A DNA stretch of 64,000 nt from NCBI GenBank assembly GCA_050952625.1, contig JBMNLH010000001.1, positions 864,001-928,000 on the forward strand, read 5' to 3'. The stretch is from Bacillota bacterium (GTDB lineage Bacteria; Bacillota; Ch66; Ch109). Below the pieces are notes generated by a model. It did no database searches, had not been told where the DNA came from, and saw only the letters and a program-made list of their open reading frames with translations. The position numbers and the translations under genes were made by a program. This document shows positions 1-64,000 of the stretch, piece by piece; position 1 is the stretch's first letter, and each line of letters begins with the position of its first letter.

Positions 1-2
1 CA

Positions 3-3000
3 GAGATATTAGTTAAAGATAACCGAGGAGGAACGTCTAATAAGGAGATCGGGCGGGTACTAAAGTCAGAACAATCGGGGAAATCGGGGATAACAGACAA
101 GGTTTGGTTTGGGCGGGAGATTAAATCAGAGGCAGTGCCGATTAAACATTTAATTGAAGAAGAAAAGTCGATTACTGTTCAGGGCCGAATATTTGATTTA
201 TCAATTCGTGAATTAAGAAGTGGTCGGACCTTAGTGGTTTTTAATATTACAGATAATACCGATTCGATTACGGTCAAGATTTTTCTAGAAAGTAAGGACA
301 AAGCTCGAGTGCTGGAGTATTTACGGGAAGATGCCTGGATATTAGTCCGAGGATCGGCACAGGTTGATCGTTTTTCTCAGGAACTTACCCTGATGGCGCA
401 AGATATAAATGGCGCAAAGGCTCCAGAACGAAAAGATCTAGCCGAAGAAAAGCGAGTGGAACTACACTTGCACACGAAGATGAGTTCAATGGATGGACTG
501 GTCAATATTAAAGATTTAATGAAGCAACTCGCTAAATGGGGGCATTCGGCTGTGGCCATTACTGATCATGGAGTTGTTCAGGCTTTCCCCGATGCTCATG
601 AAGTGGCGGCGAAGTATGGGATTAAAGTGATTTTTGGAGTTGAGGGTTATCTTACTGAAGAAATAAAACCTAAAGCGGGGAAGAATAAAAATCGTTCGCG
701 TTCTTATCACATAATTATTCTGGCCAAGAATCAGACTGGGCTACAAAACTTATATCGTTTAGTTAGTTTATCGCACCTGGAGAATTTTTACCGGCATCCG
801 CGTCTAGCCAGGGAGAAAATTCAGCAGTATAGGGATGGATTGATCCTGGGCACCGCTTGTGAAGCTGGTGAATTAATTCAGGCATATTTAAGGGGAGAAC
901 CTCGGGCAATTCTTGAAGAGATAGCCTCATTTTATGATTTTATTGAGATTCAACCGACCGGCAATAATGAGTTTCTTATCCGAAATGGTCAGATACCAAG
1001 CTTAGACGGTCTGCAAGACATGAATCGCAGCTTATTGGCGATCGGCGAAAAATTAGGGAAACCAGTGGTGGCAACGGGTGACGTTCATTTTTTAAACCCG
1101 GAAGATGAGTGTTACCGAAGAATACTTCAGGCGGGAAAAGGCTTTGAAGATGCAGAACTACAGGCACCCCTTTATTTACGAACTACCGAAGAAATGCTGG
1201 AGGAGTTTAGTTACCTGGGACAAGAAAAAGCTTATCAGGTCGTGATCGAAAACCCACAATTTATTGCTGCTTCGATTGAAGAACTACAGCCAGTCCCCGA
1301 AGATCTGCACGCCCCAAAAATTGAAGGGGCAGAGGAACAGATTACTGAAATGACTTATCAGCGAGCCAAGGAACTATACGGCGATCCCTTGCCCTCACTG
1401 GTTCAGGCTAGAGTAGAAAAAGAGTTAAATTCAATTATTAGTAATGGCTTTGCTGTCTTATACTTAATTGCTCATAAATTGGTCCGTAAATCCAATGAAG
1501 ATGGTTACCTGGTTGGATCTCGGGGATCGGTCGGTTCTTCTCTGGTGGCTACCTTGACTGGGATTACCGAAGTGAATCCGTTGCCACCGCACTATCGGTG
1601 CGGGCATTGCCGATACAGTGAATTTATAGTAGACGGCACGGCCGGGTGCGGTGCGGACCTGCCGGATCGTCAATGTCCAAGGTGTAAGACTATGTTAACG
1701 AAAGATGGTCATGAGATTCCTTTTGAAACTTTTCTTGGTTTTAAGGGAGATAAGGTACCGGATATTGATCTTAATTTCTCCGGTGAGTATCAAAGTCGGG
1801 CCCATCGCTATGTTGAGGAATTGTTTGGCAAGGATCATGTTTATCGGGCTGGAACTATTGCCACAATCGCGGATCGGACTGCTTATGGTTTTGTAAAAAA
1901 ATACCTGGACGAACACCAGATGCGGTCCCGCGAGGCCGAAATAATGCGATTAGTCAAAGGATGTACTGGGGTGAAAAGAACTACCGGCCAGCACCCGGGA
2001 GGTTTGATGGTTGTTCCCACGGGTAATGATGTGCATCAGTTTACCCCGGTTCAGCGACCAGCTGACGATACGGAATCAGAAGTTATTACGACCCATTTCG
2101 ATTACGAGGCGATCAGTAGTCGATTAGTTAAACTAGATATCTTGGGTCATGATGATCCGACAGTAATCAGGATGCTTCAGGATTTAACCGGTATTGATCC
2201 ACGCGTTGTCAAATTAGATGAACCAAGAACGATGCAACTTTTTTCCGGAGTAGAATCTCTGGGGGTTACTGCGGAACAAATCAGGTCTACCGTAGGCACT
2301 TACGGCGTCCCGGAATTTGGAACAAGATTTGTTCGGCAGATGCTAGAGGACACCCGTCCGAAAACGTTTTCGGATCTAGTGCGGATCAGCGGTTTTTCTC
2401 ACGGCACAGATGTTTGGCTGAATAATGCCCAGGATTTGATAAAAAATGGTCGTGTTAAACTGGGGGAAGCCATTTCAACCCGGGATGATATTATGACCTA
2501 CTTAATTCAGCGGGGAATGGAACCTTCTTTGGCTTTTAAGATTATGGAGGATGTTCGAAAAGGTAAAGGAGTTAAACCTGATTTTGAGGAACAAATGAAG
2601 GCCAACGGAATTCCTGATTGGTACATTGACTCTTGCAAGAAAATAAAATACATGTTTCCTAAGGCCCACGCTGTCGCTTATGTAATGATGGCGTATCGAA
2701 TTGCCTATTTCAAAGTCTATTATCCCGAGGCTTTTTATGCTAGCTTCTATACGGTCCGGGCTGATGAATTTGACGCCCAGTTAATTGTTGGTGGCAGTCA
2801 AAAAGTCCGCGCCAAAATTGAGGAGTTGGACCAAAAAGGAAACGATGCTACGGCCAAGGAGAAAAACTTGTTGACAATACTTGAGGTCGCTCTGGAGATG
2901 TATGAAAGAGGAATCGAACTGCTCAAAGTAGACTTAGCCAAATCCGATGCCCAACGGTTTCTGATTACTCCCCAAGGGCTATTGCCGCCGTTGGTTGCTT

Positions 3001-3182
3001 TACAGGGAGTAGGTTTATCGGCGGCTGCAAGTATCGTTGAGGCTCGTAAGCAACGCTTTTTTACCTCGATAGAGGATCTGCGCAACCGGGCCCGGCTGGG
3101 CAAGAATATTATTGATGTTCTCTCGGAACATGGCTGTTTGGATCGATTGCCTGAATCAGATCAGCTTAGTTTGTTTGATTGA
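3..3182 (+). CDS. polC: DNA polymerase III PolC-type alpha subunit (5'-truncated by window; lacks exonuclease insert)
   Basis: Frame is open from the window start. OB fold, PHP motif RVELHLHTKMS, GSRGSVGSS, Zn-finger cysteines, PDIDLNFSG and YMFPKAHAVAY are present. Confidence 0.97.
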   Translation, partial: EILVKDNRGGTSNKEIGRVLKSEQSGKSGITDKVWFGREIKSEAVPIKHLIEEEKSITVQGRIFDLSIRELRSGRTLVVFNITDNTDSITVKIFLESKDKARVLEYLREDAWILVRGSAQVDRFSQELTLMAQDINGAKAPERKDLAEEKRVELHLHTKMSSMDGLVNIKDLMKQLAKWGHSAVAITDHGVVQAFPDAHEVAAKYGIKVIFGVEGYLTEEIKPKAGKNKNRSRSYHIIILAKNQTGLQNLYRLVSLSHLENFYRHPRLAREKIQQYRDGLILGTACEAGELIQAYLRGEPRAILEEIASFYDFIEIQPTGNNEFLIRNGQIPSLDGLQDMNRSLLAIGEKLGKPVVATGDVHFLNPEDECYRRILQAGKGFEDAELQAPLYLRTTEEMLEEFSYLGQEKAYQVVIENPQFIAASIEELQPVPEDLHAPKIEGAEEQITEMTYQRAKELYGDPLPSLVQARVEKELNSIISNGFAVLYLIAHKLVRKSNEDGYLVGSRGSVGSSLVATLTGITEVNPLPPHYRCGHCRYSEFIVDGTAGCGADLPDRQCPRCKTMLTKDGHEIPFETFLGFKGDKVPDIDLNFSGEYQSRAHRYVEELFGKDHVYRAGTIATIADRTAYGFVKKYLDEHQMRSREAEIMRLVKGCTGVKRTTGQHPGGLMVVPTGNDVHQFTPVQRPADDTESEVITTHFDYEAISSRLVKLDILGHDDPTVIRMLQDLTGIDPRVVKLDEPRTMQLFSGVESLGVTAEQIRSTVGTYGVPEFGTRFVRQMLEDTRPKTFSDLVRISGFSHGTDVWLNNAQDLIKNGRVKLGEAISTRDDIMTYLIQRGMEPSLAFKIMEDVRKGKGVKPDFEEQMKANGIPDWYIDSCKKIKYMFPKAHAVAYVMMAYRIAYFKVYYPEAFYASFYTVRADEFDAQLIVGGSQKVRAKIEELDQKGNDATAKEKNLLTILEVALEMYERGIELLKVDLAKSDAQRFLITPQGLLPPLVALQGVGLSAAASIVEARKQRFFTSIEDLRNRARLGKNIIDVLSEHGCLDRLPESDQLSLFD

Positions 3183-3253
3183 GTCCTAGTTATTGACAAT
3201 ATAGAGACAAGTAGAGATACGTTAACCGTCCCAATACGAAAATGACTAGTTTA

Positions 3254-3368
3254 TCTGAATCAAAAGACTCCCTCTTCTATAAGTGGGGATACTTTGATTA
3301 ACATTTCAGATTGAGCCGAGTCTCCATCTGGAAGCCTCAGTGTTCTGCGAAGCTGAACCCAGTTTACT
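3254..3368 (+). repeat. Dispersed ~110-bp palindromic repeat, copy 1 (MITE-like, resembles IS200/IS605 ends)
   Basis: TCTGAATCAAAAGACTCCCTCTTCTATAAGTGGGG...GAAGCCTCAGTGTTCTGCGAAGCTGAACCCAGTTTACT aligns by eye with copies at 21434, 23009 and 41787 (reverse). Confidence 0.85.
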
Positions 3369-3430
3369 GTCCCGGCTATGAATACAATCTGTCCCCGTGT
3401 GCCATTAGCCGCCTTAATTTAAGCTAGCTC

Positions 3431-3459
3431 TTGTCAACCTAAAACAGCTATGTTATAAT
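3431..3459 (+). promoter_or_regulatory. SigA-type promoter of the rimP-nusA-infB operon
   Basis: TTGTCA-N17-TATAAT with TG extension. Confidence 0.75.
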
Positions 3460-3503
3460 AACCCTGTCATTGATTAAGATTTGCGGATAGTACAGGAGGA
3501 GGT

Positions 3504-3533
3504 AAAGAGTGGGTAAAAGCCCACTCTTTGTTT
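3504..3533 (+). promoter_or_regulatory. rimP leader hairpin / attenuator-like terminator
   Basis: AAAGAGTGGG-taaaag-CCCACTCTTT followed by GTTT; this hairpin is typical upstream of rimP in Firmicutes. Confidence 0.7.
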
Positions 3534-3637
3534 ATGAATTCTGTTTGCCATAATGAGCCGCGTTTAAAAACGAAGCAGGAGGTGACCGGCGCATAATACT
3601 CTCTCAGCATAGGGGGGTACCCGGCGCCAAGTATTTA

Positions 3638-4186
3638 ATGAAGCAACGCTCAAAAGGGTCCCATAAATCGCATTCTCAAAAACAAGAGGCCAAGAGGGGG
3701 CTATTTTTTGGCGGAGCAGGAGGATCAAAGGATAGAATTGAAACTATAGTGACTCAAATGGTTGAGCCATTGGTTGAAGCAATGGGTTTGGAACTGGTTG
3801 AGGTCAATTATCTTAAAGAAGGTCCAAACTGGTACTTGCGCATTTTTATAGACAGACCGGAAGGTATTGACCTAGACATTTGTCAGGCTCTGAGCAATAA
3901 GATAGAGCCGGTCCTGGATGAAGCCGACTTAATCAGCCAGGCATATTATCTTGAAGTAAGCAGCCCTGGATTGGAACGTCCGCTGAAAAAAGAAGCGGAC
4001 TTTCAGCGTTATCAGGGAAATAAAATTCGGGTTACGACATATGCGGCGGTAGAGGGAAAGAAAGTCATGGAAGGTACCTTAAAGGGTTTATCGAATGGAC
4101 AAATCATGTTGGAATGGGAAGACAGAATCATTTCTGTACCTCTGAATATGATTGCGTCTGCCCGTCTAGCAGTAGATTTCGATTAA
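3638..4186 (+). CDS. rimP: Ribosome maturation factor RimP (start uncertain)
   Basis: LRIFID and YYLEVSSPGLERPL motifs; located upstream of nusA. Confidence 0.95.
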   Translation: MKQRSKGSHKSHSQKQEAKRGLFFGGAGGSKDRIETIVTQMVEPLVEAMGLELVEVNYLKEGPNWYLRIFIDRPEGIDLDICQALSNKIEPVLDEADLISQAYYLEVSSPGLERPLKKEADFQRYQGNKIRVTTYAAVEGKKVMEGTLKGLSNGQIMLEWEDRIISVPLNMIASARLAVDFD

Positions 4187-4236
4187 CCATGGTCAGATGA
4201 GTCAATTTAAAACAGAATAAGGAGGACTACCTGCCA

Positions 4237-5337
4237 ATGAATCAGGAGTTTTTCCAGGCACTTCGTGATCTAGAAAAAGAGAAAGGAATCGGAGCGGAGA
4301 TCATATTAGAAGTTATAGAGGGGGCCTTGGTTTCAGCTTACCGTAAAAATTTCGGTTCGCTCCAAAATGTTCGAGTCGAAATTGATCCGGATTCTGGAAA
4401 AGTTAGAGTACTAGCTCGGAAACTTGTCGTTGATGAGGTTAAAGATTCCCGAGCCGAGATTTCTATCACGGAGGCTCAAAGACTTGACCCTCGGTATGAA
4501 CTCGAAGACGTGGTGGAAATTGAGGTAACTCCCAGAGATTTTGGCCGGATTGCTGCCCAAACCGCTAAACAAGTAGTCGTCCAACGGTTGCGTGAGGCGG
4601 AACGGGGAATGATCTTTGAGGAGTTTGCCAATCGAGAAGGGGATATTGTGACCGGTTTAGTCCAGCGTCAGGAACAGAGAAATATTCTGATTGACTTGGG
4701 TAAGACTGAAGCAATTCTTACTCCTTCGGAACAAATGCCGGGTGAAGAGTACCGGACAGGTGAACGAATAAAGATTTACATCGTCGAAGTAAAAAAGACG
4801 ACTAAAGGGCCCCAGATTTTAGTGTCCCGGACTCACCCAGGGTTACTAAAACGGTTATTCGAATTAGAAGTGCCGGAAATTTTTGAAGGTGTAGTCGAAC
4901 TAAAAAATGTCGCCCGGGAGGCCGGAGCCCGTTCCAAGATCGCGGTCCATTCCCGGGATGAGAATGTGGACCCGGTTGGGGCATGTGTTGGACCTAAAGG
5001 AATGCGGGTTCAGGCAATTGTCAATGAGCTGCGGGGAGAAAAAATTGATATTATAAAATGGAATTCAGACCCGACAAGATTTGTGGCAAATGCTTTGAGT
5101 CCGGCTAAGGTACTAACGGTAGAGATTCAGGAAAAAGATAAGATTGCTCGGGTCATTGTTCCGGATTATCAGCTGTCGCTAGCGATTGGTAAAGAGGGTC
5201 AAAATGCACGACTGGCGGCTAAATTAACTGGTTGGAAGATCGATATAAAGAGCGAATCACAAGCCGGTTATTACCTGGAAGAAGACTTTCTAGAAGAAGC
5301 GCATAATACGGAAAGTGATAATGATTACCAAGAATAG
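4237..5337 (+). CDS. nusA: Transcription factor NusA
   Basis: FGRIAAQTAKQV, S1 and KH domains, LAIGKEGQNARLAAKLTGW. Confidence 0.98.
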   Translation: MNQEFFQALRDLEKEKGIGAEIILEVIEGALVSAYRKNFGSLQNVRVEIDPDSGKVRVLARKLVVDEVKDSRAEISITEAQRLDPRYELEDVVEIEVTPRDFGRIAAQTAKQVVVQRLREAERGMIFEEFANREGDIVTGLVQRQEQRNILIDLGKTEAILTPSEQMPGEEYRTGERIKIYIVEVKKTTKGPQILVSRTHPGLLKRLFELEVPEIFEGVVELKNVAREAGARSKIAVHSRDENVDPVGACVGPKGMRVQAIVNELRGEKIDIIKWNSDPTRFVANALSPAKVLTVEIQEKDKIARVIVPDYQLSLAIGKEGQNARLAAKLTGWKIDIKSESQAGYYLEEDFLEEAHNTESDNDYQE

Positions 5338-5340
5338 GGG

Positions 5341-5616
5341 GTGAGCAAGATGGTCCGGGTGAAAAAAATCCCTCAGCGTAAGTGTGTCGGCTGTCAGGAG
5401 ATGAAGAATAAAAAAGATCTTATCCGAGTGGTTCGTACACCTGAGGGAGATATTATTGTTGACCCGACTGGTAAAAAGGCCGGTCGCGGAGCTTATGTTT
5501 GTCTATCATTAGACTGTTTAAACCAAGCCATCAAAGGCAAACATTTGGAAAAAGCACTTGCTCACCCAGTTGGTGCAGAAGTTTTAGAGTTGCTTCATGA
5601 GAAAGTGGTGACTTAA
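5341..5616 (+). CDS. ylxR: YlxR/RnpM (DUF448) RNA-binding protein
   Basis: PQRKCVGC and GRGAYVC motifs; synteny after nusA. Confidence 0.93.
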   Translation: MSKMVRVKKIPQRKCVGCQEMKNKKDLIRVVRTPEGDIIVDPTGKKAGRGAYVCLSLDCLNQAIKGKHLEKALAHPVGAEVLELLHEKVVT

Positions 5617-5622
5617 ATATTT

Positions 5623-5958
5623 ATGAGTTGCCATGCGGCAGAAAAATGGAAATCCTTAATCGGGTTAGGTTTTCGCGCCGGTAAGGTGATAACCGGGACC
5701 GAAGCGGTGTGGTCAGTTCTAAAAAAGAAAAGGGCTTACTTGGTAGTTGTCGCTGAAGATGCATCTGTCCGTACCAAGGCGGAGTTTCTCAGGGCCTGTG
5801 AAGAAATTGGAATTCCTTGTATTGTATTATCCAAAAAAGAAGTTTTAGCAAGTTGTACCGGTCAATCGCCCCGAGCAGTGTTGGCAATAACTGATCAACA
5901 GATGGCCAGAGCCGTTCTCAGGGTAGTTCGACCAGAATTTAGTTCCGCTAATGGTTAG
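5623..5958 (+). CDS. ylxQ: L7Ae/L30e family RNA-binding protein
   Basis: [14 protein letters not shown] and VVAEDAS motifs; synteny before infB. Confidence 0.9.
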
Positions 5959-5975
5959 ATTGTGGGGGTGATTCG

Positions 5976-8954
5976 ATGGCAAAAATTAGGGTGCATGAGT
6001 TGGCAAAAGAAATGGGACTTAATAGCCGGGACCTAGTAAACCGGCTCCTGGATCTAGGGATACAGGTTAAGAATCATTTCAGCACCCTCGAAGAAACAGA
6101 AGTAGCTAGGATAAAAAGTTATGCCCTGAAGCAAACTCATGTCTTAGAAAAAGCAGAAGCTGTTGTAAAAAAGAATGATCCGGCATTAAGTCAACAAGGG
6201 CTATTGACGACAAACTCTTTGGGCGTTAAAAATGCAGAAAGCGAAAAGAATAATAAACGGCCGGATAACCAAAATACAGCAGCTCAGCCCCAAGATAAGC
6301 GGGGTTTTGAACGTAAACCAGTTTCACGTACGGACGGTTCTAGAAAAACATCGGAACGTCCAGGAGGCCGTGAGCCTGATCGATCTGGAGCACAGCCCAG
6401 TTATCCTTCGGGAACAGACCGGAGGGGGCATAGGCCAGATCAGAGGGCGTTTAAATCCGAAGGTCAGCCAATTAGACCTAGTCAGCTTGATGGACCGAGT
6501 AGAAGTGATGGTCATATCCAAGACTCAGGTCACCGACCGGTCGCTAATACTGGACCCCGGAAAGATCGAGTGCCGGGACCCCGTAACGGTGAGCGGAATT
6601 TTGGGCGTCCAGAACATGGATCAGTTGATCGGAGACCAATTCAGGGGAGACCGTCGAGTGATCGACCCATGAATAGACTCCAAGGCGACCGTCCGCCAAT
6701 AAATAGACCCCAAGGTGATCGTCCGGCAATGAATAGACCCCAAGGGGACCGGCCACCAATGAACAGACCTCAGGGTGACCGATCACTAATGGGTAGACCC
6801 CAGGGTGATCGTCCAGGAGGAAGACCAGGTGATCGTAGTGGCGGAAGACCGGGTGATCGGGCAACCGGCAGACCGGTTGGTCAGGGTGTAGCCGGGTCCA
6901 AACCGATTGTTACATCATCGGCGATATCAGCTAAACCAAGTAGCCGAACGATAGACCGCGACAAGGCTAAAGTACTTGGCGATTCATTACCCGGGCGAGG
7001 GGCTAAAAAATCAATACCATCCAAAAAAACAGATCTGAAAAAAGCTCCGGTACGTCCTTTGACTGGCCGAGATAAGTTTGACGTCCACAGGATTATCGAA
7101 GATGATCACCTTGATTTAGGTCGGGGCCGTAAAAAAACTGGTCGGCATGGTGGCAAAGGGGCAGCTAAGAATAAGGCATCCCAGTCGATAACTGCACCAA
7201 GTTTGCCAAAATTAGTGACGATTGGCAAGGCGGTGACTGTTCAAGACCTAGCTAGTGCGCTAAATAAGACTGCAGCAGAGATAATCAAGCGGTTAATGGC
7301 TATGGGGGTAATGGTTACGGCAACTCAGACGATTGACTTTGATACAGCTGCGTTAGTTTGTAGTGAACTAGGCGTCGATGCTAAACCAGAGATTACTCAG
7401 GAAGAGGCGTTGCTGCGGGATATTGTTGATGACCCAACTGCTCAGGTAGAGAGACCGCCAGTTGTAACAGTCATGGGTCACGTTGACCATGGTAAGACGT
7501 CACTATTAGACGCGATCCGGCGGACCAAAGTCACGGAAAATGAGGCTGGGGGTATTACCCAACATATAGGTGCTTACCAAGTGGAGGTAAATGGGAAAAA
7601 GATATCTTTTATTGACACGCCCGGTCACGAGGCTTTTACCGCGATGAGAGCTAGAGGGGCCCAGGTAACCGATATAGCTATTTTGGTAGTAGCCGCAGAC
7701 GATGGAGTAATGCCGCAAACGATTGAAGCAATAAATCACGCGAAGGCAGCTAATGTCCCAATTATTGTGGCGATTAATAAAATTGATAAACCTACGGCCA
7801 ACCCAGATCGAATAAAACAGCAGTTAACTGAATATGGGTTACTAGCTGAAGACTGGGGTGGAGATACTATCTGTGTACCGGTATCTGCCCATACTCGGGA
7901 AGGTTTGGATACCCTGTTAGAGATGATTTTACTAGTCGCGGAAATGACTGAGTTTAAAGCCAATCCGGATCGAAATGCCAAGGGTACGGTTATTGAGGCT
8001 CAGTTAGATAAGGGACGTGGCCCAGTAGCCACAATGCTTGTGCAGCATGGCACTTTGCGCGTGGGGGACTCCATCTTAGTGGGGCTGACTTATGGCAAGG
8101 TTCGGGCTATGGTAGACCATCGGGGTGAATGGCTGAAAGAAGCAACTCCCTCAACGCCAGTTGAAGTACTCGGTTTAGACGAGGTGCCGATGGCCGGTGA
8201 TATTTTCCAGGTAGTTTCAGAGGAGAAGATTGCTCGTCAGATTACTGAAACCAGGCAGGATCAACGGCGAGAAGAGGAAATGCACAAAATGACCCGGGTT
8301 ACCCTAGACGATCTTTTTAAACAGATTAAAGAGGGTCAAATAAAAGAATTAAATCTGATTATTAAGGGTGATGTCCAGGGGTCAATTGAGGCCTTACGCC
8401 AGTCATTGGAGAAATTGAGTACGGATGAGGTAAGAGTAAACTTGGTGCATACCGGGGTCGGGACCATTACTGAAAGTGATGTTATGCTGGCTTCTGCCTC
8501 TAATGCAATTATTATCGGGTTTAACGTTCGGCCAGATCAGAATACCCGCCGGGCTGCTGAACAAGAACAGGTGGATATTCGGCTTTACCGGGTAATCTAT
8601 GAGGCAGTTGATGATATACGGGCCGCGATGAGCGGATTGCTTGATCCAGATTGGAAAGAAGTTGTCCTTGGACGAGCCGAGGTTCGGGCTACTTTTAAAG
8701 TACCCAAAGTAGGAATAATAGCCGGCAGTTATGTATTAGAAGGAAAAATTCTTAAGGGTGCTGAAGCAAGGGTAATTCGCAATGGGATAGTAGTTCAAGA
8801 TAGCAAAATCGATTCGTTGCGGCGTTTCAAGGACGATGTTAAAGAGGTAGCTCAGGGATATGAGTGCGGCATTGGTCTTGAGAATTTTCATGATCTCAAG
8901 GAAGGCGACGCTATTGAGGCTTATATTATGGAGAAAGTGGAACGTTCTCTTTAG
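5976..8954 (+). CDS. infB: Translation initiation factor IF-2
   Basis: [11 protein letters not shown]-terminus, [21 protein letters not shown]. Confidence 0.99.
6660..6875 (+). repeat. Coding tandem repeats within infB (30-bp and 24-bp units)
   Basis: About five near-repeats of [10 protein letters not shown] followed by three GRPGDR-like units. Confidence 0.85.
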
Positions 8955-9019
8955 GAATCCTCAGACAATGAATATTACTCTCGGCGTTAGACTTGCGTGA
9001 ATCAGGGGGTGTTGATTTT

Positions 9020-9400
9020 ATGGGATTTCACCGGGCTAATCGGCTGGCTGAAGAAATGAAAAAAGAAGTTTCCCAAATCCTAAGGGAGGAGATCAAGGAT
9101 CCTCGGGTCGGCTTTGTAAGTGTTACCCGGGTAGAGGTATCCTCCGATTTGCGCTATGCCAAAGTATTTATCAGTGTATTGGGCAGTCAGGAGGAACGAC
9201 AAGAGGTAGCGCGGGCCTTAAAAAGGGCTGGCGGTTTTATTCGTTCGGAATTGGCTCGCCGGATTAGATTACGTTTTACCCCAGAATTAACCTTTAAAAT
9301 TGATGACTCAATTGAACACGGGGTGCGGATTGCTAATATTTTGGATCAAGTGAAGAACGACGACTTGAAATCAGGGGGGATGCCGGATGGAGAATCATGA
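9020..9400 (+). CDS. rbfA: Ribosome-binding factor A
   Basis: IKDPR, VSSDLRYAKV and RLRFTPELTF motifs; SD GGGGGTG before ATG 9020. Confidence 0.97.
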   Translation: MGFHRANRLAEEMKKEVSQILREEIKDPRVGFVSVTRVEVSSDLRYAKVFISVLGSQEERQEVARALKRAGGFIRSELARRIRLRFTPELTFKIDDSIEHGVRIANILDQVKNDDLKSGGMPDGES

Positions 9401-10373
9401 GTCTCTAGTTGAGGTTCTCCGTCTTGCTGACCGAATTCTCATTGCGTCTCATGTAAATCCGGATGGTGATAGTATCGGTACCTTGATTGGTTTAGGTCTG
9501 GGGTTAGAGTCTCTGGGTAAAGAAGTGATTTTGGTAAATAGTGACAGAATCCCCTCTATGTATAGTTATTTGGATGGAGCAAGTCGGATACTTCGCCCAG
9601 AGCAAGTAGAAGAAGTGCCGGATACAGTTGTGCTGGTTGATTGTACTGATGTGGAGCGAGTTGGTCCGGGCTTAGCCGAACGGCTGAAAAAGGCGGCAGT
9701 TTTAGTCAATATTGATCATCATTTGAGCAATTCACGTTTTGGTCACTATAACTTAGTAGATGAGGAGGCAGCGGCTACGGCTGAGATTGTTACTAGACTC
9801 TTAGGTCCGTTGAAAATTAAGCTTAATCAATCGATTGCCACTGCCTTATATACCGGGTTAGTGATGGACACCGGTAGTTTTCGTTACTCCAACACGACTG
9901 CCGCTACCCACCGTTTAGCAGCTTATTTTTTGGAACAGGGAGTAAATCTAGATCAAGTTAGAGATAATTTGTTTGAAACTCGCCCCCTAGCCATGCTTCG
10001 CCTAATGGGCGAAGCGCTGCAGACGTTGAAAACTTCACCTGATGGCCGACTGGCTTGGGTGGAGATTACTCAAGAGATGCTTGACCGTACCGGGGCGCGG
10101 GATGAACATTGTGAAGAACTGATTAATTATCCACGTTCTGTGGCCGGCGTAAAAATAGGCATACTTTTTCGAGAGGTTTTCCCTGGAAAAGTAAAGGTGG
10201 GATTTCGTTCGAAGTGTGGTGCCGACGTAAATAAACTGGCGGGTCAGTTTGGCGGTGGCGGACATAGAAGTGCTGCCGGATGCGTAATTAACGAAAGGAT
10301 GCCTGAGGTGGTTAACCGGGTAATCTTGGCGGCGGAGGACCTCTTGAAACAAGATTTAAAGCAAGAGCTGTAA
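9387..10373 (+). CDS. nrnA: DHH-family nanoRNase / pAp phosphatase
   Basis: HVNPDGD, NIDHH, DTGSF and GGGGH motifs. Confidence 0.93.
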   Translation: MENHESLVEVLRLADRILIASHVNPDGDSIGTLIGLGLGLESLGKEVILVNSDRIPSMYSYLDGASRILRPEQVEEVPDTVVLVDCTDVERVGPGLAERLKKAAVLVNIDHHLSNSRFGHYNLVDEEAAATAEIVTRLLGPLKIKLNQSIATALYTGLVMDTGSFRYSNTTAATHRLAAYFLEQGVNLDQVRDNLFETRPLAMLRLMGEALQTLKTSPDGRLAWVEITQEMLDRTGARDEHCEELINYPRSVAGVKIGILFREVFPGKVKVGFRSKCGADVNKLAGQFGGGGHRSAAGCVINERMPEVVNRVILAAEDLLKQDLKQEL

Positions 10374-10415
10374 AACGAATGTTTTATTAATGTATTCCGG
10401 TAGGATTGTGGTAAA

Positions 10416-11348
10416 ATGATAGGATTGATTAACCTTCTAAAACCCCCGGGGCCGACATCGCACGATATGGTAAACTGGCTTCGCCGACTATTGGGAATCC
10501 GTCAAATTGGTCATTTGGGAACCTTAGACCCTGGGGCAGCCGGCGTCTTACCGATTTGTGTTGGGCCAGCGACACGATTAGCAGAATATATGGCTGATTG
10601 GCTTAAAAAATATCGGGTCGAGGTACTGCTCGGAGTAGAAACAGACAGTCAAGATTTTTTCGGTAAGATAATCAATAATAATTTGAATTGTCAATTGACA
10701 GATGATCAAATAGCAAAGGGTCTAGAACAATTGATCGGCCAGCAAGAACAGATCCCGCCGATGTTCTCAGCGGTTAAACAAGGTGGGAAAAGATTATATA
10801 AATTAGCCCGAGAAGGCAAACAAGTGGTTAGAAAACCGCGTTCCATTATAATTCATGACATTCAGATTCAGCGAATTCAATTAACTCAGTATTGTCCTCG
10901 AGTACTATTTGATGTTACCGTATCTAAAGGAACCTATATCCGGACACTTTGCGCTGATTTAGGGGACAAGTTAGGTTGTGGTGGCTGTATGGGCTTTTTG
11001 ATCCGAACAGCATGTGGGCCTTTTACTATTAAAGAGGCCTTGACCACCATGGAGATAGAATCATCTTATAATCAAGGAGATATATCTTTCTTGATTCCTC
11101 CCCAAGTCGGGCTTGCCGATTGGCCAAAGTGGACGATCTGTCCGGAGGCTAAGACATCTTTGATAAACGGGGCTTCTCTGTATCAGAACGACTTTTTGGA
11201 GCCAGGTATTTTGGAAAAATGTTTGGGCACCTTAGGTTGTGTACAATCCCCGGAAGGAAAATTCTTAGCAGTTGGCCAGATCAAAGAAGATTCTTCTGGC
11301 AAGCGATATTGTCATCCGGAGAAGGTTCTGGTTGGTCGAAGCATATAA
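10416..11348 (+). CDS. truB: tRNA pseudouridine(55) synthase
   Basis: GHLGTLDP, QIPPMFSAVK and SKGTYIRTL motifs. Confidence 0.97.
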   Translation: MIGLINLLKPPGPTSHDMVNWLRRLLGIRQIGHLGTLDPGAAGVLPICVGPATRLAEYMADWLKKYRVEVLLGVETDSQDFFGKIINNNLNCQLTDDQIAKGLEQLIGQQEQIPPMFSAVKQGGKRLYKLAREGKQVVRKPRSIIIHDIQIQRIQLTQYCPRVLFDVTVSKGTYIRTLCADLGDKLGCGGCMGFLIRTACGPFTIKEALTTMEIESSYNQGDISFLIPPQVGLADWPKWTICPEAKTSLINGASLYQNDFLEPGILEKCLGTLGCVQSPEGKFLAVGQIKEDSSGKRYCHPEKVLVGRSI

Positions 11349-11378
11349 AAGGTGATAAAAGGTGAGGAGAAGAATCAT

Positions 11379-12329
11379 ATGCAAGTCCTGAAGGATCCTC
11401 AGGAGATCAGTCGCAGATTAGGCCGGGTGGTAGTTGCTCTCGGTAATTTTGATGGTGTTCATATTGGACATCAGCGGCTCATTCGTCAAATGGTTAGTTA
11501 TGCCCGGAAAATTGAGGCAGCAGCAGTAGTCTGTACTTTTCATCCTCATCCTCTGCAAGTTTTATTTCCGGACAAGGCCCCGCGTCTTTTAATTAGTAAT
11601 GAAAGAAAGATCGAACTAATTTCCCGCCTAGGAGTTGATGCCTTATTAATGTTGCCTTTTGACCGCAGAATGGCCAAGCTATCACCCGAGTTTTTTGTTC
11701 ATGATGTTTTATACCGACAATTAGGCAGTCAAGGGGTATTTGTCGGTTTTAACTTTACTTTTGGCCATCGCGGTGCCGGTACACCTTCTCTCCTCCAAAA
11801 ATTAGGCAAAGAACTAGGGTTTGTAGTTGAGGTGCTTCCCCCGGTCCAGTTAGATGAGACGATTGTCAGTAGTACTGTCGTCCGCCAAGCCCTGGAGGAA
11901 GGTGATATTGGCCGGGCTCGCAGTTACCTCGGTTACTGGCCATCTCTTGAGGGGAGAGTGGTTCTGGGAGACCAAAGAGGGGGGAAAAAAATGGGCTTCC
12001 CTACTGCCAACCTGGATATTAGCCAAGATGTTTTAATCCCAGCTCGTGGAGTTTATGTCGCCCAGGTTAAGGTTGGTGATCAAATCTATGATGGAGTAGT
12101 TAATATCGGTGTTAAACCAACTATTGGCCCGGATTTGCCTCCTACCGTCGAGGTGCACATTCTAGAATTTGCCCAGGTTATTTATGGTGAATGGGTGCAG
12201 TTATCCTTACTGCATCGACTACGGAGTGAGAAAAGGTTTTCCAGTGTCACTGAACTAGTTTCACAAATTAAACGGGATATCGAAGCAGCTAGGACACTTA
12301 GAACTAGTGCTAGGTTTAGCCAGGCATAA
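11379..12329 (+). CDS. ribF: Bifunctional riboflavin kinase / FAD synthetase
   Basis: GNFDGVHIGH, GFPTAN and VEVHIL motifs; SD GAGGAG before ATG 11379. Confidence 0.97.
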   Translation: MQVLKDPQEISRRLGRVVVALGNFDGVHIGHQRLIRQMVSYARKIEAAAVVCTFHPHPLQVLFPDKAPRLLISNERKIELISRLGVDALLMLPFDRRMAKLSPEFFVHDVLYRQLGSQGVFVGFNFTFGHRGAGTPSLLQKLGKELGFVVEVLPPVQLDETIVSSTVVRQALEEGDIGRARSYLGYWPSLEGRVVLGDQRGGKKMGFPTANLDISQDVLIPARGVYVAQVKVGDQIYDGVVNIGVKPTIGPDLPPTVEVHILEFAQVIYGEWVQLSLLHRLRSEKRFSSVTELVSQIKRDIEAARTLRTSARFSQA

Positions 12330-12331
12330 GG

Positions 12332-12360
12332 TTTACATTTCCTGTACCCTATGGTAAAAT
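12332..12360 (+). promoter_or_regulatory. SigA-type promoter upstream of the small-ORF pair and rpsO
   Basis: TTTACA-N17-TAAAAT with TG extension. Confidence 0.6.
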
Positions 12361-12403
12361 GAACTTCGGTAAAGGTTCCGAATCCTGGGGAGGGAGAGTA
12401 CGG

Positions 12404-12628
12404 GTGACTTTACCGGTAATGGATGAGCGACATCAGGAACTCAAAAGGATAGTCAGTTTAATTGCCCTTATCTGTTTGAGTGAAGAGTTTATGGCACTGC
12501 GTAAGGAGCTAGAATCTCTTTATCTTAAGCATGGCAATGAATCGGCCCCTGTTTTGGCCTTTCAAGACGCTCTTTATTCCTTGATAGCTCAGGAAGAAAT
12601 AGACTTTTTACGAGTTAAAGCGTTTTAA
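12404..12628 (+). CDS. Small helical hypothetical protein
   Basis: GGGAGGGAG SD before GTG 12404. The track start at 12359 overlaps the promoter -10 element. Confidence 0.7.
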   Translation: MTLPVMDERHQELKRIVSLIALICLSEEFMALRKELESLYLKHGNESAPVLAFQDALYSLIAQEEIDFLRVKAF

Positions 12629-12648
12629 ATAACCGGGGGTGATACCCG

Positions 12649-12870
12649 GTGAGAATTATTATTACTGAGCATGCCAAAAAAAGGCTACGCGATCTGCGAC
12701 AGGACCGGATTTTACAGTCAGACATAATGATCGCGGCACTAGAGATTCCCGGTCATATTCCGTCAGCTACTCGTTTTCGAGGGTTTATCGCCCGATCAGG
12801 TCGATTATTTGATTTGGTTGTCAAGGACATTCCAGGAGGAAGGTTAGTGATTACGATAATTGGTAAATAG
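12649..12870 (+). CDS. Small basic protein, DUF4258/RelE-like pattern
   Basis: IIITEHAKKRL N-terminus and LVITII C-terminal strand; SD GGGGGTG. Confidence 0.7.
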   Translation: MRIIITEHAKKRLRDLRQDRILQSDIMIAALEIPGHIPSATRFRGFIARSGRLFDLVVKDIPGGRLVITIIGK

Positions 12871-12903
12871 ACATAAAGTTGGGAAGACTTTTCACAATGG
12901 TGC

Positions 12904-12986
12904 TGAACCGTGATCTAGGGTTGCTGAATCTCCGGCGGCTTCCTTGGACACTGGCGATTTAAGAGAAGGAGGTGACTTTACTGATG
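12904..12986 (+). promoter_or_regulatory. Ribosomal protein S15 leader (Firmicute type)
   Basis: GAACC..CTAGG..CCGGCG..CCTTGG..TGGCGATT directly upstream of the rpsO SD, matching the remembered S15-leader pattern. Confidence 0.7.
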
Positions 12987-13253
12987 ACGCTTAGTCTCGA
13001 AGAAAAACAAGCCTTGATTGAGTCATATAGACTTCACGAGAATGATACCGGGTCACCAGAAGTGCAGATTGCTATCTTGACTCAACGAATCAACAGCCTG
13101 ACCGATCATCTGAGGATTCATCGCAAGGATCATCATTCACGGCGAGGTCTTTTGAAAATGGTTGGTCAAAGACGGGGCTTGTTAAACTATTTAAAGAATT
13201 CAGATGTTGAGAGATATCGAACGCTTATTGGCCGACTTGGGTTGCGCCGGTAA
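12984..13253 (+). CDS. rpsO: 30S ribosomal protein S15
   Basis: [13 protein letters not shown] and [17 protein letters not shown]; SD AAGGAGGTG before ATG 12984. Confidence 0.99.
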
Positions 13254-13275
13254 ATTATGCAGACAATAACCTTCT

Positions 13276-13301
13276 AAAAAGGGCGGACAGCCGCTCTTTT
13301 T
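13276..13301 (+). terminator. Intrinsic terminator after rpsO
   Basis: AAAAAGGGCGG-acag-CCGCTCTTTTT. Confidence 0.75.
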
Positions 13302-13437
13302 AATTGTCTGGGTGAGGGATAGCATAAAGGTTAGAATTAAGGTTAATTAAATTGACTAATCGCTGGAAATACTACATATTAAAAACGCTGTAAAATTTCC
13401 AGGATAGTTAGAAAAAAGAATAGGGTAAAGGAGGAAA

Positions 13438-15567
13438 ATGTCCGTGGATACATTTTCCACAGTTTTAGGGGGACGTCCCCTAATTATTGAAGCGGGAAAA
13501 ATGGCCAAGCAAGCCAGTGGAGCAGTTCTGATACGTTACGGGGAAACGGTGGTTCTAGTAACTGCTACGGCATCTGCTGAACCTCGAGAAGGAATAGATT
13601 TTTTCCCCATGACAGTTGACTATGAAGAGAGACTCTACGCTGTTGGTAAGATTCCCGGTGGATTTATAAAACGTGAAGGAAGACCTTCAGAGGCAGCCAT
13701 TCTTTCGGCTAGGTTGATAGATCGACCACTGCGGCCTTTATTCCCCAAAGGGTTTCGGAATGACGTCCATATCGTCGCTACCGTAATGTCGGTTGATCAG
13801 GACAATGCACCAGATGTAACGGCCATGATTGGGGCTTCTTGTGCGCTTACTCTATCGGATATCCCGTTTATGGGCCCTATCGCCGGTGTTGCGGTCGGTC
13901 GAGTTGATGGTCAGTTTGTGATTAACCCGACTCAGGAACAGATTACTAAATCCGAGATGTACCTGGTCGTGGCCGGTACCAAAGACGCGGTAATGATGGT
14001 TGAAGCAGGGGCTAAAGAAGTGCCCGAGGAAATTATGTTGGATGCCATTATGTTTGGCCACGAAACTATTAAGGAATTGGTTGCTTTTCAAGAAGAAATG
14101 GGCATGGCTATTGGCAAGCCCAAACGACAAGTGCCGTTATATGAGATCCCCGAGGAGATTGATTTGGCGGTTCGGGAATATGCTGAAGAAAAGCTTAACC
14201 AAGCGGTTCGTAATTCAGACAAATTACTCCGGGAAGAATTAATTCAAGCAGTGAAAAAAGAGACAGTAGAGCATTTTTCTTTGGTTTTTCCAGAAAAGGA
14301 AAAACTGGTTAAGGATGTTCTGGAGAAGATCCTAAAACAACTGGTGCGAAAGATGATTACCCTGGAGCGGATTCGGCCAGATGGCCGTAAGCTGGATGAA
14401 ATCAGGAAGATAACTACCGAAGTAGGGATTTTGCCAAGAACACATGGATCGGGCTTATTTACCCGTGGACAAACCCAGGTATTAACGATTTGTACCTTGG
14501 GAGCATTGGGGGATATCCAAATATTAGATGGCTTAGGGGCGATTGAATCCAAACGGTATATGCATCACTACAATATGCCGCCTTACAGCGTTGGGGAAAC
14601 CCGGCCAATGCGGGGACCAGGCCGTCGGGAAATAGGCCATGGTGCTTTGGCCGAAAGAGCCCTTGAACCAATGATTCCTTCTGAGAATGAGTTTCCTTAT
14701 ACTATCCGTCTAGTATCAGAGGTAATTGAGTCAAATGGCTCGACCTCAATGGGCAGTGTCTGTGGCAGTACCTTGGCTCTACTGGATGCTGGGGTTCCGA
14801 TAAAAGCCCCGGTAGCTGGTATTGCGATGGGTTTAGTTAAAGAAGAAAATGAGTACGCAATTTTAAGTGATATTCAGGGAATTGAAGATGCCTTAGGTGA
14901 TATGGATTTCAAGGTGGCCGGTACGCAGACTGGGGTTACCGCTCTCCAAATGGATATCAAGATTGCCGGTGTTAGTCGGGAAATTTTAGAAACAGCCTTG
15001 CGTCAGGCGCGGGACGGTCGAATGTTCATTATGGGCAAAATGCTAGAAACAATATCTGAACCTAGAGCAGAATTGTCGACCTATGCTCCGCGAATTATCA
15101 GTTTTACGATTGACCCAGATAAGATTCGGGAAGTGATTGGTCCCGGGGGCAAGATGATTAAAAAAATCATCGAACAAACGGGTGTATCGATTGATATTGA
15201 GGATGACGGGCGAGTATTTATCGCTTCACCGAACCAGGTTGCCGCCGGTCAAGCAGCTTCAATTATTCAGAACTTAATTCAGGATGTTGAAGTTGGTAAA
15301 GTTTATCTGGGCAAAGTCGTCCGTTTAATGGATTTTGGAGCTTTTGTGGAGATTATTCCTGGAGTTATGGGAATGCAGGGCAAAGAAGGCCTCGTGCATA
15401 TTTCTCAGTTGGCGGAAGAAAGAGTCGCCCGGGTCCGAGACGTGGTCAAGGAAGGTGACGAAATACTGGTCAAAGTAACAGAAATCGATCGTCAGGGAAG
15501 AGTGAATCTATCTCGTAAAGAAGTCTTGCGGGGCCAGCGAAAGGCAAGAGATAAAGAAAAGCCGTAG
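13438..15567 (+). CDS. pnp: Polyribonucleotide nucleotidyltransferase
   Basis: Two RNase PH domains ([27 protein letters not shown]) plus KH and S1 domains. Confidence 0.99.
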
Positions 15568-15695
15568 GATAAATCATTTTACTGCGACAATTAACTTACT
15601 CAGACAACCAATAGGTCCCCTATTAATAAACCGAGTTTCTCGGTTTATATTTATTTTCTGTATGGCATATACTTGGGTAAGAGAGGTGGGGCCTG

Positions 15696-16427
15696 ATGGG
15701 AAGCCAGCAAGAAAAGAAAACAGCTGTTTTTTTATTACTAACGGTCATCCTGCTGTTGGTTGGTTCCAGTCTCGTCTGGCTCCGGCTTTCGAAAGAAATA
15801 ATGACTACCTCTAGTGGAGCTCAGCCGTTTTATAATGGTCGAACCGGCCAAAAAGTGGTTGCGCTGATGTTTAATGTTGATTGGGGCGAAGAATACCTAC
15901 CATCAATTCTTGAGATACTTAAGGAAAATCAAGCGGTAGCTTCCTTTATGCTTACCGGGCGTTGGGCGAAATTGCAGCCCGATCTCGTTCGAAGAATAGC
16001 GGTCGAAGGGCATGAAATTGGTAACCATAGTTATTCACACTGTCACCCAAATCAATTGGGCCGCAGTGAGTTAGAAGAGGAAATTCAACGAACCCAGGCC
16101 ATTATCAGTGAGATAACCGGTAAACTGCCACAGGTATTTGCTCCCCCTTACGGGGAGTATAATCAGCGTGTCTTAGATACAGCCAGTACCTTAGGTCTCC
16201 CGGTTATTATGTGGACTTTGGATACGATTGATTGGCGACGACCCAGTGCCTCTACTATTGTGGAACGAGTAACCGCTAGGGTTCAGCCAGATTGCCTCAT
16301 ACTCATGCATCCTACTGAACCAACTGTTCAAGCTTTACCCCATATCCTTACCTTCTTAAAAGAGCAGGGATACAATCTGGTATCTGTATCCGATATTATT
16401 GTGGAGGGAGGCCGAGTCAATCAATAA
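15696..16427 (+). CDS. Polysaccharide deacetylase (YlxY-like, membrane-anchored)
   Basis: N-terminal TM segment, HEIGNHSYSH, FAPPYG and ILMHP; synteny after pnp. Confidence 0.9.
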   Translation: MGSQQEKKTAVFLLLTVILLLVGSSLVWLRLSKEIMTTSSGAQPFYNGRTGQKVVALMFNVDWGEEYLPSILEILKENQAVASFMLTGRWAKLQPDLVRRIAVEGHEIGNHSYSHCHPNQLGRSELEEEIQRTQAIISEITGKLPQVFAPPYGEYNQRVLDTASTLGLPVIMWTLDTIDWRRPSASTIVERVTARVQPDCLILMHPTEPTVQALPHILTFLKEQGYNLVSVSDIIVEGGRVNQ

Positions 16428-17616
16428 ATTTGATTATGTACTAAGGCGTTACCACTTATTTTGGTTTAGTTGGGTTTTTAAATTTATTTTTATTTCTTTG
16501 TATCTATTTACTTGGGTATTGGTCGGACCAGTTTTGGCTGAACCAGCAGTTTCAGAACAGCCGGCCTTAATGCCGCCGGCTCCTCGCTTAACCGCGGAAG
16601 CAGCCGTGTTGATTGAGGGATCAAGTGGTCAGGTAATCTTTGAAAAGAATGCCTATCAAGCTCGTCCACCAGCCAGTACGACTAAGATAATGGCCACCTT
16701 AATTGCTCTGGAAAGAGCCAACCTGAATGACTTAGTAACGATTGGGCCTCGCGCACCCCGAGCCGGTGGTTCGACTATTGGTTTACGCTCTGGACAAGTG
16801 TATCCTTTGGGGGAACTGTTAGAAGGAGCCCTAATTCCTTCCGGGAATGACGCTTGTGTGGCGATCGGCGAGTATATTGGGGAAAATGAAAGCCACTTTG
16901 TGCAATTAATGAACCAAAAGGCAATATCCCTGGGGGCCAGAAACACTTATTTTCGAAATACTAATGGAATGCCGGTAAAAGGTCACTACAGCACAGCCTA
17001 TGATTTAGCCCTTATCGCTCGTTACGCTTTGCGCAATTCTGAATTTGCCCGAATCGTAAGCAGTCAGTATGCAACTGTATCGCCGGTTGAGGATAGTAGT
17101 TCGGTTCAAAAAGGTGGGTTGTCCATTAAAAACACTAATGCTCTGCTTTGGAGTTATCCCGGAGCAGATGGGGTCAAAACTGGAACTACTCAGGCCGCTG
17201 GTAAATGCTTAGTCGCCTCAGCCACTCGAGACGGAAGACAATTGATTGCCGTGGTACTTAAGAGTCACGACCGGTTTGGAGATTCCGCCCGTCTCCTGGA
17301 TTATGGCTTTCAAAACTTCGTTCGAGTTGGCGTAATTAATCCGGGAGAGATTGTGGCTATAGTCCCGATCGAAAAAGGCAATCCCAGCACGGTAGAGGCG
17401 GTAGCTCAAGCACAGCTTGAGCTTACAGTTCCTAACCAGCAGGCTGGCCAGATAGAAACAGTTATTAATGTGGATGAGCACTTGCGGGCACCGCTTCAAG
17501 CAGGGACCAAAGTGGGGGAAGTCATTCTCACCTGTGAAGGAAAAGAATTGCAAAAGGTGCCGCTAATAACCAGTCAGACGGTAATGAAAAATGCCCCATG
17601 GTGGGAGCTTTGGTAA
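16399..17616 (+). CDS. D-alanyl-D-alanine carboxypeptidase (peptidase S11; start uncertain)
   Basis: PASTTK (SxxK), SGN and KTG motifs; signal-peptide-like N-terminus; PBP5 C-terminal domain. Confidence 0.92.
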   Translation: MWREAESINKFDYVLRRYHLFWFSWVFKFIFISLYLFTWVLVGPVLAEPAVSEQPALMPPAPRLTAEAAVLIEGSSGQVIFEKNAYQARPPASTTKIMATLIALERANLNDLVTIGPRAPRAGGSTIGLRSGQVYPLGELLEGALIPSGNDACVAIGEYIGENESHFVQLMNQKAISLGARNTYFRNTNGMPVKGHYSTAYDLALIARYALRNSEFARIVSSQYATVSPVEDSSSVQKGGLSIKNTNALLWSYPGADGVKTGTTQAAGKCLVASATRDGRQLIAVVLKSHDRFGDSARLLDYGFQNFVRVGVINPGEIVAIVPIEKGNPSTVEAVAQAQLELTVPNQQAGQIETVINVDEHLRAPLQAGTKVGEVILTCEGKELQKVPLITSQTVMKNAPWWELW

Positions 17617-17683
17617 TAAAATGGGATTGAACTGGAACCCGGCTAACGCTATGATTAAGGAGAGTTAGAAGGAGGAAGGTTCA

Positions 17684-18970
17684 ATGTTGAATTACCGTAA
17701 AAATGTGCTGAATAACGGAGTCAGGATATTAACCGAAGAGATTCCGCATGTACGATCAATATCTTTAGGACTATGGGTTCGGTCAGGCTCTCGGGATGAA
17801 GACGAGGCGACGAGCGGCATCAGTCACTTTATTGAGCATATGATGTTTAAAGGTACTGAAAAGAGAACTGCCCGGCAAATTGGAGAAGCTTTAGAAGCGG
17901 TTGGTGGACAGTTAAATGCCTTTACCACTAAAGAGTATACTTGTTACTACGCTCGAGTATTGGACGAGCATCTGGATCTAGCTATTGATGTCCTGAGTGA
18001 TATGTTTTTTAATTCTCGTTTTAATCCTAATGATATCGACACAGAACGTCGAGTGGTTTTGGAAGAAATCAGTATGTATGAAGATTCTCCTGATGAATTA
18101 ATCCATGATTTATTCGCTCGGACGGTTTGGGCGGGTCACCCTTTGGGCCGGCCTATTCTAGGCTCAATCAAGACTGTTCAATCTATTACTCGGGAGACCT
18201 TGCTGGAACACTTGAATTATCATTATTCCCCTAATCGTTTGGTAATTGCGGCGGCTGGACGAGTTACTCACGATTCACTAGTTGAGAAACTTCAACCTCT
18301 ATTTGAGAGTTGGAATCCGCCAAATTTAACCCCGGTGAACCAGAAAGCACCCCGACCTCAAGCCGGGCTGGTTAATCAGAAAAAAGATACAGAACAGGTC
18401 CATTTATGTTTGGGAGTCCCTGGTTTACGGCAAGACGATAAACGGCTTTATACCTTACACGTCCTCAATAATGTACTGGGAGGCGGAGTAAGTTCCCGGC
18501 TTTTCCAGGAGATACGAGAACAGCGGGGATTAGCCTATTCAGTTTTTTCGTATCACTCAGCCTACCGTGATAGTGGTCTATTGGGAATCTATGCTGGAAC
18601 CAGCCCAGCTAATGTTGAGCAGGTTCTTGATCTGTTGATTCGGGAAATCAGCCAAATCCGGAGCCAGGGAATTAAGCTTGATGAACTTCAACGAACTAAG
18701 GATCAAATCAAAGGCAGCGTGTACCTTAGCCTGGAGAGCGTTAGCAATCGCATGACCCGACTAGGGAAAACTGAATTATGTCTTGATCGAGTCATTGATC
18801 CGGACGAAGTTATCGAGAAAGTTGACGCTATCCAACAAGAAGATGTGCTTGCCTTAGCGGCTGAGATTTTTAAACCAGAAAATTTTGCGGCAGTGACTAT
18901 TGGTCCAGAGGACCAGCTCATTAGTTTAAGTCGATTTCAGTCGGGTCAAACAATCGGTAAAAATCGGTAA
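17684..18970 (+). CDS. M16 family zinc peptidase (YmxG/MlpA-like)
   Basis: HFIEH inverted zincin motif, NAFTTKEYT and SRLFQEIREQRGLAY. Confidence 0.95.
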   Translation: MLNYRKNVLNNGVRILTEEIPHVRSISLGLWVRSGSRDEDEATSGISHFIEHMMFKGTEKRTARQIGEALEAVGGQLNAFTTKEYTCYYARVLDEHLDLAIDVLSDMFFNSRFNPNDIDTERRVVLEEISMYEDSPDELIHDLFARTVWAGHPLGRPILGSIKTVQSITRETLLEHLNYHYSPNRLVIAAAGRVTHDSLVEKLQPLFESWNPPNLTPVNQKAPRPQAGLVNQKKDTEQVHLCLGVPGLRQDDKRLYTLHVLNNVLGGGVSSRLFQEIREQRGLAYSVFSYHSAYRDSGLLGIYAGTSPANVEQVLDLLIREISQIRSQGIKLDELQRTKDQIKGSVYLSLESVSNRMTRLGKTELCLDRVIDPDEVIEKVDAIQQEDVLALAAEIFKPENFAAVTIGPEDQLISLSRFQSGQTIGKNR

Positions 18971-19055
18971 TAATATTGGCCAAGTTTTCATAAGCTCTAA
19001 TCATAAGGGAACCGTTTCCTAAAGAAGATATTAGATTGCGGTGGGGGTTGGTCGA

Positions 19056-19325
19056 ATGAGGATGAGTGAGTTGATTGGCAAAGAGATAATTAATCTCTAT
19101 GATGGCGGTCGGCTTGGTACAGTAGGAGAATCAGATCTAGTCATTGATTTAGAGTCGGGTCGAGTTCAGTCTTTAGTCCTGCCCAGTAAAACTAATATCT
19201 TGAGTTTTTGGGGCGACCAGCAGCAAATGATAATTCCCTGGGAAGCGGTCAAGAAGATTGGCTCAGAAGTGATTATTGTTGAACTTGACCGGACCAATTT
19301 ACGCGGAAAACGGTATATGTTGTAA
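19056..19325 (+). CDS. YlmC/YmxH family PRC-barrel sporulation protein
   Basis: MRMSELIGKEIINL and IPWEAVKKIGSEVIIV. Confidence 0.92.
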   Translation: MRMSELIGKEIINLYDGGRLGTVGESDLVIDLESGRVQSLVLPSKTNILSFWGDQQQMIIPWEAVKKIGSEVIIVELDRTNLRGKRYML

Positions 19326-19365
19326 ACCTGTTCAGTATTATTAACCGATTTGAAGTCGGATTAAT

Positions 19366-19392
19366 AACCCGGAATAAATACCGGGTTTTTTA
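19366..19392 (+). terminator. Intrinsic terminator
   Basis: AACCCGG-N8-CCGGGTT followed by a T-run. Confidence 0.7.
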
Positions 19393-19459
19393 TTTTATTT
19401 GACAAGATACAGCAATTATACGACAATTAAAAATTGAAGATTATCTAGGAGGAAAAAGC

Positions 19460-20266
19460 ATGGGAGACAAAATAAGGGTAGTCGTGGCGGGTGCCTATGG
19501 CAAAATGGGTCGAGAAGTTGTCAAGGCGGTTTTACACGACAAAGCTTTAGAACTGGTTGGTGCGGTTGATGTTAAAGGTCGAGGAACTGATTTGGGTACT
19601 CTGGTAGGGGAAGCTCCGATTGGCCAGGAGATATCCGGAGAATTAGAAATTTTATTAAAACAGAACCGCCCTCATGTGCTTATTGATTTTACCAATCCTC
19701 AATCTGTATTGCGAAATATTCATACAGCTCTTGACAATCAAACATGCTCAGTGGTGGGAACTACCGGACTGACTGCTGAAGAATTACAAGAGATTGACCA
19801 TAAAGCCAAAGAGAAAGCTCTGGGCGTATTCGTCGCACCTAATTTTGCTTTAGGAGCTGTTCTAATGATGAAGTTTGCTCGGGAGACGGCTCGCTATTTC
19901 CCTCATGTTGAGATAATCGAATTACATCATGACCAAAAAGTAGATGCTCCATCCGGAACCTCTTTGCGGACAGTGGACCTTATCTCAGAAAAACGACCGG
20001 TTTTTCGTCAAGGGGCAATCAATGAATATGAAAAGGTAGCCGGGGCCCGAGGTGGAGAAATCAACGGAATTCGGGTACACAGTGTACGTCTCCCCGGTTT
20101 TATCGCCCATCAAGAAGTTATTTTTGGTGGTCTTGGTCAGATTCTTACCTTACGGCATGACTCAATTAATCGAGAATGTTTTATGCCAGGAGTACTGTTA
20201 GCTGTTCATAAGGTTGGACAATTACACGGTTTAGTGGTTGGCTTGGAAGAGTTGTTAGATGATTGA
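19460..20266 (+). CDS. dapB: 4-hydroxy-tetrahydrodipicolinate reductase
   Basis: GAYGKMG, VGTTG and ELHHDQKVDAPSGT motifs. Confidence 0.97.
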   Translation: MGDKIRVVVAGAYGKMGREVVKAVLHDKALELVGAVDVKGRGTDLGTLVGEAPIGQEISGELEILLKQNRPHVLIDFTNPQSVLRNIHTALDNQTCSVVGTTGLTAEELQEIDHKAKEKALGVFVAPNFALGAVLMMKFARETARYFPHVEIIELHHDQKVDAPSGTSLRTVDLISEKRPVFRQGAINEYEKVAGARGGEINGIRVHSVRLPGFIAHQEVIFGGLGQILTLRHDSINRECFMPGVLLAVHKVGQLHGLVVGLEELLDD

Positions 20267-20295
20267 TATTTAAGAAGGCTATTTGTGAATTGAGT

Positions 20296-20323
20296 CACCG
20301 TTTTGGTCAGATTGCCATATACT
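20296..20323 (+). promoter_or_regulatory. SigK-type promoter of dpaA
   Basis: CACC-N16-CATATACT matches the SigK consensus; spoVF is SigK-controlled in Bacillus. Confidence 0.7.
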
Positions 20324-20428
20324 GCTTATGAGAGTTGGTTAGCTAAGTGATAGCCAGGGTCAGTCGCAATGTGTTGTAACATTACATTTACTAGATTCAC
20401 ATGGCTTTAGTTAAGGGAGGCAACCGTT

Positions 20429-21346
20429 TTGAACCTAAAAGGGATTCAAGTAGCGGTTTTAGGTGGAGATGACCGCGAATTGATACTAATACCGGAATTG
20501 GTTAAAATGGGAGCTAGAGTAATGGTAGTCGGATTTCCTCAACGCCCTGAACTGGCCGGCGCGCAGCTAGTAGACACACTGGAGGAGGCTCTGATAGGAG
20601 CCCAAGCTGTAGTTATGCCGATGCCAGGGACTGATGATAAAGGAAATATTCGAGCTGTTTATTCGGAAAAGAAACTAGAGTTAACAGAAAAATTGGTAAG
20701 AAGGCTTCCGCCGCAGACAACAGTAATAATCGGGGTGGCCCGATCTTTTTTAAAAGAGTGGGCGGTTAAGTACCGTCTAAACTTAATAGAGATTGCAGAA
20801 ATGGACCATATCGCTATTTTAAACTCTATTCCGTCCGCCGAAGGGGCTATTCAGATTGCTATGGAAAATGTACCGATTACCATACACGGTAGTCAATCCT
20901 GGGTATTAGGGTTTGGCCGGGTAGGAAAGACATTGGCCCGAATGCTTCAAGGATTAGGAGCATTTACAACGGTTTGTGCTCGAAACCCAGCTGATTTGGC
21001 GCGGATCTGGGAAATGGGTTATCGGGGGATTACTTTTGATCAAATGTCGGAAAAAATCGAGAAAGCCGATATTATCTTTAATACTGTGCCAGCTATGGTA
21101 TTAAACAAGGAAGTGCTATTAAAGTGTAGCCCGGAAGTAGTAATTGTTGATTTGGCTTCGCAGCCTGGCGGAACTGACTTTCAGTGGGCAGATAACTTAG
21201 GAATTAAAGCGATTTTGGCCCCTGGTTTGCCGGGAAAAGTAGCTCCCCGAACAGCCGGTAAAATACTAGCCCAAGTAGTTCCGGATCTAATAATTGAGGG
21301 TGTTAGACAAAAATTAGAAAGGCATACGGTATCTGAAGCAACCTGA
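20429..21346 (+). CDS. dpaA: Dipicolinate synthase subunit A (SpoVFA)
   Basis: LGGDDR, NSIPSAEGAI, DLASQPGGTDF and APGLPGKVAP motifs. Confidence 0.97.
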   Translation: MNLKGIQVAVLGGDDRELILIPELVKMGARVMVVGFPQRPELAGAQLVDTLEEALIGAQAVVMPMPGTDDKGNIRAVYSEKKLELTEKLVRRLPPQTTVIIGVARSFLKEWAVKYRLNLIEIAEMDHIAILNSIPSAEGAIQIAMENVPITIHGSQSWVLGFGRVGKTLARMLQGLGAFTTVCARNPADLARIWEMGYRGITFDQMSEKIEKADIIFNTVPAMVLNKEVLLKCSPEVVIVDLASQPGGTDFQWADNLGIKAILAPGLPGKVAPRTAGKILAQVVPDLIIEGVRQKLERHTVSEAT

Positions 21347-21433
21347 TGTTTTCCAAGATTTGTTTTTCAGAGGTAAAAAAGTTCGTTATCTTGAATCCGT
21401 TTTTTTCGACACTCAACTGGGTGTCTTTTTTTG

Positions 21434-21544
21434 TCTGAATGTAAAGACTCCTACTTCTCTAAGGTGCGGTTTACCTTGTTTAAACTTCGGGTGGGTAAAG
21501 TCTCCAGCTGAGGCCTCGATGTTCAGCGAACTGAAGAGGTCACT
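21434..21544 (+). repeat. Dispersed ~110-bp repeat, copy 2
   Basis: TCTGAATGTAAAGACTCCTACTTCTCTAAGGTGCGG...GGCCTCGATGTTCAGCGAACTGAAGAGGTCACT. Confidence 0.85.
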
Positions 21545-21681
21545 ACTTGTGCGCTCAGGACTTGTTTTCACAATAATGTAATGTATATATTGTGAAATAT
21601 TGTTCCTGCCAATGCAGGATTATTCATAATTGAAGTCAAAATGTATTATAGTAAATTGGCCATTGAAAAGGGGGTAAGCCG

Positions 21682-22530
21682 ATGCTTATTCAGATGACTA
21701 CCGGGGCTAAATCAGTGGCACCAATGTCTTGCACTGTTTTTTTGTCACACATTGTGGTTTGCCTGGAAGGAGATATCGGCAAGGAAGTCTGGTTTCAGAT
21801 AAAAGACCGAGGTCCTTGTCGATTTGGCCGAATTGATTACTGGGTTAACGGCGAAAGACAGTTTGTGGAAGGTCTATGCACTAAAGATGAACAGCCTTAC
21901 CTGCCGGTCAGTATAGAGGAGTGTGATTTGTTTATTTTAGTTGGCCAGACTGAGCAAATTCTAAAATATCGCGAGATAACCAGGGGTTCAAGGGTGATGA
22001 ATCTGATAATAACTCTAGACGAAGGGGATGATTATGTTCACCTTAAAGAAACATGGGGTTCAGAAAAAACTGTTTTTACGGGGATACAAGCCGATCCTCA
22101 ATCTAAAGAAGCGATTGATTGCTTAAGCTTGGTCTTAGACTCGTTGGTAGGGTTATTTAACTATTATGAATATGGATTGGTTCGATTTAGTTTGTATGAT
22201 CTCCGGCATATCTGGTCCGATGGTTCTGATTTAGGGATTGAGTACCATCAACTAAGGCTTAGTCAAATGGCCGGCGAAAGTAAGACGCCCCAACTAATAA
22301 GCCATTCAAGTTCGAGGTTAACCAAAACAGAGCCCGCTCAAGATCTTGATAGTCTTTTAATCGTTGTTCGCGGGCCTGAAGATCTTTCCCCGGAGCTCAT
22401 GGAGGTCGTGGTGCATACAACCCGGGCTGAAAGAGAAGGAATCGAAGGAATACATTGGTATGCAATAGGCTGTTCGACAAAATCCGAATGGGTTGAAGGA
22501 ATTGTTTTCTTATGCCATAAAAAGGGTTAA
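21682..22530 (+). CDS. Hypothetical protein, probable degenerate FtsZ/tubulin fold without GTP-binding motifs
   Basis: 282-aa ORF with SD AAGGGGGT; collinear resemblance to FtsZ by eye (see findings). The confidence value covers the fold call; the CDS itself is more secure. Confidence 0.6.
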   Translation: MLIQMTTGAKSVAPMSCTVFLSHIVVCLEGDIGKEVWFQIKDRGPCRFGRIDYWVNGERQFVEGLCTKDEQPYLPVSIEECDLFILVGQTEQILKYREITRGSRVMNLIITLDEGDDYVHLKETWGSEKTVFTGIQADPQSKEAIDCLSLVLDSLVGLFNYYEYGLVRFSLYDLRHIWSDGSDLGIEYHQLRLSQMAGESKTPQLISHSSSRLTKTEPAQDLDSLLIVVRGPEDLSPELMEVVVHTTRAEREGIEGIHWYAIGCSTKSEWVEGIVFLCHKKG

Positions 22531-22635
22531 GGTTTTTTGTGTTTTGCTGTAGGCCTATTGTTATACGTAAGAAATTAGAATATAATGAATAAAGGAAATA
22601 ATATAATAAGATGCCAACCGAAAGGGGTGGTGGCC

Positions 22636-22890
22636 ATGATTAGAACCTGTAGTACGTGTGCTAGATCAGAGAGTCACCGCTGGTGTTGTATTCGGGAAAG
22701 GTTGAGGCTGGCTGGAAATGATTTATCCAGAGTTTTTTGGGAGAGAATGGAAGAAGTAGAGGCAGGTTTTTTAAGAGACCATGAAGTAGGGGTAAAATTT
22801 GGTGCGGACCTGTTGATTGATTTTCAAGTATATACATGTCCGAGGTGGATTGAACAAGAACAGAAGGAACTGAGTGCTAGTTTAGGTTAG
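22636..22890 (+). CDS. Small Cys-rich hypothetical protein
   Basis: SD AGGGGTGG before ATG 22636; CxxC-x8-CC...C pattern. Confidence 0.65.
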   Translation: MIRTCSTCARSESHRWCCIRERLRLAGNDLSRVFWERMEEVEAGFLRDHEVGVKFGADLLIDFQVYTCPRWIEQEQKELSASLG

Positions 22891-23008
22891 CGTTTTTTTG
22901 TTTTTTACGCAAATAGTGATGAGTGGCAATTGGTGGTTAGAAAAAATAATTCCGGTTAATTCACAAAGTGTCTTCATTCTTGATTGTAGACCTCTAATAG
23001 ATGATCTT

Positions 23009-23110
23009 TATCTGTGTGCAAGGGCCCCTGCTCTTTATGAGCGGGGGTTTAGCTTTTTAATGCCTTAGGCTAATTAGCGTCTTCATCTGAAGCTTTGATG
23101 TTCGGCCAAA
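23009..23110 (+). repeat. Dispersed ~110-bp repeat, copy 3 (degenerate)
   Basis: TATCTGTGTGCAAGGGCCCCTGCTCTTTATGAGCGGGGG...GTCTTCATCTGAAGCTTTGATGTTCGGC is collinear with the other copies. Confidence 0.65.
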
Positions 23111-23176
23111 TTTTATTTTTATCAACAATAGATCATCTGTCAAACAAGGACTGTATTTTGACTGAAGTCGTTTCAG

Positions 23177-23204
23177 CACCTCTCAGGGGTTTTTTTCATA
23201 TAGT
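23177..23204 (+). promoter_or_regulatory. SigK-type promoter of dpaB
   Basis: CACC-N16-CATATAGT. Confidence 0.7.
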
Positions 23205-23253
23205 ACTAGTAGATAACAGGGGAGAACAAACGACCCGAAGAGAGGTGTATTAG

Positions 23254-23871
23254 ATGCGACTTGAGGGCAAGAGAATTGGGTTCGTTGTAACCGGTTCCCA
23301 CTGCACCATAGAAGAGGTACTACCAGAAATCACTCGTCTTATTGAAGAGGGTGCTGAGGTTTATCCGATAGTATCTGATTCAGTGAGTACTACCGATACC
23401 CGTTTTGGCACTGCGGAATACTGGAAAGAATCATTAGAGAAACGCACGGGACATCGGGTTATTAGTTCAATCGTCGAGGCTGAGCCAATTGGCACGCAGA
23501 AACGGTATGATCTAGTCATCATTGCCCCTTGCACCGGCAATACACTGGCTAAATTAGCCAACGGCATAACCGATACGCCAGCCTTGATGGCCGCCAAAGC
23601 TCATCTCAGGAATTTACGCCCGATAGTCCTGGCGATATCAACTAACGATGGTCTGGGGATCAATGCCAAAAATCTCGGCCTAATAATGAATATGAAAAAC
23701 ATTTATCTGGTACCTTTTGGACAGGATAATCCTTGGGAAAAGGCGAATTCTTTAGTAGCCCACCTTGACTTATTAATGGATACAGTAATCGCTGCCTTAG
23801 AGGGCAGGCAACTTCAGCCGGTTCTACTAAGTCCCAGAGCCGCTCGATCTTGTGTTGCTTCAATTGATTAA
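23254..23871 (+). CDS. dpaB: Dipicolinate synthase subunit B (SpoVFB)
   Basis: TGSHCT, TDTRFG, APCTGNTLAK and FGQDNP motifs. Confidence 0.97.
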   Translation: MRLEGKRIGFVVTGSHCTIEEVLPEITRLIEEGAEVYPIVSDSVSTTDTRFGTAEYWKESLEKRTGHRVISSIVEAEPIGTQKRYDLVIIAPCTGNTLAKLANGITDTPALMAAKAHLRNLRPIVLAISTNDGLGINAKNLGLIMNMKNIYLVPFGQDNPWEKANSLVAHLDLLMDTVIAALEGRQLQPVLLSPRAARSCVASID

Positions 23872-24066
23872 ATTTATTTTGGTGTTACTAATTAATTCAA
23901 ATCATCGTATCCAGATAATGAAGCCGAACCGGTAAAGGAAAATAATAACCCGGCTAAACCCTCAAAAGTTTGTTCTTTAAATTTCTTTTCTCATGGTAGT
24001 TGCATTGTGCTAAAATGGTGAAAAATAATCAGGCTAGTCGGGCGGCCTGGACTGCAGGAGGTACTG

Positions 24067-25080
24067 ATGGTGAAGGAGTTAAAAGTAGCAGTAGTTGGAG
24101 CAACTGGAGCTGTTGGGCAAGAGATGTTAAGGGGTTTAGAAGAACGTAATTTTCCGATTACTAAATTGAAAGCATTGGCTGCTCCTGAAGAAGCAGGGAC
24201 CCTGGTTCGTTTTCGGGGTGAGGATCACGTGGTTGAAGCGGCAGCCCCAGAATCATTTGAGGGTTGCCAGATCGCTTTATTTGCCGCTGGAGAGGTTGTG
24301 CGGTGGCTCGGACCAGAGGCAGTTAAACGAGGAGCGGTAGTGGTCGATAACAGCAATACCTTTCGCATGGATCCCACGGTACCGTTGATCGTCCCGGAGG
24401 TAAATCCGGAAGATGTTCGTAATCACCAGGGAATTATCGCTAATCCTAATTGTTCAACGATTATTATGGTGGTCGCCCTTAAACCTTTACATGATGCAGC
24501 TCGTATCAAACGGGTAGTCGTATCTACCTATCAGGCGGTATCCGGGGCCGGGGTAGCCGGGTTAAAAGAACTGGATGTTCAGACCAGGCAGTTGTTGGCT
24601 GAGGAAAAAATAAAACCTGAGGTTTTTCAACACCAGATCGGTTTTAATTTAATACCCCATATTGATGTTTTTGAGGAAAACGGGTATACCAAGGAAGAGT
24701 TAAAGATGCTTTATGAAACCCGTAAAATCATGCATGAACCAGAAATGAAAGTAAGTGCCACGGCTGTACGAGTACCCGTTTTCCGCAGTCACTCAGAGTC
24801 AATTAATATTGAAACCGAGAAAAAACTGACCGCAGCGGAAGCTCGTCAGATTTTAAGCCGTGCCCCTGGGATTATTGTGCAGGATGATCCGGGTCAAAAT
24901 AAATACCCAATGCCGGTTTTTACCGCCCATACAGATGAGGTCTTTGTCGGGCGGATTCGGGAAGACTTGTCAATCGAGAATGGACTGAACTTTTGGGTAG
25001 CAGCAGACCAAATCCGTAAAGGAGCAGCTATTAACACCATTCAAATTGCGGAAATTTTAGTTAGAGAGAATCTGGTCTAA
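24067..25080 (+). CDS. asd: Aspartate-semialdehyde dehydrogenase
   Basis: GATGAVG, ANPNCST and STYQAVSGAG motifs. Confidence 0.98.
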   Translation: MVKELKVAVVGATGAVGQEMLRGLEERNFPITKLKALAAPEEAGTLVRFRGEDHVVEAAAPESFEGCQIALFAAGEVVRWLGPEAVKRGAVVVDNSNTFRMDPTVPLIVPEVNPEDVRNHQGIIANPNCSTIIMVVALKPLHDAARIKRVVVSTYQAVSGAGVAGLKELDVQTRQLLAEEKIKPEVFQHQIGFNLIPHIDVFEENGYTKEELKMLYETRKIMHEPEMKVSATAVRVPVFRSHSESINIETEKKLTAAEARQILSRAPGIIVQDDPGQNKYPMPVFTAHTDEVFVGRIREDLSIENGLNFWVAADQIRKGAAINTIQIAEILVRENLV

Positions 25081-25158
25081 TAATTAAATCTGAATACGCG
25101 ATAATCTTTGGCATTGGGCAGATTGCAGGTTCGTGAAATTTAATAGGAGCTGGTTTTT

Positions 25159-26379
25159 GTGCGAATTATCGTTCAGAAGTTTGGTGGCTCCTCGATGGCT
25201 TCGGTTGCCCAAAGGCAGAGAGTGTGTCAACGAATCAGTGAAGCGATTCAAGCCGGTTACTCTGTCGTCGTGGTTGTTTCCGCGATGGGACGGTCCGGTG
25301 ATCCCTATGCCACTGATACCCTGATTAATTTAATTCGCGAAGTATTTTCAGACTGCCCAAAGCGGGAACTGGATCTACTGATGTCGTGTGGAGAGATAAT
25401 TTCCTGTACAATCTTAGCCGCTAACTTGATGCAATTAGGGTATGATGTGGTAGCCCTTACTGGACGGGATGCCGGGATTATCACTGATAGCAACTTCGGT
25501 GACGCCCGGATCATTCGAATTATTCCAACCATTATCTTAGAGCATTTGAAAAAGAATAAAGTTGTTGTAGTGGCTGGTTTTCAGGGAGTATCTGAAGATG
25601 GTGACATTACCACCTTGGGACGAGGCGGAAGCGATACCTCTGCCTGTGCCTTAGGGGTCGCCCTGGGGGCTGAGGTAATTGATATCTTTACTGATGTCGA
25701 GGGGATTATGACCGCTGATCCTCGAATTGTAGAAAATGCACGTCTTTTGGAAATGGTAACCTATAATGAAATCTGCCATCTAGCTCAGCAGGGGGCTAAG
25801 GTTATTCACCCACGCGCGGTCGAGATCGCCATGCAAAAAAATATTCCGGTTCGAGTCCGCTCAACCTTTTCGGATAGTTTGGGAACCTTAGTCAGTAGTT
25901 TAAGTAAAAGGATGGAACTAGGAACGGATATTCGGAGTGATCAATTAATTACTGGCGTAACTCAGATTCCGAACGTTACCCAACTGAGCATAACCCTGGA
26001 TCAAGCGAACCCGTTAGAGGCTTCAGCAAGAATATTTGGTTGCTTAGCTCAGGCGGGCATTAGTGTCGATTTTATTAATGTTCACCCAGACGTAGTAATT
26101 TTTACGGTGGCTGAGGAAGTAGCGGAAAAAGCCGTTTGGATTCTGCGGCAGCATAATTTTGAACCCCGGATACGTTCTAGTTGTGCTAAAGTATCGGTTG
26201 TGGGGGCTGGGATGGCCGGGATGCCCGGGGTTATGGCCTCAATTGTTGAGGCACTTGCTCAGGAAGATATTCCTATTTTGCAGTCGGCTGATTCTCATAC
26301 GACCATTTGGTGTCTGGTTGAACGTCAATACATGGAAAAAGCAGTCCGGGCTCTCCACCGAGCTTTTCAGTTGGGTTGA
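25159..26379 (+). CDS. dapG: Aspartate kinase I
   Basis: VQKFGGSS, TLGRGGSDT, ILQSADSHTTIW; synteny asd-dapG-dapA. Confidence 0.96.
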   Translation: MRIIVQKFGGSSMASVAQRQRVCQRISEAIQAGYSVVVVVSAMGRSGDPYATDTLINLIREVFSDCPKRELDLLMSCGEIISCTILAANLMQLGYDVVALTGRDAGIITDSNFGDARIIRIIPTIILEHLKKNKVVVVAGFQGVSEDGDITTLGRGGSDTSACALGVALGAEVIDIFTDVEGIMTADPRIVENARLLEMVTYNEICHLAQQGAKVIHPRAVEIAMQKNIPVRVRSTFSDSLGTLVSSLSKRMELGTDIRSDQLITGVTQIPNVTQLSITLDQANPLEASARIFGCLAQAGISVDFINVHPDVVIFTVAEEVAEKAVWILRQHNFEPRIRSSCAKVSVVGAGMAGMPGVMASIVEALAQEDIPILQSADSHTTIWCLVERQYMEKAVRALHRAFQLG

Positions 26380-26429
26380 GTTAAGGATGAATTAAAAAAC
26401 AATAAGTATGATGGGGTGGTGAAAAACAA

Positions 26430-27311
26430 ATGAAGGATTTTGGCAGGGTATTGACCGCGATGGTGACCCCCTTTGACGATGAAGGTAAGGTTGATCTCGC
26501 TAGAGCTAAAACCTTGGCCAAGCACCTGGTGAAGAACGGCTCTGATGGTTTGGTGGTCACCGGGACGACTGGGGAATCGCCGACCCTTACCCACGAAGAA
26601 AAACTTCAAATGTATACCGCAGTCAAGGAGGCTGTAGGGGGAAAAGCCTCAGTGATTGCTGGTACCGGATCAAACAACACAGCATCAACGCTAGATCTGA
26701 CGAGAGAAGCCGAAAAACTAGGCGTAGACGGAGTAATGCTGGTTGCCCCTTATTATAATAAGCCGTCTCAAGAGGGAATGTACCAACACTTTCGGACGGT
26801 CGCTGAAAAAACAAATCTGCCGGTCATTCTATATAACGTGCCCGGGCGGACTTCTTCTAATTTATTGCCGCCAACTGTTGCTCGACTGGCCCAGATAGAT
26901 AACGTGGTCGCCGTTAAAGAGGCTTCGGGCAGTCTCGACCAAGTTTCTGAACTTATGAGCCAAATACCTAACGATTTTATCGTTTATAGTGGCGATGATT
27001 CTTTAACCTTGCCGATGCTGGCTTTGGGAGCCTACGGGATTATTAGCGTCGTTTCGCATGTAGCTGGTCGCGAAATCCAAGAAATGGTTCGGGCCTATGT
27101 CAGTGGGGATACCCAAAAGGCTAGGACCATGCATTTAATGCTTTTCCCCTTATTTAAAACAATGTTTATTACCACTAATCCTGTACCAGTCAAAGCAGCC
27201 CTAAACCTGCAAGGGCATCAGGTTGGTCGGCCGCGTCTGCCCCTGACTGAAGCCACAGCCGCAGAAATCGAGACCATTAGCAATGCCTTAAGGAGATTTG
27301 GGTTGCTATAG
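26430..27311 (+). CDS. dapA: 4-hydroxy-tetrahydrodipicolinate synthase
   Basis: GTTGES, YNVPGRT, KEASG and SGDD motifs. Confidence 0.98.
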
Positions 27312-27403
27312 TTGCCGGAGAAGAATTATACTAAGCCAGTTCATTTAAAAACAAGCCGTCCGGCCGAGCCCGCAATTAACAATTGGGGGCCCAGACTGTC
27401 GAC

Positions 27404-27448
27404 AAACACCGTTTTCAAGCCGCAAGGCAGGAAAGCGGTGTTTCTTTT
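27404..27448 (+). terminator. Intrinsic terminator after dapA
   Basis: AAACACCGTTTTC...GCC-GCAA-GGC...GAAAGCGGTGTTT followed by CTTTT. Confidence 0.7.
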
Positions 27449-27478
27449 AAATCAATGATTTATGAATAGATGAATGAC

Positions 27479-27507
27479 TTGCATCTTGTTTTTTGGGAGG
27501 TTATAAT
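27479..27507 (+). promoter_or_regulatory. SigA promoter of rnj
   Basis: TTGCAT-N17-TATAAT. Confidence 0.75.
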
Positions 27508-27513
27508 TATTTT

Positions 27514-27774
27514 TGAGTAGGTTGTTCGGTGTACCCTGATCGAGCATCCCGGAATCTCCGGGATTATTTATTTGGACGGAAATGCTTAAGACTAATTCTG
27601 TTTTGAAATATTGAGTTAACTCTGCTAGGGAACAGCATCGGAGATTACTACTTGAGCTTCAGCAGAGACTCAAAAGTGTCAAACCGGATTGGCTGGTAGA
27701 GAGGGGAGTCAACAATCAAAGTATATGGTTTCGTTTAAGATGGACGGGAAGCGAAGCCAGCAGGAGGTGGACTT
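27514..27774 (+). ncRNA. Long structured 5' leader of rnj (candidate cis-regulatory RNA)
   Basis: Four or five consecutive stem-loops between the promoter and the SD (see findings). Confidence 0.5.
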
Positions 27775-29436
27775 TTGGCGACCAGTGAAAAACTAAATAT
27801 TATCCCGCTTGGAGGCCTTGGAGAGATCGGGAAAAATATGACTGTTATTAGGTACGGGCAGGATATTGTTGTGGTTGACTGTGGATTGAAATTTCCTGAA
27901 GATGAACTTTTGGGTATAGATGTGGTAATACCCGACGTTCAGTATCTCAAGGAAAACCGGGAACATGTGCGGGCAATTGTCCTAACTCATGGACATGAGG
28001 ATCATATCGGAGCGTTGCCTTATGTTCTCAGGGACTTATCCGTACCGGTATATGGTACGCAGTTGACTATTGGCATCCTGAAGCAGAAACTGCTTGAACA
28101 TGATCTTCCAGAAGTCGATCTTCGGGTCATTAAACCCCGCGATCTGGTAAGGCTAGGGTGTTTTAAAGTAGAGTTTTTCCGGGTCAGTCACAGCATTGCC
28201 GATGCCGTAGGGATTGCGGTGCACACCCCGATCGGAGTAGTTGTCCACACGGGTGATTTTAAGATGGACCAAACGCCGATTGACGGAGTGGTGATGGATT
28301 ATCATAAACTGGCCGAATTGGGGAATCAGGGTGTACTGGTTCTATTATCCGATAGTACAAACGCGGAGAAGCCTGGCTATACTAAATCCGAACGAGTTGT
28401 CGGAGAATCCTTTGAAGAGACTTTTCGGAATGCCTCGGGACGGATTATTGTAGCTACTTTTGCCTCCAATGTCCATCGATTGCAGCAAGCGATTACGATG
28501 GCGGAAAAGTATGGCCGTCGGGTAGCAGTCATAGGTCGGAGTATGGAAAACGTAGTCAGGATCGCTCATGAATTAGGATATTTACGCTTACCAGAGGGGA
28601 TTTTGATCGAAATGGGTGAGATTAATCGGATTGCTCCGGAACGCCTAGTTGTTTTAACTACTGGCAGTCAGGGAGAGCCGATGTCAGCTCTCACCCGGAT
28701 GGCCATGGCTGATCACCGTTGGGTGGAGATTGTCCCCGGTGATACAGTGGTTATTTCGGCTATCCCTATTCCCGGTAATGAGAAGTTAGTCGCCCGTACG
28801 ATCGACCTGTTGTTTAAAGAGGGAGCCGAGGTGATTTATGAGGCGGCAGCCGGGATGCATGTCTCCGGTCACGCCAATCAGGAAGAACTGAAATTGATGA
28901 TTAACCTGACCCGTCCCAGGTTTTTTGTACCAGTTCATGGAGAATATCGGCATCTAAAAAAACACGCTCAATTAGCTCAATGCGTCGGCATTCCGGCAGA
29001 AAATATTTTTGTCGCGGATAACGGACAGATTCTGGAGTTTACCCGGGACAAAGGTTATAAGAATGGACGAGTAGCGGCCGGTCGCGTTTTGGTTGATGGC
29101 TTGGGTGTGGGAGATGTCGGCAATATTGTCCTGCGTGACCGTAAACAGTTATCTGAGGAAGGAATCATGATTATCGTGGTTACTATCAGTAAGGAGTCAG
29201 GTATGGTTATGGCTGGGCCGGACATTGTGTCCCGTGGTTTCGTTTATGTTCGTGAATCAGAGGCTCTAATGGAAGAGGCCCGGGAACGGGTGCGTCAAGC
29301 CTTAGAAAAGTGTGAAATGCGTCAAGTAACGGAATGGGCGACCATCAAATCAAACATTCGGGAGGTATTAGGGAAATTTCTCTACGAGCGTACCCGAAGG
29401 CGTCCAATGATTTTACCGATTGTGATGGAGGTTTAG
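27775..29436 (+). CDS. rnj: Ribonuclease J
   Basis: GGLGEIGKNM, THGHEDHIG, HVSGH and RRPMILP motifs. Confidence 0.98.
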   Translation: MATSEKLNIIPLGGLGEIGKNMTVIRYGQDIVVVDCGLKFPEDELLGIDVVIPDVQYLKENREHVRAIVLTHGHEDHIGALPYVLRDLSVPVYGTQLTIGILKQKLLEHDLPEVDLRVIKPRDLVRLGCFKVEFFRVSHSIADAVGIAVHTPIGVVVHTGDFKMDQTPIDGVVMDYHKLAELGNQGVLVLLSDSTNAEKPGYTKSERVVGESFEETFRNASGRIIVATFASNVHRLQQAITMAEKYGRRVAVIGRSMENVVRIAHELGYLRLPEGILIEMGEINRIAPERLVVLTTGSQGEPMSALTRMAMADHRWVEIVPGDTVVISAIPIPGNEKLVARTIDLLFKEGAEVIYEAAAGMHVSGHANQEELKLMINLTRPRFFVPVHGEYRHLKKHAQLAQCVGIPAENIFVADNGQILEFTRDKGYKNGRVAAGRVLVDGLGVGDVGNIVLRDRKQLSEEGIMIIVVTISKESGMVMAGPDIVSRGFVYVRESEALMEEARERVRQALEKCEMRQVTEWATIKSNIREVLGKFLYERTRRRPMILPIVMEV

Positions 29437-29551
29437 GCATTAGAGGCCTAGCTTTGCTAAACATGCTGTCTTGGAGTGTCCAATACTAATGTTAATTGAA
29501 ATTCCATGTATAGGGCTTATAGGGCGATGTTGTAAAGGTTGAGTTTCTGAT

Positions 29552-29586
29552 ACGACCGGGGATTAGATATCCTCGGTCGTTTTTTA
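29552..29586 (+). terminator. Intrinsic terminator downstream of rnj
   Basis: ACGACCGGGGAT...ATCCTCGGTCGT followed by TTTTT. Confidence 0.75.
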
Positions 29587-29794
29587 CAGAGTACCGGATG
29601 TTTCTTGCCCCAACTTCTTTGAATTCCTCAAAATTGTATTCAATTTTTTCCAGAGTTAGAGCTAATAAACCTTCATTAGAACAGCAATCAGCATTTTTTG
29701 GTCCTTGTAGACTACAAATTTGGGTTTTAGTATTTTTCTTTTTTCTCGGGCAAATAATAACCAAAACATAACGAATGTAGTCAGGAGAAGAGTA

Positions 29795-30562
29795 ATGGAA
29801 GAACTAAAGCGGCAAGAATCACCTTTGGTTGAGGATGAGGGGGATAAACAACCAGCCCAGGCCCCAAAGGAGCGGAAGAAGCAGGTTGGCAAGAAGTTAG
29901 AAACTATTCGGGAACTAGGTCAAACCGAGATTCCAGAGATGAAGGGAAGTATCCACTGTTTGACCATTGTAGGACAGGTGGAAGGACATATCATTATGCC
30001 ACCGCAAAATAAAACTACTAAGTATGAACACGTGATTCCACAGTTGGTGGCGGTGGAACAAAATCCAGAAATTGAAGGGATGCTGGTCATCCTGAATACG
30101 GTCGGAGGAGATGTTGAAGGAGGGTTGGCGATTGCGGAAATGATAGTCAGTATGTCTAAACCCACAGTCTCCTTAGTTCTGGGCGGGGGACATTCGATCG
30201 GCGTGCCGATCGCTGTTGCCTCAGATTATTCTTTTATTGCCGAGACCGCCACCATGACTGTACATCCTATTCGTCTTACTGGTCTGGTAATCGGGGTACC
30301 CCAAACATATGAGTATCTGGATAAAATGCAGGATAGGGTGGTTCGCTTCGTAACTCGGCATTCAGGTGTTACAGATAAGAAATATCGAGAATTGATGTTT
30401 CGGACGGGCGAACTGGCTCGAGATATTGGTACGGTCCTGGTGGGTCGGGATGCAGTTGAATGCGGTTTGATTAATGAAGTTGGCGGATTGGGTCAAGCGG
30501 TGCAAAAACTAAAGGAATTGATTCATATTCAAAAAGAATCAAGGAGGGCACCTATTCAATGA
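29795..30562 (+). CDS. tepA: ClpP-like protein TepA
   Basis: [22 protein letters not shown] and GGGHSIGVP; SD AGGAG before ATG 29795. Confidence 0.93.
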
Positions 30563-30801
30563 TCCATTACACACCATTGGATCCGCGGATCATCTGGACT
30601 GTTCCAGATGAAGCCGCCCCTATTATGGAGGAGCGAGTTTTAAATGGAGTGAGAGTCCTTTTACGCCAGGAAGAAGGACAGTTATGGAGTGTTGTCAAGG
30701 TTATCAGTACCAATCCTGACGATTTTCTCAGGCCAGAGCTACAGCCAGGACACGCTGTTCAATATACAATTTGTGCCCAATCTGATTCAGCGACTGAATG
30801 A
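30559..30801 (+). CDS. ylzJ: YlzJ-like protein
   Basis: MIHYTPL...ISTNPDDFL...QPG; overlaps the tepA stop codon. Confidence 0.85.
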
Positions 30802-30876
30802 ACTTGTTAAGTTTCGCCGTATTTACAAACCTTAAATTACGATAATTATAATTACGGATTGTCTATTTAAATATTG

Positions 30877-30906
30877 AAACGGCCGGTTGGCATAACGGCC
30901 GTTTTT
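30877..30906 (+). terminator. Intrinsic terminator
   Basis: AAACGGCCG-N10-CGGCCGTTTTT. Confidence 0.7.
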
Positions 30907-31030
30907 GCTTTATTATTCTATAGGTCCCGTTTTACTGAAATCAAGCCTGTTGGAGAGGCATGGTCTTTATGGTATAATATACATTGATTTTTCATACCAT
31001 TAATTGGAATATAAAGGGAGGAAAAAAGAA

Positions 31031-31798
31031 ATGACCCTGGCCGAAGCAGTTCTGTTAGGTGTAATACAGGGATTGACTGAGTTTTTACCGGTCAGCAGCA
31101 GCGGACATCTGGTAATTATGCAGCATTTTTTAGGTTTTCAGGAACCACCTTTGACCTTTGATATATTAGTACACCTTGGAACAGTCTTGGCGGTTATAGC
31201 GGCATTTTGGACAGAAATAATAAATATTATTCGCCGGCCTACACAACGGTTGGTTGTAATGATCCTTGTGGCTAGTATACCAACGGGACTAATTGGAATA
31301 TCTTTCAAGACCATTTTTGAGGGCTTTTTCGCTTCTTTAACAGTGGTGGCAATTGGACTTCTGGTTACGGGTATTTTGATTTGGCTGGCAGAGCACTTGT
31401 CCTTTGGTTATAAAACTGTTAGAGAGATGACAATTGTAGATGCTTTATTTATTGGAACGATTCAGGGAGTGGCCATTACTCCAGGGATTTCTCGATCCGG
31501 TTCGACGATTGCGGCTGGGCTGTTTACTGGGCTTGATCGTGAACTGGCCGCCCAGTTTTCTTTCTTGCTTTCAATACCAGCTATTTTAGGTGCTGCTCTG
31601 CTAGAATGCCGGCACCTTATCGGTGGACAGATTGAAGTAGATCTATTACCTTTAATAATTGGGCCTCTGGTAGCGGCTATAACTGGATTTATGGCCACTA
31701 AAATTGTCATTAATCTGGTTAAAAAGGGGAGACTCAGTATTTTTTCTTATTACTGCTGGGTGGTTGCATTATTAATTTTAGCAGCAAATATTTTTTAA
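31031..31798 (+). CDS. uppP: Undecaprenyl-diphosphate phosphatase (BacA)
   Basis: QGLTEFLPVSSSGH and PGISRSG motifs; polytopic membrane protein. Confidence 0.97.
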   Translation: MTLAEAVLLGVIQGLTEFLPVSSSGHLVIMQHFLGFQEPPLTFDILVHLGTVLAVIAAFWTEIINIIRRPTQRLVVMILVASIPTGLIGISFKTIFEGFFASLTVVAIGLLVTGILIWLAEHLSFGYKTVREMTIVDALFIGTIQGVAITPGISRSGSTIAAGLFTGLDRELAAQFSFLLSIPAILGAALLECRHLIGGQIEVDLLPLIIGPLVAAITGFMATKIVINLVKKGRLSIFSYYCWVVALLILAANIF

Positions 31799-31804
31799 CG
31801 GAAG

Positions 31805-34174
31805 GTGAGACCGATGGCTAAAACCCTCAAGTCGAACCGATCAATATCGGAAACGGCACCCATGAGGGATAGTCGTAAGTACGAATTTACGGGAATTTTG
31901 CTGTTGGCTACTGCTTTATTGAGTATAGTGAGTCTTTATTTTGCTCCAGCTAATAATATTACTCCCTCAACTACTGGAGTCTTGGGCAATTTATTAGCGC
32001 ATAGCCTAACCAGTTTAGCTGGAGGCGGTCGGTATCCTCTGGCGATACTTCTAGGTGTTTGGGGATTAGCTATGATAATAGAGAGACATTGGTCTTTCTT
32101 GAATCGTAAAATGTATGGTTTCTTAGTTCTGTATCTTTGTTTTCTGACTTTACTTCACCTTCAGCTCCCAGTCGGAGAAAGTTATTGGATGATTAGTTCC
32201 CAAGGAGAAGGCGGAGGTTTGATAGGTGCATCTTTATCCTGGGCTTTAACTGGGATTTTTGGCGTTTTAGGCAGTTATATCGTTATTTGTTCAGTTATTA
32301 TTGTTACTTTATTAGCGATTACCAATCAATCTTTATTTGAACTTTACCGCCGCCTCATCAAAGCAATCTGTATTTTTTGGAAAAAAGTGGAAGGAAGTCT
32401 GGAACATTTTCTATTTGTCACTGTAGAGGAACAACCGGAAGATGATCTAAAACCAGTTAAGGTTAAAAAGGAAGGACATGATGTACCGGGTAGTAGTGAT
32501 GTTATAGAGGCAGCCGAACAATTAGAGACTAAAATGGAACAAAAACTAAAGTTCGAAAAACACGCAATCCGAAAAGCCTCATCTTCAGGTAATAGAAATG
32601 ATCAAAAAAAGATTAATCAAGAAAAAGAAGTCGAGGCATCGAAACTTCATAATGATCGGGTATCAGAAAACACCATTTTAGGAAGGGCAAATGAAAATTT
32701 AGATTTCGATATAGAATTTGAGGAAGAGTCTTTCTTTCCTTCTTCAGAAGGGTTTATATTACCTTCCCTCAATCTACTAAATCCAGCAGCGGGAAGTAAG
32801 GGTGGGCGATCTAACAAAGATATTATAGATAATACTCGGATTCTGGAAGAAACCCTCGAGAATTTTGGGGTTAACGCCCAAGTGGTTGAGGTTAATCAAG
32901 GTCCGGCGATTACACGATACGAAATTCATCCGGCACCAGGAATAAAGGTAAGTAAGATCATTGGGCTGGCGGATGATATTGCGTTAAGTATGGCGGCCCA
33001 ACAGGTAAGGATTGAAGCACCAATCCCCGGTAAGTCAGCGATCGGGATTGAAGTCCCGAATAAAGAAGTTGCGCTTGTTCATTTGCGTGAGGTTTTAGAG
33101 TGTGATGGTTTTCAAAAGAGTAATTCCCGTCTCTCGGTAGCTTTTGGGAAAGATATTGCCGGTCAAGCTATTATCGGGGATTTAACCAAAATGCCTCATC
33201 TTTTGATTGCTGGGGCTACCGGAATGGGTAAAAGTGTTTGCCTTAACACACTGATTGCTAGCATTTTATTTAAAAGTACCCCTCAAGAAGTCAAGTTTTT
33301 GATGATTGATCCCAAAATGGTTGAATTAACAACTTTTAATGGAATACCCCATCTGATTACACCAGTAGTAACCAATGCCAAAAAAGCCGCTATTGCTTTA
33401 CGCTGGGCGGTTAACCAAATGGAGCAACGTTATGAAAAGTTTGCCGCTTTAGGTGTAAAAGATATGGTCAGGTATAATAAGGCCAAAATTAAAGATAACT
33501 GCCTGGATGAGCTTCTTCCTTATATGGTCATAATTATTGATGAACTAGCAGACTTAATGATGATCGCCCCGGCGGATGTAGAGGACGCCATCTGTCGTTT
33601 GGCTCAAATGGCTCGTGCTGCTGGTATGCATCTAGTGGTCGCGACCCAGCGACCTTCAGTCGATGTTATTACCGGTTTGATCAAGGCCAATATCCCTTCT
33701 CGGATAGCGTTTGCCGTATCCTCTCAAACTGACTCTCGCACCATCTTAGATGTTGGGGGAGCAGAGAAGTTGGTTGGCCGCGGGGATATGCTGTACCTCC
33801 CGGTTGGCTATTCAAAACCAGTTCGGATCCAAGGAGCATACATCTCTGACGGAGAAGTAGAAAAATTAGTGGATTTTCTTAAACAGCAAGCAAAGCCTCA
33901 ATTTGTTGAAGGAATTACGGTTGGTGACACCAAGGCAGCTGAGGAGCCTGAGGAAGAGGATGAACTATTTCCGGAGGCAGCTCGTCTGTTTATTGAGAAT
34001 GGTCAAGCCTCAATATCTTTATTGCAGCGAAGATTCCGGATCGGTTATACTCGGGCAGCCCGACTTATTGATTTGATGGAAAGAAAAGGTGTAATCGGAC
34101 CGTTTGAAGGAAGTAAGCCTCGCGAAGTATTGATGACCATTGAACAGTATGAAACCCGATTCGGAAATTTTTAA
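31805..34174 (+). CDS. ftsK: DNA translocase FtsK/SpoIIIE
   Basis: N-terminal TM segments, [24 protein letters not shown] and gamma domain [17 protein letters not shown]. Confidence 0.97.
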
Positions 34175-34269
34175 GCTATCGACTGGTCTTTGACAACATA
34201 ACATTGCCCCTGTCTTGTGATGAGTGGTATACTAGCAGGAGAAATAAGTTTGTGAGGCATTAACTTGAA

Positions 34270-35313
34270 TTGGTAATAGATGTTAACGCTGAAGAGGGAC
34301 TCAATTTAGAGAATCCACTATTTATCGATGTACGATCCGAAAGTGAGTTTAAAGAAGCCTCGATACCCGGGGCAGTTAATCTTCCTGTCCTAAACGATTC
34401 AGAAAGAAAACAAGTAGGTACGATTTACCGCCGGGAAGGGCCAGGGTCAGCGCGTAAGTTGGCTTTAGAATTGGTCAGCCCGAAATTGCCGTTTTTGATC
34501 AGACAGCTTGATGAATGCAGCCATAAGAGATCAGTGATCCTATTTTGCTGGCGGGGCGGCCTGCGTAGTCGTTCACTGGGAGTCATTTGCGATTTAATGG
34601 GGATACCGGTATACCGTTTGGTTGGTGGGTATAAATCTTACCGGCAACTAGTCCGCAATTATCTATGGGAACAGTCGCTAGATCGTGAAGTGGTAGTACT
34701 CCACGGTTTAACCGGGGTAGGCAAAACAGAAATTTTGCAGATATTAGCAAGGCGGCAACTCGCAGTCATTGATCTCGAAGCCTTGGCCTCGAATCGAGGC
34801 TCGGTGTTTGGTGGGATTGGCTTACCAGAAGGACCCAATCAAAAAATGTTTGAAGCTTATCTAGCCCAAAAACTCTGGGAACAAGCTGGCCACTCTTATG
34901 TTCTGGTCGAGTGTGAAAGCCGAAGGATTGGGCGAAATACCTTGCCTACTCCTTTGTTGGAAGGAATGCGCGCCGGACGCCATATCCTTCTTTATGATTC
35001 CCTGGAAAATCGAATTCAACGGCTAGTTCGAGAGTATACTGATTTGAATTCAACAGACCTAACCGGTTTAAGCAATGCCGTACGGTCACTAAAAAACCGG
35101 TTGGGTACTTCTAAGACGATAGATTTGATTAAGCATCTTAATCAGGAAGATTTTGATCTGGTTGCCCGCGAACTCTTGCTTTCTTATTATGATCCTTTGT
35201 ATAAATATCCCAGCAAACCCAGTCTTGATTACGACTTATGTGTCAAGACCAGCGATATTATGGCGGCCGCTAAGCAGATAGAGACTTTTGTGAGAGAAAG
35301 GTACGGTGAATAA
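34270..35313 (+). CDS. mnmH: tRNA 2-selenouridine synthase (SelU/MnmH)
   Basis: Rhodanese IDVRSESEF...CWRGGLRS, P-loop GLTGVGKT, DLEALASNRGSVFG, ECESRRIG and YYDPLY. Confidence 0.93.
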   Translation: MVIDVNAEEGLNLENPLFIDVRSESEFKEASIPGAVNLPVLNDSERKQVGTIYRREGPGSARKLALELVSPKLPFLIRQLDECSHKRSVILFCWRGGLRSRSLGVICDLMGIPVYRLVGGYKSYRQLVRNYLWEQSLDREVVVLHGLTGVGKTEILQILARRQLAVIDLEALASNRGSVFGGIGLPEGPNQKMFEAYLAQKLWEQAGHSYVLVECESRRIGRNTLPTPLLEGMRAGRHILLYDSLENRIQRLVREYTDLNSTDLTGLSNAVRSLKNRLGTSKTIDLIKHLNQEDFDLVARELLLSYYDPLYKYPSKPSLDYDLCVKTSDIMAAAKQIETFVRERYGE

Positions 35314-35343
35314 AACCTATCTAGGATAAAGGAGGCGCAAATA

Positions 35344-36162
35344 GTGATCGAGATTGGATCAACTCTCAGAGTGGTCAGAGAAAAGAAGAATATCTCGCTG
35401 GCCCAAGTAGAAGAGATCACTAAAATAAACCGGCGCTACCTGGAAGCTTTAGAAAATGAGGATTATCAGGAGTTGCCTGACCAGGTGTATTCGATAGGTT
35501 TTTTAAAAAACTATGCCCGTTTTCTTGGCTTTCAGAATGAGGAGGTAGCCGAATTAACCGAAGCCTTGAAAAATGCTTTAAATACTCCCGTGCCAGTAAA
35601 TAAAGGAGCTAACGGGAGAAAAAGAAACGGCCGGCCAGGCCGGTCAATGTTCCAGCTTCCAAATGCCAGGTTGCTCCGCGGACTTATAGCGATTGCGGTG
35701 GTACTAGCCTTAATAGTCGGCATTTATCAAGTGTATGGAAATAAAGAGAATACTGAACCGACTAGTTTTATACCCGGCAGTACTGCCGAAAACGCTGAGA
35801 CAGATGATTCTAATAAACCAACTGACGTAACCCCTGCTATTAACCCAGAAGAGTTCAATCAAGACAATTCTCCTTCCACCTCGTCAGTGAATTCGGGTGA
35901 GGTTGGGCCGGTCGCTGGTTTAATTCTTGAACTATACGTTCGTCAAGATCGGTGCTGGATGAGTATTGTGGTTGACGGCAAAGAAGAGTTTAGTGGGACC
36001 CTGGTTGAGGGTGATTATCGTAAGTTCACAGCCAACGAGAAAATTTTTATCCATCTGGGTAATGCCAGAAGTGTTGAGGTTTTTAAAAACGGTCAGTCTG
36101 TTGGTTATCTTGGCAGTTCTAATACAGTAGTCAAACAAGAATTTTTAATAAATGATAACTAA
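35344..36162 (+). CDS. rodZ: RodZ-like HTH / DUF4115 membrane protein
   Basis: N-terminal HTH (IGSTLRVVRE...GFLKNYARFL), one TM segment, C-terminal WMSIVVDG...LGNA. Confidence 0.9.
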   Translation: MIEIGSTLRVVREKKNISLAQVEEITKINRRYLEALENEDYQELPDQVYSIGFLKNYARFLGFQNEEVAELTEALKNALNTPVPVNKGANGRKRNGRPGRSMFQLPNARLLRGLIAIAVVLALIVGIYQVYGNKENTEPTSFIPGSTAENAETDDSNKPTDVTPAINPEEFNQDNSPSTSSVNSGEVGPVAGLILELYVRQDRCWMSIVVDGKEEFSGTLVEGDYRKFTANEKIFIHLGNARSVEVFKNGQSVGYLGSSNTVVKQEFLINDN

Positions 36163-36269
36163 AGATACGAATAACTCTATATAACAAGTAACTAATTTTT
36201 AATATCAAGAAAATTAGAGAAGCAATTATTTTGCTGTGATAATTATAAGCAAGGAAGGCGATCACTACT

Positions 36270-37670
36270 ATGGGCAGACCTTTGACTGTTATGGCTGAGC
36301 TTAAGGTCGGTCTGGTTAGTTTAGGATGCCCCAAAAACTTGGTTGATTCCGAAGTGATGCTCGGACTTTTGGAACAAGCTGGTTGTCAGATAACAACAGA
36401 CGAGGCGGAAGCAGATGTTTTAATTATTAATACCTGTGGTTTTATCGAGTCAGCCCAGCGGGAAGCAATTAATACCATCTTGGAAATGAGTCAGTACAAG
36501 GAGCTTGGTCGCTGCCGGGCTCTTATTGTTGCCGGTTGCCTGGTCCAACGTTTTGCGAAAGAACTGGCGGCTGAACTCCCCGAAATTGATGCTTTGATCG
36601 GTGTTGGAGAAGTCCACCGTATCGTGCCAGTAATCGAGAAAGTACTCGGAGGAGAACGGGTTGAGGCAATGGGGACTCCGTCTTTCTTGTATAGTGAGTC
36701 CTGGCCGCGAAAATTATCGACGCCGGGACATTATGCCTATATCAAAGTATCTGAAGGTTGCGATAATCGATGTTCCTACTGCACAATTCCAGATATTCGC
36801 GGTCGTTTTCGAAGTCGACCTATAGAGTCGGTTGTTCGAGAAGCAGAGGCCTTGGTACAGGCAGGAGTAAAGGAAATTATCCTTATTGCCCAGGACACTA
36901 CGCGTTATGGGGAAGATATTTATGGCACTCCGGTATTAGCTGATCTTCTTAAGGAATTAACCCAAATTTCAAATCTGCCCTGGATCAGATGGATGTATGG
37001 GTATCCCACCCGCATTACTCCAGAGTTAATCAGAGTGATGGCTGAGTCTCCCAAAATTTGTTCCTATATAGACCTACCGTTACAACACATTGACCGGACG
37101 GTTTTACAGCAAATGAATCGTCCAGCGGACCCTGACCAAGCCAGAGAATTAATTTCCGATCTGCGAAAAAATATACCGGACTTGACCTTACGAACTTCAT
37201 TTATTGTTGGGTATCCGGGAGAATCAGAGGAGGCTTTTAACCGGTTATTAGCTTTCCTGGAAGAGATTCGATTTGACCGGGTAGGTGCTTTCACCTACTC
37301 AGCAGAGCAAGGAACGAAAGCTGCCGAATTACCTGAGTTGATACCAGAGGATATCAGAATTGATCGGTACAATCGTTTGATGGAATGCCAGCAGCAGATT
37401 TCCCTCGAAAAAAACCAAGAATGGGTGGGCAAATCTCTTGATGTTTTGGTGGAGGGATTTACAGTCTGTCAGGGAATGAACAACAATAACGAGATCACGG
37501 TAGAAGCGTATGGCCGTTCAAAACGGGAGGCACCTGGTATTGATGGATTAATCTATATACAAAATCCGTTAACAACCAGACTTTCAGCAGGAGATATAGT
37601 CAAAATAAAAATTTGTCAGGCCGACCATTATGACCTGATCGGGGAGGTTCAACGTGAATCTGCCAAATAA
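36270..37670 (+). CDS. rimO: Ribosomal protein S12 methylthiotransferase (start may be ATG 36291)
   Basis: SLGCPKNLVDSE, EGCDNRCSYC and a TRAM domain with APGIDG. Confidence 0.97.
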   Translation: MGRPLTVMAELKVGLVSLGCPKNLVDSEVMLGLLEQAGCQITTDEAEADVLIINTCGFIESAQREAINTILEMSQYKELGRCRALIVAGCLVQRFAKELAAELPEIDALIGVGEVHRIVPVIEKVLGGERVEAMGTPSFLYSESWPRKLSTPGHYAYIKVSEGCDNRCSYCTIPDIRGRFRSRPIESVVREAEALVQAGVKEIILIAQDTTRYGEDIYGTPVLADLLKELTQISNLPWIRWMYGYPTRITPELIRVMAESPKICSYIDLPLQHIDRTVLQQMNRPADPDQARELISDLRKNIPDLTLRTSFIVGYPGESEEAFNRLLAFLEEIRFDRVGAFTYSAEQGTKAAELPELIPEDIRIDRYNRLMECQQQISLEKNQEWVGKSLDVLVEGFTVCQGMNNNNEITVEAYGRSKREAPGIDGLIYIQNPLTTRLSAGDIVKIKICQADHYDLIGEVQRESAK

Positions 37671-38211
37671 ACTAACCTTGGGTAGAGTAATCCTTATACC
37701 GGTATTTTTAATTTTACTTTTTGTCAAGATTCCATATGGCAAGTATTTAGCAGCTGGAATATTTATTATCGCGTCTATGACCGATGGTTTAGATGGGTAT
37801 TTAGCCCGTTCACGACGACAGGTCACGCTTTTCGGAAAGTTTATGGACCCGGTAGCCGATAAGTTATTGGTGACAGCAGCTCTAGTTTCCCTGGTTGCGT
37901 TGCATGAAATTCATGCTTTACCGGTCATCATAATTCTTGGTCGCGAATTTGCAGTTAGTGGACTGCGATCCCTAGCTGCTTCAGAAGGAGTAGTTATTTC
38001 GGCTAGTCCTTTAGGTAAAATAAAGACAATTACCCAGATTGTAGCTATTTCGGCCATTTTATTAGATAACTTTCCCTTTAGATTAATAAACTTTCCTTTT
38101 GATCAATGTGCTCTCTGGATTGCTGTTTTCTTTACCCTGTATTCAGGTATAGATTATTTTTTGCGGTTTCGCAAAGAATTACACCTAGACGGTGGAACCG
38201 AAATCATGTAA
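37654..38211 (+). CDS. pgsA: CDP-diacylglycerol--glycerol-3-phosphate 3-phosphatidyltransferase
   Basis: MNLPNKLT and DGLDGYLAR...GKFMDPVADK motifs. Confidence 0.97.
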   Translation: MNLPNKLTLGRVILIPVFLILLFVKIPYGKYLAAGIFIIASMTDGLDGYLARSRRQVTLFGKFMDPVADKLLVTAALVSLVALHEIHALPVIIILGREFAVSGLRSLAASEGVVISASPLGKIKTITQIVAISAILLDNFPFRLINFPFDQCALWIAVFFTLYSGIDYFLRFRKELHLDGGTEIM

Positions 38212-38291
38212 CATCCCTTCCAGTTGAATCCTAGGGAAAACTGGCGAGAGTTGTTGTATAATGGTTTTAGGTATGACCGGGAGGTGTTTTT

Positions 38292-38843
38292 TTGTCTTTT
38301 AAAGACGTCCACTGGACCTCGGTGTTAGTCGGTATGCTTTTAGCTTTTGCCTTATTGGTTGGTGGCAACTGGCTATATCAGCAATATTTGGTTAAAAGTC
38401 CTCTGGGTGATGCCCTGGAGCAGAGATCTGAAGTAATTAATTGGTCGTTACGAGAAGAAACAGATAAGAAAGTGTTAACAGTTGAATTGGGGCCAGTGAC
38501 TAACCTAAAAGAGAGCTACAATTATATTCGGGACAAATCCATTCAGTACTTAGGGGCTGAGGGCGTTGAGATTCGGCTGGTGGATCACCGTTCGGAGAAG
38601 TTGGAGCAGGTTATGTATACTCTGCAATATCCCATCTATGAAGCACTCGTTCGGGGGAATTTTACAGAGATGGCCGAAACGGTCAAGCTAGAGGCGGAAA
38701 GGGCTCAATTGACCGGATGTCGGGTATACGTTGATGAAGCCAATTTGTATGTTCATCTTAACCACGATGAAGATTATTTGTACGAAATAATTCCACGGGT
38801 AACTGGCTTTGAGTCACCTGGGACTGTTAAAAACGCAAAGTGA
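38292..38843 (+). CDS. Membrane-anchored hypothetical protein
   Basis: SD GGAGGTG, one N-terminal TM segment, 183 aa. Confidence 0.75.
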   Translation: MSFKDVHWTSVLVGMLLAFALLVGGNWLYQQYLVKSPLGDALEQRSEVINWSLREETDKKVLTVELGPVTNLKESYNYIRDKSIQYLGAEGVEIRLVDHRSEKLEQVMYTLQYPIYEALVRGNFTEMAETVKLEAERAQLTGCRVYVDEANLYVHLNHDEDYLYEIIPRVTGFESPGTVKNAK

Positions 38844-38916
38844 GCTTTGTTTTAAAAGGACATAAAACCTAAGATTTATTTGGAATGGGAGTTGTATCTT
38901 AGGAGGGAGGGTCGCC

Positions 38917-40425
38917 GTGAAAAGAAATAATTGGACAGGGGCTGCTATTGGGGCTGGCTTAGGAATTCTGGGATATTTGCTAATAATGGGATATAATATT
39001 ACTCCCTTGCTTATTCTAGGCGGTTTTGGGATACTTATCTTCTTTTTTCTTGACCAAAAAGGGGTTCTGCGGCAAACGACAATTGGCCAGACTACTATAA
39101 GTAAAGAACTGCCTTTTGAAGACATTGGCGGACAGGCTACGGCTAAACAAGAATTAAAAGAAGCCTTAGAGTTTATTCTTCAGGCGGATAAGGTTCGAAA
39201 GATGGGGATTCGTCCCTTGCGGGGTATTTTATTAACCGGTCCGCCTGGAACAGGCAAGACTTTACTGGCTAAAGCAGCAGCGTCTTACACTAATTCTGTT
39301 TATTCTGCTGTTAGTGGTTCGGAGTTTATTGAGGTCTATGCCGGAGTAGGGGCGCAACGGGTACGCAGCCTTTTTCGATCAGCTCGGGATACTGCCCGAA
39401 AGCAGGGGAAGAAAAGCGCGATTATTTTTATTGACGAGATTGAGGTTCTGGGTGGGAAACGAGGGACTCATAGCAGTCACCTTGAATATGACCAAACATT
39501 AAACCAGTTATTGGTAGAAATGGACGGTATTTCTACCGAAGAACAGGTTAAAGTCCTGGTTATTGGGGCGACTAACCGGATGGATTTACTTGACCCAGCA
39601 CTATTACGGCCAGGCCGCTTTGACCGTCAGGTTCGCGTAGATTTACCAGATCGTGAAGGCAGATTGGAGATACTGCACCTTCATTCGCGCAATAAACCGC
39701 TGGACCAATCTATTGACTTGGAACAAATTGCTCGCGAAACTTTCGGCTTTTCCGGGGCTCATTTGGAGAGTTTAGTTAACGAAGCCGCTGTCTTAGCTCT
39801 AAGGGAGGAAGTAGAGATAATATCTCAGGAACATCTTAGAGAAGCGATTGATAAGGTGATTATGGGTGAAAAGCTGGATCGGCACCCAACGGTTGAAGAG
39901 CTTAACAGAGTGGCCGTTCATGAGGCCGGGCATGCGGTAGTGAGTGAACTAGTACGTCCCAACTCCGTAGCTCGGGTAACTATTACTCCCCGGGGATCAG
40001 CCCTGGGTTATGTCCGTCGAACTCCAGAAGAAGACCAATACCTGTATACCCGATCCTTTATGGAAAAGCAAATTATGATTTGCCTGGGTGGAGCAGTGGC
40101 TGAAGAGATCGTGTTAGGAGAACGCAGTACTGGTTCCAGTAGTGACTTTGAAGAGGCGGCACGAATGGCTCGCCAGATTGTTTTATCTGGCCTTTCCCAT
40201 TTAGGGATAGTGTGTAAAGAGACTCTTTCTCAAGAAGCTTTGAATCAAGCGATTAAGGATATTATTGCTATTCAAGAGCGGTGGGTGAAGCAGGCGATTA
40301 ATACCTATCGTTATTGTATTCAAGCTGTTGCCGGACTACTGGTAGAAAACGAATCTATTCCTGGGGACGACTTGAGGAAATATCTGCGAGAGAGTACCTG
40401 TCCACCCAACCAGATTATAGCTTAA
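38917..40425 (+). CDS. Short FtsH-like AAA+ zinc metalloprotease
   Basis: Two closely spaced TM segments, GPPGTGKT, IFIDE, ALLRPGRFDR and HEAGH. Confidence 0.92.
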   Translation: MKRNNWTGAAIGAGLGILGYLLIMGYNITPLLILGGFGILIFFFLDQKGVLRQTTIGQTTISKELPFEDIGGQATAKQELKEALEFILQADKVRKMGIRPLRGILLTGPPGTGKTLLAKAAASYTNSVYSAVSGSEFIEVYAGVGAQRVRSLFRSARDTARKQGKKSAIIFIDEIEVLGGKRGTHSSHLEYDQTLNQLLVEMDGISTEEQVKVLVIGATNRMDLLDPALLRPGRFDRQVRVDLPDREGRLEILHLHSRNKPLDQSIDLEQIARETFGFSGAHLESLVNEAAVLALREEVEIISQEHLREAIDKVIMGEKLDRHPTVEELNRVAVHEAGHAVVSELVRPNSVARVTITPRGSALGYVRRTPEEDQYLYTRSFMEKQIMICLGGAVAEEIVLGERSTGSSSDFEEAARMARQIVLSGLSHLGIVCKETLSQEALNQAIKDIIAIQERWVKQAINTYRYCIQAVAGLLVENESIPGDDLRKYLRESTCPPNQIIA

Positions 40426-40621
40426 TTTGACATAACTAAATGTAACATGGTAAGTATAGACCGTCCTTGTTGAGGCGGTCTTATTTATTTAGCCGTAATG
40501 TAATTTGTAATTTATTGTAGTGATACTGATTGACTTTTAAAGTTAATTGATGGTACCTTGTAAGAAGTAATTAATTGAAGTAAGTGGATTAATAATTAAG
40601 AGAGAGGGTAAAGAGGAACAC

Positions 40622-41122
40622 TTGAAGAAAGAACTTTTTCGGTTAACAAGTATAGTCGGTCGTCAACTGAAGGAAAGAGGTTGGCAGATTGCAGTAGCTG
40701 AATCTTGCACTGGCGGGTTGCTTGGTTATATTTTGACCACAGTGCCCGGCAGTTCCGAATACTTTTACGGCGGGGTAATTAGTTATAGTAATCAGGCTAA
40801 ACTGGATCTGCTAGGAGTAAATTCCGACACTTTGGCTAAATGGGGTGCGGTAAGTGAATTAACCGCGCAAGAGATGGCGGAAGGAATACGCAAACAGTGC
40901 CACGTTCAGCTAGGCGTAGCAATTACCGGGATCGCTGGACCCGGAGGAGGTAGTCAACATAAGCCGGTTGGTTTGGTGTACCTAGCTTTGGCCAGTGAAG
41001 ATTCGACCAGTGTTATCAGAAGGCAATTTTCTGGAGATCGATCCCAGGTGCGCCAAAATTCGGCTTTAGAAGCTTTAAAGCTAATTCAGCTTTATTTAGA
41101 GAGTACCAATCGGTTAAGCTAG
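40622..41122 (+). CDS. pncC: NMN deamidase (CinA C-terminal domain only)
   Basis: AESCTGG, GAVS and ITGIAGPGGG motifs; no N-terminal MoCF-binding domain. Confidence 0.9.
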   Translation: MKKELFRLTSIVGRQLKERGWQIAVAESCTGGLLGYILTTVPGSSEYFYGGVISYSNQAKLDLLGVNSDTLAKWGAVSELTAQEMAEGIRKQCHVQLGVAITGIAGPGGGSQHKPVGLVYLALASEDSTSVIRRQFSGDRSQVRQNSALEALKLIQLYLESTNRLS

Positions 41123-41201
41123 GTTTCGTATTTTTAGCCGGCTCAGCATGCGACCATATAAGTTTATGTTTGGTAATAATAATAAAGCAAGGTGTCGATT
41201 T

Positions 41202-41786
41202 ATGACAAGTTTACGTTTGTTTATTGCCATTAACTTGCCCTTAGAGGTGCGCAAGCTATTGGGGCAGGTCCAGCAAAGTTTACCGTTAAACGAATCTTTG
41301 GTGAAATGGGTTAAAAAAGAAAACTTTCATTTGACCCTGGAGTTCCTAGGAGAGACAAGGAAAGAACGGTTATCACAGATTGAAGAAGGATTAAAAAAGG
41401 CAACCTTAAACTCTGATTCCCTCCTTCTTGATTTGCAAGAAATAGGGGCCTTCCCTAATTGGAGAAATCCAAGAGTAATCTGGGTTGGGCTGGGTGGAGA
41501 TATTGTTCGGCTGAGAGACCTGCACAATCGTATTCATCAAGAGCTTTTAGATCGAGGGTTTTCCCTTGGCCCTAAACGTTTTCAGCCTCACCTTACGCTA
41601 GGCCGGATAAAACAAGGAACACCGATTTCAGCCGGAGTCACTAACTATCTAAAACTTATCCCTAAAGATGTTACCTTCGCGGTTAAGCAGATAGATTTAA
41701 TGCAGAGCATTTTAACCCGAGAAGGCCCAATTTACAAGAAGCTGACTAGCATTCCCTTAGCCAAAGCCGTTAACCAAAGAGAATAA
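41202..41786 (+). CDS. thpR: RNA 2',3'-cyclic phosphodiesterase (2H family)
   Basis: RLFIAI, two HLTL motifs and PRVIW. Confidence 0.92.
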   Translation: MTSLRLFIAINLPLEVRKLLGQVQQSLPLNESLVKWVKKENFHLTLEFLGETRKERLSQIEEGLKKATLNSDSLLLDLQEIGAFPNWRNPRVIWVGLGGDIVRLRDLHNRIHQELLDRGFSLGPKRFQPHLTLGRIKQGTPISAGVTNYLKLIPKDVTFAVKQIDLMQSILTREGPIYKKLTSIPLAKAVNQRE

Positions 41787-41896
41787 GTGGACTCGTTCAG
41801 CTTTGCTGAACATCGAGGCTTTTGACGGAGACTCTATTCCACCTGAAGTTTTAAAAAGGTAGCCCCGCTTATAGAAGCGGGAGTCTTTTGATTAGA
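41787..41896 (-). repeat. Dispersed ~110-bp repeat, copy 4 (best-preserved palindromes)
   Basis: Reverse complement reads TCTAATCAAAAGACTCCCGCTTCTATAAGCGGGG...AAGCCTCGATGTTCAGCAAAGCTGAACGAGTCCAC. Confidence 0.85.
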
Positions 41897-41910
41897 TACA
41901 ATTAGATTGA

Positions 41911-41960
41911 TTGACAGCTGGTAATAAAGTAGGCTAAAATTAGTTTAAGAACAAATGTTC
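41911..41960 (+). promoter_or_regulatory. recA SigA promoter with LexA (Cheo) box
   Basis: TTGACA-N18-TAAAAT, then GAAC-AAAT-GTTC at 41949-41960. Confidence 0.88.
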
Positions 41961-41982
41961 CAGGAGGAAAGGGGGAATCTAA

Positions 41983-43014
41983 GTGTCAGAAAAAACAAAA
42001 GCCCTGGAGGTAGCCCTCATTTCTATTGAACGACAGTTTGGCAAGGGATCAATCATGAAATTGGGCGAAGCCTCAAAATTAAATGTTGAGACTATTTCTA
42101 CCGGATCTTTGTCATTAGATCAAGCTTTAGGGGTAGGCGGGGTTCCACGAGGCCGAGTGGTTGAAATATTTGGGCCTGAGTCCTCGGGTAAGACTACCGT
42201 GGCTCTACATATTGTGGCGGAGGCTCAAAAAACAGGAGGTTTAGCTGCTTTTATAGACGCCGAACATGCCCTGGATCCGATATACGCGAAAAGGCTAGGT
42301 GTAGATATTGAAAACCTGCTTGTTTCTCAACCAGATACCGGGGAGCAGGCTCTGGAGATAGCGGAAGCTTTAGTCCGTAGTGGAGCGATTGATGTCGTAG
42401 TAGTGGATTCTGTGGCGGCTCTAGTTCCCCGGGCGGAATTAGAGGGAGAAATGGGCGATGCTCATGTTGGTCTTCAGGCGCGATTAATGTCCCAGGCTTT
42501 ACGTAAGCTAACCGGGGCCATCGCTAAATCACGTACCTGTGCTATTTTTATCAATCAGTTGCGAGAAAAAGTAGGCATTATGTTTGGCTCGCCGGAGACT
42601 ACTCCTGGTGGTCGGGCTTTGAAGTTCTACGCCTCTGTCCGTTTGGAAGTAAGACGGATTGAGACTATTAAGCAAGGTTCAGATATGGTTGGGAGTCGGA
42701 CCCGAGTCAAAGTGGTAAAAAATAAGGTGGCTCCACCGTTTAAGCAGGCCGAATTTGATATCATGTATGGCGAAGGGATCTCTCGGTTTGGGGATCTAAT
42801 AGATATTGGAGTTGAGAAAAACGAAATTAATAAAAGTGGAGCTTGGTATTCATATAAGGGTGAACGGTTAGGCCAAGGAAGAGAAAATGCCAAAGATTTC
42901 CTGCGAGAGCACCCGGAAATAGCTAAAGAAATTGAGGACCGAATTAGAGAAATCTTAAATGGTAAGAATGAAAAATTAACAACCGCGGAGCCGGCACAAG
43001 TACAGGAGAACTAA
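41983..43014 (+). CDS. recA: Recombinase RecA
   Basis: [17 protein letters not shown] and [10 protein letters not shown] motifs. Confidence 0.99.
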
Positions 43015-43021
43015 GTTCAGC

Positions 43022-43050
43022 TTGACAGATATTACAATACAGTCTAAAAT
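43022..43050 (+). promoter_or_regulatory. SigA promoter of rny
   Basis: TTGACA-N17-TAAAAT. Confidence 0.75.
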
Positions 43051-43288
43051 ATTTTTCGAGATTACGAGGGTTGGAAAGCTATCACCGCTTAGCCGGTTTC
43101 TTATAATTTAGTAAAAAACAGCAGTGGTTTTTTATTTGTAAAATATAAGAACAAGGTAAGTAATTGCTATGCCTGTTTTAGTTTTTAACAGGTGAAGTGA
43201 TAAGTTTTCTGATGACCGAGTGTTTGCTCGGTTTCCTTTTTCTCATGGCTTTTTTCATTTTTTAATCTTATTCAAGGAGGTGAAGACA

Positions 43289-44830
43289 ATTTCTCAAACT
43301 GAGTTTTACCTGATTGGTCTGGTAGCCTTGATTGTCGGTGGAGCACTCGGTTATTTAGCTCGTAAAATGATAGCCGAAGCCAAGATTAGTTCAGCTGAAC
43401 ATGAGGCCAAAAGGATCGTGGAGGAAGCTGAAAAGGATGCTGAGGCTAGAAAACGAGAAGCGTTGCTCGAGGCGAAGGAGGAAGTTCATCAACTCCGAAA
43501 TGAGGTAGAGAAAGAAAACCGCGACCGTCGAAATGAGCTACAGCGAATGGAGAGAAGATTACTCCAAAAAGAAGAGACTTTGGATCGAAAGACAGAAGTA
43601 ATTGAACGGAAAGAAGAAGTTCTACAAAAAAAAGAAGTTGAACTTGAATCAATCCGTGAAGAGATTGAGCGAATTCAACAAAAACAATTTGCCGAGTTAG
43701 AACGACTATCCGGGCTGTCTTGGGATGAAGCTCGTCAGCTGCTTCTAGATACTGTCCAGGAAGAGATTAAAGTTGAAACAGCGATGTTGGTCAAAGAGTT
43801 AGAGGCTAAGGCTCGAGAAGAGGCAGAGAAGAAATCGCGAGAGATTATTAGTCTGGCGATCCAACGATGCGCCGCTGATGTAGTGGCTGAGACTACTGTT
43901 TCAGTAGTTGCCCTGCCTAATGATGAAATGAAAGGACGGATTATTGGGCGCGAAGGGCGCAATATCCGGACGCTGGAGACTTTGACTGGGGTTGATCTGA
44001 TCATAGATGATACTCCTGAGGCAGTTATTCTCTCTGGCTTTGATTCCATTCGACGTGAAATTGCCAGAATTGCCTTGGAGAAATTAATTATTGATGGTCG
44101 CATTCATCCAGCTAGAATTGAAGAAATGGTAGAGAAGGCCCAACGCGAGGTAGAACAGAAAATATGGGAAGAAGGAGAACAGGCAAGCTTTGAAGTAGGG
44201 GTTCACAATTTACACCCCGAGTTAATTAAACTGCTTGGCCGTCTTAAGTACCGTACTAGTTATGGTCAAAATGTGTTCAAGCATTCTATTGAAGTAGCTC
44301 AACTGGCCGCAGCGATGGCATCTGAACTTGGAGCGGATGTTCAGCTGGCTAAAAGAGCAGGCCTTCTCCATGATATTGGTAAAGCAATTGATCATGAAGT
44401 GTCAGGTCCTCACGTAAACATTGGGGGAGACCTGGCTAAAAAGTATCGAGAAAGCCCTGAAGTTATTCATGCAATTATGGCCCACCATGGTGATATTGAA
44501 CCTCAAACTATTGAGGCAGTTTTGGTTCAAGCAGCTGATGCAATTTCGGCAGCACGACCGGGGGCTCGACGGGAAACCTTAGAGGCCTATATTAAACGTC
44601 TGGAAAAACTAGAACAAATAGCAGATTCTTTTGAAGGAGTGGAAAAATCTTTTGCCATACAGGCGGGTCGTGAGATCCGAATTATGGTAAAACCTGAGAA
44701 GATAGATGACGCTAAGTCAGTTCTAATTACCCGAGAGATCGTTAAGCGAATAGAAAATGAGTTAGAATACCCGGGGCAGATCAAGGTTGTGGTTATTCGA
44801 GAGACCCGCGTGGTCGATTATGCTAAGTAA
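43289..44830 (+). CDS. rny: Ribonuclease Y (probable ATT start)
   Basis: TM anchor, coiled coil, KH domain ([14 protein letters not shown]) and HD domain (LLHDIGK); SD AAGGAGGTGA lies 5 nt before the in-frame ATT at 43289. Confidence 0.97.
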
Positions 44831-45086
44831 AATAACAAACAGGCATAATAAAACGTATCATAATCCTACTAGTTTTTATTTGAACAGCATGATAAAGCCT
44901 AAAGAATGACAACTGCCTAACAACCATTAAATAAAGAAGATAAGTTGATCGAGTAGGCAGGGTTTTTACCGCCTACTCGATTAGTATTTTTGATTCTTGT
45001 GAATTACATTCATAAATATTGCCTGGGTCATTAATTTACGGATATTTACCAGTATAAAAATGCATAGGGAATATAACCATTAAAGA

Positions 45087-45111
45087 AGGAATTTGTAGAG
45101 AAGTCGCGAAC
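45087..45111 (+). promoter_or_regulatory. SigH-type promoter
   Basis: gaAGGAattt...cgcGAAc with a 17-nt spacer. Confidence 0.6.
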
Positions 45112-45120
45112 ATTATACAG

Positions 45121-45341
45121 AATAGACCTCCATGCTGCTTGACAGCACGAACATGAAAAATTATGAGCGCGCCGTTTTTTACGAAGGTCAGCGATTGGCG
45201 TTTAAATTATTCTTAGTCTAGCCTGCTGATCTGAGTTATAACACAAGCCTAACCTATTGTCAAAATAGGCTGCTGGGTGTAACTAGCCTTAGAAAAGACT
45301 GAACCTTAATGAATCGGTGCAGGGCTGAAAGGATGGACAAC
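45121..45341 (+). ncRNA. Candidate structured RNA / long leader
   Basis: Four consecutive stem-loop domains (see findings). Confidence 0.5.
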
Positions 45342-45857
45342 ATGTTGGCCAGGCGTAAAGAATCTCGGGTTTCACCCGACAGTATCGACTTTTTTGTTTC
45401 AATAATGCTACGCTACCCAGAAATTGCAACCATAAAGTATGATCCGGCTAGATGTCGAGTAAAATTTACATTTATTGTATCAGGGGTTGTATCGGCACAA
45501 GATCGTAATAATTGGGCTGATACTTTGCTAAAAACACTTGATGCCTATTATCACCTGGAAAATAAAAAAATAGCAGAGATAGGGATAGAAAATACTACTT
45601 GCGACCAAATAACCCTGATAGAGATTAGCCGTGATGTACAAACTCTTTGTGTTAATGAAATTGGTATTATAGTAAATCTTTTTAAAGATCGTTTTGCTCA
45701 AGATGCCATAGTTGACTCTTATGGACTTGCCGGGGAAGATCTTTTGTTTCGTGATGAGATGATCCGGCATACCCTAGAGAACTTAAAACATGCTCAACTT
45801 GAAAAGAAATTAATAGCACTTCGTGAAGAAGGCCGAGTACTGGTATTCAACAAATAG
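45342..45857 (+). CDS. Conserved-looking clostridial hypothetical protein
   Basis: SD AAAGGATGG before ATG 45342; SIMLRYPEI...LIALREEGRVLVFNK; lies between rny and ymdB. Confidence 0.8.
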   Translation: MLARRKESRVSPDSIDFFVSIMLRYPEIATIKYDPARCRVKFTFIVSGVVSAQDRNNWADTLLKTLDAYYHLENKKIAEIGIENTTCDQITLIEISRDVQTLCVNEIGIIVNLFKDRFAQDAIVDSYGLAGEDLLFRDEMIRHTLENLKHAQLEKKLIALREEGRVLVFNK

Positions 45858-45873
45858 GTCGGAGGAAAATTAG

Positions 45874-46656
45874 TTGAATATTATAATGATCGGTGATATC
45901 GTAGGTCGTCCAGGACGGCGAATAATCAAGGAATTATTACCTAGTCTGGTTACCGAATTTCAAATCGATTTAGTAATCGCCAATGGCGAAAATGCTGCTG
46001 GAGGTAACGGCATAACCCCGGATTTAGCAGAAGAATTATACGAAGCAGGGATTGACGTTCTGACAATGGGCAACCATGTCTGGGACAAGAAAGAAATATT
46101 ACCGTATTTTCAGTTGGAAAAAAGAATTATTCGTCCAGCCAATTATCCTCCGGGTACTCCAGGTAAGGGTTCAATTATTTTTCCGGTAACCCGCAATGTA
46201 AAAGTGGGGATAATTAATCTTTCTGGTCGGGTTTTTTTAGATAATTTAGAATGTCCTTTTCGTTTGGCTGATGCATTAGTAGAAGATATTAAGCACCACA
46301 CACCAGTAATTTTAGTTGATTTTCACGCTGAGGCAACTTCAGAAAAGCAAGCCATGGGCTGGTATCTAGATGGACGGGTTACAGCGGTTTTGGGCACCCA
46401 TACTCATGTTCAGACTGCTGATGAGAGATTGCTTCCTGAAGGTACTGCCTATATTACCGATGTCGGGATGACCGGACCTCGAGATTCGGTGCTTGGAGTT
46501 AAAAGTGAAATCATTATAAAGAAGTTTCTTACTCATCTTCCAACCCGTTTTGAGATAGCTAGCGGCACGGCACAGTTAAATGCAGTGGTGCTTGGGGTAA
46601 ATTTGGCTAATGGAAAGGCTTACTCAATTAAAAGAGTTCAACGTTTTTTAGATTAA
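45874..46656 (+). CDS. ymdB: YmdB family metallophosphoesterase
   Basis: GDIVGRPGR, NGENAAGG, DFHAEATSEK and GTHTHVQTAD motifs. Confidence 0.96.
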   Translation: MNIIMIGDIVGRPGRRIIKELLPSLVTEFQIDLVIANGENAAGGNGITPDLAEELYEAGIDVLTMGNHVWDKKEILPYFQLEKRIIRPANYPPGTPGKGSIIFPVTRNVKVGIINLSGRVFLDNLECPFRLADALVEDIKHHTPVILVDFHAEATSEKQAMGWYLDGRVTAVLGTHTHVQTADERLLPEGTAYITDVGMTGPRDSVLGVKSEIIIKKFLTHLPTRFEIASGTAQLNAVVLGVNLANGKAYSIKRVQRFLD

Positions 46657-46840
46657 CAATTTATTAAATATTATTAAATATTATTAAATGCGTAGAAGTG
46701 GTCTGGGAGTAGCTGTTTTCTAGGAACAAGGGCGACTCCTTTATTTACTTTTGTTAAGCATTACGGGAAATAAACTAAGTATCTAATCGCAATTGTCCAA
46801 ATCTTTTAAAAAAAATATCAAGTCTGTAAGGTTTGGCAGA

Positions 46841-46866
46841 AGGATTTTTCAGTTTCAGATAGAATA
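46841..46866 (+). promoter_or_regulatory. SigH-type promoter of spoVS
   Basis: gaAGGAttttt...taGAATat; spoVS is SigH-dependent in Bacillus. Confidence 0.7.
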
Positions 46867-46933
46867 TGATTAATTAGGAATTTATTAACTGCAGATTAGA
46901 ATACACAAAAACAAGGTCCAAGGAGGTCAAAAT

Positions 46934-47197
46934 TTGATGGAAGTACTAAAGGTTTCAGCCAAATCTAGTCCAAATTCAGTAGCCGGTGCCTTGGCTGGGG
47001 TACTCCGGGAACGTGGAACCGCAGAAATACAAGCCGTAGGAGCCGGTGCTCTTAATCAGGCTGTTAAAGCAGTAGCGATTGCCAGAGGTTTCGTGGCCCC
47101 TAGCGGAGTGGACCTCGTTTGTATTCCGGCTTTCACAGATATTCAAATTGATGGACAGGAAAGGACCGCCATCAAATTAATTGTGGAACCCAGATAA
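46934..47197 (+). CDS. spoVS: Stage V sporulation protein S
   Basis: LKVSAKSSPNSVAGALAG and GAGALNQAVKAVAIARGF. Confidence 0.98.
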   Translation: MMEVLKVSAKSSPNSVAGALAGVLRERGTAEIQAVGAGALNQAVKAVAIARGFVAPSGVDLVCIPAFTDIQIDGQERTAIKLIVEPR

Positions 47198-47325
47198 AAC
47201 CTAGATAAATTAAAATATTGTTTATTATTTCTTTTCGGTACATCAATAGGATTGATCCAGGGGTGATATAAGCCCCTGGACTTTGTTTTAACTAATGTAA
47301 TTTGGGAAAGGCGGTTAGAATACAT

Positions 47326-48285
47326 TTGACGAATAAACGTGCCATCTCTCATATTATTGTTGATGCGCATTGTGATACCCTTAGCTTGGCTACCAAACTT
47401 CAAGGTGATTTACTCAGTCTGCCTCCTCCAGCTCAAGTAGATTTCACTCGCTTGTTAGAGGCTAAGGTTAATCTTCAGTTTTTTGCTTCTTTTGTTGATC
47501 TGAAAAATCCACCTGCTTTAAGGCAATATCTACACCAAATTGAATTTTTTCTCCAACAAGTTGAAAAATATAAAGGAGTTGTTCACCTAGTTCGCAGAGC
47601 TGCTGATATTGATCAAGCTATAAAAACCGGACGTTTGGCTGTGCTCCTTTCAATTGAAGGTGGTGAGGCACTGGAGGGCGACCTAGGAATACTACAGTTA
47701 TACTGGCGCTTAGGGGTGCGGAGTCTGGGTTTGACCTGGAACTACCGTAACTCTTTAGCAGATGGGGTCGGAGAAGAAGGAACCAAAGGAGGGTTGACTA
47801 AGTTTGGCCGCTTAGTTGTTAAGGAAATGAATCGCCTAGGCATGTTAATCGATCTTGCTCACATGTCTGAGGCCGGCTTTTGGGAAGTCATTGAACTCAG
47901 CGATAGTCCAGTTATCGTTTCCCATGCGAACTGTCGAAAATTACAGGATCATCCGCGGAATCTAACAGATGCTCAGCTAAAAGGCTTAGCTCAAAAAAAG
48001 GGGGTGCTAGGGATAACCTTGGTTAATCAGTTTCTTGGTCCGGGAAAACCGGGAGTTGAGGCGGTTCTTGACCATATAGAGCACGCTGTAGAAGTAATGG
48101 GCTTTGAACATGTTGGGATAGGAACCGATTTTGATGGGGTTGATGAACCGGTCAGAGGTTTAGAAAATGCAAGTTGTTGGCCGTTTTTAATACAGAAAAT
48201 GCAACAACGCGGTTTTCCTGAGAACATGATTGAGCATGTTTGTGGGAAAAATTATTTACGGGTAATTAGAAGTGTCTTGAAATAG
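47326..48285 (+). CDS. Membrane dipeptidase (peptidase M19)
   Basis: DAHCD, SIEG, DLAH, SHAN and GTDFDG motifs; TTG 47326 follows an SD-like AAGGCGGT. Confidence 0.92.
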   Translation: MTNKRAISHIIVDAHCDTLSLATKLQGDLLSLPPPAQVDFTRLLEAKVNLQFFASFVDLKNPPALRQYLHQIEFFLQQVEKYKGVVHLVRRAADIDQAIKTGRLAVLLSIEGGEALEGDLGILQLYWRLGVRSLGLTWNYRNSLADGVGEEGTKGGLTKFGRLVVKEMNRLGMLIDLAHMSEAGFWEVIELSDSPVIVSHANCRKLQDHPRNLTDAQLKGLAQKKGVLGITLVNQFLGPGKPGVEAVLDHIEHAVEVMGFEHVGIGTDFDGVDEPVRGLENASCWPFLIQKMQQRGFPENMIEHVCGKNYLRVIRSVLK

Positions 48286-48321
48286 AATATTTTTAGAAGG
48301 TTAATTTGAGGTGTAGGTTAA

Positions 48322-49149
48322 TTGGAAGTAGATTTACATATTCATACTACAGCATCCGATGGAACCAGTACTCCGCAGGAAGTGGTAGAAATAGCCGCCC
48401 ATTATGGTCTGAGGGCTATTGCAATTACCGATCATGATGAAGTAGGAGGAATTACTCCAGCTCTTTTGGCTGGACGTTTGACTGGGATCGAGGTAATTCC
48501 GGGGATTGAGATTAATACAGAGTACGAGCAGCGTGAAGTGCATATCCTGGGGTATTTAATAGATTACCATGATCCAAAGTTACTGGCTCAATTAAAAAGA
48601 TTGCAGGATGCTCGTCTAATTCGGATTAGTAAAATCGTTAACGCTTTACGGCAGCTAGGCTTACCCATTGAACTAAGTCGAGTTAAAGAATTGGCCGGAA
48701 ACGGTTCGATCGGACGCCCTCATATTGGAATGGCGATGATTGAACGAGGTTATGTCAAATCTATTCAGGAGGCTTTTCATCGTTTTATTGGTTTTGGGTG
48801 CCCCGCTTATGTCCCGCGGTATAAAATTGGTCCAGAAGAGGTAGTTGAAATGATTCTCGGGGCAAAAGGAGTGCCCATACTAGCTCACCCGGGATTAGTT
48901 AATCGTGATGACCTGATACCAAAACTTGTTAAAGTTGGCTTGCAGGGGTTAGAAGTCTATTACCCAGAACATGAACCTTGGATGGTTGGCAAATATCTTA
49001 AGTTAACCGACAAATATGGTTTGATTGCCACTGGTGGGTCAGATTATCATGGAAATGGAGCAAATTATCGGGCTGACATAGGAACCGTCACGGTTTCTTA
49101 CCGAGTAGTAGATCAATTGAAGGAGTGTCAGCGTTTATATAAGGTTTAA
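48322..49149 (+). CDS. PHP-domain phosphoesterase (TrpH/YciV-like)
   Basis: DLHIHTTASDG, ITDHD, GRPH, LAHP and TGGSDYHG motifs. Confidence 0.93.
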   Translation: MEVDLHIHTTASDGTSTPQEVVEIAAHYGLRAIAITDHDEVGGITPALLAGRLTGIEVIPGIEINTEYEQREVHILGYLIDYHDPKLLAQLKRLQDARLIRISKIVNALRQLGLPIELSRVKELAGNGSIGRPHIGMAMIERGYVKSIQEAFHRFIGFGCPAYVPRYKIGPEEVVEMILGAKGVPILAHPGLVNRDDLIPKLVKVGLQGLEVYYPEHEPWMVGKYLKLTDKYGLIATGGSDYHGNGANYRADIGTVTVSYRVVDQLKECQRLYKV

Positions 49150-49234
49150 GGAACGGAACGCCTTCATATAATAAAATTGAGGTAACTCGCTTATTCATGA
49201 GTGAACTTGATAATAATGAAGGTGGTGTCAGTTC

Positions 49235-49495
49235 TTGCGGGAGAATAATCAGTATGAACTATTGTTAGGTAGAATAAAAGATCTCGAAAAAAAAGTTGAA
49301 CATCTCCGAATAAGCCGTCGTGTACTAATGAGTTTAGTGACTCGTCAAGAGCAGGATAAGGCAGTTCAAATACTTGAACTTCTAGAAGAAAATCGCCGTC
49401 TACGCAGAACTAATAACCGATTTGCTCAAACTTTGTGGTTAAAAAACCAGCAAATTTTAGAGCTAACTATATCTGAAAAACAGGGTAATAGTTAA
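49235..49495 (+). CDS. Small coiled-coil hypothetical protein
   Basis: SD AAGGTGGTG; heptad pattern (LEKKVEHLRISRRVLM); sporulation-type -10 CATATAAT upstream. Confidence 0.75.
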   Translation: MRENNQYELLLGRIKDLEKKVEHLRISRRVLMSLVTRQEQDKAVQILELLEENRRLRRTNNRFAQTLWLKNQQILELTISEKQGNS

Positions 49496-49685
49496 GAATC
49501 AGCTTAATGGTTATAGGACCAACTTCCTTGAAAATTGGGACAATTAGGGGAAGGAATTTATCTGGTAATGTCGAAGATAGAATCATTTAGTAAAGCAGTG
49601 ATTTAGTAAACCAAGTAATAGTATCCTATAATACAAACTTCTCCTAACCGTGGAGTTACCCAAGTTTACGAAAGGAAATGAATTA

Positions 49686-50498
49686 ATGAGGAAAGTTGGT
49701 TCGGTTTTATTAATCTCAATGGCCTTAACCCTTTCTGGAGGGGGGCAGGCTACTAACAATTTAACAAATAGTACCTCATGGATCATGCAATATGCTTCGC
49801 TTGAACAAACAACTGCGGCAGCTGCTACCAATTCAATCCATCAAGGATCTCGTTATGTAGTGAAAAAAGGGGATACACTCTGGGCAATAGCTCGTAGTAA
49901 TTCTACCACCGTAGCAAACCTAAAAAAGATAAACTCCCTTTCTTCGGATTTATTACAGATCGGACAAGTTCTGTATCTGGGAAACACAGGCACTAACATA
50001 AATAATAAGGCGAATACTTCTTCTAAAGAAAAAGTGTTGCCGGCGACAAGGGTTCAAGAAAAAGCCCCAAACACTGAACTAATTAAGGCTAGAGAGGAAG
50101 CAAATAGCCCCAGTCGTGGGGATAACGATCGAATTAATAATCTACTGGTTACCTCTAAGAAGTATTTAGGCACACCTTATGTCTATGGCGGTAAGAGCCC
50201 CAAAGGCTTTGATTGTTCTGGTTTTACCCAGTATGTTTTTAATGAATACGGGATTGAGTTACCTCGTTCGTCTAGAGAGCAGGCTAAGGTTGGGGTTCAG
50301 ATAGCCCGTTCCGAAATTCGTCCGGGAGATTTGTTATTCTTTAATACCCAAAGCGGAAGAGAAATAAGTCATGTTGGTATTTATCTTGGGGGAAACGAGT
50401 TTATTCACGCTAGTCAAAATACCGGGATATCTATTACTCCGTTAAATAAAGGTTACTATGCTAATCGTTTAATCACGATCCGTCGGATATTTCGTTAA
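49686..50498 (+). CDS. LysM + NlpC/P60 peptidoglycan endopeptidase
   Basis: Signal peptide, LysM (YVVKKGDTLWAIA), GFDCSGF and HVGIY; SigH-like AGGA-N17-GAAG near 49552. Confidence 0.93.
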   Translation: MRKVGSVLLISMALTLSGGGQATNNLTNSTSWIMQYASLEQTTAAAATNSIHQGSRYVVKKGDTLWAIARSNSTTVANLKKINSLSSDLLQIGQVLYLGNTGTNINNKANTSSKEKVLPATRVQEKAPNTELIKAREEANSPSRGDNDRINNLLVTSKKYLGTPYVYGGKSPKGFDCSGFTQYVFNEYGIELPRSSREQAKVGVQIARSEIRPGDLLFFNTQSGREISHVGIYLGGNEFIHASQNTGISITPLNKGYYANRLITIRRIFR

Positions 50499-50547
50499 AC
50501 TACTTATAATTTAGGGTCGAATATCATATGATGAAAATTGTTGATTT

Positions 50548-50577
50548 AAGAAGTAGTTGCACTGCTTCTTTTTTTTT
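50548..50577 (+). terminator. Intrinsic terminator
   Basis: AAGAAGTAGT-tgc-ACTGCTTCTT followed by a T-run. Confidence 0.7.
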
Positions 50578-50655
50578 GCTAGTTTTATTTTATATGATTA
50601 AAATTAAATTAATAATATCGGCGAAAGGTGACTGGTTTTTCAGTTCGTGATATAA

Positions 50656-52158
<1,503 letters not shown>

Positions 52159-52239
52159 CATATTAATAATCTCCTTATCTCATAATAGTATAATTCTAAC
52201 TTACAGGTGGAAAACTAAGGAAATAAGGAGGAGAAAGAT

Positions 52240-52764
52240 ATGCTTCGTTTAAAATTCAATCATCTATTGAACCGTAGGATGTTTTTCAGCTGGTGTTCCA
52301 CCAAGTTGCAGAAATTGCTTCAAGCTGAACCCCGAGCGGTCCCAGAAAAACCGGGTCGATTAGCTAACCACCTGGATCGCTTTGGCGGCCGAGCTGTATT
52401 TTTCGTGTTATGCCTGTTATTATTACTTCAGTTTGGGTTTAAGCCGCTTTTTGCTCTCCTAGGAGCAATCGGATTAACTCTTGGCCTTCATCTTAGTCTG
52501 AAAAAAGGAAGACCTAGATTGATTCTGCGACGTTTAAAGCCTAATTCAGCTGGAACTGAGCTAATGGGCGACCAGGTTAAGAAAAGACCGAGACGATGGC
52601 TCAGTCAAGTTTTAACTGGTCTAGTTTTCGTAGGAATTGGCTGGGTGTGGGATGGAGGATGGGGACTATACTTTACGATTATCGGTTTTATCAATCTGAT
52701 ATTAGCGACGGCCTTAATAGTGGGAGAACGTAAGGGTGTAGTGTCAGACGAATCAATAAAGTAG
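52240..52764 (+). CDS. Hypothetical membrane protein (about 4 TM segments), SigF/G-like promoter
   Basis: SD AAGGAGGAG; hydrophobic segments; GTATA-N15-TGGAAAACTA upstream. Confidence 0.75.
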   Translation: MLRLKFNHLLNRRMFFSWCSTKLQKLLQAEPRAVPEKPGRLANHLDRFGGRAVFFVLCLLLLLQFGFKPLFALLGAIGLTLGLHLSLKKGRPRLILRRLKPNSAGTELMGDQVKKRPRRWLSQVLTGLVFVGIGWVWDGGWGLYFTIIGFINLILATALIVGERKGVVSDESIK

Positions 52765-52794
52765 AACAGGAAAACCCCTGTTCTACTTTTTATT
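52755..52794. terminator. Bidirectional terminator between converging genes
   Basis: AAAGTAGAACAGG...CCTGTTCTACTTT flanked by A and T tracts; each arm holds one gene's stop codon. Confidence 0.75.
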
Positions 52795-52986
52795 AGAGGT
52801 ATCTAATTTGTTGAGATCATCCATAAGTTTGTCAATACTGACTCCATGAACTTGAGCACCCTGCTCAATACTCTCAAAGAGTGCTCCCCCTCAGCCGATG
52901 CAGCGGAGTCCGTGCTTAGCAAAAACCTTAAGCGATTCGGGATACTTCTCTACCACGTCCTTAATGATGGTATCTTTACTTATCAA
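52783..52986 (-). CDS. DUF1858-like redox protein with CxxU motif (predicted selenoprotein, 67 aa)
   Basis: Manual translation MISKDTIIKDVVEKYPESLKVFAKHGLRCIG-U-GGALFESIEQGAQVHGVSIDKLMDDLNKLDTSNKK*. SD AAGGGGGTG before TTG; in-frame TGA at 52891-52893; family pattern continues after the TGA. Confidence 0.88.
52854..52886 (-). promoter_or_regulatory. SECIS-like hairpin immediately 3' of the UGA
   Basis: GAGCACUC/GGGUGCUC lower stem, UUUGA/UUGAG upper stem, apical loop GAGUA starting with G. Confidence 0.7.
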
Positions 52987-53115
52987 GCCTACACCCCCTT
53001 TTGCATCCACGTCCATAATTTGGATAAACAAATAGTTTTCTGGTTACAAATCTATTATAATCCAAGTGAGGTAGAAATGCCAGGGGATCGACTCCCCCGG
53101 CTAGGTGCAAAACTA

Positions 53116-53304
53116 TCATTGGAGAGTAGGATTAGAAGCCTGAAGAGTTCTTTCGGCTCGTTCGATGGCCATTTTTACCAGGTTGCCGCACTGTCGGGAA
53201 GGGACTCCGCCCCAGCCTTCGGTTCGGACAATCTGATCGACTCCCAGTTCTTGGGCCAGCTCGTACTTAAGCGCGTCAGACATAACTCCACGCCTTCTCG
53301 CCAT
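53116..53304 (-). CDS. sspF: Small acid-soluble spore protein, SspF-like
   Basis: MARRRGVMSDALKYELAQELG...WGGVPSRQCGNLVKMAIERAE; SD AAAGGAGG. Confidence 0.9.
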   Translation of the reverse strand: MARRRGVMSDALKYELAQELGVDQIVRTEGWGGVPSRQCGNLVKMAIERAERTLQASNPTLQ

Positions 53305-53454
53305 GGTCCAGCCTCCTTTTGAAATTTTGCACCTACTAATATTGTTAACCGGCAGATAAAAGATATGTCTGGAGAACAAAGGTGTTCCTGGAAGTTTAGG
53401 AGTTGAAAGGCTCACGGAATTATGCGAAACTATCACCAGGGAGGAATGGGGAAA

Positions 53455-54339
53455 ATGCGTTACGAAGGAATGGTTTACCGTCCACCCAGTGAAGCGTATA
53501 GCTTGATTTTACAGGTTACGATTGGTTGTTCCCATAATAAATGTACTTTTTGCAGCATGTATAAGCAAAAAAAATACCGGGTTCGCGAACTGGCAGAAAT
53601 TGAAGCTGATGTTCGAATGGCCAAAATTCAGTACGGTGATGTAGAAAAAGTGTTTTTGGCCGATGGTGATGCCCTGGCCATGGAAACAGAGAGCCTGATT
53701 CAGATACTTGCTTTACTATATCGAACTTTTTCCAGCTTGAGGCACGTGGGTATCTATGCGAGTCCCGGCACTATTTTAAAAAAACAGCCTGACGAGTTGG
53801 CCGCTCTTTATCAGCAGGGCTTAACTATGGTGTACCTGGGAGTGGAGACTGGAGACCCTGCCTTATTACAAGACATTAAAAAAGGCGTGTCTGTTGAGGA
53901 TATGGCCATTGCCGGACAGATGATTGTTGATTCCAGTATACTGTTGTCCTGTACAATAATTTTGGGCTTAGCCGGCCAAGATTGGGACAGGGCAGAACGA
54001 CATGCCCGGGAGACCGCTAATCTGATTAACCGAATTAGTCCCCAGTATTTAGGAGCACTTACTTTAATGTTAGAACCGGGTACGATTCTATTTCGCCAAA
54101 TGCAGCGCGGCGAATTTCAACTCCCGACTTCCTTTGAAATATTGAAAGAGCTTAAGGTGTTAATAGAGAACTTAAATGTTCATCGGGCATGTATTTTTCG
54201 TAGTAATCATGCTTCGAACTATTTACCAATTAAAGGTACGTTGCCCAATGATAAGAAGGACATACTAAAATTAATCAATACAATTCTAGAAAGAAAAGAT
54301 GAGCGTTATCTTCGGCCTGACTTCTTGCGGGGTTTATAA
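53455..54339 (+). CDS. Radical SAM protein (RPPSEA family, function unknown)
   Basis: YRPPSEA and GCSHNKCTFCSMY (CxxxCxxC), FRSNHASNY; no SPASM domain. Confidence 0.92.
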   Translation: MRYEGMVYRPPSEAYSLILQVTIGCSHNKCTFCSMYKQKKYRVRELAEIEADVRMAKIQYGDVEKVFLADGDALAMETESLIQILALLYRTFSSLRHVGIYASPGTILKKQPDELAALYQQGLTMVYLGVETGDPALLQDIKKGVSVEDMAIAGQMIVDSSILLSCTIILGLAGQDWDRAERHARETANLINRISPQYLGALTLMLEPGTILFRQMQRGEFQLPTSFEILKELKVLIENLNVHRACIFRSNHASNYLPIKGTLPNDKKDILKLINTILERKDERYLRPDFLRGL

Positions 54340-54359
54340 AGCCAATAGGGAGGAAAAAT

Positions 54360-55217
54360 ATGCCTAAAGTAAAGGTTATAACTGATAGTACAGCCGACTT
54401 GCCGCTGGAAGTGGTTAAGCGGTACGGGATAATTGTCTTACCGATGGTTACTAGCTTCTCGGGAATTGACTACCGTGATGGTGTTGATCTCAAGCCACCT
54501 GAATTTTATAAGTTATTGGCGGATTGTTCGGAGTTACCACATACCTCGCAGCATTCTCCCCAGTTTTTAGCTAAAGCTTATCAACAAGCTCTAGCGGACG
54601 GTTCAGAGGTGATCGCCCTTCATCTTTCTTCAGGTTTGAGCGGAACGGTACAAAACGCTCGTTTAGCCCAAGAAATGGTAAATGAAAAAACCCGGCTGGC
54701 TATCCTGGATTCACTTTCCGCTTCAATGGGTCAAGGTTTGCTGGCTACCAGGGCAGCCGAATTGGCTGAGAATGGGTTCTCGCTACAAGAGATTGTGACT
54801 GAGATAGAAATGATGCGACAGAAACTTTGCAGTATTTTCATGGTTGATACCCTTAAGTATTTGTTAAAAGGAGGCCGAATCAATAAGGTCCAAGCAACCG
54901 TGGGTTCCCTGCTGGATATAAAACCGGTACTCCATATTAATTCGGAGGGCAAAATTGATCAATTGGATAAGGTGCGAGGCCGGCGAGCGGCCTTAAGGCG
55001 GTTAAACTCCTTGATTGAAGAACAAGGAACTGATTTAGCCGGTCAGACAGTTGGGATTAGTCACGCTATCTGCCAGCTCGATGCGGAAAGAGTTAGAGAT
55101 ACTTTTAAGGAACGTTTTGGGGCGAAAGAGGTAATTATCGGTGAGATTGGTGCAGTTATTGGGACCCACGTTGGCCATGGAACCCTGGCTATTTTTTTTC
55201 AAGGTAAACCGAAATAA
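54360..55217 (+). CDS. DegV family fatty-acid-binding protein (FakB-like)
   Basis: ITDSTADL, TSQ, SSGLSGT, YLLKGGRI and IGTHVG motifs. Confidence 0.95.
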   Translation: MPKVKVITDSTADLPLEVVKRYGIIVLPMVTSFSGIDYRDGVDLKPPEFYKLLADCSELPHTSQHSPQFLAKAYQQALADGSEVIALHLSSGLSGTVQNARLAQEMVNEKTRLAILDSLSASMGQGLLATRAAELAENGFSLQEIVTEIEMMRQKLCSIFMVDTLKYLLKGGRINKVQATVGSLLDIKPVLHINSEGKIDQLDKVRGRRAALRRLNSLIEEQGTDLAGQTVGISHAICQLDAERVRDTFKERFGAKEVIIGEIGAVIGTHVGHGTLAIFFQGKPK

Positions 55218-55261
55218 ACCGGGCTTTATTGTTACAGTAATAGACGGTAGGGGGTAAAGTA

Positions 55262-55888
55262 ATGTGGCCGTTTGGCAGTAAAGATTATAAATTGTTTGAC
55301 CTTTTTGGAGCCAGTGCTAACGTTGTTGTCCGAGCCGGAGCCATAATCAAGGATGTGGTAGAAAATTACGATAATTTAGATGAACGGATGAACCAGTTGA
55401 CCAAACTGGAAGATGAGGGAGATCAAATTATTGAAGCCCTTGTGCAGAAACTGAATCAATCTTTTATCCTCCCCTTTGATCGGGAAGATGCATACGCTCT
55501 AGTTCAAAAACTTGATTCAATTCTAGATTATATTGCCGGAATTGTTGACCGGATAGTGCTCTATAAAGCTGCCCAGCCCAATCAAGTAGTGAGCAATATG
55601 GTTGAAGTGTTGGAAAAGGCCATTATACTACAGGAAAGGGCTTTTACGTATTTTTCAGACTTTGAACATAAGCGTAAGCAGATTATGGAATGCTGCGATC
55701 AAATCTCAAATCTTGAGAAACAGCAGGATATGCTCTACCGACAGGCAATGGCTGACTTATTTCAGGGAAAATATGATGCCATGACAGTAATAAAATGGAA
55801 GGAAATCTACGAACACATTGAAACAACACTGGATCGCTGTGAGGATGTTAGTAACCTGATTCGAGGTATTTGTATTAAATATTCTTAA
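55262..55888 (+). CDS. DUF47 / PhoU-like phosphate transport regulator
   Basis: LEDEGD, SFILPFDREDA and KWKEIYEHIETTLDRCEDV motifs. Confidence 0.92.
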   Translation: MWPFGSKDYKLFDLFGASANVVVRAGAIIKDVVENYDNLDERMNQLTKLEDEGDQIIEALVQKLNQSFILPFDREDAYALVQKLDSILDYIAGIVDRIVLYKAAQPNQVVSNMVEVLEKAIILQERAFTYFSDFEHKRKQIMECCDQISNLEKQQDMLYRQAMADLFQGKYDAMTVIKWKEIYEHIETTLDRCEDVSNLIRGICIKYS

Positions 55889-55950
55889 GATTGTAATAAA
55901 ACATAACCACTCCTGCGATAGGGAAAACTAAATTCAGAAAGGAGTGGTTG

Positions 55951-56256
55951 ATGATGATTCAAAAAGAAAATTCTAAAGTAGACAAGGAAGTTAATCCAGA
56001 CAATAGTCGATCTCGAGTGATTGGCTTGGATTCGAGTTGTTCAAGTAGTTATGAATTCTCAGAGGAGAGTAATTCACCTAGTTCAAGTTGTTCAAGCGAT
56101 ACTAGCGCGCAAGAGGCAAGTAGTCTATCTTGTTCAGTTTGTTCAAATAGTACGATTCCACAAGAACCTGGTAGCGCAGTTGCTGCTGAGGGTTTAAGCG
56201 AGACCGATGAAAATTCACCTAAAGAACTTGAGGAACATGACGAAAGCACCTGCTAG
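55951..56256 (+). CDS. Ser/Glu/Cys-rich low-complexity small protein (probably spore-related)
   Basis: SD AAGGAGTGG, SigF/G-like promoter ACATA-N15-GGGAAAACTA, and a downstream hairpin near 56297-56330. Confidence 0.6.
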   Translation: MMIQKENSKVDKEVNPDNSRSRVIGLDSSCSSSYEFSEESNSPSSSCSSDTSAQEASSLSCSVCSNSTIPQEPGSAVAAEGLSETDENSPKELEEHDESTC

Positions 56257-56343
56257 AATTATTTTGTTATTATAAACATGTTGATCCAGTTAATTGATAC
56301 CACTCGTTAATAGAATACGGGTGGTATTTTCTTTAAGTTTTAT

Positions 56344-56485
56344 AAAAAAATCTCCCCAACTATTTGGGGAGAATAATGTGGAGGTTGGAAATTCATGGTT
56401 GACTGTAGGGGGAGAAGATTAACCTCATCAATCAAAACCAATAAGGATAAGGTTACAAAAAACATAAGCTTTACTAAGGCCTATA
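56344..56485 (-). ncRNA. Candidate sporulation sRNA with C-rich anti-SD motifs
   Basis: Minus-strand GAATA-N18-CATACTC promoter, ~140 nt with no SD, terminator TCTCCCCAA-atag-TTGGGGAGA plus T-run. Confidence 0.5.
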
Positions 56486-56788
56486 AGATGAGTATGTTCT
56501 AATCCGAAGAATATTATTCTATCTCGCAACCGAAGATTTGTACTTTAATCTCTAGGTAATAGGGATGAAGCAGTCATCATTAAACGAAATCATGTTAGCT
56601 GCTAAGGTAGCTAGGTATTTTATTTTTCAAGAAATGACGGTTATTGAGTTTTGAAATTAGAAATCTAGCTTATCCAACTTCTGGTTGCAAAGGTTGATTA
56701 TCACCTGAAATACCGACAATTCCATAATGAAGGGTGGGTTGTTATTGACCTATAATTAAACTGAACCCATCTATATTAAGGAAGGAGG

Positions 56789-57586
56789 ATGAATCTCATC
56801 GGTATGAGTTTCCTAGTCGGTAAAAGATTCAGGTTTTTAGCATCAGTTTTAGTAGTTACTGTTCTAATGGTGATTAGTACGTCTGCCCCGGCATCAGCTT
56901 TAGTATCCTACATGGTTAAGTCTGGAGACAGCCTCTATAGGATTGGTCAAAAATACGGACTAACCAGCCAACAGCTTCAGCGAGTAAATAACTTGAGTTC
57001 TACCTTGATTTATCCTGGCCAGATTATTAAGATACCCACCATTTATCAGGTTAACCGAGGAGATAGTTGGTATTTGATTGCCCAAAAATTTGGCGTTTCG
57101 GTCAATCAACTCAAGTATGTAAATAATCGCTGGAACGATCTGATTTACCCAGGGGAGAAGCTGCTTATCCCGGTTGTTACTTCAAAGACAGTTGCTTCAA
57201 CAGCAACGCCTAGCCGTGGTCTTAACGGTTATTCTCGAGAGGACATTATTCTTTTAGCCAAATTGATCCGGGCCGAGGCTGGTGGAGAGCCCTACATAGG
57301 ACAAGTAGCGGTAGGGGCTGTCGTTTTAAATCGAGTCAGAGATTCAGAATTCCCTAATACAATTTCCGGAGTAATCTTCCAGCGACTAGCCTTTTCTTGT
57401 GTAGACGAAGGGACTATTTGGCAAAATCCCCTGACCACAAACTTAAACGCCGCTAATGATGCGTTGAAAGGCTGGGATCCAACTGAGGGGGCCCTTTACT
57501 TCTATAATCCGGACAAGCCATGTGCGGCTTGGATTTTTACTCGTCCAGTAATCAAGCGTATTGGTAACCATGTATTTGCCAAATAA
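56789..57586 (+). CDS. LysM-containing SleB/CwlJ-type cell wall hydrolase
   Basis: Signal peptide, two LysM domains, LAKLIRAEAGGEPYIGQVAVGAVVLNR and GALYFYNP. Confidence 0.93.
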   Translation: MNLIGMSFLVGKRFRFLASVLVVTVLMVISTSAPASALVSYMVKSGDSLYRIGQKYGLTSQQLQRVNNLSSTLIYPGQIIKIPTIYQVNRGDSWYLIAQKFGVSVNQLKYVNNRWNDLIYPGEKLLIPVVTSKTVASTATPSRGLNGYSREDIILLAKLIRAEAGGEPYIGQVAVGAVVLNRVRDSEFPNTISGVIFQRLAFSCVDEGTIWQNPLTTNLNAANDALKGWDPTEGALYFYNPDKPCAAWIFTRPVIKRIGNHVFAK

Positions 57587-57855
57587 ATCTTAAACACAAG
57601 AAAATTAATTACACAAGAAAAACCTTTAGTAAAGTTTTTCTACAGTATGCTCTAATCCGACCCCGGACGGTTGTACCTATGGGGTCTTGTTTTATTGTTT
57701 CTTAAAATATTTTATGTTTTGTATTTATTGCCATATAATAAGAAAAAAATTGTGAGAATTCATAAAGGCCTTTTCGGGTGTGTTTTTCCTTTCTTGCCGG
57801 GAAAGATTATTAAGGATATAATCACTATGGATACAATGTGTAGGAGTGATTCTAG

Positions 57856-59193
57856 ATGTTGGAGTATCAACCCAGGTTATATCAGGTCCTAACTTATGGC
57901 TGTCAAGCTAATGAGCGTGATTCTGAAACCATCGCTGGTCTACTGAACAGTCGCGGTTATGAACCGGCGTCAAATATCGATGAAGCTGATGTTATCATTA
58001 TTAATACTTGCTGTGTTCGTCATACCGCGGAAAATAAGGTTTACGGAAAATTAGGTGAACTTAAGGTCTTAAAACGACAGAATCCCCAACTAATTATTGG
58101 AGTATGCGGCTGTATGGCGCAACAAAAAGAAGCAGCTGAAAAACTATATCGCCGGGCTCCTCATATCGATTTGCTTTTTGGAACGCACAACACGCATCGT
58201 CTACCCGAGCTACTGGAACGAACTTTAGCTACCGGCCGACCAGTGATGGACGTTTGGGAACGAGAGGGAGAAATAGTCGAAGAATTGCCAGTTCATCGGA
58301 ACCCAGGAATTCGGGCTTACGTTAATATTATGTATGGGTGCGATAATTTCTGCAGTTACTGTATTGTCCCCTACGTCAGGGGACGTGAACGGAGCCGCCG
58401 CTTAAAGGATATTTTGCGTGAAGTAGAAACAGCAGTCAATCAAGGTTATCGAGAAATTATGTTACTTGGACAGAATGTCAATTCCTACGGCAAGAGTTTA
58501 GCTGAGGAAGTTGATTTTGCAGACCTACTGACTGAAGTAGATCAACTACCGGGATTGGAACGTATTCGCTATATGACTTCTCACCCTAAAAACTTCTCTG
58601 ATAAAATAATTCGGGCCATTGCTGATTCCAAACATGTATGTGAACATTTTCATTTGCCAGTTCAGGCCGGGGGAAATCATGTATTACGGTGGATGAACCG
58701 GGGTTATACTCGCGAGGAATATAAAGAACTGATCAGACGTGTTCGAGAGGCATCTCCTAATTGCAGTATTACCACCGATATTATTGTCGGTTTTCCCCAA
58801 GAGACTGAGTCCTGTTTTGCTCATACTATGGAACTAATGGAATGGGCTAAGTTTGACGCAGCCTATACCTTTCTGTATTCTCCACGATCCGGGACACCAG
58901 CAGCAAAGATGCCGGATACTGTTCCACTGGAGGTCAAGAAAAGTCGGCTAAAAGAACTGATGAATCTACAAAACAAGATTAGTCTAATAATTAATCAAAA
59001 AACAATTGGCAAATCAATGGAGATTCTAGTTGAGGGGCCAAGTAAAACAAATCCATCCCGTCTTTCAGGACGAACAAGAACCAATAAAGTAGTGGTCTTT
59101 GATGGGCCTCCCGAAATTATTGGAGAACTAGTAAACATAGAAATAACGGAAGCTCAAACTTGGAACCTGCAAGGGCGTCTGTTAACCGGCTAA
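57856..59193 (+). CDS. miaB: tRNA-2-methylthio-N6-isopentenyladenosine synthase
   Basis: TYGCQANERDSE, GCDNFCSYCIVPYVRG, TSHP and a TRAM domain. Confidence 0.98.
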   Translation: MLEYQPRLYQVLTYGCQANERDSETIAGLLNSRGYEPASNIDEADVIIINTCCVRHTAENKVYGKLGELKVLKRQNPQLIIGVCGCMAQQKEAAEKLYRRAPHIDLLFGTHNTHRLPELLERTLATGRPVMDVWEREGEIVEELPVHRNPGIRAYVNIMYGCDNFCSYCIVPYVRGRERSRRLKDILREVETAVNQGYREIMLLGQNVNSYGKSLAEEVDFADLLTEVDQLPGLERIRYMTSHPKNFSDKIIRAIADSKHVCEHFHLPVQAGGNHVLRWMNRGYTREEYKELIRRVREASPNCSITTDIIVGFPQETESCFAHTMELMEWAKFDAAYTFLYSPRSGTPAAKMPDTVPLEVKKSRLKELMNLQNKISLIINQKTIGKSMEILVEGPSKTNPSRLSGRTRTNKVVVFDGPPEIIGELVNIEITEAQTWNLQGRLLTG

Positions 59194-59209
59194 AAGAGTT
59201 GTCCACATT

Positions 59210-59240
59210 AGAACCGTAGTTGGGGAAACGGTTCTTTTTT
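59210..59240 (+). terminator. Intrinsic terminator after miaB
   Basis: AGAACCGT-N10-ACGGTTCT followed by a T-run. Confidence 0.7.
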
Positions 59241-59326
59241 ATATTCCTGAATTTGGTTACGTTTAAGTAATGCGCAGGAATATTATAACTATAAGCGAAA
59301 CTAATAGTTAGAAGGGAGTGATTACC

Positions 59327-59580
59327 ATATCGGAATTGCGACGTGACCCGATAACCAACCGGTGGGTAGTTATTGCGGCTGAAAGAGGCAAAAGGCCTCA
59401 GGCACTGCCTGAGAAGAAAGAAGGACTATTAGGAGTGGAGCAGCAGTGTCCTTTCTGTCCCGGTAGCGAGGATGTCACTACTTCGCCGGATTTGAATGGG
59501 GCTCTAATTTCTACGTCAACCCAGTTTCGCCTGAACAAGCTGCTGAACAGTTAAAAAAGGTTGAACTACCGGTTAGATAG
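59327..59580 (+). pseudogene. galT: galT pseudogene with a large internal deletion
   Basis: GalT N-terminus (SELRRDPITNRWVVIAAERGKRP...CPFCPG) fused out of frame to the GalT C-terminus ([23 protein letters not shown]); the expected ATG reads ATA. Confidence 0.88.
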
Positions 59581-59614
59581 AGTTTAATCATCAGCTTTAC
59601 TGCCACAAATTTTA

Positions 59615-60358
59615 CTAACAAATCGATACTGACGCCGGGAGTCGGCCTCTAAGGAAGTTTCGGGCCATGTCCACATGCTGTTCAGTTGGGGGAGAGATCT
59701 CGCTGAGTTGATAAGTTAACCCTAAGGCCTGCCACTTCGCTACTCCTAAATTATGGTAGGGCAAAACTTCCAGGCGTTGGACATTGGGCATGGTATTAAC
59801 TAGATCAGCCAGTGCGGTCAGGTCCTCTTGACTGTCCGTTAAACTAGGTACCAGGACATACCTAATCCACACCGGCTTATGAATTCGAGTCAGATAACGG
59901 GCTAACCGCAAGGGACGGTAATTGGCGTGTTCAGTTAAAAGTTGGTGTTTTAAAGGATCAGTATGCTTCACTGACAATAAAATCAAATCTGTGTCTTGTA
60001 ACAGTGTTATCACCTTTTCTACATCAGCATAGCCGCTGGTATCAAGGGCTGTGTGTACCTTTAGCTTGTGCAGTTTTTCAAAAAGTTCAGACAGAAATGC
60101 CGCTTGCAGCAGAGGTTCACCTCCAGAAGCAGTAACTCCGCCGCCGCTGGCAGTCATGTAGGGCAAATATTGTTGCACATCAGCAATTATTTCTTCGACC
60201 GTAACTTCCCGGCCATATCTCATTTGCCAAGTATCCGGGTTATGACAGTAGGCACAACGCAAGGGACACCCTTGCATAAACAGAACATAACGGATACCCG
60301 GTCCATCTAGTGTGCCAAAGCTTTCTATAGAATGCAGATAGCCCTTTCTGCTCATCAT
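59615..60358 (-). CDS. pflA: Pyruvate formate-lyase activating enzyme
   Basis: ESFGTLDGPGIR, GCPLRCAYCHNPDT, SGGEP and LPYH motifs. Confidence 0.97.
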   Translation of the reverse strand: MMSRKGYLHSIESFGTLDGPGIRYVLFMQGCPLRCAYCHNPDTWQMRYGREVTVEEIIADVQQYLPYMTASGGGVTASGGEPLLQAAFLSELFEKLHKLKVHTALDTSGYADVEKVITLLQDTDLILLSVKHTDPLKHQLLTEHANYRPLRLARYLTRIHKPVWIRYVLVPSLTDSQEDLTALADLVNTMPNVQRLEVLPYHNLGVAKWQALGLTYQLSEISPPTEQHVDMARNFLRGRLPASVSIC

Positions 60359-60433
60359 TTCCCCCTAGCGATGCAAGCAAAATTTAAAAAATTATGTTTT
60401 AAAACAAAAGCTAAGCAGTACGGTCAAGATGCA

Positions 60434-62668
60434 TTATAAAGTCGTGTGGAATGTCCGATTGATCACGTCCAACTGCTGTTCCCGTGATAGTTTAATAAAA
60501 TTGACCGCATAACCGGAAACCCGTATCGTTAACTGGGGGTATTTTTCCGGGTGGTCCATTGCTTCAAGTAAAGTCTCTCGTTCCAGAACATTCACGTTGA
60601 TATGGTGACCGCCTTGCGTAAAATAGCCGGTCAACAGGGAGACTAGGTTAGCGACTCGGTCAGCCGATTCTCGACCCAAGGCTTTAGGGACGATCGAGAA
60701 AGTATAGGAAATCCCGTCCAATGCGTAGCGGTAGGGTAGCTTAGCAACTGAGTTCATGGACGCTAGAGCACCGCGATGGTCTCGCCCATGCATCGGGTTA
60801 GCTCCAGGGGCAAACGGCTCTCCGGCTTTACGTCCGTCTGGTGTGGTACCGGTCTTTTTCCCATAAACAACATTTGAAGTAATCGTTAAGATGGAAAGAG
60901 TATGCTCAGAGTTGCGGTAAGCCGGAGTTTTTTTCAATTTAGTCATAAACGATCGGACTATGTCTGCGGCTATTTCATCTACCCGGGGATCATTATTGCC
61001 AAAGGTGGGAAAATCCCCTTCAATCTCAAAATCAGTGGCTAGCCCGGCCGGATTTCGGATAACCTTAACTTTAGCGTATTTAACCGCGGACAGCGAATCA
61101 GCAACCACTGATAGGCCAGCGATGCCGAAAGCCATGGTTCGAAAAATGATGGGGTCATGCAGGGCGAATTCCAATCGTTCCGGAGCATATTTATCGTGCA
61201 TATAGTGAATAACATTCATGGTGTTGACGTAAAGCCGAGCCAGCCAGTCCAAGATCAGCTCGAATGCCTCTCGCAACTCATTATATTCCAGAATATCACT
61301 GGTAATCGGCCGAAACCCGAGAGCCACTGGCAGTTCTAATTTTTCATCTACTCCGCCATTGATAGCGTATAGCAGAGCCTTAGCCAAGTTTACCCTAGCC
61401 CCAAAGAACTGCATTTGCTTACCCAACTTCATCGCGGACACACAGCAGGCAATGGCATAGTCATCACCCCAGTAAGGCCGCATTAAGTCATCGTTTTCAT
61501 ATTGCAGAGAACTTGACTCAATGGTTACTTGAGCACAATATTCTTTAAAAGGTTGAGGCAAATTTTTTGACCAAAGGATCGTCATGTTTGGTTCCGGGGC
61601 CGGCCCAAGATTAGACAGAGTGTGCAAAAAACGATAAGAGGTTTTAGTGACTAGAGTTCGGCCATCTACCCCCATCCCGCCAATTGATTCCGTGGTCCAG
61701 ACCGGGTCACCGCTGAATAATTCATCATAACTTGGCGAGCGCAAGAAACGGATCATCCGCAGTTTAATAACCAATTGATCAATTAGTTCTTGGGCTGCTT
61801 CTTCGGTTAATAGACCTTTTTGCAGATCCCGTTCCAGGTAAATATCCAAGAAGGTCGAAACGCGACCTAGGCTCATCGCGGCTCCGTTCTGTTCCTTAAC
61901 CACTCCTAAATAAGCTAAATATGTCCATTGGACTGCCTCCCGGGCATTGCTGGCCGGTTTGGAAATATCAAAACCATAGGCCTCAGCCATTTGTTTTAAC
62001 TGTTTTAAGGCCTTGATCTGGTCAGCGATCTCTTCGCGCAGTCGGATAATTTCTTCGTTCATTACATCGACGGCTAGGGATCCTTGATACTGAACCCGAT
62101 CAGCAATTAAAACATCGACCCCGTAAAGGGCGACACGGCGGTAGTCGCCGATAATTCGACCTCGACCGTAGGCATCAGGAAGCCCTGTAATGATACCAGC
62201 CTTGCGGGCTCGCCTCATTTCTGTGGTATAAACATCAAAAACAGCATCATTATGTGTTTTTCGATATTGCGTAAAGATGCGTTCAATTTCCGGGTCAAGC
62301 TCCCGACCATAGGCTTCCAGCGAGGCTTTAACAGTACGCACACCACCACTGGGCATGATCGCTCGTTTCAGCGGCTTATCAGTTTGTAAGCCAAAGATGA
62401 GTTCCAGATCCCGGTCAATATAGCCTGGGGAGTGCGAAGTAAGCGAAGAAACTACGTCAGTATCCATATCTAATACACCACCGGCCTGACGCTCCTCTTT
62501 TATTAAATCTGTTACTTTACCCCATAACTTAAGAGTACGTTCGGTCGCCGGTTTTAAAAAGTCGGCTGTTCCCACGTAGGGGGTATAATTACATTGAATA
62601 AAATTCCGGACATCTATTTCCTGCTGCCAGGCTCCGGATTGAAATCCTTGCCATTCCGTATAGTTCAT
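60434..62668 (-). CDS. pflB: Pyruvate formate-lyase (formate C-acetyltransferase)
   Basis: [25 protein letters not shown] and glycyl-radical RVSGYAV; SD GAGGTG before ATG 62668. Confidence 0.98.
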
Positions 62669-62819
62669 TATGCGCCTTGCCACCTCTCTATACTTAAAAC
62701 TGATATTAGTTTGCCCAAATACCCCTAGAAAATCAGGATGCGGTTGGACTTTCTTGGCTTAGGCTATTGCCTGTGTTAGAATTAGAAATATAAACCACGG
62801 GAACTAGATGGGGGCAATT

Positions 62820-64000
62820 ATGAGTGGTCTGACGCCAATGATGCGACAATATGAAGAAATAAAGCAACAAAACCCGGAGGCAATTCTCCTTTTTCGCTTA
62901 GGTGATTTCTACGAAATGTTTGGTCCGGATGCCGAGTTGGCGTCGCGCGAATTGGATCTGGTTTTGACCGGACGGGAAGCCGGGGCCGCCGGAAAAATAC
63001 CGATGTGTGGTTTTCCATATCATGCTGCAGATAACTACATAGGTCGTTTAATTGAAAAGGGTTTTCGGGTAGCCATCTGTGAACAGATGGAGGATCCCAA
63101 GACTGCCAAGGGTATAGTCAAGCGGGAAGTAGTGCGAACAATTACCCCGGGGACCATTTTAGATGGACAGGTTTTAACCGATAAAAAAAATAACTATTTG
63201 GTGGCCTTGGTTTTGACGGAAGCTTGTTTTGGCCTAGCCGTAGTCGATGCTTCCACTGGTGAATTTTTGGCAACCGAATTTCGTGGCAACCAGGCTAAAC
63301 AACAACTGCTAGATGAATTGGCCCGGCTTGAACCATCCGAAATTCTGGTAGCCACGAGGCTATGGGAGTCGGAATTGAAAGCCTTATTTATTAACCACCG
63401 ACCGGTAACTATCACCAAGTTTTCCTTTCTGAAAGACTTGAATGTAAAAGATGCCGAGCACCGATTGACGACTCACTTTAAGACGACTTCTTTAGCTGGT
63501 TTTGGTTGTGACGGAATGTCGGCTGGGATAATTGCCGCGGCTGGTCTGCTCCAGTTTCTTCAGGAAACTCAGAAGGCGGTCCCAAGCCATATTGAACGAA
63601 TCAAACCCTATTCGACTGAACAGTTTATGCTCTTGGATTTCTCGACGAGGCGTAATCTGGAACTAACCAGCAGCCTACACCATGGTCATCGTCAGAGTTC
63701 CTTATTAGGAGTATTAGACCAGACAGTGACCGCGATGGGTGGTAGATTGCTGCGCACTTGGCTGGATCAACCTGCATTAGATCTGCCGACGATTAACCAA
63801 AGATTAAACAGTGTTGAGTTTATGGTTAATAACTTTTTTTTAAGAACACGGCTAAAGGAATTATTAAAACAGGTATATGATTTAGAACGACTTCTCGGAA
63901 GAGTGGCTTACGGTACCGCTAACGCCCGGGATTTGGTTGCCCTGCGGACCTCCCTGGCAATAATTGGTCCCATCCGAGAGGTTTTAGTTGAGGCAGGGAT
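62820..64000 (+). CDS. mutS: DNA mismatch repair protein MutS (runs off the window end; absent from the ORF track)
   Basis: Manual translation MSGLTPMMRQYEEIKQQNPEAILLFRLGDFYEMF...PMCGFPYH...VAICEQ...TITPGT. Confidence 0.97.
   Translation, partial: MSGLTPMMRQYEEIKQQNPEAILLFRLGDFYEMFGPDAELASRELDLVLTGREAGAAGKIPMCGFPYHAADNYIGRLIEKGFRVAICEQMEDPKTAKGIVKREVVRTITPGTILDGQVLTDKKNNYLVALVLTEACFGLAVVDASTGEFLATEFRGNQAKQQLLDELARLEPSEILVATRLWESELKALFINHRPVTITKFSFLKDLNVKDAEHRLTTHFKTTSLAGFGCDGMSAGIIAAAGLLQFLQETQKAVPSHIERIKPYSTEQFMLLDFSTRRNLELTSSLHHGHRQSSLLGVLDQTVTAMGGRLLRTWLDQPALDLPTINQRLNSVEFMVNNFFLRTRLKELLKQVYDLERLLGRVAYGTANARDLVALRTSLAIIGPIREVLVEAG

Follow-up and report, generated by a model that had tools for sequence, protein, structure and literature searches.

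In FtsZ the T1 (GGGGxN) and T3 (GAG) loops hold the phosphates, the T7 synergy loop (NxDxxD) activates GTP hydrolysis in the next subunit, and a disordered linker followed by a conserved C-terminal peptide binds FtsA/SepF/ZapA-type partners. SulA, MipZ, MinC and MciZ form a functional class of FtsZ cappers or sequesterers, among which MciZ is a short peptide of ∼40 residues. Eukaryotes commonly build regulators from degenerate relatives of their cytoskeletal NTPases; the bacterial FtsZ regulators described so far are, to our knowledge, unrelated small proteins or ParA-type ATPases.

The FtsZ inhibitors known to date target its polymerisation faces. The H10/T7 region is the binding site of MipZ, MinC and MciZ; B. 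subtilis MciZ binds there with a KD of ∼100 nM and stops division in cells that have terminally differentiated (PMC9897490). FtsZ relatives with missing parts are also on record. Nmar_1262 of N. maritimus (Thaumarchaeota) derives from FtsZ and has neither the conserved GTP-binding motif nor the T7 loop; it failed to polymerise when expressed in another host and is not the division ring (PMC3684127). FtsZ1 and FtsZ3 of A. tumefaciens and the proteins FtsZl1 and FtsZl2 were detected via searches with the FtsZ GTPase domain (PMC13732431, PMC2875224); division is inhibited under continuous expression of A. tumefaciens FtsZ1 (PMC13732431), and FtsZl1, whose gene occurs in linkage with those for vWA, OmpA-like and GTPase proteins, lacks some structural elements (T6-H7) and retains the GTP-binding loop (PMC2875224).

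Here we examine a 282-aa protein, called X below, encoded in a 64,000-nucleotide stretch of Bacillota DNA (the window). The first-pass annotation had taken it, by eye, for a catalytically dead FtsZ paralog inside the dipicolinate locus. Judged by its predicted structure, X very probably has the FtsZ fold without the GTP pocket.

The gene and its neighbours

The open reading frame of X lies exactly where it had been placed, with an ATG start and 282 codons before the stop, and its claimed setting was borne out by dpaA and dpaB on either side, both above the cut-offs of their NCBIfam models. The features of the locus are as follows.

20429..21346, + strand: dpaA (spoVFA), upstream neighbour of X; TIGR02853, 359.8 bits against a cut-off of 319.65, E 9.4e-108; PF16924
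21408..21433, + strand: terminator-like hairpin and T-run 3' of dpaA, between dpaA and X; 7 pairs, then TTTTTTTGTC
21623..21652, + strand: sigma-70-like promoter candidate TTCATA-18-TATAGT, 5' of X; consensus scan, 9/12 matches
21668..21674, + strand: RBS AAGGGGG, 7 nt 5' of the ATG of X; direct reading of the sequence
21682..22530 including the stop codon, + strand: coding sequence of X, a 282-aa protein of predicted FtsZ fold; ORF, homologs and predicted model
22558..22586, + strand: sigma-70-like promoter candidate TTGTTA-17-TATAAT, 5' of Y; consensus scan, 10/12 matches
22636..22890, + strand: Y, an 84-aa Cys/His-rich protein downstream of X; ORF and alignment
23022..23050, + strand: terminator-like hairpin 3' of Y; 12 pairs
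23254..23871, + strand: dpaB (spoVFB), downstream neighbour; TIGR02852, 282.1 bits against 229, E 1.4e-84; PF02441

The start codon of X is supported by an N-terminus (MLI...) common to homologs in other genera, and GGAGG or GAGG stands at the same RBS place upstream of X in two further genomes, G001 and G004. Y likely starts at the ATG at 22636, after GAAAGGGG, rather than at the first ATG of its ORF at 22585.

Signals for transcription are less clear. The consensus scan gave 10 sigma-70-like sites against 7.3 expected in shuffles, which is not above shuffles overall, and the region 5' of X with its promoter candidate is kept within the genus and not in G004; a TAGAATATAATGAATA block in the promoter region of Y is common to G004 in an alignment of upstream regions. 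RNA-library contigs in X15 and X17 start at 21664 and 21669, which together with the consensus scan gives only a weak hint of a sigma-70-like promoter of X. A by-eye scan for sigma-E/K/F/G-type boxes 5' of X turned up none that was convincing. Contigs of all four RNA libraries cover X in part at ≥95% likeness, DNA carry-over being possible in such libraries. Within 20300-24100 the contigs of X16 and X18 cover parts of X and Y and leave dpaA and dpaB uncovered; since these runs were picked via the X/Y stretch and are represented by contigs only, that gap is no measure of differential expression. An Rfam search of 20000-24500 at E≤1 returned only a sub-threshold archaeal snoRNA match within the coding sequence of X (21.3 bits against a gathering score of 45), which we rejected as chance.

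Y has the invariant residues C6, C9, H15, C18, C19 and C69 in its alignment. It gave no family in Pfam or NCBIfam, no usable match in an Atlas search, and a single weak match in PHROGs (E 0.0068) to a product whose function is not annotated; its AlphaFold2 model from 4 sequences (pLDDT 47.4, pTM 0.29) was unusable.

As to membership of the dpa operon, the hairpin parts dpaA from X, X and Y have sigma-70-like candidates of their own, and the linkage is seen in two genera only. Right after dpaA, which is present in all seven genomes of the class, the order X-Y is kept in these two genera (including G004) at 47-48% identity, and in G004 the gap between dpaA and dpaB additionally contains a gerA-gerC-gerB operon. 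These facts lend some weight to an explanation in which X never touches FtsZ and instead plays a structural part independent of nucleotide: it would assemble with itself or with some other protein, such as Y, into a static scaffold used when spores form or germinate. The FtsZ of N. maritimus, which neither polymerises nor has a part in division (PMC3684127), is a precedent. We consider this explanation rather unlikely, however. A neighbourhood shared by two related genera carries little weight, no Y was detected in G003, a genome that carries X, and G004 has a second copy of Y beside an IS3-type transposase, away from X, so that the X-Y pair is not obligate. Moreover, the promoter candidates of both genes resemble the sigma-70 type and not a sporulation-specific one, and linkage to dpa holds for two of the three genera having X. 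In G003 dpaA and dpaB are adjacent and X is found elsewhere, beside an adenine deaminase gene as in one metagenome relative; another relative is placed before isocitrate dehydrogenase, and the distant members of the family are not near sporulation genes. The position of X between dpaA and dpaB is a derived insertion seen in two genera, and its place there next to a small Cys-rich protein no more than hints at a sporulation-linked role.

Relationship to FtsZ

The first-pass annotation had put forward a series of collinear matches between X and B. subtilis FtsZ. At the sequence level these did not rise above chance: BLASTP of X against the FtsZ of its own genome gave a best E of 1.5, the segment pair that reproduces the proposed T7-to-S8 block (X 165-236, FtsZ 205-271) had 24% identity at E 7, and hhalign, in global and local mode, gave a probability of 0.14% for the family alignment of 10 sequences against 30 FtsZ. 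The order of the elements, on the other hand, was recovered independently by MAFFT, which on the 10 members and 12 FtsZ lined up S1/H1/S2, H3/S4, H7/T7/H8, S8, H10, S9 and S10 as proposed.

Profile searches gave no better result. A match to the FtsZ_C profile, the absence of which had been named beforehand as counting against the reading, was found in none of the 10 members: at E≤5 in Pfam none matched PF12327 or PF00091, and the only hits were three stray single-member matches (DUF359, AmiR_N and ZP1_ZP4_Ig-like). X itself had no match in Pfam and NCBIfam at E≤1, a PDB profile search with X found no FtsZ and only cellulose synthase subunit C (E 0.92), and X together with two distant members fell into no family in PHROGs and PADLOC. 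That X belongs to no described family therefore stands, and, as neither sequence nor profile connects it with FtsZ, the relationship is carried solely by predicted structure.

The best of five AlphaFold2 models of X has a pLDDT of 80.7 and a pTM of 0.83, with pLDDT≥70 at 224 of the 282 residues and <50 at residues 165-167, in the place of T7. Foldseek with this model gave a best E of 2.3e-11 and TMq of 0.62-0.65, FtsZ being found throughout among the best 49 matches. In VIA-align the model matched FtsZ 2vap with Z 19.5 (244 residues aligned, rmsd 3.6 Å, model 13..282) and B. subtilis FtsZ 2vam with Z 19.0 (model 22..280 against FtsZ 12..315); the FtsZ matches aligned 231-244 residues at 9-17% identity, with ranges extending to FtsZ residues 312-316. 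CetZ (Z 15.3), BtubA (15.2) and tubulin (14.8) scored lower, and FtsZ also outscored PhuZ and TubZ. A wide search of 48,161 chains, independent of Foldseek, placed members of the tubulin/FtsZ superfamily at all of ranks 1-16 (Z 18.1 to 10.7) and below these gave single-domain matches only (∼125 residues, Z<10). The two-domain FtsZ/tubulin fold that had been proposed is thus the fold predicted for X, with FtsZ as its closest match, and the model has a Rossmann-like N-domain, H7 and a C-domain of the FtsZ_C type:

21748..22086, + strand: N-terminal Rossmann-like domain, residues 23-135, S1-S6; model secondary structure, motif counts and element conservation
22228..22518, + strand: C-terminal FtsZ_C-like domain, residues 183-279; model, alignment and VIA-align

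The N-terminal domain has shortened loops in the places of T1-T6, and the C-terminal domain is made up of S7, S8, H10, S9 and S10, with a variable strand standing in for H9 between S7 and S8. The residue equivalences given below derive from the MAFFT merge and the order of secondary structure, not from superposed coordinates.

Because homology of X and FtsZ is drawn from one predicted model built on a 10-sequence alignment, we weighed whether the likeness could have been produced by the prediction itself, working from a shallow alignment, with X having some other fold. The small alignment, the lack of support from any sequence or profile method and the spread of the five models in pLDDT (72.0 to 80.7) would all be expected on that account. 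Yet it is very improbable in view of the confidence of the best model over most of its length, the Z of 19.5 for a match that takes in the two domains in their proper order, and the rarity of such scores in the wide search, where only 22 chains reached Z≥8 and the leading ranks belonged to one superfamily. The same collinear alignment had also been proposed earlier from sequence alone, and a language-model feature search of the Atlas placed at rank 8, with a score of 0.90, a cluster that has PF12327 FtsZ_C in 14% of its members, which we treat as a lead only. The same search also listed clusters of unnamed bacterial proteins of 230-270 aa with similar features.

Lost GTP-loop motifs and the conserved segment

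Missing glycine loops, loss of most of T7 and lack of the C-terminal FtsA-binding tail were the grounds on which X had been called a dead GTPase, and each of them was confirmed, the loss of the motifs across the whole family. The T1 pattern G.GG.G.[NG] occurs in 0/10 members against 29/29 FtsZ, the T3 pattern G[AL]GAG in 0/10 against 28/29, and the tubulin signature of T4, GGG[TS]G[TS]G, in 0/10 against 29/29; even the loose pattern G.G.G is found in no member. The T7 pattern N.D..D is likewise present in 0/10 members against 29/29 FtsZ, with the N and the first D replaced, and the sole acidic residue of T7 that is kept, D173, is invariant and aligned with FtsZ D213. X ends at residue 282, 3 residues past S10, and has neither linker nor tail, whereas the FtsZ of its own genome ends in ...DIPAFLRRR.

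The predicted fold and the motif counts together would make X incapable of FtsZ-like GTP binding and hydrolysis, and we infer that GTP binding, GTPase activity and head-to-tail polymerisation are all absent. The lack of linker and tail would leave X unable to dock FtsA or SepF by that route. X is therefore probably, on the strength of its model, a non-enzymatic relative of FtsZ.

What the family has kept is concentrated elsewhere, in the following segment.

22129..22221, + strand: most conserved segment, residues 150-180, comprising the end of H7, the place of the T7 loop with a YYE insertion, and H8; alignment

Its family consensus, LDSLvgLfnYYEnGLvRFsLyDLRhIW, is aligned to FtsZ GLINLDFADVKTIM, and the element conservation of H7, T7 and H8 (0.60, 0.71 and 0.83) is the highest in the protein. 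The invariant columns D153, S154, L155, L158, L166, F169, D173, L174 and W178 cluster in H7-T7-H8, and those of the C-terminal domain are R230-G231 at the end of S8 and W259-Y260 in S9. In FtsZ the end of H7, T7 and H8, with the ends of S8 and S9, border the interdomain cleft and make up the T7 (bottom) face for polymerisation. Hydrophobic residues (L, F, W, V) account for many of the invariant positions in X, and these may be kept as the domain core of H7, T7 and S8-S10 and not as a binding face.

The same positions allow another explanation, namely that X binds or senses a small molecule, with D153, S154, E163, D173, R175 and R230 plus Y162, W259 and Y260 lining an H7/T7/beta-sheet interdomain cleft that holds a metabolite. 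The FtsZ cleft is an established drug pocket, which binds benzamide drugs such as PC190723, as the equivalent site of tubulin binds taxanes, and is reportedly treated as a drug target in the review 'Targeting the Achilles Heel of FtsZ: The Interdomain Cleft'. The invariant columns do fall on its elements H7, T7, S8, S9 and S10, and the conserved polar and aromatic residues of X presumably lie at its lining. Nonetheless this explanation is quite improbable: that the polar residues face a cavity is assumed from element order, no ligand, enzyme motif or family match in Pfam and NCBIfam accompanies it, and the genomic contexts vary among members so that no common metabolite is indicated.

Distribution and selection

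The family is small. X has 9 relatives among 1.84 billion representatives, and a profile search of a 5.8-billion-protein set returned 6 proteins, every one already in the family. Scans of genome contigs and of metagenome contigs gave 3 loci each. X was present in 4 of 401 genomes sampled across the phylum, all in one GTDB family, and the family is confined to uncultivated Bacillota of anaerobic digesters, represented by MAGs. The genome of X also encodes a canonical FtsZ, the only protein in it that TIGR00065 matches, whose gene is on the same contig ∼214 kb away, in the region 671435-672361; no division gene adjoins X. X is missing, with dpaA and ftsZ retained, from two sister-genus genomes (of 90% and 94% completeness) and from the only genome of the sister family, so it is dispensable there for division and sporulation.

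With this patchy distribution, absence from a sister genus and loss of all catalytic features, X might be what is left of a duplicated ftsZ, in decay and no longer of any use. We find that hardly credible, given that 4 genomes from 3 genera have the frame unbroken and that every complete copy is open and full-length across members whose identity ranges from 92% down to 23%. X also appears to be under purifying selection, with dN/dS ∼0.3 estimated from sequence pairs (0.34 for G000 against G001, 0.29 for G003 against L015), its 30-residue core is strongly conserved, its RBS is conserved and contigs of the RNA libraries cover it.

Possible mode of action

If X has the fold but not the chemistry of FtsZ, it would act nucleotide-free, by protein-protein contact through the conserved T7/H8 face, and its most probable partner would be the nucleotide-bearing face of FtsZ. 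Seated on one end of a filament or on monomers, X would bar the next subunit with its dead upper face and could tune the assembly of the Z-ring as a cap or sequesterer working from one side. That X might cap or modulate Z-filaments during sporulation, with an effect like that of MciZ, was already suggested in the first-pass annotation. Inhibition of division by a truncated FtsZ paralog under continuous expression (PMC13732431) is a precedent. A complex prediction of X with the core of its own FtsZ (residues 10-320, 29-row alignment) and GTP returned a score of 0.00 in both of two control-free runs, which speaks neither for binding nor against it. Taken as one statement, that X is a pseudo-FtsZ without a GTP pocket which acts via its conserved face with FtsZ as partner is a tentative proposal, quite possible though short of probable. 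The fuller version is decidedly unlikely, namely that X is a nucleotide-free one-sided mimic of FtsZ which puts its T7/H8 face into the GTP face of FtsZ, caps the end opposite to that used by MciZ, MinC and MipZ, and was recruited into the dpaA-dpaB spacer for shutdown or remodelling of division during spore maturation.

Were the mimic reading true, this would be the first bacterium to regulate FtsZ by a degenerate copy of FtsZ. As an FtsZ body minus the GTP pocket with the T7 face mainly conserved, X would be a natural 'half-interface' reagent, which could reveal how one polymerisation face is recognised by itself and which end of the filament is relevant to control of the Z-ring. Since Pfam, NCBIfam and profile-profile comparison all miss proteins of this type, which are seen by predicted structure only, many more may exist.

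Comparison with known systems

In the titles and abstract openings of the literature that we searched, we found no FtsZ-fold protein without GTP motifs in Bacillota or in a dpa locus. Compared with FtsZ proper (TIGR00065; PF00091 Tubulin and PF12327 FtsZ_C; 2vap and 2vam), X is predicted to have the same order of elements over the whole core (Z 19.0-19.5), its H7-T7-H8 region is the best conserved, as in FtsZ outside the GTP loops, and it keeps one invariant T7 aspartate. It differs in lacking the T1/T3/T4 glycine motifs, the linker, the tail and any FtsZ or tubulin HMM match, and in its shortened loops, the strand in place of H9 and the lack of a predicted H6.

The resemblance of X to MciZ, a developmental protein that blocks a polymerisation face of FtsZ, may be one of function only. 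MciZ has no FtsZ fold or homology, and X, if the modelled T7 face is the one it uses, would occupy the opposite, nucleotide-bearing face of FtsZ.

Like FtsZ1 and FtsZ3 of A. tumefaciens (Hyphomicrobiales) and like FtsZl1 and FtsZl2, X is an extra member of the FtsZ superfamily beside an essential FtsZ. Unlike FtsZl1, it has lost the pocket and kept H7, and it has no vWA, OmpA-like or GTPase genes as neighbours. With Nmar_1262 X shares the character of a dead FtsZ kept by a lineage. The archaeal protein can still be aligned as FtsZ by sequence (PMC3684127), whereas X is bacterial (Bacillota), stands beside a canonical FtsZ, is beyond sequence detection and has much shorter loops. Degenerate FtsZ paralogs are already known as a kind, and X would give one more example of dead FtsZ paralogs, which have been little studied.

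The X and Y genes in the dpa locus

The first-pass annotation had placed an open reading frame at 21682..22530 inside the dipicolinate locus, and this was confirmed by reading the frame and by identifying its flanks as dpaA and dpaB (TIGR02853 and TIGR02852). The dpaA-dpaB interval in the window holds two ORFs without a family, X, which encodes the predicted FtsZ-fold protein, and Y, which encodes a small Cys/His-rich protein directly downstream.

20429..21346, dpaA, upstream of X (TIGR02853, 359.8 bits, cut-off 319.65; PF16924)
21408-21425, terminator-like hairpin and T-run downstream of dpaA
21623-21652, sigma-70-like promoter candidate before X (9/12 matches)
7 nt ahead of the ATG of X, ribosome-binding site AAGGGGG
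21682..22530, + strand, X (ATG start, 282 aa)
22558-22586, sigma-70-like promoter candidate before Y (10/12 matches)
22585..22890, + strand, ORF of Y (likely start ATG at 22636, 84 aa from there)
23022-23050, terminator-like hairpin after Y (12 pairs)
23178-23190, short terminator-like hairpin directly ahead of the dpaB RBS
23254..23871, dpaB, downstream of X (TIGR02852, 282.1 bits against 229; PF02441)

Since promoter-like sites did not exceed those in shuffled sequence (10 found against 7.3 +/- 2.5 expected), the X and Y promoters are candidates only, and the sites found gave no indication of a sporulation sigma factor signal at either gene. The Y-dpaB spacer (22891-23253, 363 bp) is non-coding, contains two terminator-like hairpins and had no match in Rfam. 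Because ∼1.9 kb and two or more terminator-like sites part dpaB from dpaA, dpaB would be expressed from its own promoter or by read-through. In the dpaA-X spacer, a 73-aa ORF opening with TTG (21360-21581, + strand) overlaps the hairpin after dpaA, matched no family and is probably not a gene.

Distribution and selection

Searching a collection of 5.8 billion proteins at E≤0.01 returned only X and four relatives (n = 5) with 88, 51, 47 and 45% identity. An exhaustive phmmer search of 1.84 billion representatives gave 9 relatives at E≤0.001, 7 matches at E≤1e-10 and 4 at E≤1e-30, with identity down to 29-35%. An uninterrupted X frame was found in 4 of 41 relatives searched as whole genomes, in 4 of the 7 genomes constituting the GTDB class and in 4 of 401 genomes sampled across the phylum. 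The four X-bearing genomes belong to three genera of one GTDB family (3/5 of its other genomes); X had no match in two sister-genus genomes (94% and 90% complete) or in the only sister-family genome.

A gene this restricted could be a relic. Set against that reading, dN/dS by the Nei-Gojobori method was 0.34 between the source genome and a second genome of its genus (pS 0.106, pN 0.037) and 0.29 between G003, from another genus, and a metagenome relative, the remaining four pairs being saturated at synonymous sites. Contigs of 4/4 RNA libraries from three studies span parts of X at ≥95% likeness, and those of two of the four also cover Y; since such libraries can contain DNA, this is only a weak sign of transcription. 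We conclude that X is a real gene, under selection and very narrow in distribution.

Y is also restricted: it has no family in Pfam or NCBIfam, and the collection of 5.8 billion proteins yielded just 3 relatives. Y loci are 22636-22890 (+) in the window, L018:1501-1755, L017:1501-1737 and L016:1501-1755 (-). A search of five family genomes found Y in two of them but not in G003, and G004, a member of a third genus, has a second copy adjoining an IS3-type transposase. Its invariant residues C6, C9, H15, C18, C19 and C69 form a CxxC...H..CC...C pattern that is possibly metal-binding; its AF2 model was unusable (pLDDT 47).

Genomic history of the locus

The gene order in the window is peptidase M16-like, PRC-barrel protein, dapB, dpaA, [X, Y], dpaB, asd, aspartokinase, dapA, the outer names being read off translations by eye with no family search behind them; this wider order is the usual arrangement in Bacillota. 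G004, whose X has 47-48% identity, shows scpA, scpB, DUF2953, dpaA, X, Y, gerA, gerC, gerB, dpaB. The X-Y pair thus follows dpaA immediately there too, and the arrangement is common to two genera. The -10 block upstream of Y is kept between both genera; the region upstream of X is conserved within the genus only. In G003, where X lies elsewhere, and in G002, G005 and G006, class genomes without X, dpaA and dpaB are adjacent with nothing between them. X adjoins a divergent adenine deaminase gene in G003 (L012:4040-5845 (-)) and on a metagenome contig (L015:2-1582 (-)), which may be the ancestral position or mere shared synteny, and in another metagenome relative it lies upstream of isocitrate dehydrogenase. 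The simplest reading is that X, together with Y, entered the space between dpaA and dpaB in a common ancestor of the two genera.

The dpaA-dpaB gap of G004 (L011:7446-11709) also holds, after X and Y, a complete gerA/gerC/gerB-type germinant receptor operon, so that the dpa spacer seems to be a site where the lineage collects inserted genes. As dpaA scored above its cut-off in 7/7 class genomes, members of the class are presumably spore formers.

Predicted fold and sequence comparison

An AlphaFold2 model of X built on a 10-sequence alignment had a mean pLDDT of 80.7 and pTM of 0.83, with 224/282 residues at pLDDT ≥70 and weak stretches at residues 1-19 and 165-167. The Foldseek matches listed from the PDB, down to rank 49, were all FtsZ (top E 2.3e-11, TMq 0.62-0.65).

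VIA-align comparison of the X model with known structures
M. jannaschii FtsZ 2vap: Z 19.5, rmsd 3.6 A, 244 residues (model 13..282 vs 28..342)
B. subtilis FtsZ 2vam: Z 19.0, 231 residues (model 22..280 vs 12..315)
CetZ: Z 15.3
BtubA: Z 15.2
Tubulin: Z 14.8

In a Foldseek-independent search of 48,161 representative chains, ranks 1-16 all fell in the tubulin/FtsZ superfamily (Z 18.1 to 10.7; FtsZ, CetZ, BtubA, tubulins, Asgard and Odin tubulins, gamma-tubulin, PhuZ and TubZ). Matches beyond rank 16 covered ∼125 residues of single Rossmann-like domains at Z<10, and only 22 chains reached Z≥8. With elements named by their order and the ranges aligned by VIA-align, the model follows FtsZ through S1, H1, S2, S3, H3, S4, a short H4, S5, H5, S6 and H7, then the T7 loop, H8, S7, S8, H10, S9 and S10; it differs in that H6 is not predicted and in a strand (205-212) in the variable region where FtsZ has H9. 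A language-model feature search gave as a lead, at rank 8 (score 0.90), a cluster of 238-aa Bacillota proteins with PF12327 in 14% of them; several clusters without a name, with proteins of 233-267 aa, scored 0.91-0.93.

All sequence and profile comparisons were negative. X had no match in Pfam or NCBIfam at E≤1; its family profile found no FtsZ among all PDB sequences at E≤10; and a TIGR00065 search of the source genome returned the true ftsZ as sole match. Taken as sequence matches, the collinear blocks that the first-pass annotation had aligned by eye with FtsZ thus fall short of significance (BLASTP against the genome's own FtsZ, best E 1.5; hhalign of the X family against 30 FtsZ, probability 0.14%), and the profile check it had suggested found neither Tubulin nor FtsZ_C in any of 10 family members at E≤5 (Pfam). 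These results would suit an FtsZ fold that is a prediction artefact; the confident model and the very strong, specific fold matches obtained with Foldseek and VIA-align support the fold that had been proposed.

Canonical ftsZ was found in 31/31 genomes searched. In G024, from the same phylum, TIGR00065 matches two loci below threshold (C23:18393-19352 and C17:48198-48863; 105.8 and 56.5 bits) besides the true ftsZ; they are putative divergent FtsZ paralogs of another kind, which sequence can still detect.

Loss of the GTP motifs, T7 loop and tail

Occurrence of FtsZ motifs (X family; FtsZ)
T1 G.GG.G.[NG]: 0/10; 29/29
T3 G[AL]GAG: 0/10; 28/29
T4 GGG[TS]G[TS]G: 0/10; 29/29
Loose G.G.G: 0/10; 29/29
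T7 N.D..D: 0/10; 29/29

The glycine loops T1, T3 and T4 are thus missing from X, as had been noted at first pass, and so is most of the T7 motif. A merged MAFFT alignment sets X G165-L-V-R-F-S-L-Y-D173-L-R-H-I-W opposite FtsZ G205-L-I-N-L-D-F-A-D213-V-K-T-I-M; of the three polar T7 residues X retains only the last Asp (D173), which does not vary within the X family. Between H7 and the T7 loop X has a five-residue insertion, N-Y-Y-E-Y, whose Y-Y-E is conserved family-wide. The C-terminal tail is likewise absent, X stopping 3 residues past S10 where FtsZ of the same genome continues into a linker and a ...DIPAFLRRR tail. The absent T1, T3, T4 and T7 motifs support the earlier dead-GTPase reading, and prediction and motif counts together describe X as a putative FtsZ body without a nucleotide pocket, complete T7 catalytic loop or tail.

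Across the 10 sequences D153, S154, L155, L158, L166, F169, D173, L174, W178, L226, R230, G231, Y260 and F276 are invariant, and T111, L152, Y162, E163, R175, L184, V228 and W259 nearly so. The commonest-residue share is highest in H8 (0.83) and T7 (0.71), followed by S9 (0.67), S8 (0.65), S4 (0.62) and H7 (0.60), and is 0.27 at the T2/T3 place and 0.30 at the T6 place, values in the N-terminal half being capped at 0.8 because the ten-row alignment includes two C-terminal fragments. A conserved peptide ahead of S1 (residues 11-22, window 21712-21747, consensus S.gP.sCgVFLs) lies mostly in a stretch modelled as disordered (pLDDT <50, residues 1-19). FtsZ is not known to have a conserved motif of this kind before S1; the X peptide could serve in docking.

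Possible mode of action

In FtsZ, H7, T7, H8, S8 and S9 make up the bottom (T7) polymerisation face and also line the cleft between the two domains. X would work without GTP, through contacts of its conserved H7-T7-H8/S8/S9 region. For such contacts FtsZ would be the most economical partner, since its nucleotide-bearing face normally meets the T7 face of the next FtsZ. With a binding-capable lower face and no functional upper face, X would produce a filament end or a held monomer. Against contact with FtsZ, the conserved residues of X are mostly hydrophobic and perhaps kept only as part of the core, X is dispensable in close relatives, and it has no linkage to division genes; X could instead be a scaffold unrelated to FtsZ or, less probably, a protein that binds a ligand in the cleft. 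Contact with FtsZ has parallels in MipZ, MinC and MciZ, described in PMC9897490 as inhibitors that act at FtsZ polymerisation faces and bind the H10/T7 region, and in a truncated FtsZ paralog whose continuous expression blocks division, according to PMC13732431. X may cap Z-filaments in sporulation, as the first-pass annotation had proposed; what points to sporulation is solely a lineage-specific gene position.

X among known FtsZ relatives

None of the four defining FtsZ sequence features checked was found in X, which on HMMs and motifs falls outside the FtsZ family; by predicted fold it belongs with FtsZ and the tubulins in one superfamily, where FtsZ is the branch nearest to it. In agreement with the first-pass annotation, the X family appears undescribed, with no Pfam or NCBIfam entry matching it and no description found in the literature at title and abstract level. 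FtsZl1 and FtsZl2 (PMC2875224) and the Hyphomicrobiales FtsZ paralogs (PMC13732431) retain GTP-binding elements, unlike X. Closest in kind among known proteins is a degenerate FtsZ from Nitrosopumilus maritimus, which, according to PMC3684127, also lacks the GTP motif, together with the T7 loop, and did not polymerise in yeast.
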